The notes under the pieces were generated by a model. The model saw nothing but the letters and a program-made list of their open reading frames with translations, was not told the origin of the DNA and made no database searches. This document shows positions 1 to 47,099 of a DNA stretch of 47,099 nucleotides, one piece after another; position 1 is the first letter of the stretch; the number at the start of each line of letters is the position of its first letter. Source of the stretch: a virus (Duplodnaviria; Heunggongvirae; Uroviricota; Caudoviricetes). The stretch is from positions 1-47,099 of IMG/VR virus record IMGVR_UViG_2534681604_000006; one strand, given 5' to 3'. The position numbers were made by a program, and so were the translations under genes.

Positions 1-441
1 ATGAAAAAACTAACCTTTGAAATTCGATCTCCAGCACATCAGCAAAACGCTATTCACGCGGTACAGCAAATTCTTCCAGACCCAACCAAACCAATCGTAG
101 TAACCATTCAGGAACGCAACCGCAGCTTAGACCAGAATCGAAAGCTTTGGGCTTGCCTTGGTGACGTCTCTCGTCAGGTTGAATGGCATGGTCGCTGGCT
201 GGATGCAGAAAGCTGGAAGTGTGTGTTTACCGCAGCATTAAAGCAGCAGGATGTTGTTCCTAACCTTGCCGGGAATGGCTTTGTGGTAATAGGCCAGTCA
301 ACCAGCAGGATGCGTGTAAGCGAATTTGCGGAGCTATTAGAGCTTATACAGGTATTCGGTACAGAGCGTGGCGTTAAGTGGTCGGACGAAGCGCGACTGG
401 CTCTCGAATGGAAAGCGCGATGGGGAGACAGGGCGGCATGA
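1..441 (+). CDS. ninB: NinB recombination protein (Orf family)
   Basis: 146 aa product [21 protein letters not shown]...; recalled as lambda NinB; first gene of a ninB-ninE-ninF-ninG-Q series. Confidence 0.85.
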
Positions 442-620
442 GACGACAGCGACGAAGTATCACCGACATCATCTGCGAAAACTGCAAATACCTTCCAACG
501 AAACGCTCCAGAAATAAACGCAAGCCAATCCCAAAAGAATCTGACGTAAAAACCTTCAACTACACGGCTCACCTGTGGGATATCCGGTGGCTAAGACATC
601 GTGCGAGGAATACAAGGTGA
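438..620 (+). CDS. ninE: NinE protein
   Basis: ATG at 438 overlaps the ninB stop (ATGA); 60 aa [23 protein letters not shown]...; the listed ORF 378-620 is the same frame with an upstream alternative start. Confidence 0.7.
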
Positions 621-787
621 TTGACCCAAATCGAAGTTACGAACAAGAAAGCGTCGAGCGGGCTTTAACGTGCGCTAATTGCGGTCAGAAGCTGCATGTG
701 CTGGAAGTTCACGTGTGTGAGTACTGCTGTGCAGAGCTGATGAGCGATTCGAATAGCTCGATGCACGAGGAAGAAGATGATGGCTAA
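617..787 (+). CDS. ninF: NinF protein (Cys-rich)
   Basis: GTG at 617 overlaps the ninE stop; product [38 protein letters not shown]...; an alternative GTG at 575 is in frame, so the start is uncertain. Confidence 0.6.
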
Positions 788-1391
788 ACCAGCGCGAAGA
801 CGATGTAAAAACGATGAATGTCGGGAATGGTTTCACCCTGCATTCGCTAATCAGTGGTGGTGCTCTCCAGAGTGTGGAACCAAGATAGCACTCGAACGAC
901 GAAGTAAAGAACGCGAAAAAGCGGAAAAAGCAGCAGAGAAGAAACGACGACGAGAGGAGCAGAAACAGAAAGATAAACTTAAGATTAGAAAACTCGCCTT
1001 AAAGCCCCGCAGTTACTGGATTAAACAAGCCCAACAAGCCGTAAACGCCTTCATCAGAGAAAGAGACCGCGACTTACCATGTATCTCTTGCGGAACGCTC
1101 ACGTCTGCTCAGTGGGATGCCGGACATTACCGGACAACTGCTGCGGCACCTCAACTCCGATTTGATGAACGCAATATTCACAAGCAATGCGTGGTGTGCA
1201 ACCAGCACAAAAGCGGAAATCTCGTTCCGTATCGCGTCGAACTGATTAGCCGCATCGGGCAGGAAGCAGTAGACGAAATCGAATCAAACCATAACCGCCA
1301 TCGCTGGACTGTCGAAGAGTGCAGGGCCATCAAGGCGGAGTATCAGCAGAAACTCAAAGACCTGCGAAACAGCAGAAGTGAGGCCGCATGA
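777..1391 (+). CDS. ninG: NinG (Rap) recombination-associated protein
   Basis: 204 aa, Cys-rich, basic/K-rich N-terminal half; position and length match lambda NinG. Confidence 0.85.
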
Positions 1392-1434
1392 CGTTCTCAG
1401 TAAAAACCATTCCAGATCACAAGGGAGAAGGCGC

Positions 1435-1923
1435 ATGGGCATAAGAGAACTAAACCTCACCAAAGAACAGCACGAGTGGCTGAATGGCTGGCTTGAACTG
1501 TGGGGCGCATGGGTTTATTCAGGTCGTCTGGAAAAGCGCATGAGCAGCGTAATAGCTAAGTTCATGGAGAGCGTAGAGCCGGGAAGAGTTATGACAAGGC
1601 CAATGTGTAATGATGATGATGGAATGTTGATTTCTCAGGTCGTCGATTCCGTCATGTACATTGACAAGAAAGCCTTTGGCATCCTCCTCAGCTACTACGC
1701 CCACGGCTCTTCCAAGCACGCCATTGCATCTTACTATCATCGCGTCGCAAGACCTCGCAAGATGTTATGCCGGGGCGGCGGGCGCATTCAAAAACCATCG
1801 CTCGCAACCTGTCGACGGGAAGTTGACGAAATCCTCAATGCCTCGTTGTTTATGATTTACCCGGTTCTGGATAGTGCGTTTAAAAACCGGAAACGTGTAG
1901 AGAAAATTAAACATGTAGCATAG
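1435..1923 (+). CDS. Q: Late-gene antiterminator Q
   Basis: ATG at 1435 preceded by AAGGGAGAAG RBS; product MGIRELNLTKEQHEWLNGWLELWGAWVYSG...; sits directly upstream of the late promoter/terminator and lysis genes. Confidence 0.7.
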   Translation: MGIRELNLTKEQHEWLNGWLELWGAWVYSGRLEKRMSSVIAKFMESVEPGRVMTRPMCNDDDGMLISQVVDSVMYIDKKAFGILLSYYAHGSSKHAIASYYHRVARPRKMLCRGGGRIQKPSLATCRREVDEILNASLFMIYPVLDSAFKNRKRVEKIKHVA

Positions 1924-1929
1924 AACGTG

Positions 1930-1960
1930 TTGACATCATTGAGCAAATGAGCAACACTAT
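1930..1960 (+). promoter_or_regulatory. Candidate Q-dependent late promoter (pR'-like)
   Basis: Consensus -35 TTGACA at 1930-1935 immediately after the Q stop; the -10 is weak/ambiguous (AACACT/CACTAT). Confidence 0.3.
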
Positions 1961-1971
1961 TCGCATAAGCT

Positions 1972-2010
1972 GCCGTTAGTGACTCTTAAGTTGCAACGGT
2001 GGCTTTTTTT
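1972..2010 (+). terminator. Candidate tR'-like intrinsic terminator
   Basis: Imperfect hairpin CCGTT(1973-1977)/AACGG(1995-1999) followed by GGC and a T7 run (2004-2010). Confidence 0.4.
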
Positions 2011-2014
2011 ATTT

Positions 2015-2089
2015 GGGTCAGTCGTATAAAGGTCATTACGGAAGGCTGTTAACCTTCTTATCGTGGTTCGAGTCCACGCTGTCCCGCCA
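2015..2089 (+). tRNA. tRNA-Asn (anticodon GUU), phage-encoded
   Basis: Manual cloverleaf fold: acceptor GGGTCAG/CTGTCCC (one mismatch), U8, D-loop with GG, anticodon stem GAAGG/CCTTC with loop CTGTTAA, T-loop TTCGAGT, discriminator G then CCA. Confidence 0.7.
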
Positions 2090-2094
2090 AATAT

Positions 2095-2170
2095 GCTGGT
2101 TTAGCTCCAATGGTAGAGCGGTCGCCTTGTAAGCGAATGGGTAGCGGTTCAAGTCCGTTAACCAGCACCA
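2095..2170 (+). tRNA. tRNA-Thr (anticodon UGU), phage-encoded
   Basis: Manual fold: perfect acceptor GCTGGTT/AACCAGC, D-stem GCTC/GAGC, anticodon loop CTTGTAA, T-loop TTCAAGT, discriminator A then CCA. Confidence 0.7.
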
Positions 2171-2288
2171 TAACTGAGCCGTAGCCACTGGATGTCCTGA
2201 ATTCATCAGTGATAGTTATGCTGCGGTCTTCTTTTTCTCCCTTCCCAATATAAGAACTACGCAATCCGTTACTGGCGGAGGCGTTGCT

Positions 2289-2504
2289 ATGAAATCAATG
2301 GACAAAATCTCAACTGGCATTGCCTACGGAACATCCGCTGGTAGTGCGGGATACTGGTTTTTGCAGTGGTTGGATCAGGTCAGTCCATCACAGTGGGCTG
2401 CGATTGGGGTGCTTGGAAGCCTTGTGTTGGGCTTTCTCACCTATCTGACAAATCTGTACTTCAAAATCAGAGAAGACAGAAGAAAGGCTGCGAGAGGTGA
2501 ATAA
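2289..2504 (+). CDS. S: Pinholin, phage-21 S type, with dual-start motif (Met1/Met4)
   Basis: 71 aa [30 protein letters not shown]...; two TM segments; basic C-terminus; RBS GGCGGAGG upstream. Confidence 0.85.
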
Positions 2505-3001
2505 TGCCTCCATCATTACGAAAAGCCGTTGCTGCGGCTATTGGTGGCGGGGCTATTGCTATAGCATCTGTGTTAATCACTGGCCCAAGTGGTAACGATG
2601 GTCTGGAAGGCGTCAGCTACATACCATATAAAGATATCGTTGGTGTATGGACTGTATGTTACGGGCATACCGGAAAAGACATTATGCTCGGTAAAACGTA
2701 TACCGAAGCAGAATGCAAAGCCCTCCTGAATAAAGACCTTGCCACTGTCGCCAGACAAATTAACCCGTACATCAAAGTCGATATACCGGAAACAACGCGC
2801 GGCGCTCTTTACTCGTTCGTTTACAACGTTGGTGCTGGAAATTTCAGAACATCGACGCTTCTTCGCAAAATAAACCAGGGCGATATCAAAGGCGCATGTG
2901 ATCAGCTACGGCGCTGGACATACGCTGGCGGTAAGCAATGGAAAGGGCTGATGACTCGCCGTGAGATTGAGCGTGAAGTCTGTTTGTGGGGGCAACAATG
3001 A
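2504..3001 (+). CDS. R: SAR endolysin (T4-lysozyme-like muramidase with N-terminal signal-anchor-release domain)
   Basis: 165 aa; Gly/Ala-rich weakly hydrophobic N-terminus [20 protein letters not shown] followed by a lysozyme core (E...D...T, CYGHTG); adjacent to the pinholin. Confidence 0.85.
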
Positions 3002-3435
3002 GTAGAGTAACCGCGATTATCTCCGCTCTGGTTATCTGCATCATCGTCTGTCTGTCATGGGCTGTTAATCATTACCGTGATAACGCCATGACCTACAAAG
3101 AGCAGCGCAATAAAGCCACATCCATCATCGCTGATATGCAGAAGCGTCAACGTGATGTAGCAGAACTCGACGCCAGATACACAAAGGAGCTTGCTGATGC
3201 TAACGCGACTATCGAAAGCCTCCGTGCTGATGTTTCTGCTGGGCGTAAGCGCCTGCAAGTCGCCGCCACCTGTGCAAAGTCAACGACCGGAGCCAGCAGC
3301 ATGGGCGATGGAGAAATCCCAAGACTTACAGCAGATGCTGAACTCAATTATTACCGTCTCCGAAGTGGAATCGACAAGATAACCGCGCAGGTTAACTACC
3401 TGCAGGAGTACATCAGGACGCAATGCCTGAAATAA
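2998..3435 (+). CDS. Rz: Rz i-spanin
   Basis: ATG at 2998 overlaps the R stop (ATGA); N-terminal TM helix then coiled-coil periplasmic domain. Confidence 0.8.
3191..3382 (+). CDS. Rz1: Rz1 o-spanin lipoprotein, embedded in the +1 frame of Rz
   Basis: Signal peptide with lipobox-like VSAC, proline-rich mature part ([13 protein letters not shown]); entirely inside Rz. Confidence 0.7.
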
Positions 3436-3469
3436 TTTTTTTTTGCAAATCACAAAGTCCATTTAATGA

Positions 3470-3492
3470 GCCTCGCGATGCGGGGCTTTTTT
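3470..3492 (+). terminator. Intrinsic terminator downstream of the lysis cassette
   Basis: GCCTCGC gat GCGGGGC hairpin followed by TTTTTT. Confidence 0.55.
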
Positions 3493-3639
3493 ATGTCCGC
3501 AGTAAACGCGCTTCACACGCGCGACTTATGAACACAGAACCTTTCAGGATGACCCTTGAGGATGCCGGTTTGGTGATCGGTGCCTTTCTGTGGGCCGGAA
3601 TCCTGTGTGACAAGGTTCATCACTAAAAGGTAATCACTG

Positions 3640-4170
3640 ATGAAGTACCCAACAGTTATTGTCAATGGTGTGTCCGTTCGTGTTGATGAGGATGGACGCT
3701 ACAACTTAAACGATCTCCATGCAGCAGCAGTTGCAAATGGAGAGGCTACAGAGCAACAGCGCCCAAGCCAGTTTTTGCGTAGCGCGCAGATAAAACGCTT
3801 CATAAAAGCACTGGAGGCCAAAGTGCAAAAAAGCACTTTGGAACAAATTCAGCCACTTAAAATAATCAAAGGTGGTGCAGAACCAGGTGTGTGGGATGTT
3901 GAACTTCTGGCAATCAGATATGCAGCATGGATTAAGCCGGAATTTGAAATCGAAGTTTATGAAGTTTTCAAAACGGTTGTCCGTCTCGGCGTTGGCGCAA
4001 TGTCCCGTCTGAATAGAATCGATCACATCATCAATACTGAAACCAAAGCGATAAGCCAGTGCGCAAGCCAAATGGCTAAGTGGGGCGTTGGTGGGCGAAA
4101 AAGATTGCTTCATGTTGCACGTGAGAGAGCGGCAAATGAAGTGCAAATGTATTTGCCCGGAATGGTGTGA
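3640..4170 (+). CDS. KilA-N domain protein
   Basis: N-terminal pattern YNLNDLHAAA...PSQFLRSAQ...GVWDVELLAIRYAAWIKPEFE typical of KilA-N/APSES-type DNA-binding domains. Confidence 0.6.
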   Translation: MKYPTVIVNGVSVRVDEDGRYNLNDLHAAAVANGEATEQQRPSQFLRSAQIKRFIKALEAKVQKSTLEQIQPLKIIKGGAEPGVWDVELLAIRYAAWIKPEFEIEVYEVFKTVVRLGVGAMSRLNRIDHIINTETKAISQCASQMAKWGVGGRKRLLHVARERAANEVQMYLPGMV

Positions 4171-4421
4171 TTTCGCAGGTTAATCCAGTTTTTGCATTAC
4201 GGCAGTACAGCGAAACAACCCAAGCCAGTAAGTGGGGAAATAACACTGGCAGCCACTGAAAGATGAACCTCCTGCCTTATGGCAAAAAAGATTCTTTGTG
4301 GTGGCGGACTGATGGAAAGACATCGGTTATTGCAGAGACCATTCAATGAGTGGTCTCGACAATGGCTTATATCCTGCTAAGAGTGATTAACTGGGTGGCA
4401 AAAGTTCACCACCAACATCAA

Positions 4422-4853
4422 TTAGATTAAATTATTTCGATAAGCAGAATCGATTAGAGCGTTCATAAAGAGATACTCAACATCTTCGGTATAGTCGATG
4501 TCTATTGGAGCTGTTGAGTCAAGCGCCCCAAAATGCATGCAATTGTTCCAATCAAGAAAAATTTTATGAAACTCCTGTTTTTTTCCATCTCGCGATGTGT
4601 AAAAAGTAATAACCCCAATTAATGAGCCTTCGTGAAGTGAAAGCTTACTTTCTGTAAAACACTTAAAGCGTAGCTGTGGAATTGAAACCTCAAGCTCTCC
4701 ATCATTTAGCTCTATGGAAATTTGCTTATTAAGGTCTCGTTTGTTATTCCATGCGGTGTTAACACGTTCTAATAAATCATTCGTATTTTGCTGTAATAAC
4801 TCACCTTTCCTAGAAAGTAACTGTGACAATCCGATAAACGTTAATGAGCTCAT
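4422..4853 (-). CDS. Hypothetical protein, antisense AT-rich moron between the lysis genes and terminase
   Basis: 143 aa from ATG at 4853 with AAGGTGA RBS; opposite strand to all flanking phage genes; visibly AT-rich; no recognisable domain. Confidence 0.6.
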   Translation of the reverse strand: MSSLTFIGLSQLLSRKGELLQQNTNDLLERVNTAWNNKRDLNKQISIELNDGELEVSIPQLRFKCFTESKLSLHEGSLIGVITFYTSRDGKKQEFHKIFLDWNNCMHFGALDSTAPIDIDYTEDVEYLFMNALIDSAYRNNLI

Positions 4854-4873
4854 AAATTCACCTTTGAGAAAAA

Positions 4874-5425
4874 ATGGCACTCACAGACAAGCAAGAGATG
4901 TTCTGTCGCGAGTACCTCATCGATTTAAACGCCACGCAAGCGGCTATTCGGGCGGGGTACAGCGCAAAAACAGCCAACCGTACCGCATCCGAAAACCTGT
5001 CAAAACCTGACATCAAGTTAAGAATCGCCGAACTGAAAGCGCAACGCAATGATCTTGTTGGTATTAATGCAGAATATGTACTTAATCGCCTTATTGAAAT
5101 CGACCAGATGGATGTGCTTGACATTCTCCTGCAAAACGGTGAGCTAAAACCCATTAAAGACTGGCCTAAGGTATGGCGCACAACGTTATCAGGAATGGAT
5201 GTCGTGGAGATGGCATCCGCAGATAGCGCCGCACTCCTGAAGAAAATCAAATGGCCTGATAAGGTTAAAAACCTCGAACTTCTTGGTAAGCATGTTTCTG
5301 TTCAGGCGTTTAAAGACAACGTCAAAAATGAAGTGACTGGCGCTGATGGAGGACCAGTCAGAACAGAAATTACCAACTTAACGCCGGAGCAGGCTGCAGA
5401 GGCGTATAGAAAAATGATGGGCTAA
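4874..5425 (+). CDS. Terminase small subunit
   Basis: 183 aa; N-terminal [34 protein letters not shown] motif typical of Terminase_2-type small subunits; immediately upstream of the large subunit. Confidence 0.8.
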
Positions 5426-5427
5426 GT

Positions 5428-7050
5428 ATGCCGTTACCATTCCCCTTCGATTTTAAACATCCTGATTACCAGATGGTTTTTGAATGGCGGATGGAACGCT
5501 TACAGCGCATTCGCCAGAATCCTGAAATATTGCCTGCACTAAAACAGTTTTACCGAACCAATCCGGCTCAGTTCATCATCGACTGGGGCATGACAACGGA
5601 CCCGCGTAATATTGATTATGGCCTGCCGGTGACCATTCCGTTTTTACTCTTCCCTAAGCAGGAGGAGTGGATCCACTGGATTATGGAACGCTGGGGCAAT
5701 CGGGAGAATGGTATTACCGAAAAATCCCGTGAAATGGGGCTCAGTTGGACCGCGATCGGACTGGCCTGCTCGCTTTGTCTCTTCAAGAAAGAAATGGTTA
5801 TCGGTTTCGGCTCCCGTAAAGAGGAATACGTCGACAGCACCGGTGACCCGAAAGCATTGTTCTGGAAGGCGCGCAAGTTCGTGGAAACACTACCTGTAGA
5901 GTTTCGCGGTTCGTGGAGCGAGAAGAAGCACGCGCCATATATGCGTGTTGAGTTTCCTGAAACTGGTGCCGTTATCAAAGGCGAGGCTGGCGATAATATT
6001 GGTCGTGGTGACCGTACCACGCTTTATCTGGTTGATGAGGCTGCATTCCTTCAGCGTCCTCTGCTGATTGATGCGGCGTTGTCACAAACGACGCGTTGCC
6101 GTATTGACCTGAGTTCAGTTAATGGCATGGCGAACCCGTTCGCTCAGAAGCGTCATGGCGGGAAGATACCGGTATTCACATTCCACTGGCGGGATGATCC
6201 TCGCAAGGATGAAGAGTGGTATCGCAGGGAATGCGAGAAAATCGATAATCCGGTGGTGGTGGCACAGGAACTTGATCTGAACTACAGCGCATCAGCGGAA
6301 GGCGTCCTGATTCCATCCGAATGGGTACAGGCTGCCGTTGATGCGCATATCAAACTGGGGATCCAGCCAACAGGCAAACGACTTGGCGCGATGGATGTCG
6401 CCGACGAAGGCAGGGACAAAAATGCCTTTTCCACCCGTCATGGCTTCCTCCTGGAGAATGTGCGGGAATGGTCCGGTGTGGGCAGCGACATTTATCAGTC
6501 CGTCGAGAAGGTTTTCGGCTTTTGCGAACAGGACAACCTCGAAGAGTTTCGCTTTGACGAGGACGGGCTGGGCGCTGGCGTTCGCGGCGATGCACGCGCT
6601 ATCAACGAACTGCGTAACGCTGCGCGCCGACCGTCAATACTCGCCACACCGTTTCGAGGTAGTGGCGCGGTATTTGATCCGGATGATGAAGCTGTTCGCG
6701 GGGACAACGGGCAAGCCGCACGTCTTAACAAGGACTTCTTCGCTAACGCCAAAGCCCAGAGCTGGTGGCGGTTACGTAAACTTTTTCAGAATACCTGGCG
6801 CGCCGTGGTTGAAGGTATGGCTTACAACCCGGACGAAATCATCTCAATCAGCAGTAGCATGGCACTCAAAGATAAACTCATCATCGAGCTTTCGCAGCCG
6901 ACCTATTCCATTAATAGTGTGGGAAAAATCGTTATTGATAAACAGCCTGATGGAACCCGGTCGCCAAACCTTGCCGACTCGGTGATGATCAACTATGCCC
7001 CAATGAATTCAGCCCTGAACATCTGGGAGCTGCTAGGGAGACAGGCCTGA
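5428..7050 (+). CDS. Terminase large subunit
   Basis: 540 aa, ATPase plus nuclease organisation, placed between the small subunit and portal. Confidence 0.85.
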
Positions 7051-8516
7051 TGGCACGAAACAAACGAGCCCTGCGGCGAACTGCGCAGGCCACAGCTGAT
7101 GGTTATGAGAATTTTATTGCCCGCGTAGGGATGCAGACACCTAACCAGCACTCAGCATCCACCTACCGGGCTAATTTCACCAGTCGTAACCGCATGCTGG
7201 TGGAATGGTCCTATCGTTCATCCTGGATCATCGGCGAAGCAGTCGATGCTATCCCGGATGATATGACCCGCAAAGGCATTCGCATCACTTCGGAAATTGA
7301 TGCAAAAGATCGTGGCATTCTCGAATCACAACTGGATGAGTTGCAAATCTGGGATGCGCTGAATGACGTGCTGAAATGGTCGCGCCTCTACGGCGGCGCG
7401 GTGGGTTTCATCATGATTGAGGGGCAGGCACCAATGACCCCGCTGCGACCCGAAACCATCGGTAAGGGCAAGTTTAAGGGGATTCTCCCGCTCGACCGCT
7501 GGATGATTGACCCGGTACTGACCCGCCGCATTAAAGATATGGGGCCGGACCTGGGTAAACCTGAGTTTTACGATGTGGTGACCACAGCAACGGGAATTCC
7601 TGCCTGGCGCATTCATCACAGTCGACTGATTCGCTTTGATGGCGTCACGCTGCCATTTCAGCAGAAGATGACCGAGAACGAATGGGGAATGTCGGTTGTA
7701 GAGCGTATCTGGGATCGTCTTACCGCGTTCGACAGCGCTACTGTCGGCGCGGCGCAGCTGGTCTACAAAGCGCATTTGCGTACCTACAGCGTGGAGAAGC
7801 TACGCGAGCTTATCGCACTTGGTGGTCCTGCGTATGAAGCGTTGCTGAAGAATATCGACCTGATTCGACAGTTCCAGAGCAATGAAGGCATGACGCTCAT
7901 GGACTCGCGGGATAAGTTTGAAACGCATCAGTACAGCTTCAGTGGTCTGGATGACATCCTATCACAGTTTGCAGAACAGATTAGTGGCGCTGTTGGTATC
8001 CCACTGGTGCGGTTGTTCGGACAGTCCCCGAAAGGATTTTCTACCGGTGATGCAGACCTTGCCAACTATTACGACCGCATCAGTTCGTTGCAGGAGAGGC
8101 GTTTACGTCTTCCGGTGCGTCGGATACTGGACATCATGCATCGTTCGGAACTTGGCAAGCCGCTCCCGGATGATTTCACGTTTGAGTTTAACCCGCTCTG
8201 GCAAATGTCTGATGTCGATCGCTCAACGGTGGCGTTAAACACCACCAACGCAATCAGTACGGCGCTGGGTGATGGTCTGATGACACTGAAAGCCGCTATG
8301 ACTGATTTGCGCGAAAATTCTGACGTAACCGGCATCGGGGCATCCATTACCGACGAGGACATCGAGAATGCCGAAGATGAAGCGCCGCCCGGCATCGGCG
8401 AACCTGATGACGAACCGCAGGAACCGTCAGGCGGAAATCCGCTATCGAACCAGCCTACGCAGGATAGCGCGGGCGGTCGGAGACATCGTCAATGGTCACT
8501 ACGATGGTTCAAATGA
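7050..8516 (+). CDS. Portal protein
   Basis: 488 aa following the terminase; acidic C-terminal tail; conserved position. Confidence 0.8.
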   Translation: MARNKRALRRTAQATADGYENFIARVGMQTPNQHSASTYRANFTSRNRMLVEWSYRSSWIIGEAVDAIPDDMTRKGIRITSEIDAKDRGILESQLDELQIWDALNDVLKWSRLYGGAVGFIMIEGQAPMTPLRPETIGKGKFKGILPLDRWMIDPVLTRRIKDMGPDLGKPEFYDVVTTATGIPAWRIHHSRLIRFDGVTLPFQQKMTENEWGMSVVERIWDRLTAFDSATVGAAQLVYKAHLRTYSVEKLRELIALGGPAYEALLKNIDLIRQFQSNEGMTLMDSRDKFETHQYSFSGLDDILSQFAEQISGAVGIPLVRLFGQSPKGFSTGDADLANYYDRISSLQERRLRLPVRRILDIMHRSELGKPLPDDFTFEFNPLWQMSDVDRSTVALNTTNAISTALGDGLMTLKAAMTDLRENSDVTGIGASITDEDIENAEDEAPPGIGEPDDEPQEPSGGNPLSNQPTQDSAGGRRHRQWSLRWFK

Positions 8517-9141
8517 CAGTATCACGGAAATTATTGAGGCGCTGGAACGCTACAGTAAAATCATCACCCCCTGGGCGACAAAGGTCGCGGAAAACTTTAC
8601 TGCGGACCTAACCCGGCAGAACGAGAAAGTTTGGCGGCAACACAGCAAGAACATCAGTCGCGAGCTCCGCAATCTTGTGGAAAGCGCTCCTGTGGGCCAG
8701 GTGATGCAATCCATCATCGCCGAACAGGTCAAGTACATCAAATCGCTCCCCCTCGAGGCGGCTGACAGGGTGTACGACATCCAGAATCGGGCGACAGAAG
8801 CTGTTGTGACCGGCGGGAGAGCAGAACATTTTGCTAAAGAAATAGCCGCATCGGGTGATATAGCAAAGTCCAGAGTTGACCTGATTGCCCGTACTGAACT
8901 TGGACGTGCAACCGGCGCGCTGGATCAGGCGCGTGCGCTGTCAATTGGTTCGAATGGTTATATCTGGCGTACAGCCGAAGATGGTGACGTCAGGCATTCT
9001 CATCGGGAAATGGAAGGTAAATTTGTCGAATGGGGCAAACCTCCAACGCTTGATGGCATGACCGGTCACGCTGGCGAGCTCCCGAATTGTCGCTGTTATA
9101 AAGAAATCGTTTTTCCCACCTCCCATTCTTATCCCGCCTGA
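8368..9141 (+). CDS. Head morphogenesis protein (Mu F / SPP1 gp7-like minor head protein)
   Basis: 257 aa; ATG at 8368 with GAGGA RBS; overlaps the portal 3' end by 149 nt in another frame, so the start is uncertain. Confidence 0.65.
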   Translation: MPKMKRRPASANLMTNRRNRQAEIRYRTSLRRIARAVGDIVNGHYDGSNDSITEIIEALERYSKIITPWATKVAENFTADLTRQNEKVWRQHSKNISRELRNLVESAPVGQVMQSIIAEQVKYIKSLPLEAADRVYDIQNRATEAVVTGGRAEHFAKEIAASGDIAKSRVDLIARTELGRATGALDQARALSIGSNGYIWRTAEDGDVRHSHREMEGKFVEWGKPPTLDGMTGHAGELPNCRCYKEIVFPTSHSYPA

Positions 9142-9155
9142 ATCGCAGGTAACAC

Positions 9156-10376
9156 ATGAAATATTTTTTCAATACCCGGCTGGGGGAAACCCGCTATCAG
9201 CTGGCTGACGGCTCGTTGCTGTGCAAAGACGTGCCGATAGGACGAACAGGTAAGCAGCTCTATGGTGCTGATGACCTGCCAAAACTGAAACCCGATAAGT
9301 TCGGTGAAATAGTCGTCACGCGTTCTCCTGAGCAGGTATTCCATCCGGCCACGCTTGCCTCATTCGAAGGGATGAGCATCACGATTCTGCATCCTGAAGA
9401 TGAAAACGGGAATGTGCGGCTGGTAAATCCCGAGAACTGGAAAGAGCTTGCTGTCGGGCACCTCCAGAATGTCCGGCGCGGGACGGGTGAGCTGTCTGAT
9501 TTGATGCTGGCTGACCTTATCGTCAAAGACGAAAGCGCCATTCAGCTTATCGAAGATGGCCTGCGCGAAGTGTCGTGCGGCTATGACGCGGAGTATGAGC
9601 AGACCGAGCCAGGTAAAGCCGAGCAGGTCGATATTACCGGAAACCATGTGGCTCTTGTCCCTAAAGGCAGAGCCGGAAATCGTTGTGCAATTGGAGACAG
9701 AGACACAATGGCAAATCAAAAGAAAAGCTGGTGGACCCGCATGCGCACGGCCATCAAAACGGGTGACGCTGACACCATGAACGAACTGGTGGAGTCGGCT
9801 CCCGCATCGGTTACAGGAGATGAGGGGGATTTGCCGCAGGGCGTTAATCTCAACATCAACCTGTCCCCGCAGCAACCGCTACCGGACAAAGCACCAGAGA
9901 TGGGCGGAGGTCCAACCGGCGACAGTGATGATGACCTCAAAACATTACTGAAAGCCCTGCTGGCTAAGCTGGAAGGAAATGCGACGGGCGATAACGACAA
10001 TAAGCCTGACGATAATCCGACCGGTGACGGCGAGGACGATGAAGAGGAAACCACGATTACTGGTGACTCAGCCTGGCGTGCCGAAGTTATCGTTCCGGGT
10101 ATCGATCTGAGCCGTAAGATGAAACCGACCGCGTTCAAACGCGAGGTTCTGGCTTCTGCTGACAAAACGCTGGTTCGCCAGATAGTCGGCGATGCGGATA
10201 TCCGCAAATTACCGAAACAATCGGTCGACATGGCGTTTAATGCCGTGTCTGAGATTGCCAAAGGGCGAAACACCCGCGCCACCACCGGCGATGCACAGCG
10301 CCCAAACATGGGCATGACCAGTATCGCTTCCCTGAACAAACAAAACGCCGAATTCTGGGCAAACCGTAAAGGGTAA
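9156..10376 (+). CDS. Prohead protease/scaffold-like protein
   Basis: 406 aa; N-terminal domain with GNHVALVPKGRAG, long acidic low-complexity linker, C-terminal helical domain. Confidence 0.55.
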   Translation: MKYFFNTRLGETRYQLADGSLLCKDVPIGRTGKQLYGADDLPKLKPDKFGEIVVTRSPEQVFHPATLASFEGMSITILHPEDENGNVRLVNPENWKELAVGHLQNVRRGTGELSDLMLADLIVKDESAIQLIEDGLREVSCGYDAEYEQTEPGKAEQVDITGNHVALVPKGRAGNRCAIGDRDTMANQKKSWWTRMRTAIKTGDADTMNELVESAPASVTGDEGDLPQGVNLNINLSPQQPLPDKAPEMGGGPTGDSDDDLKTLLKALLAKLEGNATGDNDNKPDDNPTGDGEDDEEETTITGDSAWRAEVIVPGIDLSRKMKPTAFKREVLASADKTLVRQIVGDADIRKLPKQSVDMAFNAVSEIAKGRNTRATTGDAQRPNMGMTSIASLNKQNAEFWANRKG

Positions 10377-10379
10377 AAA

Positions 10380-10886
10380 ATGAATAATGTATTTCTGTAC
10401 CGGATGCCTGTTGGCATTGCCGGGGCTGTCTCTCGCCCGCAGGACTTAACCGTCGAACCGGTGGTCCTTAAATCCGATAACGCCTTCGCTGCCTATGGGC
10501 TGGCTGGTAAATACGATGATGACGGTTTTTTCGTGCCGCTGGCAGATGGTGATACCGCAGACAAGGTGAAGGGGATCTACGTGCGCCCTTATCCGACCAC
10601 TTCGCAGCCGGACATGGTTCGCCAGGTGGGGAGTGGCAAGAACTTCCCGGGCGACGCCATGAAGCGTGGCTACGTGACCGTTAATCTCGGTTCTGATTTT
10701 GATGCCAGCACCATCAAAAAAGGCGACCCGGTATACGTTGTCGTCTCCACTGATGAATCCATCAAAGTGCCGCTGGGTGGATTCATGGCCACGTCAGTCA
10801 GTGGCAAAAACGTGGTGCTGACCAACGCTGAATTCACAGGTGCCGGTGATGCTAACGGCAATGCAGAAATTTCCTGGAAGATTTAA
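10380..10886 (+). CDS. Head structural/decoration-like protein
   Basis: 168 aa directly upstream of the major capsid gene. Confidence 0.5.
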   Translation: MNNVFLYRMPVGIAGAVSRPQDLTVEPVVLKSDNAFAAYGLAGKYDDDGFFVPLADGDTADKVKGIYVRPYPTTSQPDMVRQVGSGKNFPGDAMKRGYVTVNLGSDFDASTIKKGDPVYVVVSTDESIKVPLGGFMATSVSGKNVVLTNAEFTGAGDANGNAEISWKI

Positions 10887-10897
10887 GGAACAGACGA

Positions 10898-11839
10898 ATG
10901 ATTACTTTTGATCAGGCAACCGTTGACAGCTCTGGTGCCTTTCTCATCGGGGAGCTGGAACGACTCGACCAGACACTGAACCTGCCACTGGTGGGGTACA
11001 CCTGGACCCGCGATATCCAACTGCGTGAAGATGTCTCCATCGCAGATGACATTTCCAGCTGGACGAATACCAGCTTCGCCGCTGCGGGTACTGGTGCAAA
11101 TCCGAATGGCAAAAACTGGGTAGGCAAAGACTCAACCGCTATTGCTGGCGTGAACGTGGATATCGGCAAATCCGGTAACCCGCTGAACCTGTGGGGGATG
11201 GAACTTGGCTGGACGGTCATAGAATTGCAGGCTGCTCAGCAGGTCGGCCGCCCGATTGATACGCAGAAGTATGACGGTATGCAACTGAAATGGCAGATGG
11301 ATAACGATGAACAGGTATATGTTGGCGATTCCGCATTAAACCTGAAAGGCCTTGTTACCCTGGACGGCGTGCCTGTCAACAACGCTGCCAAAACGTGGGC
11401 AACCTCAACACCGGACGAAATCCGCGCAAGCATTAACCAGGCGCTGTCTGATGCGTGGGCCGCTTCCGGTTACTCTGTGGTTCCGCGTGATTTGCTGATC
11501 CCGCCTGAGCAGTTTGCTCTGTTGTCCAGCATCATCGTTTCATCTGCGGGTAACCAGTCCCTGTTGACGTATCTTCAGACCAACACCATCAGCTATCACC
11601 AGAACGGTGTTCCGCTGAATATCCGCGCGGTTAAATGGCTGAAAGGCCGTGGTGTGGGGAAAAAGGATCGCATGGTTGCGTACACCAACGATAAAAAATA
11701 CGTCCGCTACCCGCTGGTTCCGCTTCAGAGCGTGCCGGTGCAGTATCGCGGTCTGTATCAGATCGTCACTTACTACGGCAAGCTGGGTGCAGTCGAGCCA
11801 GTGTACAAAGAAACCATTTCGTACGTTGATGGCATTTAA
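10898..11839 (+). CDS. Major capsid protein
   Basis: 313 aa in the capsid position after scaffold/decoration genes; followed by a strong GC hairpin. Confidence 0.75.
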   Translation: MITFDQATVDSSGAFLIGELERLDQTLNLPLVGYTWTRDIQLREDVSIADDISSWTNTSFAAAGTGANPNGKNWVGKDSTAIAGVNVDIGKSGNPLNLWGMELGWTVIELQAAQQVGRPIDTQKYDGMQLKWQMDNDEQVYVGDSALNLKGLVTLDGVPVNNAAKTWATSTPDEIRASINQALSDAWAASGYSVVPRDLLIPPEQFALLSSIIVSSAGNQSLLTYLQTNTISYHQNGVPLNIRAVKWLKGRGVGKKDRMVAYTNDKKYVRYPLVPLQSVPVQYRGLYQIVTYYGKLGAVEPVYKETISYVDGI

Positions 11840-11846
11840 CAGCCAC

Positions 11847-11867
11847 ATGGCCCCCTGGTGGGGCCAT
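11847..11867 (+). other. Perfect 8-bp GC-rich stem-loop downstream of the major capsid gene
   Basis: ATGGCCCC ctggt GGGGCCAT; no U-run. Confidence 0.45.
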
Positions 11868-11880
11868 TAAGGATGACCCG

Positions 11881-12102
11881 ATGGCAAAAAATGATGCAGT
11901 AATACACGTACATACCCCGTTTGTGCTCACGCTTCCCGACGGTTCTCGGCGCGAGTTTGTTAAAGGCCGTCATGCTGTGGAGGAAGACGTTGCCACGCAC
12001 TGGTTCACTCGTGCGCACGCGGAAGTATCCGTTGGCAAAGCCACAGACGCGCGTAACGAGGTAAAAAATGCCAAAGAATCAAAGTCTGCCAGCGGTAAGT
12101 GA
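11881..12102 (+). CDS. Hypothetical small head-associated protein
   Basis: 73 aa; ATG preceded by AAGGATGA. Confidence 0.5.
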
Positions 12103-12475
12103 TTTTCGCCGCGACTTCCCGCAGTTTGCTGACCCTGCCAAATATCCCGAAGCGCAAATCCAGTTTCGTCTGAATCTGGCCGATGAACTGCTGAGCGAAA
12201 ACGTCACCGGCAAAAAGTTGTTTCCGTACTTTGCCGGGTTGTTCGTTGCGCACTACATGACGCTCTGGGCGGCAGACAGCCGGGCGATGCTGGCTGGTGG
12301 TCCGGGCGGTTCAACCAATGGTGTTCAGTCCTCAAAGTCCGTGGATAAGGTAAGCGTCAGTTATGACACCAGCGCGACGCTGAATCCTGATGCAGGTTTC
12401 TGGAATAACACCCGATATGGCGCTGAATTTTATCAGTTGATCACGATGTTCGGTGCAGGTGGTCGCCAGCTATGA
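12068..12475 (+). CDS. Head-tail connector-like protein
   Basis: 135 aa; RBS GAGG; position between capsid and tail modules. Confidence 0.5.
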
Positions 12476-13026
12476 GTTTCAAAAGCGGTGTAACAACGAG
12501 GGTGGATAACGCTAAGGCCATTCTGGATGCGCTCAGGTCGTTAACCAAAAAAGATGTGCTGGTCGGCATCCCTTCGGAAGACAGCGGGCGGGATGATGTT
12601 CCGTTTGGTAATGCGGGCATCGGTTACCTCAACGAATACGGCTCACCAGAGCAGAACATCCCGCCACGACCTCACCTGGTTCCCGGCGTTAAATCGGCAG
12701 AAGAGCAGACGGTGCCGCAGCTCAAAGTCGCGGCGCAGGCTGCACTTGATGGTAATGCTGCGGGAGCAGAAAGCGCACTCAACCGTGCCGGAACGCTGGC
12801 CGCTAATGGCGTCAGGCGTTACATGACCATTACCGGCTTTACGCCGCTTGCTGACAGTACTGTTGAAGCCAGGGCTCGTCGGGGGCGCAAGGGGGCAACA
12901 CTGGAACTTGCCCGGCGTGCTGCTGGCGAATCTCCGGGAACCGAACTGGCGAAACCATTAATTGATACCGGGCAATATCGCAGAGCTATTACCCATGTTG
13001 TGAGGGATAAAGATGCCGACTCTTGA
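12472..13026 (+). CDS. Hypothetical phage structural protein
   Basis: 184 aa; start overlaps the upstream stop (ATGA). Confidence 0.55.
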
Positions 13027-13402
13027 TGTAACAGATGTGCTTTTTGACCCCGATTTTTGCGACTTCAATTTGTGGGTAACACGCCGTGTGCAAACGGTGG
13101 ATGAGGACGGGATCGGCAGCGACAGCGAAGTTAAAAAGCAGTTTGCCGGAGTCGTTACTGTTGATCGCTCTCTGGAAAACCGTCGTATGCAGGCCGGGCA
13201 GGTAATCAGTGGTGCAATTCTGATTGTGACGACTGAGCGACTGACGCAGGGCCAGACTGGCCGTGATGCCGATATCGTGACGTATCAGGGCCGTGATTAC
13301 CGTGTGACCTTCGTCGACCCGTATACAGCTTATGGTGCCGGATTCGTTCAGGCGCATTGTGAGTTGCTGCCGTTTGATGGGGGAATTCCGGTTGAGCAAT
13401 AA
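13013..13402 (+). CDS. Hypothetical phage head-tail joining protein
   Basis: 129 aa, overlapping neighbours in the late operon. Confidence 0.55.
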   Translation: MPTLDVTDVLFDPDFCDFNLWVTRRVQTVDEDGIGSDSEVKKQFAGVVTVDRSLENRRMQAGQVISGAILIVTTERLTQGQTGRDADIVTYQGRDYRVTFVDPYTAYGAGFVQAHCELLPFDGGIPVEQ

Positions 13403-13940
13403 CACCAGCACAGAGTGCGGATGGCTGATACCAACCAGTGGCGATCCGGATTATGACGAAGCGCTCGACAGGCTGTTAAGCCAGTGGATGCGTAACGTTT
13501 CCGGTCTGTCTGCCGGGATGGTTCGTCCGCGCTGGCAGAAAGAGCAGCCGCCACTGCTACCGGCTGAAACGAACTGGTGTGCGTTTGGGGTTATCGGATG
13601 GTCAGGTGATGACAGCCCGGCATTCACCAGACAGACCGATGATGGCTCTCAGCTCTGGCGGCATGAAATGATTGAGTGTATGGCTTCGTTTTATGGACCG
13701 GCGGGGATGGTGTATGCGTCCCGGTTTCGTGACGGTATATCTGTACCGCAGAACAATGCAGCACTGAATGCGCTGGGGCTGTCTCTTGGCGATTACACAG
13801 GTCTGACTCCCTTCCCTGAACTTATTAATCAGCAATGGGTCCGCCGCTACGATATTACGGTGCGTCTGCGCCGGAAGGTTGTGCGCGAGTACGGTATTAA
13901 ATCGCTGGTGGAAGCACCAGTCATCTTTTTCGGAGATTAA
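13377..13940 (+). CDS. Hypothetical phage structural protein (tail completion-like)
   Basis: ORF 13332-13940; internal ATG at 13377 gives a shorter overlap with the upstream gene; start uncertain. Confidence 0.5.
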   Translation: MGEFRLSNNTSTECGWLIPTSGDPDYDEALDRLLSQWMRNVSGLSAGMVRPRWQKEQPPLLPAETNWCAFGVIGWSGDDSPAFTRQTDDGSQLWRHEMIECMASFYGPAGMVYASRFRDGISVPQNNAALNALGLSLGDYTGLTPFPELINQQWVRRYDITVRLRRKVVREYGIKSLVEAPVIFFGD

Positions 13941-13943
13941 GCT

Positions 13944-15089
13944 ATGGCACAGGGCTTGCCTGTATCAAACGTTGTTAATGTTGATGTGATCATGTCGCCG
14001 CGTGCAGCATCAGGGCGAAATTTTGGTGCATTACTCATTCTCGGCCCGTCCACAATCATTCCGGTAAGTGAGCGCATTCGCCGTTATTCTGCCGCGGAAG
14101 ATATTGGAAAAGATTTTGGCGTGGAATCACCAGAATATAAGGCTGCGCAGGTGTTTTTCTCACAATCACCGAAACCTCAGGAGGTTTTTGTTGGTCGTTG
14201 GGTGAAAACGAAGGGAGACAGCGAACAGGCCACGACTGAGACGCTGGAGCAGGCTGTGAATGCCATGCTCGATTATACTTCATGGTATGGGCTGGGGATT
14301 GCATACGATGAAGATATTCCGGATGCAGACTGGCTGAAAGTGGCTGCGGCGATCGAATCCTCTTCTGTAAGCCGTATTCTGGCGATTACGACAAGCGATG
14401 AGAAATGCCTACAGACTGCATCCAGCGATGATTTGGCATCAAAACTGAAAACCGCCGGATATTCACGCAGTTTTATTCAGTATTCATCGGGTAATAAATA
14501 CGCAGCGTTATCTGCATTTGGCCGGGCATTCACGGTTAATTTCAATGGCAGTAATACCGCGATTACGCTCAAGTTTAAGCAGGAGCCGGGTGTCGGGTAT
14601 GAAACACTGACAGTCAGCCAGGCATCGGCACTTGATGCAAAAAACTGCAATGTATTCGTGTACTACCAAAATGATACGGCTATCCTCCAGCAGGGAGTGA
14701 TGGCTAACGGCGATTTCTTTGATGAACGCCACGGCCTGGACTGGTTACAGAATTATGTGCAGACCAACCTCTATAACCTGCTTTATACCAGCACCACGAA
14801 AGTACCCCAGACTGAAGCCGGTATTACCCGACTGTTATCAAGTGTTGAAAAATCACTGGATCAGGCCGTTCAGAATGGACTGATTGCTCCGGGCGTATGG
14901 AACGGGGGCGACCTTGGTCAGTTGTCATCAGGTGACACACTGCCCAAAGGTTATTACGTATACGCCCAGCCGCTGGATGAACAGGCACAATCAGAACGTG
15001 AAGCCCGTAAGGCTCCGGTGATTCAGGCTGCAATAAAACTTGCAGGTGCGGTTCATTACGCTGACGTACAGATTAACGTTGTTCGCTAA
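13944..15089 (+). CDS. Tail sheath protein
   Basis: 381 aa immediately upstream of tube, chaperone and tape-measure genes. Confidence 0.7.
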
Positions 15090-15099
15090 GGGGAAGTGA

Positions 15100-15540
15100 A
15101 TGTCTACCTATTCTTTTATGGATGTCACTGCGACGCTGACCGGACCGACCGGTTCGATTGACCTCGGGTACGGTTCTGCAAGTTCTGAAGAGGGGATTGT
15201 GGTTGCGATGGGCGGTCCTAAAAACACCATGACCATCGGTGCTGATGGCGAAGTGATGCAAAGTCTCCATGCAGATAAAAGCGGGACGATTACCGTTAAC
15301 CTTCTGAAGACATCACCGACAAATAAAAAATTGTCGCTGGCGTATAACGCACAGAGCCAGTCTTCTGCCACATGGGGGAATAACGTTATTGTGATCCGAA
15401 ACAAGGTCAGCGGCGACATCATCACGGCACGTAGTGTTGCGTTCCAGAAACAACCGGATAATGCCAACGCTAAAACCGGTAATACGATGCCGTGGGTGTT
15501 TGACTGCGGCAAGATTGACCAGGTTCTCGGGGAGTTTTAA
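15100..15540 (+). CDS. Tail tube protein
   Basis: 146 aa between sheath and chaperone. Confidence 0.65.
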   Translation: MSTYSFMDVTATLTGPTGSIDLGYGSASSEEGIVVAMGGPKNTMTIGADGEVMQSLHADKSGTITVNLLKTSPTNKKLSLAYNAQSQSSATWGNNVIVIRNKVSGDIITARSVAFQKQPDNANAKTGNTMPWVFDCGKIDQVLGEF

Positions 15541-15543
15541 TAC

Positions 15544-15996
15544 ATGGAATTCGAAATCAAAGGCATGAAATATCGCGTGGCAAAACTCAGCGTTTTTGAC
15601 CAGCTGAAAGTGACCCGCAAACTTCTGCCGGTACTGGCGGGAATGATGTCAGATTTCGGGAGCATTTGCTCATGTTTGCCTGCTGACGGCAAAATCGACA
15701 CCGTGAAATTCGAACAGTTAAAATCGGTGTTTGAAACCATGCTCCCGCGTATCGCTGAGGAACTGTCTTCCCTGACCGAAGATGACACCGATGCGATTAT
15801 TCATCCCTGTCTTGCGGTGGTATCGCGGCGTCATATGGACGGATGGGTGCCGGTATTTACCCAGGGTGAACTGATGTTTGATGATATTGACCTGCTGGTC
15901 ATGCTTCATCTGGTGGCGCGGGTGGTCGCCGATTCGCTGGGAAATTTTTTGCCTACACCCCTTACCAGCACGACGCAGAGCCTGCAACAGGGCTGA
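15544..15996 (+). CDS. Tail assembly chaperone (G-like, short product)
   Basis: 150 aa immediately upstream of the tape measure; contains slippery heptamer T TTT TTG at 15945-15951. Confidence 0.6.
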   Translation: MEFEIKGMKYRVAKLSVFDQLKVTRKLLPVLAGMMSDFGSICSCLPADGKIDTVKFEQLKSVFETMLPRIAEELSSLTEDDTDAIIHPCLAVVSRRHMDGWVPVFTQGELMFDDIDLLVMLHLVARVVADSLGNFLPTPLTSTTQSLQQG

Positions 15997-16184
15997 CGTT
16001 TAACAGCCTGCCGGACGGGCTGTCCTACCTTCTCAATCCGGTTGACGCCGGGTTAATTCCTTATACAGCACTTAAAGATGGCTCTGTCGATTTGTACGAC
16101 ATTGCTCTCTTGAATGACCATCTGGCGGTAAAAGCGGATAACCAGCGGCGCATTGAGAAATGGAGAGAGGATAATGAACGCTGA
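15951..16184 (+). CDS. -1 frameshift extension of the tail assembly chaperone (GT-like fusion: 15544-15951 joined to 15951-16184)
   Basis: -1 frame is open for 77 codons from the slippery site to a TGA at 16182-16184, overlapping the tape-measure start. Confidence 0.45.
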   Translation, partial: AYTPYQHDAEPATGLTFNSLPDGLSYLLNPVDAGLIPYTALKDGSVDLYDIALLNDHLAVKADNQRRIEKWREDNER

Positions 16185-18162
16185 AACTATTAAAGATTTC
16201 CTCGTCTCGCTTGGCTTCAGTGTGGATGATGCAGGAGCGAAAAAGTTCGGTTCTGTCCTCGCCGGTACAACTGCAAATGTCATCAAAATGGGGCTGGCTG
16301 TTGAAGGAGCTGCGCTGTCCGTGGTGGCCTTCACGGCTAAGATCGCCTCCGGCCTGGATAATCTTTACTGGGCGTCACAGCGCACCGGCGCGACAGTCCA
16401 GGGAATTCAGTCTATTGGCTATGCGGTTTCGCAGGTTGGCGGCAGCGTGGACGCTGCGCGATCTTCTCTGGAAAGCCTCTCCCGGTTTATTCGTAACAAT
16501 CCCGGTGCAGAAGGCTTTCTGAATCGCCTGGGCGTACAGACCCGTGATGCCAGCGGTAACATGCGTGACATGGCCGCTATTTTTACGGGCGTTGGACAGA
16601 AACTCAGCAGCATGCCGTATTACCGGGCTAACCAGTATGCGCAGATGCTGGGCATTGACGAAAATACCCTTATGGCGATGCGCCGGGGTGTGGGTGGCTT
16701 CTCCGGGCAGTACAGCGCAATGGCGAAAGCTATCGGCTTCAATGCTGACGAGGCGGCCAGAAGCTCCAACAAATTTATGACCTCCCTGCGTGAGTTTGGC
16801 GCGATGGCAGGCATGGCCCGTGACAAAATCGGCTCTAATCTTGCGGGGGGGCTTGCGGGTTCGCTGGACACCCTGCGCCGCCATATCCTGGACAACTTCC
16901 CTCGTATCGAGCAGACCCTGACGAAAGCCATAAAAGGCATTCTGGCGCTCGGGGATATTATCGGGCGGCTGTTCTTCAGACTGATTGAGGGGACATCAGG
17001 CCTTATCACCTGGTGGCAATCGCTGGATAAGCAAACGCGGGAGTTGATCTCGCTGTTTGGCGCACTGACGATTGCGCTGCGCATTCTGAACAGTACGTTC
17101 TGGATGTCGCCGATTGGCCTCATTACCGCGCTGGCGGCGGGTATTGCCCTCCTGTGGGAGGACTATCAGACCTGGAAGGAAGGCGGCGACAGCCTGATTG
17201 ACTGGGGCAAGTGGAAACCGGAGGTCGATGCCGCGCTGAAGATGGTTCGTGACCTTAAAACGACCGTTAACGACCTGGTGAAAGCGCTGGCGAAACTACT
17301 CAATATTGACCCCAAATCATGGTCCCTGAAGTGGGATTTCAGCAACTTCATCGACCAGATGGGCGAATTCAGCAAAATGCTGAACATGATCGCTGACCTG
17401 CTCAACGCTATCAAAGATGGCCGCTGGGCTGATGCCGTCAGCATCGGCAAACAGATACTTAATCAGGGCAGCGAAAATCCGTCAGCGATGCCGATGGTTA
17501 CAGACAGCGCTAACAGTACTGCCGACTGGATTAAAGAGCACTGGGGATTCGATCCCCGCAGTGTGGGTCGGACGGTACGCGGCTGGTTTGGTGATGATGA
17601 GCCGGAACAACATGCACAGGCTACGAAACGAGGAGAACGGAATAACAATCCGGGAAACCTTAATTTTGCTGGTCAGGCAGGGGCTTCTCTTGAACGCCCG
17701 GGCGGGCGATTTGCCAGATTTGAAACTGCCTTTGATGGATTACGGGCTCTTGCTCGTCAGTTAATGCTGTACGCCGGACGGGGAATAAACAGTGTGGAGA
17801 AAATTATCTCTACCTGGGCACCTGCGTCTGATAATAACAACACAACTGCGTATATCAGGGCTGTATCGCAACGACTGGGAGTGGATCCCCGGGCTGCCCT
17901 GAATATGAGCGATCCGCAAACCATGTCAGCATTGATGAGCAGCATTATCCAGCATGAGAATGGAAGAAATATCTATTCTCGGGAGCTGATTAATAAGGCT
18001 GCCGTGGCGGGAATTAGTGGCAAAGTGACAGAGGTTAACCAGCAAAATACCTACCACATTTACGGTGGCGGAGATCCGCACGCTGTCGGTAATGAGGTTG
18101 CACGTCGGCAACAGTCTGCAAATGCTCAGGTCATGCGAAGTAATCAGGTGAGGGTGGGTTAG
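16174..18162 (+). CDS. Tail tape measure protein
   Basis: 662 aa from ATG at 16174 (RBS GGAGAGAGG); long helical protein with hydrophobic central segments. Confidence 0.75.
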   Translation: MNAETIKDFLVSLGFSVDDAGAKKFGSVLAGTTANVIKMGLAVEGAALSVVAFTAKIASGLDNLYWASQRTGATVQGIQSIGYAVSQVGGSVDAARSSLESLSRFIRNNPGAEGFLNRLGVQTRDASGNMRDMAAIFTGVGQKLSSMPYYRANQYAQMLGIDENTLMAMRRGVGGFSGQYSAMAKAIGFNADEAARSSNKFMTSLREFGAMAGMARDKIGSNLAGGLAGSLDTLRRHILDNFPRIEQTLTKAIKGILALGDIIGRLFFRLIEGTSGLITWWQSLDKQTRELISLFGALTIALRILNSTFWMSPIGLITALAAGIALLWEDYQTWKEGGDSLIDWGKWKPEVDAALKMVRDLKTTVNDLVKALAKLLNIDPKSWSLKWDFSNFIDQMGEFSKMLNMIADLLNAIKDGRWADAVSIGKQILNQGSENPSAMPMVTDSANSTADWIKEHWGFDPRSVGRTVRGWFGDDEPEQHAQATKRGERNNNPGNLNFAGQAGASLERPGGRFARFETAFDGLRALARQLMLYAGRGINSVEKIISTWAPASDNNNTTAYIRAVSQRLGVDPRAALNMSDPQTMSALMSSIIQHENGRNIYSRELINKAAVAGISGKVTEVNQQNTYHIYGGGDPHAVGNEVARRQQSANAQVMRSNQVRVG

Positions 18163-18749
18163 TGGATATTCTCTCTACACTTTTTCATCAGCAGAGCAGA
18201 AAAATAGGAATGATTGTTCCCAGTGTTGTTATTTCAGAGAAGCATACAGATATGCTTGAAATAACCGAGCATCCGGTAGAGGTCGGGGCCGCTGTCGCTG
18301 ATCATGCCTATAAAAAACCGTCAGAAGTGGTGATGGAGGTTGGTTTCGCCGGTGGCGGCGCATTGCTGGATTTTGCCAGTAACCTGACGGCTACCAGCCT
18401 GCTCGGCCTGAGTCCTCAGCAGACGTATCAGGAGCTACTGGATCTGCAGGAAAGCCGTATCCCCTTCGATGTGGTAACCGGTAAACGGCTGTACAGCAAC
18501 ATGTTGATCCGGGCGCTGGAAGTGACGACGGACAAGACAACCGAAAACGTCCTGTCCGCCGTCCTCACCCTGAGGGAGGTCATTATCTCCCGGACACAGC
18601 AGATTACCGTCGCGGATAAAACCAACATGAAGGAAGGGGCCAGCACGTCGGCGGTACAGAACAGCGGCAACAAAACCACAAAACCTCCAGATACTTCACT
18701 GCTGAAAAGCATCACGGGTAACGTGGCGTCATTACTGGGGGGCGGCTAA
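18162..18749 (+). CDS. Tail/baseplate protein
   Basis: 195 aa, start overlaps the tape-measure stop. Confidence 0.5.
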   Translation: MDILSTLFHQQSRKIGMIVPSVVISEKHTDMLEITEHPVEVGAAVADHAYKKPSEVVMEVGFAGGGALLDFASNLTATSLLGLSPQQTYQELLDLQESRIPFDVVTGKRLYSNMLIRALEVTTDKTTENVLSAVLTLREVIISRTQQITVADKTNMKEGASTSAVQNSGNKTTKPPDTSLLKSITGNVASLLGGG

Positions 18750-19051
18750 TGACAATTCAGGAAATTCCGCTGACAGCGGACAACCAGCAGTTCAGCATCG
18801 TCCTGGGTGGTGTCACCTGGCGGATTAGCATCATATGGCGCGATCTGTACTGGATTATGGACCTGCAGAACGACAGAGGGGAGCCGGTAATCTCCGGTAT
18901 TCCTCTCGTCACTGGTGCTGACCTGCTGGCGCAGTACGCCTGTATGGGGCTTGGTTTTAAGCTGGTGGTGGTCTGTGATGACAACACACAGGATTACCCC
19001 ACAAAAACTGACCTGGGCGGTCGCAGCCATTTACTGGTATCAACGGAGTAA
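18749..19051 (+). CDS. Hypothetical baseplate-associated protein
   Basis: 100 aa, coupled in the tail operon. Confidence 0.5.
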   Translation: MTIQEIPLTADNQQFSIVLGGVTWRISIIWRDLYWIMDLQNDRGEPVISGIPLVTGADLLAQYACMGLGFKLVVVCDDNTQDYPTKTDLGGRSHLLVSTE

Positions 19052-19053
19052 GC

Positions 19054-20115
19054 ATGTCACAGAACTGGATGAGACATTTCGAGCTGCAGCTTGTGGACGG
19101 GAACGGTCAGGGAATTGAGCTAAGTGATTTTAAAGTCACCTTTACGATCGACTGGTTCAACATCAGCAGCGCGTCCCGGGTAGGGACTATCAAAATTTAT
19201 AACCTCTCGGCAGATACTGTGAACCGAATCACCGGGCAGGAGTTTTCGAAAGTGCGTCTGATTGCCGGTTACGACGGTATCGCGCCGGAGGTGTCGGCAA
19301 GCGACGTCGGGACCGTGCGGGAAGTTGACGCGGCGGACGTGGGTCAGAGTGATGGCCGCAACTACGGACTGATTTTCAGCGGTGAAATTCGCTACTCGGT
19401 CACAGGAAAAGACAGTCCGGTTGATTCCTACGTCCTGATTCAGGCAGCAGATACTGATCTGGCTTTTGCCACCAGTATAACCTCACAGACGCTGGCTGCC
19501 GGTTACACGGTCGCTGATGTAAACCGTGCGCTGATGAAAGACTTCGAAGCCAAAGGCGCGACCGAAGGCCTGACGCCTGAAATGCCTGCTACTGTATTCC
19601 CCCGGGGGCGGGTACTCTTTGGCATGACGCGGCATCTAATGGATAACGTAGCCGGGCAATGTGGCGCAACATGGCAATTCGTGGACGGTCAGCGCCAGAT
19701 GGTGGCGAATAACGAATATGTTCATGAAGCGATTGTGCTCAACAGCGCTACCGGGCTTATTGGCATGCCGCAGCAGACTATCGGTAACGGCGTAAACGTC
19801 CGCGCGCTTATTAATCCGAACATCCGGGTTAACGGACTTATTCAGCTGGATCAGGCTTCCGTGTATCGTACCGCCTTGTCGAACAACGATATTGCGATGG
19901 CTGGTGGTCAGATCACCGACCAGAACACGGATGGAAATATCACGCTAAGCGGCACCACATCGCAGCCTGCCAGCATCGCAACGGATGGCGTTTATATTGT
20001 GCGCGGGATTATGTACACTGGCGACACAAGGGGCCAGGCGTGGTACATGGATATGATGTGCGAAGCGCGTGGCGCGGCGGATCTGTATACGCGATCGGCT
20101 TTGCAAAGGGGATGA
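19054..20115 (+). CDS. Baseplate hub-like protein
   Basis: 353 aa in the hub position. Confidence 0.55.
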   Translation: MSQNWMRHFELQLVDGNGQGIELSDFKVTFTIDWFNISSASRVGTIKIYNLSADTVNRITGQEFSKVRLIAGYDGIAPEVSASDVGTVREVDAADVGQSDGRNYGLIFSGEIRYSVTGKDSPVDSYVLIQAADTDLAFATSITSQTLAAGYTVADVNRALMKDFEAKGATEGLTPEMPATVFPRGRVLFGMTRHLMDNVAGQCGATWQFVDGQRQMVANNEYVHEAIVLNSATGLIGMPQQTIGNGVNVRALINPNIRVNGLIQLDQASVYRTALSNNDIAMAGGQITDQNTDGNITLSGTTSQPASIATDGVYIVRGIMYTGDTRGQAWYMDMMCEARGAADLYTRSALQRG

Positions 20116-20118
20116 GCA

Positions 20119-20460
20119 ATGAGGGGTATTATTTTTCTGTTAGCTGTCTTTTCTGCGTGCAGCGCGTGGGCGGATGGCTTCACGGTTAAATGCGGTGGCT
20201 ACACTATGGTTGCAAACCAGGGCGAGTTATCGACTATCAACGGTGAAAGAGTTACCTCTCAAAAAATCACCGAACTGGGTACCAATGGTTTGAAAGTAGA
20301 CATGGGGCTTATGCCTGCCAAAGACGGTAACAACTACGGCTTTGAATACATTCGTCGCCCTGGCACCGAAACGCGTTTCCTGAACGTCCAGCTTCTGCAG
20401 AACAGCATGGATGCACCGAAAATCATCGGATCTTTCCCGTGTAAAAAGGTTGATGGTTGA
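20119..20460 (+). CDS. Small secreted/periplasmic protein (moron in the tail operon)
   Basis: 113 aa with N-terminal signal peptide MRGIIFLLAVFSACSAWA; translationally coupled to the hub gene; followed by a hairpin. Confidence 0.6.
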   Translation: MRGIIFLLAVFSACSAWADGFTVKCGGYTMVANQGELSTINGERVTSQKITELGTNGLKVDMGLMPAKDGNNYGFEYIRRPGTETRFLNVQLLQNSMDAPKIIGSFPCKKVDG

Positions 20461-20465
20461 AGTCC

Positions 20466-20490
20466 CATCCTTTTTGCAAGGATGATTTTG
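20466..20490 (+). terminator. Hairpin/terminator after the secreted-protein gene
   Basis: CATCCTT tttgc AAGGATG perfect 7-bp inverted repeat followed by ATTTTG. Confidence 0.4.
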
Positions 20491-20521
20491 TGCGAAACGG
20501 CTCAACAGCACGAGCTTCGGA

Positions 20522-20551
20522 TTGACTAAACTGTATACGCGAACATAAAAT
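20522..20551 (+). promoter_or_regulatory. Candidate sigma70 promoter for the two-gene moron
   Basis: -35 TTGACT (20522-20527), 18-nt spacer, -10 TAAAAT (20546-20551). Confidence 0.35.
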
Positions 20552-20580
20552 TCAACCAAAAGATAAGTAGCGAGCGTACT

Positions 20581-21351
20581 GTGGCAAGACCAAAACTGAA
20601 AGCGGAAGAGCGTTTTGACCAGTTGGTTAAGATAATCAATAGTGGTCAACCTCTTGATATTTGGACCTTTCGAGAGGTGGTCTCGGAGTATGGCTCTAAG
20701 CGTACTCCGCCTGCTGACACGCTTGTAGCTTTGGCTCATATTGCTAAAGGTGATGTGAGTGTCGGGATTGAAATGCTTGAAGCTATCCTCCCACATGCTG
20801 ATGTTAACTTTGCGCGGATTTTTTGTAAGCTGCTTGAGCGTTTTTCTCTACTCGAAAAATCGGACTACTACATCTATTCTTTAGCTGATAAGTATCCAAC
20901 CAAGTGGTTTACTTATAGGGCTGGTGGCGTTGCGTATTTGGTAGGGAAACTATCAAAATGCGTAGAATATTTTGGACGTCATTGCAAAATGTTATCCCAA
21001 GAAGAACATAGGGATGACGCAGAAGCCTTCTTGCAGGAGGTAATTCACGATATGGATGAAGCATACAAAAAGTCAGGATGCTCTTCAGAACAATACATGC
21101 AAGTTGCTCTTGCTGTTCATAGAGTCATGGCTGAATTCCCTCCAACTGAATATCGTGCTGACATCAACGGTGCATCTGGTGGGACTTATCTGGTTGAGGT
21201 AGTTAATGCATCCCCTGAACAGGTGGTTGCAATGAATATGCGACTTGCAGATGAAATTTGTTCAATCGATTTACTTGATGATTGCAATCTTATTGCACGT
21301 TTTTCCGTTGAAAGAAATAGCTTGAAAGGGTGTAAATATGCCTATAACTAG
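20581..21351 (+). CDS. Hypothetical protein, moron gene A
   Basis: 256 aa from GTG at 20581; helical, no TM segment or recognisable catalytic motif; interrupts the baseplate operon. Confidence 0.55.
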   Translation: MARPKLKAEERFDQLVKIINSGQPLDIWTFREVVSEYGSKRTPPADTLVALAHIAKGDVSVGIEMLEAILPHADVNFARIFCKLLERFSLLEKSDYYIYSLADKYPTKWFTYRAGGVAYLVGKLSKCVEYFGRHCKMLSQEEHRDDAEAFLQEVIHDMDEAYKKSGCSSEQYMQVALAVHRVMAEFPPTEYRADINGASGGTYLVEVVNASPEQVVAMNMRLADEICSIDLLDDCNLIARFSVERNSLKGCKYAYN

Positions 21352-21733
21352 CTCTGAGTTTTTATCTTCAGCGGAGCGTTGCTTTGCGGAGGATTCTGAA
21401 GTTGGTTATCGTAATACTATTTCGCGGGCATATTATGCGCTTTACCATGAAATAAAAGAGAATCTGACCAGTCTTCCTGCTTATACGAAGGATCATCATT
21501 CCAGTCTTATCTCTTATCTTAAAAATAAGAGTGAAAACAAACTGGAGCCATATGATCCATTAAGCCTAAAATCCATGGCTTACAAACTTGAGCAACAGAG
21601 ACTGGCTCGAAATGAAGCAGATTATGACCTCACTAGCTGTGCAATAGATAAAGCAATGGCACAGCAATCTCTCTTAGAGGTTAAGACTATTTTTTCTCAG
21701 TGGGAAAAAATGAAGACTGATGAAGCTGTTTAA
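21338..21733 (+). CDS. Hypothetical small helical protein, moron gene B
   Basis: 131 aa; overlaps gene A by 14 nt; N-terminal SRAYYALYH; followed by a strong terminator. Confidence 0.55.
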   Translation: MPITSSEFLSSAERCFAEDSEVGYRNTISRAYYALYHEIKENLTSLPAYTKDHHSSLISYLKNKSENKLEPYDPLSLKSMAYKLEQQRLARNEADYDLTSCAIDKAMAQQSLLEVKTIFSQWEKMKTDEAV

Positions 21734-21753
21734 ACTCATTTAGTGAATTAACA

Positions 21754-21778
21754 AAACCCGCCATTCGGCGGGTTTTTT
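21754..21778 (+). terminator. Intrinsic terminator closing the two-gene moron
   Basis: CCCGCC attc GGCGGG hairpin followed by TTTTTT. Confidence 0.75.
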
Positions 21779-21797
21779 GCTTTCTGGAGCCTACCAA

Positions 21798-22550
21798 ATG
21801 GCAGTATCTGACCAGACCCGCAGCGGCGACCTTGCCGAAACATTCAAATCTGAACGGGAAACAACAAAGAATCAGATCCGAGTCGCCTTGCCTGGCATTA
21901 TTCAGTCATTCGATCCTGATGCGGTGACGGCGGTTGTGCAGCCTGCTATCCGTTCGGTTGAAAAGGATAATGACGGCAACCGCATTACCAAAAATTACCC
22001 ATTGCTGGTGGATGTTCCAGTGGTATTCCCACGTGGCGGAGGATGTACGCTAACGTTTCCGATTAAAGCCGGGGATGAGTGTCTTGTCGTTTTTGCCGAT
22101 CGTTGTATTGATTTCTGGTGGCAGAGCGGCGGAATACAGGAACCGGTCGATGACAGAATGCATGATTTATCGGATGCGTTTTGTATTGTAGGCCCCCAGT
22201 CGCAGGCGAGGAAGATTAGCGGTATTAATACCAGTGCCACACAGTTGCGTAGTGACGATGGCAGCACCTATTTTGAGCTTAATCCTGATACCAGGAAAAT
22301 TAAAATTGTCGCTCCGGGTGGTCTTGATGTGGTTGCCCCTCTGGCTGATTTTTCTGAGAAAGTAACCATTCATGGCCTGTTAACCTGGATGGGGGGCATG
22401 GTGGGGTCTGTTGTTTCTGGTGTGGCTTCAAAAATCACTGGTGTTGTTGAGTTTTTGGGTAGCGTGAAGGCTAACGGCAAGCCAATCGATAATACGCACA
22501 CTCATGGTGGTGTTCAGCGCGGTGGAAGCAGTACCGACGGGGTAAACTGA
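21798..22550 (+). CDS. Baseplate spike protein (gpV-like)
   Basis: ATG at 21798; C-terminal HTHGGVQRGGSSTDGV typical of spike proteins. Confidence 0.65.
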   Translation: MAVSDQTRSGDLAETFKSERETTKNQIRVALPGIIQSFDPDAVTAVVQPAIRSVEKDNDGNRITKNYPLLVDVPVVFPRGGGCTLTFPIKAGDECLVVFADRCIDFWWQSGGIQEPVDDRMHDLSDAFCIVGPQSQARKISGINTSATQLRSDDGSTYFELNPDTRKIKIVAPGGLDVVAPLADFSEKVTIHGLLTWMGGMVGSVVSGVASKITGVVEFLGSVKANGKPIDNTHTHGGVQRGGSSTDGVN

Positions 22551-22903
22551 TGCGATACAGACGTGAAGACGCCGATGGCGATTACACCTTTGGCAGCGGT
22601 GATGACACCTGGCTGATTAACTCACCGGATGCCGTGGCACAGGCGGTAAAAACGCGATTCGAATTGTGGTATGGGCAATGGTTTCTCGACACCACCGAGG
22701 GGACTCCGTGGATCCAGTCCGTACTCGGTAAGCAGAAGCCGGAAACCTACAACCTGGCCGTCCGTAAGCGCATCCTCGAAACGCGGGGCGTTAAATCAAT
22801 CCTCTCTTTCAATACGACGGTGGATACCACGACCCGACGTGTCATGTTTTCCGCTGAAATCGACACTCTCTATGGAATAACGACTGTTACATCGGAGGCG
22901 TAA
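22550..22903 (+). CDS. Baseplate wedge protein (W/gp25-like)
   Basis: 117 aa between spike and J-like genes. Confidence 0.55.
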   Translation: MRYRREDADGDYTFGSGDDTWLINSPDAVAQAVKTRFELWYGQWFLDTTEGTPWIQSVLGKQKPETYNLAVRKRILETRGVKSILSFNTTVDTTTRRVMFSAEIDTLYGITTVTSEA

Positions 22904-24102
22904 TGGCTCTGAACCTTGATTCTCTCGGTTTATCTGCAAAGGTAACCGCGGAGGGGATCGGTGCGCCTGATTATCAGACGATACTCAGCACCCTGATTAG
23001 CTATTTTCAGCAGATTTATGGCAGTGATGCCTACCTAGAACCGGACAGCAAAGACGGCCAGATGGTGGCTCTGATGGCGCTGGCGATTCATGATGCCAAT
23101 AATATGGCGATAACTGTCTACAACTGTTTTTCACCGGCAACCGGCTATGGGGTTGCACTGACCAGTAACGTGAAAATAAATGGTATTTCACGTAAAGGCG
23201 CGACGAACTCTACGGTTGATTTGCTTCTTACAGGAACTGCCGGAACAACCATCATTAATGGCAGCGTGAAAGACAGTAATAATGTGATATGGCGTTTGCC
23301 TGCTTCAGTGGTGGTCGGCGTGGATGGTACAGTGATGGTGACTGCAACATGTTCCGTCAGTGGTGCAGTGGCGGCGCTGGCTGGAACTATCACTGAAATA
23401 AATACGCCAACCCGTGGCTGGGTTTCGGTAACTAATCCTGCTGCGGCTACCGTGGGCACTCCGGCAGAAACTGACGCGGAGTTACGTATCCGCCAGTCGC
23501 AAAGTGTTGCGTTGCCATCAATAACCCCATTTGAAGCACTGGATGGTGCTGTTTCTAATGTTACCGGTGTAACCCGCCACAAACTCTATGAAAACGATAC
23601 TGGTTCGGAGGACGGTAACGGGTTACCGCCACACTCTGTTGCCGTAATTGTGGATGGCGGTGATGTGACGGATATTGCTCAGGCTATCAGAGGGAATAAA
23701 GGCCAGGGGACAGCCACTCACGGTACAACATCCGTTACGGTTCCGGATAAATACGGCAATCCCCATGTAATCAAATTCTCGCGTTCCAGTGATATGCCTG
23801 TTTATGCCCGGATTAAATTAAAAGTTTTTACGGGTTATACCTCACAGATAGGGCAGCAGATCCAGCAGGCTATTTCCGACTATATCAATAGTCTGACGAT
23901 TGGTGATTCGGTCCTTTTAAGTCGCATTTACTCACCGGCGAATCTTGGCGTGGTGAGTGGCGGGAATGCACGCTATTACGATATTCAGGAACTGACGATT
24001 GGGAAATCCCCGGGGGCTTTGTCGTCATCAAACATTGATATCAGATATAACGAATCTGCGTCCTGTACCCCGGAAAATATCGTTATAACGGTGGAGTCAT
24101 GA
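22903..24102 (+). CDS. Baseplate J-like protein
   Basis: 399 aa, position and size. Confidence 0.7.
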   Translation: MALNLDSLGLSAKVTAEGIGAPDYQTILSTLISYFQQIYGSDAYLEPDSKDGQMVALMALAIHDANNMAITVYNCFSPATGYGVALTSNVKINGISRKGATNSTVDLLLTGTAGTTIINGSVKDSNNVIWRLPASVVVGVDGTVMVTATCSVSGAVAALAGTITEINTPTRGWVSVTNPAAATVGTPAETDAELRIRQSQSVALPSITPFEALDGAVSNVTGVTRHKLYENDTGSEDGNGLPPHSVAVIVDGGDVTDIAQAIRGNKGQGTATHGTTSVTVPDKYGNPHVIKFSRSSDMPVYARIKLKVFTGYTSQIGQQIQQAISDYINSLTIGDSVLLSRIYSPANLGVVSGGNARYYDIQELTIGKSPGALSSSNIDIRYNESASCTPENIVITVES

Positions 24103-24779
24103 GCAAATACACCGAACTAATCACGAACTACCACGCCACCAAACCTAAATTTCTTGCGCATGTTGATCTGATGACCCGGCCGCTTATTGATGTTGCGGCT
24201 GCCACCAGAGGGCTGATTACTGCATTTGATATTGACTCTGCGGTTGGTGTGCAACTTGACATTCTGGGATTGTGGATCGGACGTAGCCGTGTTGTCAGCC
24301 AGCCTATCTCAGGTGTCTATTTCAGCTGGGATACCGACGGGCTTGGATATGATCAGGGGGTATGGCAGGGGCCATATGATCCTGATTCCGGATACATGTA
24401 CCTCAGCGATGAAACTTATCGTGTCATCCTTAAAGCGAAGATTGCGATTAATAACTGGGACGGACGGAATGATTCGCTTCCGGCAATTCTTGACACGGCG
24501 ACAGCAGGATCCGGGCTGCGAATGCAGATAGTCGATAACCAGGACATGACGATATCGGTCTGGGTCTTTCCTGATACAGATATTTCAGATGTATCGCGTG
24601 AGTTAATTGCGGCAATTAAACAGGGGTATCTCACAGTAAAAGCCGCCGGGGTATGGGCGGGTGGCATTGAAACACCTTCGGTGGAAACCCCATCGGAAGG
24701 CTCAAAATTTTTTGGTTTTGATATGGATAACGAATTCATCAGTGGTTTTGATGTAGGAGCATGGGGAGTATTACTCTGA
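24099..24779 (+). CDS. Baseplate/tail protein (I-like)
   Basis: 226 aa preceding the tail fibre. Confidence 0.6.
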
Positions 24780-25489
24780 TGGCGAAAAATGACTTTAAAG
24801 CGTTTGCAACGGATCGAAATGCCAATGTTATATCGCAGGAGGAATGGGAAGCGTTGCCCGCGCTTTTATCCGGATTTACAGCAGGGAAAGCCTCCAGTGC
24901 GCAAGTCAATAAGGTTATTCGGCAGGCCAGCTTTATTGCTGCAGCTCTGGCCCAGTTTGTAAGTGATAAAACGCAACGGGATGTGCTTGATAATGGTGAT
25001 CTGCCCGGTTTTGTTGAATTGCTGGGATCGGGGTTTGCTGTTGAATACCTGAGCCGCAAGAATCCGTTTGGTGATATCAAATCGGATGGCACGGTGAAAA
25101 CGGCTCTCGAAAACCTTGGTTTGGGAGAAGCGGCAAAACGGGATGTGGGCACAGGGGAAAATCAGATACCGGACATGGTTTCATTTAGTGGGGTGAGGGA
25201 TTATTACGGAAAACAACTTTTGCCAGGAGGGTTGATACTCCAGTGGCTGACGATTCCATCAAGTGCAGCAGCCAAAGCTGTAACACTGAATAATGGTAAT
25301 TATCAGCTGTCAGGTTATAAATGGCCCCAGTCATTTGGTGTCCTGTTTGCTGTGTTTGCCACAAAAGTTTCTGGCTCGACTAACGAAGCATACGCAATCT
25401 CAGTTAATCGTCACTCTACCGATGTAATTGTCACCTGGAATGCCCGTAAGGCTGATGATGTCCACATTTTAGGAATTGGGAAATTATGA
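24779..25489 (+). CDS. Tail fibre protein (constant N-terminus fused to the currently oriented variable C-terminus)
   Basis: ATG at 24779 overlapping the upstream stop; crossover repeat inside the gene at 25116-25141; a paralogous C-terminus is encoded on the opposite strand. Confidence 0.7.
25116..25141. repeat. Left inverted-repeat crossover site of the invertible tail-fibre segment
   Basis: TTGGTTTGGGAGAAGCGGCAAAACGG, perfect reverse complement of 26623-26648. Confidence 0.75.
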
Positions 25490-25905
25490 AAATGAAATGG
25501 TCCCCATCTGTTCAGGGATTTTTCTCTGAAAACAACAGTGATATTCCCGATGATGCTTTCGATATTGAAGATGCTCTTTATTATGAACTTATGAATGGTC
25601 AGAGTACTGGGAAAATTATTATCAATAGCCCGGATAACTACCCTGTACTTACTGAATATCCAGCGAAGACACAGGAACAGGAAATAGCTGAAGCGGAGGG
25701 AATGAAAAATATACTTATTGAACAAGCCAACGATTATATGAACAGTAAACAATGGCCTGGTAAAGCGGCTATTGGCCGGCTGAAAGGTGAGGAACTGGCG
25801 CAATATAATTTGTGGCTGGATTACCTGGACGCACTGGAACTGGTCGATACTTCCGGTGCGCCAGATATTGAATGGCCTACGCCGCCGGCAGTTCAGGCCA
25901 GCTAA
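25486..25905 (+). CDS. Tail fibre assembly protein
   Basis: 139 aa [17 protein letters not shown]...; follows the tail-fibre gene. Confidence 0.7.
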
Positions 25906-26272
25906 TCTCAGGAGCCGTCGAAGTGTCGACGGCTTTTACTTCTTTTTTGTAGTCCATCCAAGCAGATAGTTTTTCTTTATCTGTACTGCTGATATCACCA
26001 AGCATTAACTCCACTCGCCAGTCAGCTGTGACATTATCGGCATGAGCAAGTAACTGCATTCGCTGATTTTCCGCAAGTGCGACATAATCAATCGCCGGGG
26101 ATTTCAGTACCGGTAAACCATTTTCATCTGACGTAATTAATTTACCCCCTTCCTGCTGTCCGGCAATTAATTCATTGTATAAGTCTGTACTTATCTCAAC
26201 AATGTCAGCAGGCATGTCGCTGTTTATACCATCAAAGAAAAAACCATTAGTCGATTTTGAGAAATAAATCAT
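25877..26272 (-). CDS. Alternative tail fibre assembly protein (inverted orientation)
   Basis: Paralogue on the minus strand, MIYFSKSTNGFFFDGIN... from ATG at 26272. Confidence 0.6.
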   Translation of the reverse strand: MIYFSKSTNGFFFDGINSDMPADIVEISTDLYNELIAGQQEGGKLITSDENGLPVLKSPAIDYVALAENQRMQLLAHADNVTADWRVELMLGDISSTDKEKLSAWMDYKKEVKAVDTSTAPEISWPELPAA

Positions 26273-26280
26273 AGATATAC

Positions 26281-26622
26281 CTATACACCGATTGCTACCC
26301 AAAAACAGGACCTTTCATATTTGACAATTTCTCCATGAGATATACCGCCAACAATTATATAGAACTGTGATTTGCTGATATCAGAACAGTTCGCTATGCC
26401 CATTGCAGATATACCAGCCACCGACGTTGTATGTGGCACAGCCAACAGCGCAAGTGAACGATTTGGGAATGTTACCGGGTAAGTCACCGTATAGTTTGAT
26501 GCTCCACTGACAATACCCCACTGAATAATCAGACCTGAAGGGAGTTTTTGAAACCCCGTTGATGAAAGTGAACTGGCAAACGCCGCCATATCCGGAATTT
26601 GGTTTTGCTCGTTACCTACATT
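26281..26622 (-). CDS. Alternative tail-fibre C-terminal variable segment (no own start; expressed only after inversion)
   Basis: Encodes ...[20 protein letters not shown]..., paralogous to the plus-strand tail-fibre C-terminus and beginning at the inverted repeat. Confidence 0.6.
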   Translation of the reverse strand, partial: NVGNEQNQIPDMAAFASSLSSTGFQKLPSGLIIQWGIVSGASNYTVTYPVTFPNRSLALLAVPHTTSVAGISAMGIANCSDISKSQFYIIVGGISHGEIVKYERSCFWVAIGV

Positions 26623-26648
26623 CCGTTTTGCCGCTTCTCCCAAACCAA
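26623..26648. repeat. Right inverted-repeat crossover site of the invertible segment
   Basis: CCGTTTTGCCGCTTCTCCCAAACCAA. Confidence 0.75.
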
Positions 26649-26714
26649 CGTTTATGAAAATGCAGAAATAGCGCGCAAATGGCATCGTTCCTGTTTTTGT
26701 CAGGAGGAGCTATC

Positions 26715-26906
26715 ATGCTTATTGGCTATGTTCGCGTATCAACAAATGACCAGAACACCGATCTACAACGTAATGCGTTGAACTGTGCAGGATGCGAGCT
26801 GATTTTTGAAGACAAGATAAGCGGTACAAAGTCCGAGAGCCTAGGGCTGACACTGCTGTTCTTGATGCAAATTAAAGGATTTAATAGTGAGTTGTGGCCT
26901 TACTAA
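26715..26906 (+). pseudogene. Gin/Hin/Pin-family DNA invertase, truncated after about 40 codons
   Basis: MLIGYVRVSTNDQNTDLQRNALNCAGCELIFEDKISG... then unrelated sequence and a stop; RBS AGGAGGAG; a full invertase is about 190 aa. Confidence 0.7.
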
Positions 26907-26939
26907 TGTAAGGCCGCTATAATCATTTTATTAATTGCA

Positions 26940-28829
26940 TTAATCGTGTTTTGGCCATACTTTCAATGCAATTTCCCCCAACTTTTTACCCCGCTCCAGG
27001 ATTTCACCCTCATCCCATTTATCCTTAAGTATAAGTGGTATGTTCAGTCGTAGATTGGTGTGGACGATGAGAGCATCACGTTTTTTCAGAAATACAGCAT
27101 TCTGAACAGAACGGTTTACGCTAAGGTTAAGCAAAGTTAGATTTCCCAACGTAGCTATCGCTTGTTGCCGTTTCCTTACCAGTAGCTGCTCAGGGGTAAG
27201 ATCTGTTCCAGACAGAACAATTTGGTTCAATACCGTTGCATCTGAATTTGTCACCATATGACCATTTTCGAGAGGCCAACAGGAATACCAACTTTGAGGC
27301 ATAAGATGATCGATATCGAGATTGGAAAGATTTGGAACATCAGGCTTCTCTGTCTTCACTTGGTGACAAAGTTCTCTTTCAAGTTCCGTTAACATTGAGC
27401 GCATTTTCGGTGCGTCGAGCCTGCCAGGATAAAGTGGAGCATTGATGCAAGCATTGAGAAATTCTGAGTCACCAGGCCAACGTGAGGCTTCGCCATTTAA
27501 GCTATTGAGGATATTACGTAACTCAACACTGGAAATTTCCGTTTTAGACAAGTGCCGCAATACATTCATAAATACATTGTTGTAATTCTTTGGCGTCAGG
27601 CCACATACGGCTCTTCGTACTACGTAGGAGACAAGATCATTATACATGGCTGCTTTCTCATCATCGGCGATGTTAGCTATCGAAATGAACAAAGCAAGCG
27701 GATAAAGTGTCGTCACATCATAGGCTGCGATGCGATGTCCAAAGTGTGAGATGGGGGTTGTGCCAAAACCACCAACCAAATCTTTATATTGTGATGCATA
27801 TTGTTTGAGGCGCTTTACTTGCAGATCAGCTCGTTGTGAAGGCAAGTCCTTACTTACATAATCACGATACTCATTGTAAAGACGAGACAGATCAATTTCA
27901 CGTTGCCTTTCTGATTGCAATGTCGCATGCACTAGCCACTCCATGCGTGGTTTATTAATACGTCCACGGCGTTGCCTTTCCGACCAGTATGTATCTTCAA
28001 AGCTCTTCCACTCATTTTCATATAATTCAATAGCATTAATATTTTCATGCTCAGCGCACATAAAGATGTAGTTGCGAATAAGATCCGTGGCATGAAGTTC
28101 CGCCCCTCGGCCATTTAATGTTTCAAAAATTATTTGGGCATCATCTTCAGCTTCGAGAAATATGCTTACCAGTTTCAGATCCGTCAAGACAGCCTCAATT
28201 AGTGCTACAGCATTTTCATGTGGTGAGTACTTTTCTATTTTAATCCATTTTATAAAGGCTTCAGTAAAAAAACATAATGCCTCTAGTGACGGCGGGTGGT
28301 TGAAATGTTTACGTAACGTACCATGTTGCGTGAAGCTATCAGAAAATACATTACGGAGATCGTCAATGTTTTCAACATTAAAACTTTGAATAAAATGAGT
28401 TTGGTCTCGAAAAGTTGGCCACAGTTTGAAGCATTCTACCTTTTTATTTCGCATAGTTGCTTCGTTTGTATTTTTCAAGCAAGTCAATACTAACCCTTCC
28501 AAATCAGAAAGGCCTGTAGCACGCAATGATAATCGAATGGATGCCAGAATATATTGAAGAGTGGTTAAACGTTGCTGGCCGTCAATAATATGTATGGTAT
28601 CTACACCTAACAAGCTGTTTTTGAGTTGAGGTTCCAGCACCACCGCGCCAAGGAAATGGGGAGTTGGTTTTGTTCCCAAAAGTCGGCTATGTGCTTTTTC
28701 GAAGATATCCTCCAGCAAAGCTGACCATTGGTTTTGTTGCGTCCATACGTAGGCACGTTGATAGAATGGAACACGATATTGTCGTTGATTTTGGAAAAGT
28801 TGCTGGATGGTTAGCGTTTCGGATTTCAT
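26940..28829 (-). CDS. GmrSD-like type IV restriction endonuclease (DUF262 + DUF1524 domains)
   Basis: N-terminal DUF262 motifs (FYQRAYVW, IIDGQQRLTT) and C-terminal HNH-like DUF1524 (DIDHLMPQSW); AT-rich. Confidence 0.8.
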   Translation of the reverse strand: MKSETLTIQQLFQNQRQYRVPFYQRAYVWTQQNQWSALLEDIFEKAHSRLLGTKPTPHFLGAVVLEPQLKNSLLGVDTIHIIDGQQRLTTLQYILASIRLSLRATGLSDLEGLVLTCLKNTNEATMRNKKVECFKLWPTFRDQTHFIQSFNVENIDDLRNVFSDSFTQHGTLRKHFNHPPSLEALCFFTEAFIKWIKIEKYSPHENAVALIEAVLTDLKLVSIFLEAEDDAQIIFETLNGRGAELHATDLIRNYIFMCAEHENINAIELYENEWKSFEDTYWSERQRRGRINKPRMEWLVHATLQSERQREIDLSRLYNEYRDYVSKDLPSQRADLQVKRLKQYASQYKDLVGGFGTTPISHFGHRIAAYDVTTLYPLALFISIANIADDEKAAMYNDLVSYVVRRAVCGLTPKNYNNVFMNVLRHLSKTEISSVELRNILNSLNGEASRWPGDSEFLNACINAPLYPGRLDAPKMRSMLTELERELCHQVKTEKPDVPNLSNLDIDHLMPQSWYSCWPLENGHMVTNSDATVLNQIVLSGTDLTPEQLLVRKRQQAIATLGNLTLLNLSVNRSVQNAVFLKKRDALIVHTNLRLNIPLILKDKWDEGEILERGKKLGEIALKVWPKHD

Positions 28830-29548
28830 TATTTACCTATAAGTGACATTCCACAAGAGTAAGAAATTCATCTGAGTCAGAACAATCATTTTTATGTAGT
28901 CATGATACAGTGTATTTGTTGCTGGTGAAGTAAAAACGAGAAATCCCGTTTTTGAATGCTGACGTGCTACGGCTTCATTGGATATTCTCTTTTGTCTCTT
29001 CTCCATTCCGTCGGTGTTTTGTCGAGATTGTTAGCATATTGTTATTGTTGTTTTTTTATCCAAGCGCTGCTCGATCATTGTAGATGGCACTATCGGGTAT
29101 TGAAGCTGCAGACATGTCGTATACAAAAGTCAGTTGCGGTTGGCTGGTGAACTTCCGATAGTGCTAGTATTGAATTATTTCCAGCCGTTATTGATTTTAC
29201 ATGTTTTTTGCATGAAAGGATTAACGCCTCCTCCCACCGACCCTCCATGACTTTACGCCACTATCTCTCAGTCTGCTATGTGCCAGATGCGGATGTTACG
29301 AACAGTTAAATATATTTATATTGCGGGGGCAGTTTAAAAGCATTACGGACGAAAAATTAATCGATCCTTGATAAAATCAGTCCAGCGATGACCATAATTT
29401 ATTCTTTCCTTAAATCAAACAAGTCATCCTTTCCATGGTTGTCTCATAAGTTATCCTTTGAAGAAATGATTAATTATGATGAAATTATGCCTTCTTTATA
29501 CAGTTGAAAAAGTGTTCATCTGCTTTTCTTGGCTAAGGAACAAATAAT

Positions 29549-32500
29549 ATGGATGAAATTTCCAGATTTATTGGAAAGATTGAGGTGCTTCACAAGACAG
29601 GATGTGCAACTGAACATTCGTACAGACCTGCTTTTATTGACCTCATCGAAAGCTTTAATAATGACATAACGGTTTTAAACGAACCTAAGCGCATTGAATG
29701 TGGTGCCCCCGATTTCATTATCCAGCGTGGAAATATTGTCGTTGGTCATTTGGAGGCAAAGGATGTTGGCGTGGATATCCGAAATCTCACAGGGCCGAAC
29801 AAAAAGCAGCAGCAGCGTTATCTTGATGCCCTACCTAATCTCATCTACAGCAATGGCCTCGATTGGGATTTCTACCGTGATGGGCAACTACTGGAATCGG
29901 TTACTATTGGTTCCATGGGGCTAGGTATCAAGTCAGATGCAGGCCAGTTCGACAAGTTGAAATCATTACTGGATGATTTTATTAGCCAGACACCTATCAG
30001 CATTACTAGCCCTCAAGAGTTAGCCGTGCGCATGGCGGGTAAGGCCAAGCTTATCAAACCTGTGTTCTTTAACGCTTTGGATGCTGATCTGCGATCTGGA
30101 AATGATACTGAGCTAGTTTTACAGTACAAGACCTTCAGAGACAACCTTATACACGGTATTGACCCGGAAAGTTTCGCGGATATTTATGCAGAGACCATCT
30201 GCTACGGTATGTTCGCAGCTCGACTACATGACAATACGTTGGATACGTTCAGTCGTCATGAAGCGTTGGACAAGCTACCCAAAACCAACCCGTTCCTAAA
30301 AAATCTATTCAGTTATATAGCTGGAAGCGGGTTAGACGAACGTATTGTTTGGATCATCGACGATCTTGCCGATATTTTTCGGGCAACAGATGTTGCGGCC
30401 ATCATGGCCGGTTTCGGCAAGCTCACTGGCCGACAAGATCCTTTCCTACACTTCTATGAAACCTTCTTGGCCGCTTATGACCCAGACAAACGCAAATCTC
30501 GAGGTGTTTGGTACACTCCGGAACCAATAGTAAATTTCATTGTGCGAGCCGTAGATGAAGTCTTGCAAACCGAGTTTGGTCTTAAAGATGGGCTAGGCGA
30601 TACATCGAAGATAAAAATCCCATGGGACACTGGCCAGCGTAAATTGACCAAGTCTGGTAGACCTACGGCCGATGGAAAAAACTTTATCACCGAAAAAGAC
30701 GTTCACCGGGTTCAGATTCTCGATCCAGCTACCGGCACTGGCACTTTCCTGGCGGAGGTAATCAAGCAGATCGCCCAAAAGGTTAACGATGTAGCGCCTG
30801 GCATGTGGAGTGGCTATGTCGAAAAGGAGTTGATTCCACGCATCCACGGATTCGAAATTATGATGGCCTCCTATGCAATGTGCCACATGAAACTGGACAT
30901 GATACTCACCGAATTGGGTTACAGGCCAAGCAGCAATCCACCGCGCCAATCAATATACCTAACTAACTCACTGGAAGAAGGTGACCCACCTAACTATAGC
31001 TTGCCATTCGCTAGCTGGCTTGCCACCGAAGTGAAACTCGCCAATACCATCAAGCGTGATATGCCTATTATGTGCGTGATTGGCAATCCACCTTATTTGG
31101 GCGAAGGCGGCGTTTCAGAAGGGTGGATTGGTAGACTTATGGACGACTATAAAAAAGAACCCGGCGGTAAGGAGAGGCTTAGGGAACGCAATCCCAAATG
31201 GCTGAATGATCTATATGTGAAGTTCCTGCGTATCTCCTCGCACTGGGTTGAAAAGAACGGTGAGGGTGTCTTGGGATTCATTACCAACCACGGCTATCTG
31301 GATAATCCCACCTTCCGGGGCATGCGTTGGCACTTGCTTCATACTTTTGACAAGATTTGGATTCTGGATTTACATGGCAGTTCCAAAAAGAAGGAGAAAA
31401 CGCCGAACGGTTCCATGGATGTTAATGTCTTCGACATAATGCAGGGGGTGTCCATCATAATCGGCGTTAAGAAAAAGCATAGTGGTAATGGTCTGGCTGA
31501 AGTAATGCGAGGTGATTTGTGGGGCAGTAGGGCGGAAAAATACGAGGCTCTGAGAAATCTTAACTTGACAAACGAGCTTTTCAAAAAAATTGAAATAAGA
31601 CCGCCTCAATATCCCTTTGTTACACAGGACTGGACTGATTTTGAAAGTTATCAGTCCGGATTTCCTATTAATATTTTTATGCCGGTACATGGAAATGGGA
31701 TTGTCACAAAACGGGATAAATTGAATATTCACTTTACTCCTAATGATGTTAAGCAAGTCGTTGAAGATTTCCTGACGCTCAGTGAGTCTGAAGTCCGGAA
31801 TAAATATAAACTTCCAAATGATGTCAGAGACTGGCGATATGAATGGGCTAAACAGGACATCGAAAGCAGGGTGGGAAAAATTCCAGTTCAGAAAATTGGT
31901 TATAGGCTCTTCGATCGTCGTTTTATCTTTTATTCGGGGAAAGCAAGAGGACTTATTGGTTGGCCAGTGGCACATATCATGGAACATTACATTCGTGGAA
32001 AGAATATTGGGTTACTGACCACTAAAGCACATAGAGATGCTGATTTTGCTCATGTATTTATAACTGATCTACCAACGGAAGCCATTCATTTCTCAGCTAC
32101 TAGTGGCTCAAATGCGATGAACTTTCCCCTTTACCTCTATCCGAAAGACGATCTGACAAAGCCCCAAGTTAATTTCGAACCCAAGCTCTTCGCCCGCTTG
32201 CAAAGATTGGCTGCTCATTCTGATTACGGCATACCCAATGAAATCGTTGTCTTTGATTATATTTACGGTGTGCTTCATTGTCCGCTCTACCGCAAGGCTT
32301 ATGCGGAGTTTCTTAAAACTGACTTCCCGCGCATTCCTTGGCCAGCCAGCCCGGATGAGTTTTGGCATGTCTCAGTCAAGGGCGGCGAGTTGCGGCGCTT
32401 GCACCTAATGGAACCATCAGCCATAGGTGATACATCATTTAGCTTCATGGGCGATGGCAATAACGAGGTGGATACCATCGGCAAGGCATCTTTCCGAGAA

Positions 32501-32725
32501 GGCAAGGTTTTTATCAATAAAACCCAGTACTTCGTATACGTTCCGGAGAATGCTTGGAACTTTCGTATCGGTGGCTATCAGCCTGCTCAGAAATGGCTCA
32601 AGGATCGCCAAGGGTGTACTCTGTCATTTGAGGATATAAGGCACTACCAAAGAATTATTAAGGTGCTCATCGAAACTGATCGTATTATGGCAGATATTAC
32701 AATGAATCTGGGTATTAAAGTCTAA
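29549..32725 (+). CDS. Single-chain type IIL/IIG restriction-modification enzyme (MmeI-like)
   Basis: N-terminal PD-(D/E)xK motif (APDFII...GHLEAKD), AdoMet motifs GVWYTPEPIV and ILDPATGTGTF, catalytic NPPY (VIGNPPY), C-terminal target-recognition region. Confidence 0.75.
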   Translation: MDEISRFIGKIEVLHKTGCATEHSYRPAFIDLIESFNNDITVLNEPKRIECGAPDFIIQRGNIVVGHLEAKDVGVDIRNLTGPNKKQQQRYLDALPNLIYSNGLDWDFYRDGQLLESVTIGSMGLGIKSDAGQFDKLKSLLDDFISQTPISITSPQELAVRMAGKAKLIKPVFFNALDADLRSGNDTELVLQYKTFRDNLIHGIDPESFADIYAETICYGMFAARLHDNTLDTFSRHEALDKLPKTNPFLKNLFSYIAGSGLDERIVWIIDDLADIFRATDVAAIMAGFGKLTGRQDPFLHFYETFLAAYDPDKRKSRGVWYTPEPIVNFIVRAVDEVLQTEFGLKDGLGDTSKIKIPWDTGQRKLTKSGRPTADGKNFITEKDVHRVQILDPATGTGTFLAEVIKQIAQKVNDVAPGMWSGYVEKELIPRIHGFEIMMASYAMCHMKLDMILTELGYRPSSNPPRQSIYLTNSLEEGDPPNYSLPFASWLATEVKLANTIKRDMPIMCVIGNPPYLGEGGVSEGWIGRLMDDYKKEPGGKERLRERNPKWLNDLYVKFLRISSHWVEKNGEGVLGFITNHGYLDNPTFRGMRWHLLHTFDKIWILDLHGSSKKKEKTPNGSMDVNVFDIMQGVSIIIGVKKKHSGNGLAEVMRGDLWGSRAEKYEALRNLNLTNELFKKIEIRPPQYPFVTQDWTDFESYQSGFPINIFMPVHGNGIVTKRDKLNIHFTPNDVKQVVEDFLTLSESEVRNKYKLPNDVRDWRYEWAKQDIESRVGKIPVQKIGYRLFDRRFIFYSGKARGLIGWPVAHIMEHYIRGKNIGLLTTKAHRDADFAHVFITDLPTEAIHFSATSGSNAMNFPLYLYPKDDLTKPQVNFEPKLFARLQRLAAHSDYGIPNEIVVFDYIYGVLHCPLYRKAYAEFLKTDFPRIPWPASPDEFWHVSVKGGELRRLHLMEPSAIGDTSFSFMGDGNNEVDTIGKASFREGKVFINKTQYFVYVPENAWNFRIGGYQPAQKWLKDRQGCTLSFEDIRHYQRIIKVLIETDRIMADITMNLGIKV

Positions 32726-32729
32726 AATT

Positions 32730-32759
32730 GTCAGGGCTGCTTTGGCAGCCCTGACTTGC
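32730..32759 (+). terminator. Hairpin/terminator after the restriction-modification gene
   Basis: Perfect 11-bp stem GTCAGGGCTGC tttg GCAGCCCTGAC followed by a T-containing tail. Confidence 0.5.
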
Positions 32760-33074
32760 TCCCAGTAGTTAAATACTCCACGATATTAAAATGCCTTACG
32801 AACTTCCGATTTTCGCTCATAACAGATATTTACTAGAGTTATGGTAGAAGGTATGTATGCTGGTTGGGGATAGTGTGAAAGAAAAGAAGACTGCTGCGCC
32901 GTTTGTCGTCACGTTGATCTTCATTGGCTATGCAAGTCATAATGCAAGGTGGGACAAAACTGAGACACATAAGGCCTCACAATGGCTTGTAAGGCTTTAC
33001 ATATTTTGATATGGAGGGACGTGTGAGCGCAGTGTTGATGGGGTAATACTTTGAATTAGAATCGGATTCTTATA

Positions 33075-33120
33075 ATTCGTAATGCGAAGGTCGTAGGTTC
33101 GACTCCTATTATCGGCACCA
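33075..33120 (+). other. 46-nt copy of the tRNA-Thr(CGU) 3' end, anticodon loop to CCA (prophage attR; attachment site used by the downstream island)
   Basis: ATTCGTAATGCGAAGGTCGTAGGTTCGACTCCTATTATCGGCACCA folds as the 3' two-thirds of a tRNA; the 5' part is absent, so this is not a functional tRNA gene. Confidence 0.75.
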
Positions 33121-33727
33121 TCAAGAAAATCAATAACTTAGCTTAACTTCTCTAAGAAATTGTATCTTCTGTTATCACTTACAAACGCCTATACGTTGTT
33201 ATGGGCTTTGGTAGTGTAACACGTATGGGCGAGTAGTTCACAGGCTCAACCTCGTAACAAGTTCCTTTGAAGCTGGAAGACGTGCCACCGTCTCTAAACC
33301 TTCTACCAAAACTCTTAGCAAGATGTTCCACACCTGGCGCGGTGTCCAATGATGCTACACGTCGTGAGACGTTGCAGAGGATAAACAGGCTAAATGATGG
33401 GAAGAGTTTTAAGTGCAATAGTGGATCAAAGCCCACCTCTTCAAAACCTAACTTGATCGGGAAAGAATCAAGCTCTAGCACGGTTTCGTCCACCGGAGTA
33501 CAACGGGTGCCTGATAAGAGAAGAACTGCTAAGACTTCATAGCTTTTGTGAAAAAGCCCTTTTTAGTGGATACGCCTACGGCGCTTATTTTTTGGGATAG
33601 CCCATCAAAGGCGCTTTATGGCTCCTATTGTCTTGAAAATGTATCTTTACTTGTATTGTGTTTTATGCGTAGTCTCCCTGTGTAGTATGTAACTTGTTAA
33701 TTTTCATATGAATACAGAGGTAACACG

Positions 33728-33886
33728 ATGAAAAACATTGCAGCTATCAAACGTAATAACCGCAAGATTCACGCTCGTAAGTTCCTGTCTACGCCAGAAG
33801 GAAAAGCCTGGCTAGAGCGTAAACAGAGAGAGAACGAAGAAAGAAAACTCCTTAGTGAGTTGAAATGGCTTAGAGAGGATTTCTGA
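33728..33886 (+). CDS. Small basic hypothetical protein (52 aa)
   Basis: ATG at 33728 preceded by GAGG; below the 60-aa cutoff of the ORF track. Confidence 0.3.
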   Translation: MKNIAAIKRNNRKIHARKFLSTPEGKAWLERKQRENEERKLLSELKWLREDF

Positions 33887-34177
33887 AAATCTCCAGAACG
33901 CAACAGGACGCATTCTAACGCTGTTTTCATTGCTTGGTATAGGGATGTATAGGTGATGTGTGTTTAATGCGTCTGTGAGCTTGTTTTGTGCCTTATTTTG
34001 CATTTTCATAATGCAGGAGAGAACACGGAAAACCTTAAAATTAATTATTGGGGTATTTAAGGCTATTTTCAGGTTATTTAAGGGTATTAAACTTGATTTA
34101 ATTGATTAAAATATAAACAGATAATTATGTATCTTATTGATTTATAAGGTTATTTTTAAATAAAGGTAAATAAAAAA

Positions 34178-34227
34178 TAAATAGCCATAAATAGCTATAA
34201 ATACGTCTAAATACATCTAAATACCTA
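34178..34227. repeat. Five tandem 10-bp iteron-like repeats
   Basis: AAATAGCCAT AAATAGCTAT AAATACGTCT AAATACATCT AAATACCTAT, one helical turn apart. Confidence 0.7.
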
Positions 34228-34703
34228 TATCCCTTCCTTATGGCTAGATTGCGAGAGGTGCTTAACGCGATTTTCAGCGCCCCCCGATCTGGAAAATCCA
34301 GAATCCCCAAATATCAGCAAGGAATTTTCTTGCGTAATCAACATCGTTTTTACCTATTAAATCATTACACAGAAAGCCTTTCTGTAATGTCTCTCACTAA
34401 ACTTTCACTAAACACGAGAATGATCGGTTTTATGTCGGATCAGATGCTAGAAACAGCACCACGTCTCACAAGGGCTGTAAGCGATGAAACCAGTGTTTAT
34501 GCGGGTACAGGTCAAAATATAGGCCAAAATCCATTTAACATAATAATCGTAATATGCACTAAGGAACACATAGAACGCCTTGAATTGATGTATCAGGGGA
34601 AAAGTGATGGATTTTTTACGTAGGAGCACGAAAGGGCTTCTATTGACTTTTGTATGTTATGAAATATAATTAAAGGTTTTTTTGTTTTTATCGTGTGATG
34701 TAG

Positions 34704-35150
34704 TGGATTACACAGGGGAATAGATTAAATGGTGTTCTGTTTATACAGGTTTATTTGTTAGATCAACAATTTGGCATTTCTAAACAGATGTTTGAACGTT
34801 GCCAAATGCCTTGACAACACAAGAAAAGGGCTTGCTATGCCACGCATTACACGAAATAAGGCTGTAAAAACAAAATAAATTTTAAAATTTGCACAAACGA
34901 GAGAACTCATTAAGAAACAAGCAGAACAATTTTTAGCCAACAATTTCTGATGGTGCTCTGTAAGCCGCATTACACAAGGCTTTGCGAAAGTGATGTAAAA
35001 GTGAAGAAAGTAAGAATTGCACTTTTAAGCTACTTTTCATTGAATTTTTTAGTATGGAATTACACAGGGAATAGAGAGCATTATTCTATGATTTACACAG
35101 GGAATATAGGGGGATTATGGCACACACATAGAAAGGCATTACACAGAGTG
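34704..35150. repeat. Dispersed ATTACACAGGG(AATA) direct repeats, at least six copies
   Basis: GGATTACACAGGGGAATAG, CATTACACGAAATAAGG, CATTACACAAGG, GGAATTACACAGGGAATAGAG, GATTTACACAGGGAATATAGG, GCATTACACAGAG. Confidence 0.5.
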
Positions 35151-35191
35151 CTATGTGACAAATGGATGTAACGAGAGGTTACATTCAGCTA

Positions 35192-35326
35192 CCCCCACAG
35201 AATTCTGTTAATCTTAACTTTTAAAGAGATTTTTACCCTAACAAAATTCTGTTACCCCACCCTAACAGAATTCTGTTAGACACCCCCACAGAAAACTGTT
35301 AGACACCCCCACAGAATTCTGTTACC
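35192..35326. repeat. Array of five direct repeats each containing the palindrome ACAGAATTCTGT
   Basis: Palindrome copies at 35197, 35241, 35265, 35288 and 35311, the last four at about 23-bp spacing, each flanked by CCC(C/T)...TTA(G)ACA. Confidence 0.7.
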
Positions 35327-36542
35327 TATTAGATCATTTATTAAATTACTTATTAAATTATAATATTATATATTTATTTATATGATCTTTTGCCTTCCGG
35401 CGTTAGCTTCACTCTCTGGCAAGCAGCCTTACTCCGCTACCTTTGGGCTTCGTGGCTGGCCCGTTCCGCTCACACCGAAAGCAAAGCGTTACTTTCTTCG
35501 TGTAACTTCGTTGGCGGTAACGCCCACGAAGAAATACTATTGCGCTGTGCGCAGTAAGAGTAATCACCTAACCAATCATACTGATTGCTTACGTGTTAAC
35601 TCTCTCTAACTCTTAATTACCCTCCTACATTTAATAACTCTGTTATTCTCTGTAGTTGTGTAATTACTCGAAGAGAGAGCGGCTAAAGCTCAATTACACT
35701 CTGCTTTCCTCGTGTAATTTCACTAAGCCTCAATACAATTTCACTTCCTACATTCTGTAGTCGTGTAATTGTTTTCGGTGGAAAAGCCAGAGGCGACACC
35801 GAAAGAGAATTCTGATCTTATTAATCTTATCTATCTTAGTTAATCTTCTTACTTATCTTACTTACTTTATCTACTTTATTATTAATAATAGCTTTATAAG
35901 CTCTGTGTAGCTCTCTGACGCAAGAAACAGCATTCAGGAAGGGAATCACCTTAGAAAAGTGTTCTTTGCGTCATAATGTGTTTTATGAAGGATTCAGAGG
36001 TGTTTCATAACAGGAGTGTATAGAGGATACTTTAGGTAATTAAAAATAAGGGGTCTAAATGCTTCTCTAACAGCATTAAGCAGGGTAGGGAATGGAAACG
36101 CATTGCCTACACATATAAGCTCACTACAGAGCTTTACAGAGCGTTTTATAAAGTGACTCTCTATCTTATATCTACCATCACCTTTTCATATACCTAACAA
36201 ATACAAAATAAGCCCCTTAAATAAGCCTCTGGCGAGCTAAACAACCTCTACATAAGAGAATGTATTGCTTTTATCAAAACTTCGTTAGAACGCGTTTTAG
36301 AGCGTTTTAGACAATAATGAAGAATAGCACTACACAGAAGAGCACGAATAGCTAAGAAAAAATGTAAGTGCATGAAAAAGATCAGTTTTTTTATGGAAAG
36401 GTATTGACAAATGTTTCTTTATATGTAATAATAGGTATTAGAGGGACAGAAAAACATTCTTCTCTAAATAATCAAAATCAATGCACTTTGAAGCCGTCAG
36501 GCTTGCAAGGTGTTTTTCTTTTAACTGAATAAGGAGTTTTTT

Positions 36543-36731
36543 ATGAAATGGTTTACCCCGGAGCACGTCATCTCGGCATTTAAAAAAGGTGAGCTTACAC
36601 GCCATCAAGTAGTAATGAATCGTAATATGGCAAGGAGTCGAGGTTATCCAGAGCGAGCAGCTTGCTTCAATGAAGCACTCAAGATTATTGATGAACTAAG
36701 AAAAAATGAAAAAGAATCTGAAACAGAGTAA
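36543..36731 (+). CDS. Hypothetical small protein, first gene of the island operon
   Basis: 62 aa; strong RBS AAGGAG 8 nt upstream. Confidence 0.55.
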   Translation: MKWFTPEHVISAFKKGELTRHQVVMNRNMARSRGYPERAACFNEALKIIDELRKNEKESETE

Positions 36732-36750
36732 AGAATAGAAGGAGAAAACT

Positions 36751-36918
36751 ATGAGCGAAACTAAGAAACCAATTCCGCGCACTTACCTACACGTTGACCC
36801 TGAAATCTTCAAGGTTTTATTTGCTGAAGCCAAGAAAAGGCAAATTATGGTCAGTGATTTGATGTTAGAAATCATTACTGAAGCAGCAGAGAACATCAAA
36901 CAAAAAAAGGGTAAGTGA
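36751..36918 (+). CDS. Ribbon-helix-helix-like small DNA-binding protein (55 aa)
   Basis: ATG at 36751 with RBS GAAGGAG; N-terminal beta-strand-like RTYLHVDPEIFKV followed by helices; not in the ORF track because it is under 60 aa. Confidence 0.5.
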   Translation: MSETKKPIPRTYLHVDPEIFKVLFAEAKKRQIMVSDLMLEIITEAAENIKQKKGK

Positions 36919-36969
36919 TCCTCATTCACTTTAGTAGCGCATTAAGCGTGATTTATAAGGAGATTTTTA

Positions 36970-37623
36970 ATGATTAATGAAGAACAATTTGTAAAAGTTC
37001 CTATGTGGATTCTAAAAATAAGCCAAGTAAACGGGCATAAATTTACAGATAGTGCTAAAAACCTTTACTGCTATCTGAAAGGGTTTGATCGTGCATTTCC
37101 CTCTTACGCTAAGATAGGCGATGTTTTTGGCATAACACCAAGAGCAGCAGAGGAAAGGGTTAAGAAATTGCTCGAAATGGGATTAATTATAAAAGATGCA
37201 CGACCAGGAAGTTCTAATGTCTATCAAGTGGTAGATATTCCACAAGAAGAAGCTAGACAAGAAGCCAAGACACAACAAGAAGCTACTGTTAAAGCTGTTC
37301 CTGATCAGCTTCCCCCTACGGAAGATAATAAACAGCCTTCTTTTGATGTTCTTGATGATTGGGATGCGCCTTTGCCGTGGGAGACGGAAGAAACACCTGT
37401 TTCATCAAATGAAAAGGTAGCTAATGATAATGAGGAGGATGTGTTAGAGAATTTTGCCTCTCTTATCATCCGGGAGAAACACAGAAGAACAGGAGGATCA
37501 TCATTTATAGACTTTGCAAATTCACTAGCTTATAGACACGGGCTAAAACGACCAAATGGTATTGAGGCATATTTTGCTAAGAAACATCCCAAAGTATATG
37601 AAGACTTTGATATTCCATTTTAA
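36970..37623 (+). CDS. HTH-domain protein, putative replication initiator/organiser
   Basis: 217 aa; N-terminal winged-HTH-like region (KNLYCYLKGFDRAFPSYAKIGDVFGITPRAAEERVKKLLEMGLI), acidic linker, basic C-terminus; RBS AAGGAG. Confidence 0.55.
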   Translation: MINEEQFVKVPMWILKISQVNGHKFTDSAKNLYCYLKGFDRAFPSYAKIGDVFGITPRAAEERVKKLLEMGLIIKDARPGSSNVYQVVDIPQEEARQEAKTQQEATVKAVPDQLPPTEDNKQPSFDVLDDWDAPLPWETEETPVSSNEKVANDNEEDVLENFASLIIREKHRRTGGSSFIDFANSLAYRHGLKRPNGIEAYFAKKHPKVYEDFDIPF

Positions 37624-37634
37624 TAAGGAGGGTT

Positions 37635-37913
37635 ATGATTCAATATTTAGTAAAAAATCAAGTAGACAGAATTCAGTGTAATGACACAGGAAAACGCATC
37701 TATGAAACACTTGCTTACCTCTATAAAGGAAAGCCAACACCGCTAAAATATAGCGATGTGTTACATCGAGCAGGGTGCTCTGAAGATGGTTTAAAATTCT
37801 GGCTTAGACAGCTATCAAATTTCGGTGTTATAGAGATTAAAGAATTATCTTTCTCTACATTCAATCTCAAAAGACTGGATAAAGAAATAGACTTCATCTA
37901 TTCCACTCTCTAA
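37635..37913 (+). CDS. Hypothetical protein
   Basis: 92 aa; RBS AAGGAGGG. Confidence 0.55.
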   Translation: MIQYLVKNQVDRIQCNDTGKRIYETLAYLYKGKPTPLKYSDVLHRAGCSEDGLKFWLRQLSNFGVIEIKELSFSTFNLKRLDKEIDFIYSTL

Positions 37914-38045
37914 AATCTCTCTATGTAATTAAAATATAAAAGGAAAACATTATTATGGTAATAGCTATGTGGTGGTTGTTGTTTTTTATGCTCGTAGAAA
38001 CATACTTCGGGGTGTTTTCCTTTAAAAGAAAAGGAAAAGTAAATA

Positions 38046-38456
38046 ATGGCAAAAAGAAAAAACAACGTTGTTAAGAAGATCGGTGATTCAGCTTCTCTTC
38101 TAAGTAAACCTAAATCTATTCTAAGACGCAAAGACTTTAAAGAGCTAGTTACGCTCACCAAGCAAAATAGCGCCCCTGGCGAATGGAAAACAGAGATTAT
38201 AGAACATTCTCCCTCTGTGCCTTGCGGAGATGAATTTAACGCCTTACAAGAAATCTTATCTTCAACACCTGGCGTATTCTGGAAACCTAGAAAAAGAAAA
38301 GAGTATATCGTTGATAGCTCTGATTTGCGCAAATACCAGATTTTAGGATTTGAAGATTATAATCACTACGTCGGTTATCTCGCCACCAATGGCCTAAATA
38401 ATTTAGTTCCTGAATTCCAAATTTTAGATAATGCTGATCACTATGGAGACTTTTAA
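38046..38456 (+). CDS. Hypothetical protein with basic N-terminus
   Basis: 136 aa; RBS present. Confidence 0.55.
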   Translation: MAKRKNNVVKKIGDSASLLSKPKSILRRKDFKELVTLTKQNSAPGEWKTEIIEHSPSVPCGDEFNALQEILSSTPGVFWKPRKRKEYIVDSSDLRKYQILGFEDYNHYVGYLATNGLNNLVPEFQILDNADHYGDF

Positions 38457-38457
38457 T

Positions 38458-38796
38458 ATGAACAAAAACACGTATGACACAATTTATTCACTAATTAATT
38501 ATTATGAGGATGATTACCTCCTGCCTTTAAACCGCGCTGAACTTGAAGCATACAAAGAAAACACGCCAGCGGCACTAAATGAGGCGTTTAAACACTGGGA
38601 TTTAGCTGTGAATGCCTTTGAGCACCTCTCTAAGCGTGTAGAGATGCTCTGTAAGCGTGAGAACGCATATCTAACAGCGGATCAGCTATTTGAGCTATCA
38701 AACTGGATAGAAGATATTGAATCGGACGTTCGCTATGTGGGAGATGGCCTTATTGAACTAGCTCAACGCTTAGGCGCTGCTATCACAGAAGAATAA
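38458..38796 (+). CDS. Hypothetical protein
   Basis: ATG at 38458 with GGAGA RBS, directly after the upstream stop; ORF track lists 38431 as an upstream alternative. Confidence 0.5.
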   Translation: MNKNTYDTIYSLINYYEDDYLLPLNRAELEAYKENTPAALNEAFKHWDLAVNAFEHLSKRVEMLCKRENAYLTADQLFELSNWIEDIESDVRYVGDGLIELAQRLGAAITEE

Positions 38797-39128
38797 AAAA
38801 AGCAACAAAAAAGTTGTAAAATATCTTGACATTTCATCTATTGTATGTTAATATAATTATATAGGGTGATTATTTTTCCTTTATTGGTTCGATATTAAAA
38901 ATTCTTCTTGTCGTTAAAGGGGAGTAAAATCTCCGCTCCCCGCTTCTCCTCCTTAAGTAAATACTGTGTCATTATTACCTCTTTTTTCCTTTGTTATGCA
39001 TACATCTTGGAGTGTGCATAACATAGGGTAATTACAAAGGCGGCTTTAAATGCTGCCTTTTATTTTGCCCGTTATGCAACTTAAAAGTTGTATTTCTTAC
39101 TTTAAACAAGGTAACAAGGTTTATATAA

Positions 39129-39341
39129 ATGTTGTTTTTAAACGATAAAGAGCAAATCATCAAGTATAAAGATGAAATGCTGAAAATTAATCCACAAATT
39201 ACCGAAATGGTAGCTAAATACGCTGGGTGTTCTGTCGAGGAAGTAGAACGATGTGTTGAAAAATATTTTTCTCCTTCTTCTCCGTCTACACCTTCCATTA
39301 ATGAATTAATCAAATTAAAAGCTAAGGAGATTACTAAATGA
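39129..39341 (+). CDS. Hypothetical small protein
   Basis: 70 aa; stop overlaps the next start. Confidence 0.45.
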   Translation: MLFLNDKEQIIKYKDEMLKINPQITEMVAKYAGCSVEEVERCVEKYFSPSSPSTPSINELIKLKAKEITK

Positions 39342-39700
39342 TTATTGATTTAGACACTCTGTTTCCAGTCCGAAAGACTTTCACAGATATTGTAAGTTAT
39401 TGTACTGATCCGTTTGCCTCTGTAGAAAGCAAGGTTTTTGCTTCTCTTCCTGCTGATGTTGAATGCGGCGACTTGATCACCAGCACTGGCGCTAAATATG
39501 TATCAGGAGATGATATCTATGTTGTTATGAGTGAATTTGTAACGGCTGGAGAAAACAAGCCTGTAGATGTTTTACGTAGCAATGCTGGCCTTGTATGCAT
39601 TAAAGCTGATGCGCTGAATGCTGTAAGTGAAGCAGCAAAAACAGCCTTAATTAAAAAAGGCTTCCAGCTTGAAGGCTTCCACTCTGTTTTCACTTCTTAA
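39338..39700 (+). CDS. Hypothetical protein
   Basis: 120 aa; RBS AAGGAG. Confidence 0.55.
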   Translation: MIIDLDTLFPVRKTFTDIVSYCTDPFASVESKVFASLPADVECGDLITSTGAKYVSGDDIYVVMSEFVTAGENKPVDVLRSNAGLVCIKADALNAVSEAAKTALIKKGFQLEGFHSVFTS

Positions 39701-39718
39701 TAAAAGGAATAATAATAA

Positions 39719-40747
39719 ATGATTCTAGGTAATGATTACGTTGATTTAGCTCCTCTGTTCTCTGCGCATAGCACTAGAAACTATCTGCTTTCTACTCTCG
39801 ACTTCACTGATCCGGTGGGCGTTAGTTCTCATAAAGTAGCTGTTTCCCAGCTTGTCGAAAGCAACGAATCTCTCTTTAACAAAGAGACAAGCCGTTTTAG
39901 TTCTGAACACAACGTTACTAAGCGAGAACAAGGTAAAGAATGGCTGATCGAAATCCCGTATTTTCTTCGTGAAGATGTGATCCGTCCTTCTGATGTTCAA
40001 GGCAAACGTAAGCCTGGCACTGATTTCCAGGAAACACTCACTGATATCTATGCGGAATATATCGCTAAACACAATGTTGCATTCCAGCGTACAAAAGAGA
40101 GCGTATTGGCTGCTTCTTTGTTCTCTGGCAAAACTTACACGCCTAAAACTGATGATGTTCTTATCGAATGGGGCAAGCTGTTTAACGTATCAGCTATGAA
40201 AGCCACGGTTAACGCTTCCAGCACTGACACCACGAAGATTTTTAAAGAATTTGATCAGATTGCTACTAACATTTTTGAAATCACACAAAGCCAGGCGTCG
40301 GCGGTAGAACGCATTGTTGTTTTCTGTAAACCTGACGCCTTCTCTGCAATTCGATTCTCTGCTGGTATGGCAAACGCATTCCAGTATGTAAGCCCACTGG
40401 AAGAGGGGAATGTTGTGTACCAGCGTCGTGACCTGCTACCAGGAGTGACAGCGTTCACTATTCCAGGAACTAACATTGATGTTGTTAAACTGGTAGATCC
40501 GCTACATCTGGCACATATGACCGCAGACGCTGTAGCGATTCCGAAGTTTGCTAAAGGCTCTAACGTCTACCAGGCCATCTATGGGGCGGCTTCCAGCACC
40601 TTTGAACTGATTAATGCCGCTCCTGCTGAGGTGTATAGCTACAGCTATGAATCTTCTCGTGGTGATGCTGTTAACGTTGTTACAGAGAATAGCCAGATGG
40701 TTGTAAACCACGGTGTAGGCTTCTCCGTTCAAATCACTGTTAAATAA
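39719..40747 (+). CDS. Hypothetical 342-aa protein, possibly structural; followed by a strong terminator
   Basis: Largest well-formed ORF in the middle of the operon; RBS AAAGGA; no motif recognised with confidence. Confidence 0.6.
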   Translation: MILGNDYVDLAPLFSAHSTRNYLLSTLDFTDPVGVSSHKVAVSQLVESNESLFNKETSRFSSEHNVTKREQGKEWLIEIPYFLREDVIRPSDVQGKRKPGTDFQETLTDIYAEYIAKHNVAFQRTKESVLAASLFSGKTYTPKTDDVLIEWGKLFNVSAMKATVNASSTDTTKIFKEFDQIATNIFEITQSQASAVERIVVFCKPDAFSAIRFSAGMANAFQYVSPLEEGNVVYQRRDLLPGVTAFTIPGTNIDVVKLVDPLHLAHMTADAVAIPKFAKGSNVYQAIYGAASSTFELINAAPAEVYSYSYESSRGDAVNVVTENSQMVVNHGVGFSVQITVK

Positions 40748-40766
40748 TATTTTAACGTGTAATAGA

Positions 40767-40798
40767 GGCGTGGCGTGTATTCACGCTTCGCCTTTTTT
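40767..40798 (+). terminator. Intrinsic terminator after the 342-aa gene
   Basis: Nested GC stems GGCG..GCGTG tatt CACGC..CGCC followed by TTTTTT. Confidence 0.65.
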
Positions 40799-40833
40799 AT
40801 TTATTTTTTTAAATTTTGAGAGGTGATTAAAAT

Positions 40834-41037
40834 ATGGAAGTGATTTTGAAATCAAAAAATGGTGTACACGTACATTTAGATGCTAATGATTCTAGAGGCT
40901 TGTTAAATCTGAAATATCTATGTTCTCTTTTAGATGTTCCCTATGAAGGCGTAAAAGCCCGTATGTTCAGATTAAACGAGAGTATTGATCAAGCTCTGCA
41001 CCATTTCTTAAGTAAAGAAGGTGATAAAAATGATTAA
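40834..41037 (+). CDS. Hypothetical small protein
   Basis: 67 aa; RBS GAGGTGA. Confidence 0.5.
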   Translation: MEVILKSKNGVHVHLDANDSRGLLNLKYLCSLLDVPYEGVKARMFRLNESIDQALHHFLSKEGDKND

Positions 41038-41051
41038 TAAGGGGATTTTAA

Positions 41052-42884
41052 ATGTTAGAAATTAACACTTCTAAAATTAAGAACACAGTAACATTTAGTG
41101 TAGATAAAGACAGCTTGAAAAAAGCGAAAGATTCTATTACAGGCTTAAAGAAACTCGCAGAAAATATCAAGCCCGCTAAATTAAGATTTGATAATGTCAC
41201 TAAAGGCTATAAGAAAGCACAAAACGAAGTAGACAAGATTACCCAGCAAAAAGCCAAAACAGAAAAGCAAAATCAAAGAGCACAAGCTGCCGCAGCAAGA
41301 GCACAGGCAAGGCAACAGCAACAAATAGCAGCACGTAAAGAGAAAGCAGAATTAAAGCTCCTCGATGTGTCAAGCTCTATCAGTGCAATGCACCGCCTCT
41401 CTGTAGCTGAACAATACAAAGCTATTGCACAGGCTAGAGAGATAGCAAAACAATATGAGCAAGGGGCTATCTCGCTTGCACGTATGAATAGCCAGATGAA
41501 ACGCCTACAACAGCAACAACGTAAGATCAATGGCAACAGGAAAGCCCAATTAGCCCCCGTTAAGGGAGGATCAGGGAATGCCGCCACTATGGGCGCTCTG
41601 TTATTTGGAGGCGCTACGGCTGCTGCTGGCGTGATGGCTGTTAGTAAAGCCTCTGAATTTATGGCTAACAGCTTTGCGAATGCTGAAGCCCAAGGGGAGC
41701 TAATTCAACGGGCCAAGCTGGGCGGTGTAGACGTTAACCAGATGTATAATATTACAGAATGGGCGTATAAAAACGGCGTTGACTCTATGATGGGTGATCA
41801 AGGGGCTAGGAAATACCTGGATCAGATGAAAGATGTTAGGGAACGTGCCGCAAAATCCTACAGTGAAGCTGAATTGGTGAAAGATAAGCAAACCGGAAAA
41901 TCTAAATGGAAAGGCGGTGATAACGCTATTAATGAACTTCTAAACATCGGTGTTATTAACAAAAGCGACCTTAAAAAATTTGCTGATAATCCAGCCGGAT
42001 TAATTTCTAAGGCTGTTAATGGAATGATGAAAAAAGGGTTTTCAGACTCCCAAATTGGACAACGTTTAGAAGACCTGGGCGATGATTTGATGCTTACGTC
42101 AAAATATTGGCAACGTTCCGTTAAAGATGTACAAGAAAGTATTAATCAGCAAAAAGCCTCTGGAAAATGGCTAACAGAAACACAGCAAGACTCTATTGTT
42201 AAATTCAGAGAGCTAAACAGACAGCTTTCACAGCTTTCTGATGCAAGACAAGTAGCATTCGTAGACGGCTTTATGAAATCTCTCGATCCAAAAGTAACGG
42301 AAGAGTTTATGAAAAACCTTTCTAATCTCACTCCGTATTTTACGAAGCTGGGCGAAGCGTCTGGAAGTCTCTTTGAGGCCATTATGAAGATTGTAAACTG
42401 GTTTAATCGTAATGATGATAAGACAGATGCTATTCAGAAAAATATGGGAGATGCACCGCCATTAAGCAATGAAGGAATGAAACAGAATCTTTCTAATCTC
42501 GTTCCTGATAAATATAAAGGCGCTGGCACTGCAACAACTACACCTGATAATACTCATTCCCTCTTTAACACAATTAAGGGATGGCTTTTCGATGATAATG
42601 CTTCTTCTGTGTCAGATGTAAAAATGTCAGTTAGTGAAGCACCGATAACCAATCTCAAACAGGGTGCTTTAAATAATCTTGCAATGACAACTCCGGCTTA
42701 TAATTTATCTCCTGTGTTTAACCTGAATCCAACGTTTGAAGTGGTAACAGAAGTTCCTCTTACTATTAATTCTGACACATCAAGATTAAGCGATTATGTG
42801 GATTTTACAGCGAGAGCAAGTCGGGATAGCTTCTTGAAATCATTAACATTAACCAGCTTATCAGGACAATCCAACGGCGGGTAA
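41052..42884 (+). CDS. Large coiled-coil protein with Gly/Ala-rich hydrophobic segment (tape-measure-like or other extended structural protein)
   Basis: 610 aa; Q/A/K-rich heptad-like region (QRAQAAAARAQARQQQQIAARKEKAELK) and GGSGNAATMGALLFGGATAAAGVMAV segment; RBS AAGGGG. Confidence 0.55.
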   Translation: MLEINTSKIKNTVTFSVDKDSLKKAKDSITGLKKLAENIKPAKLRFDNVTKGYKKAQNEVDKITQQKAKTEKQNQRAQAAAARAQARQQQQIAARKEKAELKLLDVSSSISAMHRLSVAEQYKAIAQAREIAKQYEQGAISLARMNSQMKRLQQQQRKINGNRKAQLAPVKGGSGNAATMGALLFGGATAAAGVMAVSKASEFMANSFANAEAQGELIQRAKLGGVDVNQMYNITEWAYKNGVDSMMGDQGARKYLDQMKDVRERAAKSYSEAELVKDKQTGKSKWKGGDNAINELLNIGVINKSDLKKFADNPAGLISKAVNGMMKKGFSDSQIGQRLEDLGDDLMLTSKYWQRSVKDVQESINQQKASGKWLTETQQDSIVKFRELNRQLSQLSDARQVAFVDGFMKSLDPKVTEEFMKNLSNLTPYFTKLGEASGSLFEAIMKIVNWFNRNDDKTDAIQKNMGDAPPLSNEGMKQNLSNLVPDKYKGAGTATTTPDNTHSLFNTIKGWLFDDNASSVSDVKMSVSEAPITNLKQGALNNLAMTTPAYNLSPVFNLNPTFEVVTEVPLTINSDTSRLSDYVDFTARASRDSFLKSLTLTSLSGQSNGG

Positions 42885-42917
42885 TTCCCGCCATAACATT
42901 ACAAGGAAATTATTATT

Positions 42918-43631
42918 ATGGCGACCGCCGGGATTTTAACCATACGTGCAGCAAATACTCCAGAACAACACGTTCAGGCTGTTTACAAAGCAGAACAAGA
43001 TATAAACTCTACAAAAAACGAAAATAGCAAAGCTAATACAACAAAAGGAGAAAATGGATTTGCTATTGTTACCAGTGGGCTGGCATCTTCTGGTAATGAC
43101 GTTTATGAAAATTATATGGCGCTGGCTTTTGACAGTGTAGATGATGTAAACGTGAGACGTTCGGCAGATGTTACAAGCTACCCCGTAGAAAATGGTGCTA
43201 CTGTGTCTGATCACGTTCAAATTAAAAACAATAAATTTTCTCTTAAAGGGCGTATCTCTGAAACACCGATTAAAAGCGATCCTGGCTTGTTAAAGAGTGC
43301 AGGGGTGAACGGGAACAGAAGATCATTAGCTATCGACTACCTGAATCAGATTATGGACAGTAGACAGCCTTTTCTTCTTGTTACAGAAAATAAAACTTTT
43401 GAGAACGTTGTTTTAACAGGCATCGAATACACAGAAGAAGCAAGCGAATCCCTGGTATTTGATCTTAGCTTTGAGCAGATCAGGCTCGTTTCGTATGGCA
43501 CAGTAAACACTGTAGCTATCAAAACACAGCCATCTAAGAACATCGGGGCGAATATGAAAAAACGTGTTAACACTGAAAAATCAAGTAGTGAAGGTGAAGA
43601 TACTATTACGCCTGCCTTTAAGCAGGAATAG
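42918..43631 (+). CDS. Hypothetical protein
   Basis: 237 aa; RBS AAGGA; last gene of the operon. Confidence 0.55.
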   Translation: MATAGILTIRAANTPEQHVQAVYKAEQDINSTKNENSKANTTKGENGFAIVTSGLASSGNDVYENYMALAFDSVDDVNVRRSADVTSYPVENGATVSDHVQIKNNKFSLKGRISETPIKSDPGLLKSAGVNGNRRSLAIDYLNQIMDSRQPFLLVTENKTFENVVLTGIEYTEEASESLVFDLSFEQIRLVSYGTVNTVAIKTQPSKNIGANMKKRVNTEKSSSEGEDTITPAFKQE

Positions 43632-43673
43632 CCGTAAACGCCTCTAAAACGCTCTGTAACGATGTAATTGTAA

Positions 43674-43704
43674 AAGAGGCTACCAATCTATGCTGAAGCC
43701 TCTT
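43674..43704. terminator. Hairpin between the convergent operon and the integrase gene
   Basis: AAGAGGCT (43674-43681) / AGCCTCTT (43697-43704) 8-bp stem with a 15-nt loop. Confidence 0.45.
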
Positions 43705-43712
43705 TATTGCGT

Positions 43713-44990
43713 CTATGGCGTTGTTTTACGCCTTAAATTTGATTTTTTATTGATTGATAAGCCTTTCTCTATTTCAGGGTAGCGTAGAAGCTCAATATAG
43801 TTTTTAAGCTCTACTGGAGAAGCTGCATTCTTGCTATATGTGCGGAATGTCTCTGTATTGCCGCGTGTATGGCCCAGGAGAAGGGCGATCCTGTCTTCTG
43901 GAATTTGATTTCGATCAAGAAGCTGTGCTACTCCGTGTCTCAGAGAATGAAACACCTTCCTTTCTGTTCCCTTTTCCCCTAAAGCCTTTCGTTTAGCTCT
44001 TGTAAATCTCTGCGTGTGCCACGTGGAACGTTTACCATCAGCACGCTCTGTAATGCTGGCGTGATAGAACAAAAAGCCATTATGAGGCTTTTCACGAAGA
44101 GATAACACCAATGGAGTGATAAGGCTATGCACAGGCACAAGACGTGCCGCAGCTTTCGTTTTTCCCTGTGTGATTTCAAAACACAGCACACCTTCGATCT
44201 CTTTCACATCGTCTATTGTGAGACTTGCTATCTCATTGATCCGCATCCCTGTATATAAACCGATAAGACACAAAGCCATCATTTCTTTGTTTTCTGCTGA
44301 ATTACCGGAAAATACTTGCAACACCTGCAATAGCTCTTTGTTAGAAAATGCCTCGTAGCTCTCTCTACTTTGTGCCACATCAAGCCTATGCCCTCGCCAG
44401 GGGGAGAGCGCCCTTTCTGGCGCATCGTGGTAACGTGATGAAGCTAACTCCCATAGCTGGGCCATTGGGCTGATATAATTTGCAATTGATTGTTGTGAAA
44501 GGGTTTTTTGCATGTGTTCTATCCAGCCTGTAACAGTGGTGCGGCTTACATCTTGCAATGCAATATCAGGCTTTTTACGGTAGGAGAGAAACATCTCTAC
44601 CGCTTTTCTTGCCTTAGCTAAAGTGGCTGGCTTCTTCTTCGTGCTGTTAATTGTCAGGTAGATTTCAAGAATTTTAAGCAATGACGGACACGAAGACGCT
44701 GTATCTTGCATTCTGGTAGCTGTTTTGGCGTATTTAGCCTTACTGCGTAACAGTTCCAGCGTGTTCTCTATTGTGCTGTTTACAGGGGCGACACTCTCCC
44801 GTAGACAATGGTATTCATCTGCAATCTGATCACGCTTTCTACGTGCAACACGAAGATTACTTGTATGCAGACTCCTAACAAACGTCCTTTTTCCTTCAAA
44901 AAAGGGCTGCATATACACAGGCAACGTGATCCTCAAATAGTAGTTACCGTAAGAATCACAGATTATGTATTGATTGGGCTTGTATCTCAT
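43713..44990 (-). CDS. int: Tyrosine site-specific integrase
   Basis: C-terminal catalytic motifs (RLVPV..., FHSLRHGVAQLL, LLGHTRGNTETFRTYS); start taken at ATG 44990 with GGGGAG RBS (upstream ATG at 45047 lacks one); adjacent to the att core. Confidence 0.85.
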   Translation of the reverse strand: MRYKPNQYIICDSYGNYYLRITLPVYMQPFFEGKRTFVRSLHTSNLRVARRKRDQIADEYHCLRESVAPVNSTIENTLELLRSKAKYAKTATRMQDTASSCPSLLKILEIYLTINSTKKKPATLAKARKAVEMFLSYRKKPDIALQDVSRTTVTGWIEHMQKTLSQQSIANYISPMAQLWELASSRYHDAPERALSPWRGHRLDVAQSRESYEAFSNKELLQVLQVFSGNSAENKEMMALCLIGLYTGMRINEIASLTIDDVKEIEGVLCFEITQGKTKAAARLVPVHSLITPLVLSLREKPHNGFLFYHASITERADGKRSTWHTQRFTRAKRKALGEKGTERKVFHSLRHGVAQLLDRNQIPEDRIALLLGHTRGNTETFRTYSKNAASPVELKNYIELLRYPEIEKGLSINKKSNLRRKTTP

Positions 44991-45133
44991 AAACTCCCCG
45001 GCTAAAGTGTCGGAGCGTTTGTAATGTGAAAATTGATTGTAACGCATAGAAAATGATGATTTTTTCTATAAGATTCAATCAATTAGTAATGGTCGTAGGT
45101 GATGGCATTAACACGAGATTAATCGAGTGTTTT

Positions 45134-45152
45134 ACTCCTATTATCGGCACCA
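45134..45152. repeat. Right att core direct repeat (19 nt of the tRNA-Thr 3' end) preceded by a degenerate tRNA-like arm
   Basis: ACTCCTATTATCGGCACCA identical to 33102-33120; 45081-45133 resembles the tRNA 3' half with substitutions and an insertion; sequence just right of both cores is also similar (AAATCAATAA). Confidence 0.7.
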
Positions 45153-45237
45153 TTTAAATCAATAAGTTACCCATCATTAGTACCTTCCTTATTTTTTGAC
45201 TGGGACAAATTTGGGACCGATGGGTTCAGGATCGAGT

Positions 45238-45498
45238 CTATTTGCCATGCGTGTTCGGTAAGGTGTTAGGCGCGAGGTGAGCATATCGACGAACCATTTC
45301 GATAGACTCCCAGCCTCCCATTTCCTGTAATACTGACAACGGGACTCCGGCCTGAACCAGCCAACTTGCCCAGGTGTGTCTCAAGTCGTGAAATCTGAAA
45401 TCATCAATACCAGCTCGTCTCAGCGCCGCTTTCCTTGTACACAGATACCCAGCGGTAATGATTTGCAATTCGAAAGAGTTCGTATTTCTCTCCCACAA
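45238..45498 (-). pseudogene. Integrase C-terminal remnant (P4/CP4-type tyrosine recombinase), N-terminus deleted
   Basis: Encodes only ...[42 protein letters not shown]...; no genuine start codon. Confidence 0.6.
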
Positions 45499-45935
45499 AT
45501 ATAAATACTGTTTAAAAAGGGGAGAGAAAACATATTTTAATTATCACCAACGTAAATTATTTTTTGACGTTATTAATAGAAGTGAAGGAATAAATAGGCG
45601 TATTCTACGATTGCAACAAAAACAACGATATTAATCAGTTTATGACTGATTTGTTGTATTTTATTCTCTTTCATTGGTACTTCCTCGCTTTAAAAAAGAG
45701 TGCACTTCGTAAGTGCCTTATATATAAATAGCGAGTTTGGTCAACCAATTTTTTGACATGTATCACAAATTTGAATGGATGTATTACATCAGCCATCTTT
45801 TATAGATAATTAATTCCTTAACGGAAACCAGCCTGTTCCTTTCGATACCTGAATTTGATCCCATAGTTTATCCAGAATGGTTAGTTCAGGAACGCGCTGT
45901 GGATTAAGGGGGGAATTTCATGACTTCTACCTGAT

Positions 45936-46157
45936 TCAGCTAAATGTACCCATCACCAGCCTTTTACCGATCGCCGCAAGTGTCAGCCAGCGGAAAGCGC
46001 ATACGTCATTCGAGTGGTGATTATGGCGGTTAAAGAGAGGAGAAAAGAAATTCTGCAGAAGAAATCCATTCGCGCTATGAAGGTCAACGCTATCAAAACC
46101 TGCTTTAATGGCTCTTTTATGACGTCTTCCGGCTAAAATGATTGTGTCTATAAACAC
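45936..46157 (-). pseudogene. Possible fragment of an Old-Yellow-Enzyme-type NADH:flavin oxidoreductase
   Basis: Short stretch KAGFDSVDLHSANGFLLQNF resembles the OYE active-site region, then similarity is lost. Confidence 0.3.
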
Positions 46158-46166
46158 CCTTCATGA

Positions 46167-47099
<933 letters not shown>

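Follow-up and report, generated by a model that had tools for sequence, protein, structure and literature searches.

A copy-number-variable 10-bp repeat beside a copy of the phi92-like phage genome end in a thrW island of Escherichia coli

The thrW island and its surroundings

The window, i.e., the whole stretch of 47,099 bp analyzed here, carries an island of ca. 12 kb (33075–45154) whose left end is a copy of the 3' 46 nt of tRNA-Thr (thrW) (33075–33120, + strand). This attachment-site repeat is the point at which homology with the thrW islands begins. Over its whole length the island was 96.7% identical to a block located directly after thrW (next to proA) in E. coli 2022E04-002, the homology with this strain starting within the last 46 nt of the tRNA-Thr, and related islands were found at thrW or tRNA-Gly. 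Of 5426 complete E. coli genomes, 754 contained DNA matching the segment 33500–35500 and 428 contained DNA matching 33950–34450, i.e., ca. 8–14%.

The island codes for a lambda O-like/winged-helix replication initiator of 217 aa with a modular N-terminal domain (36970–37623, + strand; HTH_36 below cut-off, phrog_270 with E 1e-10, phrog_391 and others), hereafter Rep, which is the HTH protein of the original prediction. Farther downstream, and on the same strand, are genes coding for a major capsid protein of 342 aa (39719–40747; Phage_cap_E, 53.5 bits), a tape-measure-like protein of 610 aa (41052–42884; phrog_16051, E 2e-53) and a Dit-like tail/baseplate protein (42918–43631). A tyrosine integrase (43713–45047) is located on the opposite strand. 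When these proteins were compared by tblastn with the complete Justusliebigvirus genome MG065639, the Dit-like protein was 60% identical to the product of the gene adjoining the phage tape measure, and the N-terminal 66 aa of the island tape measure were 51% identical to the phage tape measure itself. The capsid protein matched the Justusliebigvirus capsid gene over its full length with 23% identity (E 4e-6), as expected of a distant homologue.

On its left the island is bordered by a separate tailed prophage (1–33075), inserted in tandem at the same thrW site, that contains terminase, portal, tail and baseplate-sized ORFs together with its own tRNA-Asn and tRNA-Thr (2015–2170). The right end of this prophage holds defence-type genes, namely a GmrSD type IV restriction enzyme (26940–28829, − strand) and a 1058-aa Type ISP-like methyltransferase/specificity protein (29549–32725). 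On the other side, the homology with the thrW islands stops at 45154, and the DNA from there to 47099, which includes a LysR-family regulator gene running off the window (46206–47099), is presumably chromosomal or part of another island.

The repeat studied here sits in a 2.6-kb AT-rich non-coding control region of the island. In most of the homologous RefSeq records there is no gene between ca. 33886 and 36543; one or two short hypothetical ORFs are annotated in the islands L008 and L009, and a recombinase gene in L010–L012. We found no known RNA families or tRNAs in 33400–37000. The recombinase, a serine enzyme of 179 aa (resolvase/invertase) coded on the opposite strand (L010 3367–3906, and also in L011 and L012), takes the place of a 385-bp segment (34316 to 34701) located after the conserved box CCCAAATATCA described below. 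Its position falls inside the putative terminal-repeat-like module, and phi92 also codes for a resolvase/invertase (gp053). Other short motifs are scattered over the control region. Boxes resembling (C/T)ATTACACAGGGAATAG form a cluster at 34364–35664, where ATTACACAG occurs with at most one mismatch at 34364, 34707, 34969, 35059, 35092 and 35138 (+ strand) and at 35656 (− strand). The motif has 25 matches in the window vs. 10 expected, and the cluster may be a binding array for a regulator or for a second protein. Farther to the right, the segment 35815–35882 consists of AT-rich short repeats, rich in TAAGATA/TAGATA and with periods of 9, 13 and 26, and its motif content resembles that of the repeat-laden non-coding region flanking the phage terminal repeat (L003 3860–4190). 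A weak match to phi92 (84% over 32 nt) was also detected at 36028–36059.

The 10-bp array and its curvature

The array consists of five head-to-tail 10-mers, AAATAGCCAT AAATAGCTAT AAATACGTCT AAATACATCT AAATACCTAT, in exact register at 34179–34228 (+ strand). The five units had been read correctly in the original prediction and all of them conform to its pattern AAATA(G/C)N(T/C)NT; only the position, given as 34178–34227, has to be shifted by one base. TRF reported the array as two overlapping rows of period 10 (34177–34203 and 34198–34224), each with 94% matches and a score of 47. Five consecutive AAATA-N5 units occur a single time in the 47-kb window, apart from one shifted copy with two mismatches, and were found in none of 100 dinucleotide-preserving shuffles of it.

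Comparison of ca. 45 homologous loci gave copy numbers from two to six units with a mode of four. The length differences are always whole 10-bp units, and they were seen among loci with flanks 93–98% identical, which makes the array a variable-number tandem repeat. The AAATA core is unchanged in every unit of nearly all the copies. Its presence in homologous islands at variable copy number shows that the array is a true product of tandem duplication rather than a coincidental pattern. Among these loci the array was absent from one island type, L012/L024, in which the sequence is unrelated from directly left of TTAACGCG. With the original prediction it had been proposed that absence of the repeats from homologous islands would refute it, and such absence was confined to this minority type, the array being present in the others. 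Since L012/L024 retains the neighboring phage-end block, the array is not essential.

The surroundings are extremely AT-rich, as originally described, with 22% GC over a non-coding stretch (34020–34240) that holds both this array and a second set of repeats and has no RefSeq CDS in the homologous records. GC falls to ca. 20% at 34020–34178, directly adjoining the array; as the mark of an origin such a block does not discriminate alone, since another is available at 35323–35385 (see below). The second set comprises two GGTATTTAAGG-like repeats (34044–34064 and 34065–34085, + strand) that are 76% identical and contain G(G/T)TATTTAAGG. Both are real, with an actual spacing of 21 bp instead of the 22 bp first given. 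Part of their sequence is complementary to the 10-bp array (GTATTTAAGGCTATTT / AAATAGCTATAAATAC), and they are nearly invariant across the homologues, L012 excepted.

Short direct repeats in AT-rich DNA are what both integrase arm-type sites and partition (centromere-like) sites look like. We consider either identity for the array highly improbable: it lies 1.1 kb from the attachment-site repeat (33075–33120), when arm sites are expected within ca. 200 bp, and 9.5 kb from the integrase gene, and no ParA/ParB-type genes were found in the island.

The regular spacing of the AAATA units had suggested that sites are placed on one face of the helix, and this was borne out both by the periodicity of AA dinucleotides and by the predicted shape of the DNA. 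At 10–11 bp, the AA periodicity of 34020–34119 and 34150–34249 was in the top ca. 1% of 100-bp windows and was reached by 12 and 30 of 500 shuffles, respectively; the array is not the maximum of the window for this parameter and other places score higher. We then calculated helix-axis trajectories under three dinucleotide wedge models, with wedge parameters entered by hand, so that the relative ranks are more reliable than the absolute angles. A bend of 60–70 degrees over 42 bp was predicted, centered at 34205, that reached percentiles of 99.85–100 in the three models. Among the distinct peaks of the 47 kb it ranked first, second and fifth, depending on the model, i.e., the in silico curvature analysis proposed with the original prediction places the array among the strongest predicted bends of the window. 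A second predicted peak near 34060–34068 coincides with the 21-bp repeats. In the structural sense, then, the stretch is DNA of the type bound by H-NS or IHF, AT-rich and curved with sites on one face, and a search by eye for the IHF consensus (WATCAANNNNTTR) gave no full match in 34020–34240.

The phage genome end and the palindromic repeats

We searched the segment 33500–35500 against 50,697 phage records and obtained matches only to phi92-like phages (54 records), all of them covering just 34243–34288 or extending up to 34316. The identity over 34243–34288 was 96–100%. In phi92 itself, 44 of these 46 positions are identical to 318–357, a segment that crosses position 343, where the left direct terminal repeat, annotated as 343 bp long, has its inner edge. 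Local BLAST showed that 34263–34288 equals the last 26 nt of the phi92 record, i.e., its right physical end (26/26), and that 34243–34262 matches the unique phi92 DNA that comes after the left terminal repeat. These two matches place the equivalent of the phage terminus between 34262 and 34263, as GCGAGAGGTGCT^TAACGCG (^ marks the boundary). The island therefore carries at 34243–34316 (+ strand) a copy of the phi92-type genome end, GCGAGAGGTGCT^TAACGCGATTTTCAGCGCCCCCCGAT, that is a putative packaging/cleavage site.

The length of the repeat does not depend on the phi92 annotation alone. For phage BME3 a terminal repeat of 342 bp was determined by PhageTerm, independently of phi92 (PMC12210895), and a Klebsiella phage of another genus of the Stephanstirmvirinae has an exact terminal repeat of 343 bp. 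The genome-end block is conserved in this Klebsiella phage, including the box CCCAAATATCA (34306–34316, + strand), which is kept in phages and islands. The block TAACGCGA...CCCAAATATCA was found in all of the ca. 45 island loci, including the divergent L008, L009 and L012 types.

The similarity may extend to the rest of the terminal repeat. An inverted repeat, TTGGCA-N23-TGCCAA (34771–34805), forms a second collinear HSP with the phage (E 5e-4) and recurs inside the phage terminal repeat, its order with respect to the boundary being the same. A tentative counterpart of the outer boundary, TTAAGAAA ... TTTTTAGC^CAACAAT (34910–34946, + strand), was recognized by eye and has no statistical support; its candidate cut at ca. 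34937 falls 132 bp after the inverted repeat vs. 137 bp in the phages. In the phages (L003 3013–3021 and 3355–3370, and L017/L123) the inner boundary reads GAGAGGTGCT^TAACGCG and the outer one GA(A/G)A(G)GT(A/G)GGCT^CAACA(A/C)ATAG. GGTGCT^YAAC is common to both phage terminal-repeat boundaries, which suggests a shared terminase cleavage consensus in Stephanstirmvirinae.

Further scans were made in larger collections. The terminus motif, compared with 185,579 species genomes, gave no more distant satellite lineage, only chance matches and two mis-binned E. coli-type contigs. Scans of IMG/VR and of virome and metagenome data recovered islands of this type and phages, and among them no contig with terminal overlaps or with ends proving packaging. 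One metagenomic contig, L119 (OLUB01000024.1, 65,769 bp), begins 6 nt before the equivalent of the phage terminus (34257 in the window) and continues through the island into chromosome-like DNA. Its start may be an assembly break caused by a coverage step or by the tandem repeat, or a coincidence, and as a sign of packaging it is suggestive only.

The copy of the terminus, together with the homology of the Dit-like, tape-measure and capsid proteins, makes a satellite-helper relationship with virulent phi92-like phages the most economical explanation. From its sequence, the island 33075–45154 looks like a satellite of virulent phi92-like (Justusliebigvirus/Stephanstirmvirinae) myoviruses that has not been described before. 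Our literature search, with a coverage that lacked most subscription journals, retrieved no description of a satellite of phi92, rV5 or Stephanstirmvirinae phages, and the incomplete coverage makes the novelty probable and not certain.

The original prediction had offered, besides a region bound by H-NS or IHF, the idea that the 10-mers are iterons which, with the adjoining AT-rich stretch as unwinding element, form a replication origin of the island served by its HTH/Rep protein. The helical phasing of the direct repeats, the very AT-rich DNA beside them and the presence of a gene for an O-like initiator in the same island fit this idea. However, the array is 2.7 kb from rep, and ca. 1 kb downstream of it there is a better set of candidates. 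Five palindromic boxes ACAGAATTCTGT, 12-bp palindromes in units of ca. 23 bp, start at 35197, 35241, 35265, 35288 and 35311 (35197–35322) and are directly followed by a very AT-rich block of ca. 60 bp (35323–35385), a candidate DNA-unwinding element. Other islands have, in place of this segment or in addition to it, palindromic families built on GGTCACTGTGACC, AGGAAAnTTTCCT, TATCAA-N-TGATA or GTAACG-N-GTTAC, each with its own AT-rich block. At least five such families, cassette-like and combined differently among islands, were recognized in 35150–35385 and its equivalents in L005–L012 and L102–L121.

Rep is modular as well, with four unrelated N-terminal DNA-binding domains combined with two C-terminal types, and the palindromic family located beside the final AT-rich block tracks the N-terminal domain in 21 of 22 loci: N1 goes with family A in seven of eight, N2 with D in eight of eight, N3 with E in four of four and N4 with B in two of two. 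The sole exception, L102, looks recombinant. The 10-bp array, in contrast, has the same sequence with the Rep types N1 to N4, copy number alone varying. Besides, its units of 10 bp have no dyad and are unlike initiator-sized sites, which usually span 17–22 bp and often have a dyad for O-like proteins. The L012/L024 type is again informative, as it keeps Rep and the palindromic repeats and lacks the array. We thus abandon the idea of an iteron array at 34179–34228, which now appears very unlikely. The independence of the array from Rep type and the covariation of the palindromes with it place the origin best at 35197–35385, which on sequence grounds is a better candidate than the array. Seen in this way, the origin of the island is a modular system, with Rep DNA-binding domains and iteron cassettes that would be exchanged together.

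Directly after the AT-rich block, all island variants share a conserved GC-rich element of ca. 180 bp (35383–35570). Its predicted folding was weakly better than that of shuffled sequences (z −1.7 and −1.9 for the two strands) and it had no Rfam match. It could be a priming or single-strand initiation signal, or a small RNA.

Possible roles of the array and related systems

The position of the array relative to the copied terminus is fixed. It ends 34 bp before the boundary between 34262 and 34263, with the center of the bend 58 bp away, and wherever present among the ca. 45 loci it adjoins the terminus block. When five sequences were aligned, TAATATCAATA, which is conserved in the phages, came to stand against the last unit (TAAATACCTATA), both being equally far from the boundary; a related box, AAATATCA, is found at a similar distance on the other side of the boundary. 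The likeness of the unit to the phage AATATCA box could be a chance match, both being short and AT-rich. A comparable tandem array is missing from phi92. Bends, on the other hand, recur: at 20–120 bp from the boundary, and on the side of the array, we predicted bends of 70–87 degrees in the Klebsiella phage and of 40–62 degrees in the array-less L012 type, arising in both from unrelated sequence, and phi92 itself has only a moderate predicted bend at the matching side.

Taken together, the alignment of the boxes, the recurrence of bends on the same side, the copy changes by whole turns and the precedents of packaging mimicry by other satellites favor an architectural, accessory role. The array would be a copy-number-variable tandem repeat, generated by slippage, that makes a strongly curved AT-rich segment and acts as a bent-DNA accessory of a satellite packaging site mimicking the helper terminus. 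We put this forward tentatively, as an explanation whose chances fall a little short of even. After infection by the helper, the satellite would excise and replicate from its own Rep/iteron origin, ca. 1 kb from the array. The helper terminase would then recognize the mimicked terminus block (34243–34316) and make its cut between 34262 and 34263. Bending of the flanking DNA by the phased AAATA units would help the terminase, or a host nucleoid protein, to assemble on one face of the helix, and the units may also supply extra boxes of the AATAYC type. Changes in copy number by whole 10-bp steps would leave the upstream elements on the same helix face.

The variation in copy number is, at the same time, equally expected of a neutral microsatellite-like repeat, and this counts against the packaging role, as do the absence of the array from L012/L024 and from phi92 and the only moderate bend predicted for the latter. 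As the main alternative, the array could be curved DNA that is neutral or only generically functional, i.e., a slippage-prone microsatellite within horizontally acquired DNA, coated by H-NS (perhaps also Fis or IHF), that helps to silence the island in the lysogen and has no specific part in packaging or replication. H-NS prefers AT-rich, curved DNA, and the 22% GC and strong predicted curvature of the stretch are what this protein would favor. The drift between two and six copies among islands 93–98% identical, the dispensability of the array in L012/L024 and the AT-richness of the whole 2.6-kb region, which has no annotated gene, also agree with such an origin. What it leaves unexplained is that the AAATA core is invariant in nearly all copies while changes by whole units preserve the helical phase, that the array is always beside the most conserved element of the region, and that unrelated sequences are likewise predicted to bend on the side of the boundary where the array lies. 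We regard a purely neutral or silencing role as possible but rather unlikely; coating by H-NS and a function in packaging are compatible and may coexist.

Transcriptional control must be weighed too. Promoters are known to be activated by upstream curved A-tracts, the units carry TATAAA/TAAATA hexamers, and the phage DNA on the same side of the boundary is the upstream region of its first genes. The array could thus be an UP-element-like or curved activator, or an operator for a regulator of helper or satellite, serving a promoter that reads into 34240 onward or leftward. However, no sigma-70-like promoter was predicted at the array or just downstream of it, the nearest good ones being at 34643–34670 and 36404–36432. 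A T4-type late promoter (TATAAATA) within the array units was also considered and discarded: the motif has 14 copies in the helper genome, none of them in the 120 bp before an ORF start, i.e., it is not enriched upstream of helper genes. The ORF at 34240–34623 was rejected as a gene because it has no Pfam/PHROG match and, by reading, no evident ribosome-binding site before its start. It is annotated by RefSeq in a single homologous island (L008, as a 97-aa hypothetical protein over part of it), overlaps the homology to phage non-coding DNA, and has the recombinase gene in its place in other islands. A role in transcription therefore seems improbable.

In its widest form, the hypothesis would be that the array and the terminus copy jointly constitute the packaging site of a previously undescribed and widespread family of E. 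coli satellites, parasites of virulent phi92-like myoviruses with exact direct terminal repeats. The variable repeat would serve as a bend that can be tuned, or as an amplification of a terminase box, with which to out-compete the helper at the packaging motor, and the whole terminal-repeat-like module from 34263 to ca. 34937, with both cut sites, would be involved. We think that this complete scenario is somewhat unlikely as it stands, and it would have wide implications. The repeat would then mark the packaging site of an E. coli counterpart to the Vibrio PLE that parasitizes strictly lytic, therapy-relevant phages of the phi92/rV5 type. Its presence in ca. 8–14% of complete E. coli genomes could help to explain why such phages fail in one strain and not in another. 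To our knowledge, the recognition of genome ends by terminases of direct-terminal-repeat phages is poorly understood outside T7/T3, and the island would offer a compact model for how such ends are recognized and cut. The main value of the array is as a pointer to the mimic of the helper terminus in what appears to be an undescribed satellite of virulent E. coli phages.

Several features of the island have parallels in known systems. Like the lambda origin with its O protein, and like the origins of SaPI/PICI located next to rep, it combines an O-like Rep, repeated sites and AT-rich blocks, with the difference that the iteron-like elements are the 23-bp palindromic repeats (35197–35322) and not the 10-bp array. 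At terminase recognition sites, lambda cosB has an IHF bend and SPP1 pacL has phased boxes. The array resembles both in having helically phased short boxes and a (here predicted) bend within ca. 100 bp of a (here putative) terminase cut site; unlike them, its units are just 10 bp long, and neither the helper nor one of the satellite types has it.

Mimicry of helper packaging signals has been described for the satellites P4, SaPIbov5, EfCIV583 and PLE, the pac site of the latter adjoining its origin and sharing 14 identical bp within 89 bp with the helper (10.1101/2024.04.22.590561). As in all these cases, a short non-coding stretch of the putative satellite, here 26–46 bp, is nearly identical to the helper terminus, conserved among variants and located near the origin. 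The differences are that the putative helper is a virulent myovirus rather than a cos or headful phage, with genome ends in the form of short exact direct terminal repeats, and that the sequence putatively mimicked crosses the boundary of such a repeat. A further parallel is the PLE of Vibrio cholerae, a satellite of the virulent myovirus ICP1, with which the island shares a location in the chromosome, an integrase, an initiator and origin of its own, partial mimicry of a packaging site and, putatively, a lytic myovirus as helper. Unlike PLE, the island codes for its own capsid, tape-measure and Dit-like homologues, and the host and helper lineages of the two systems are unrelated.
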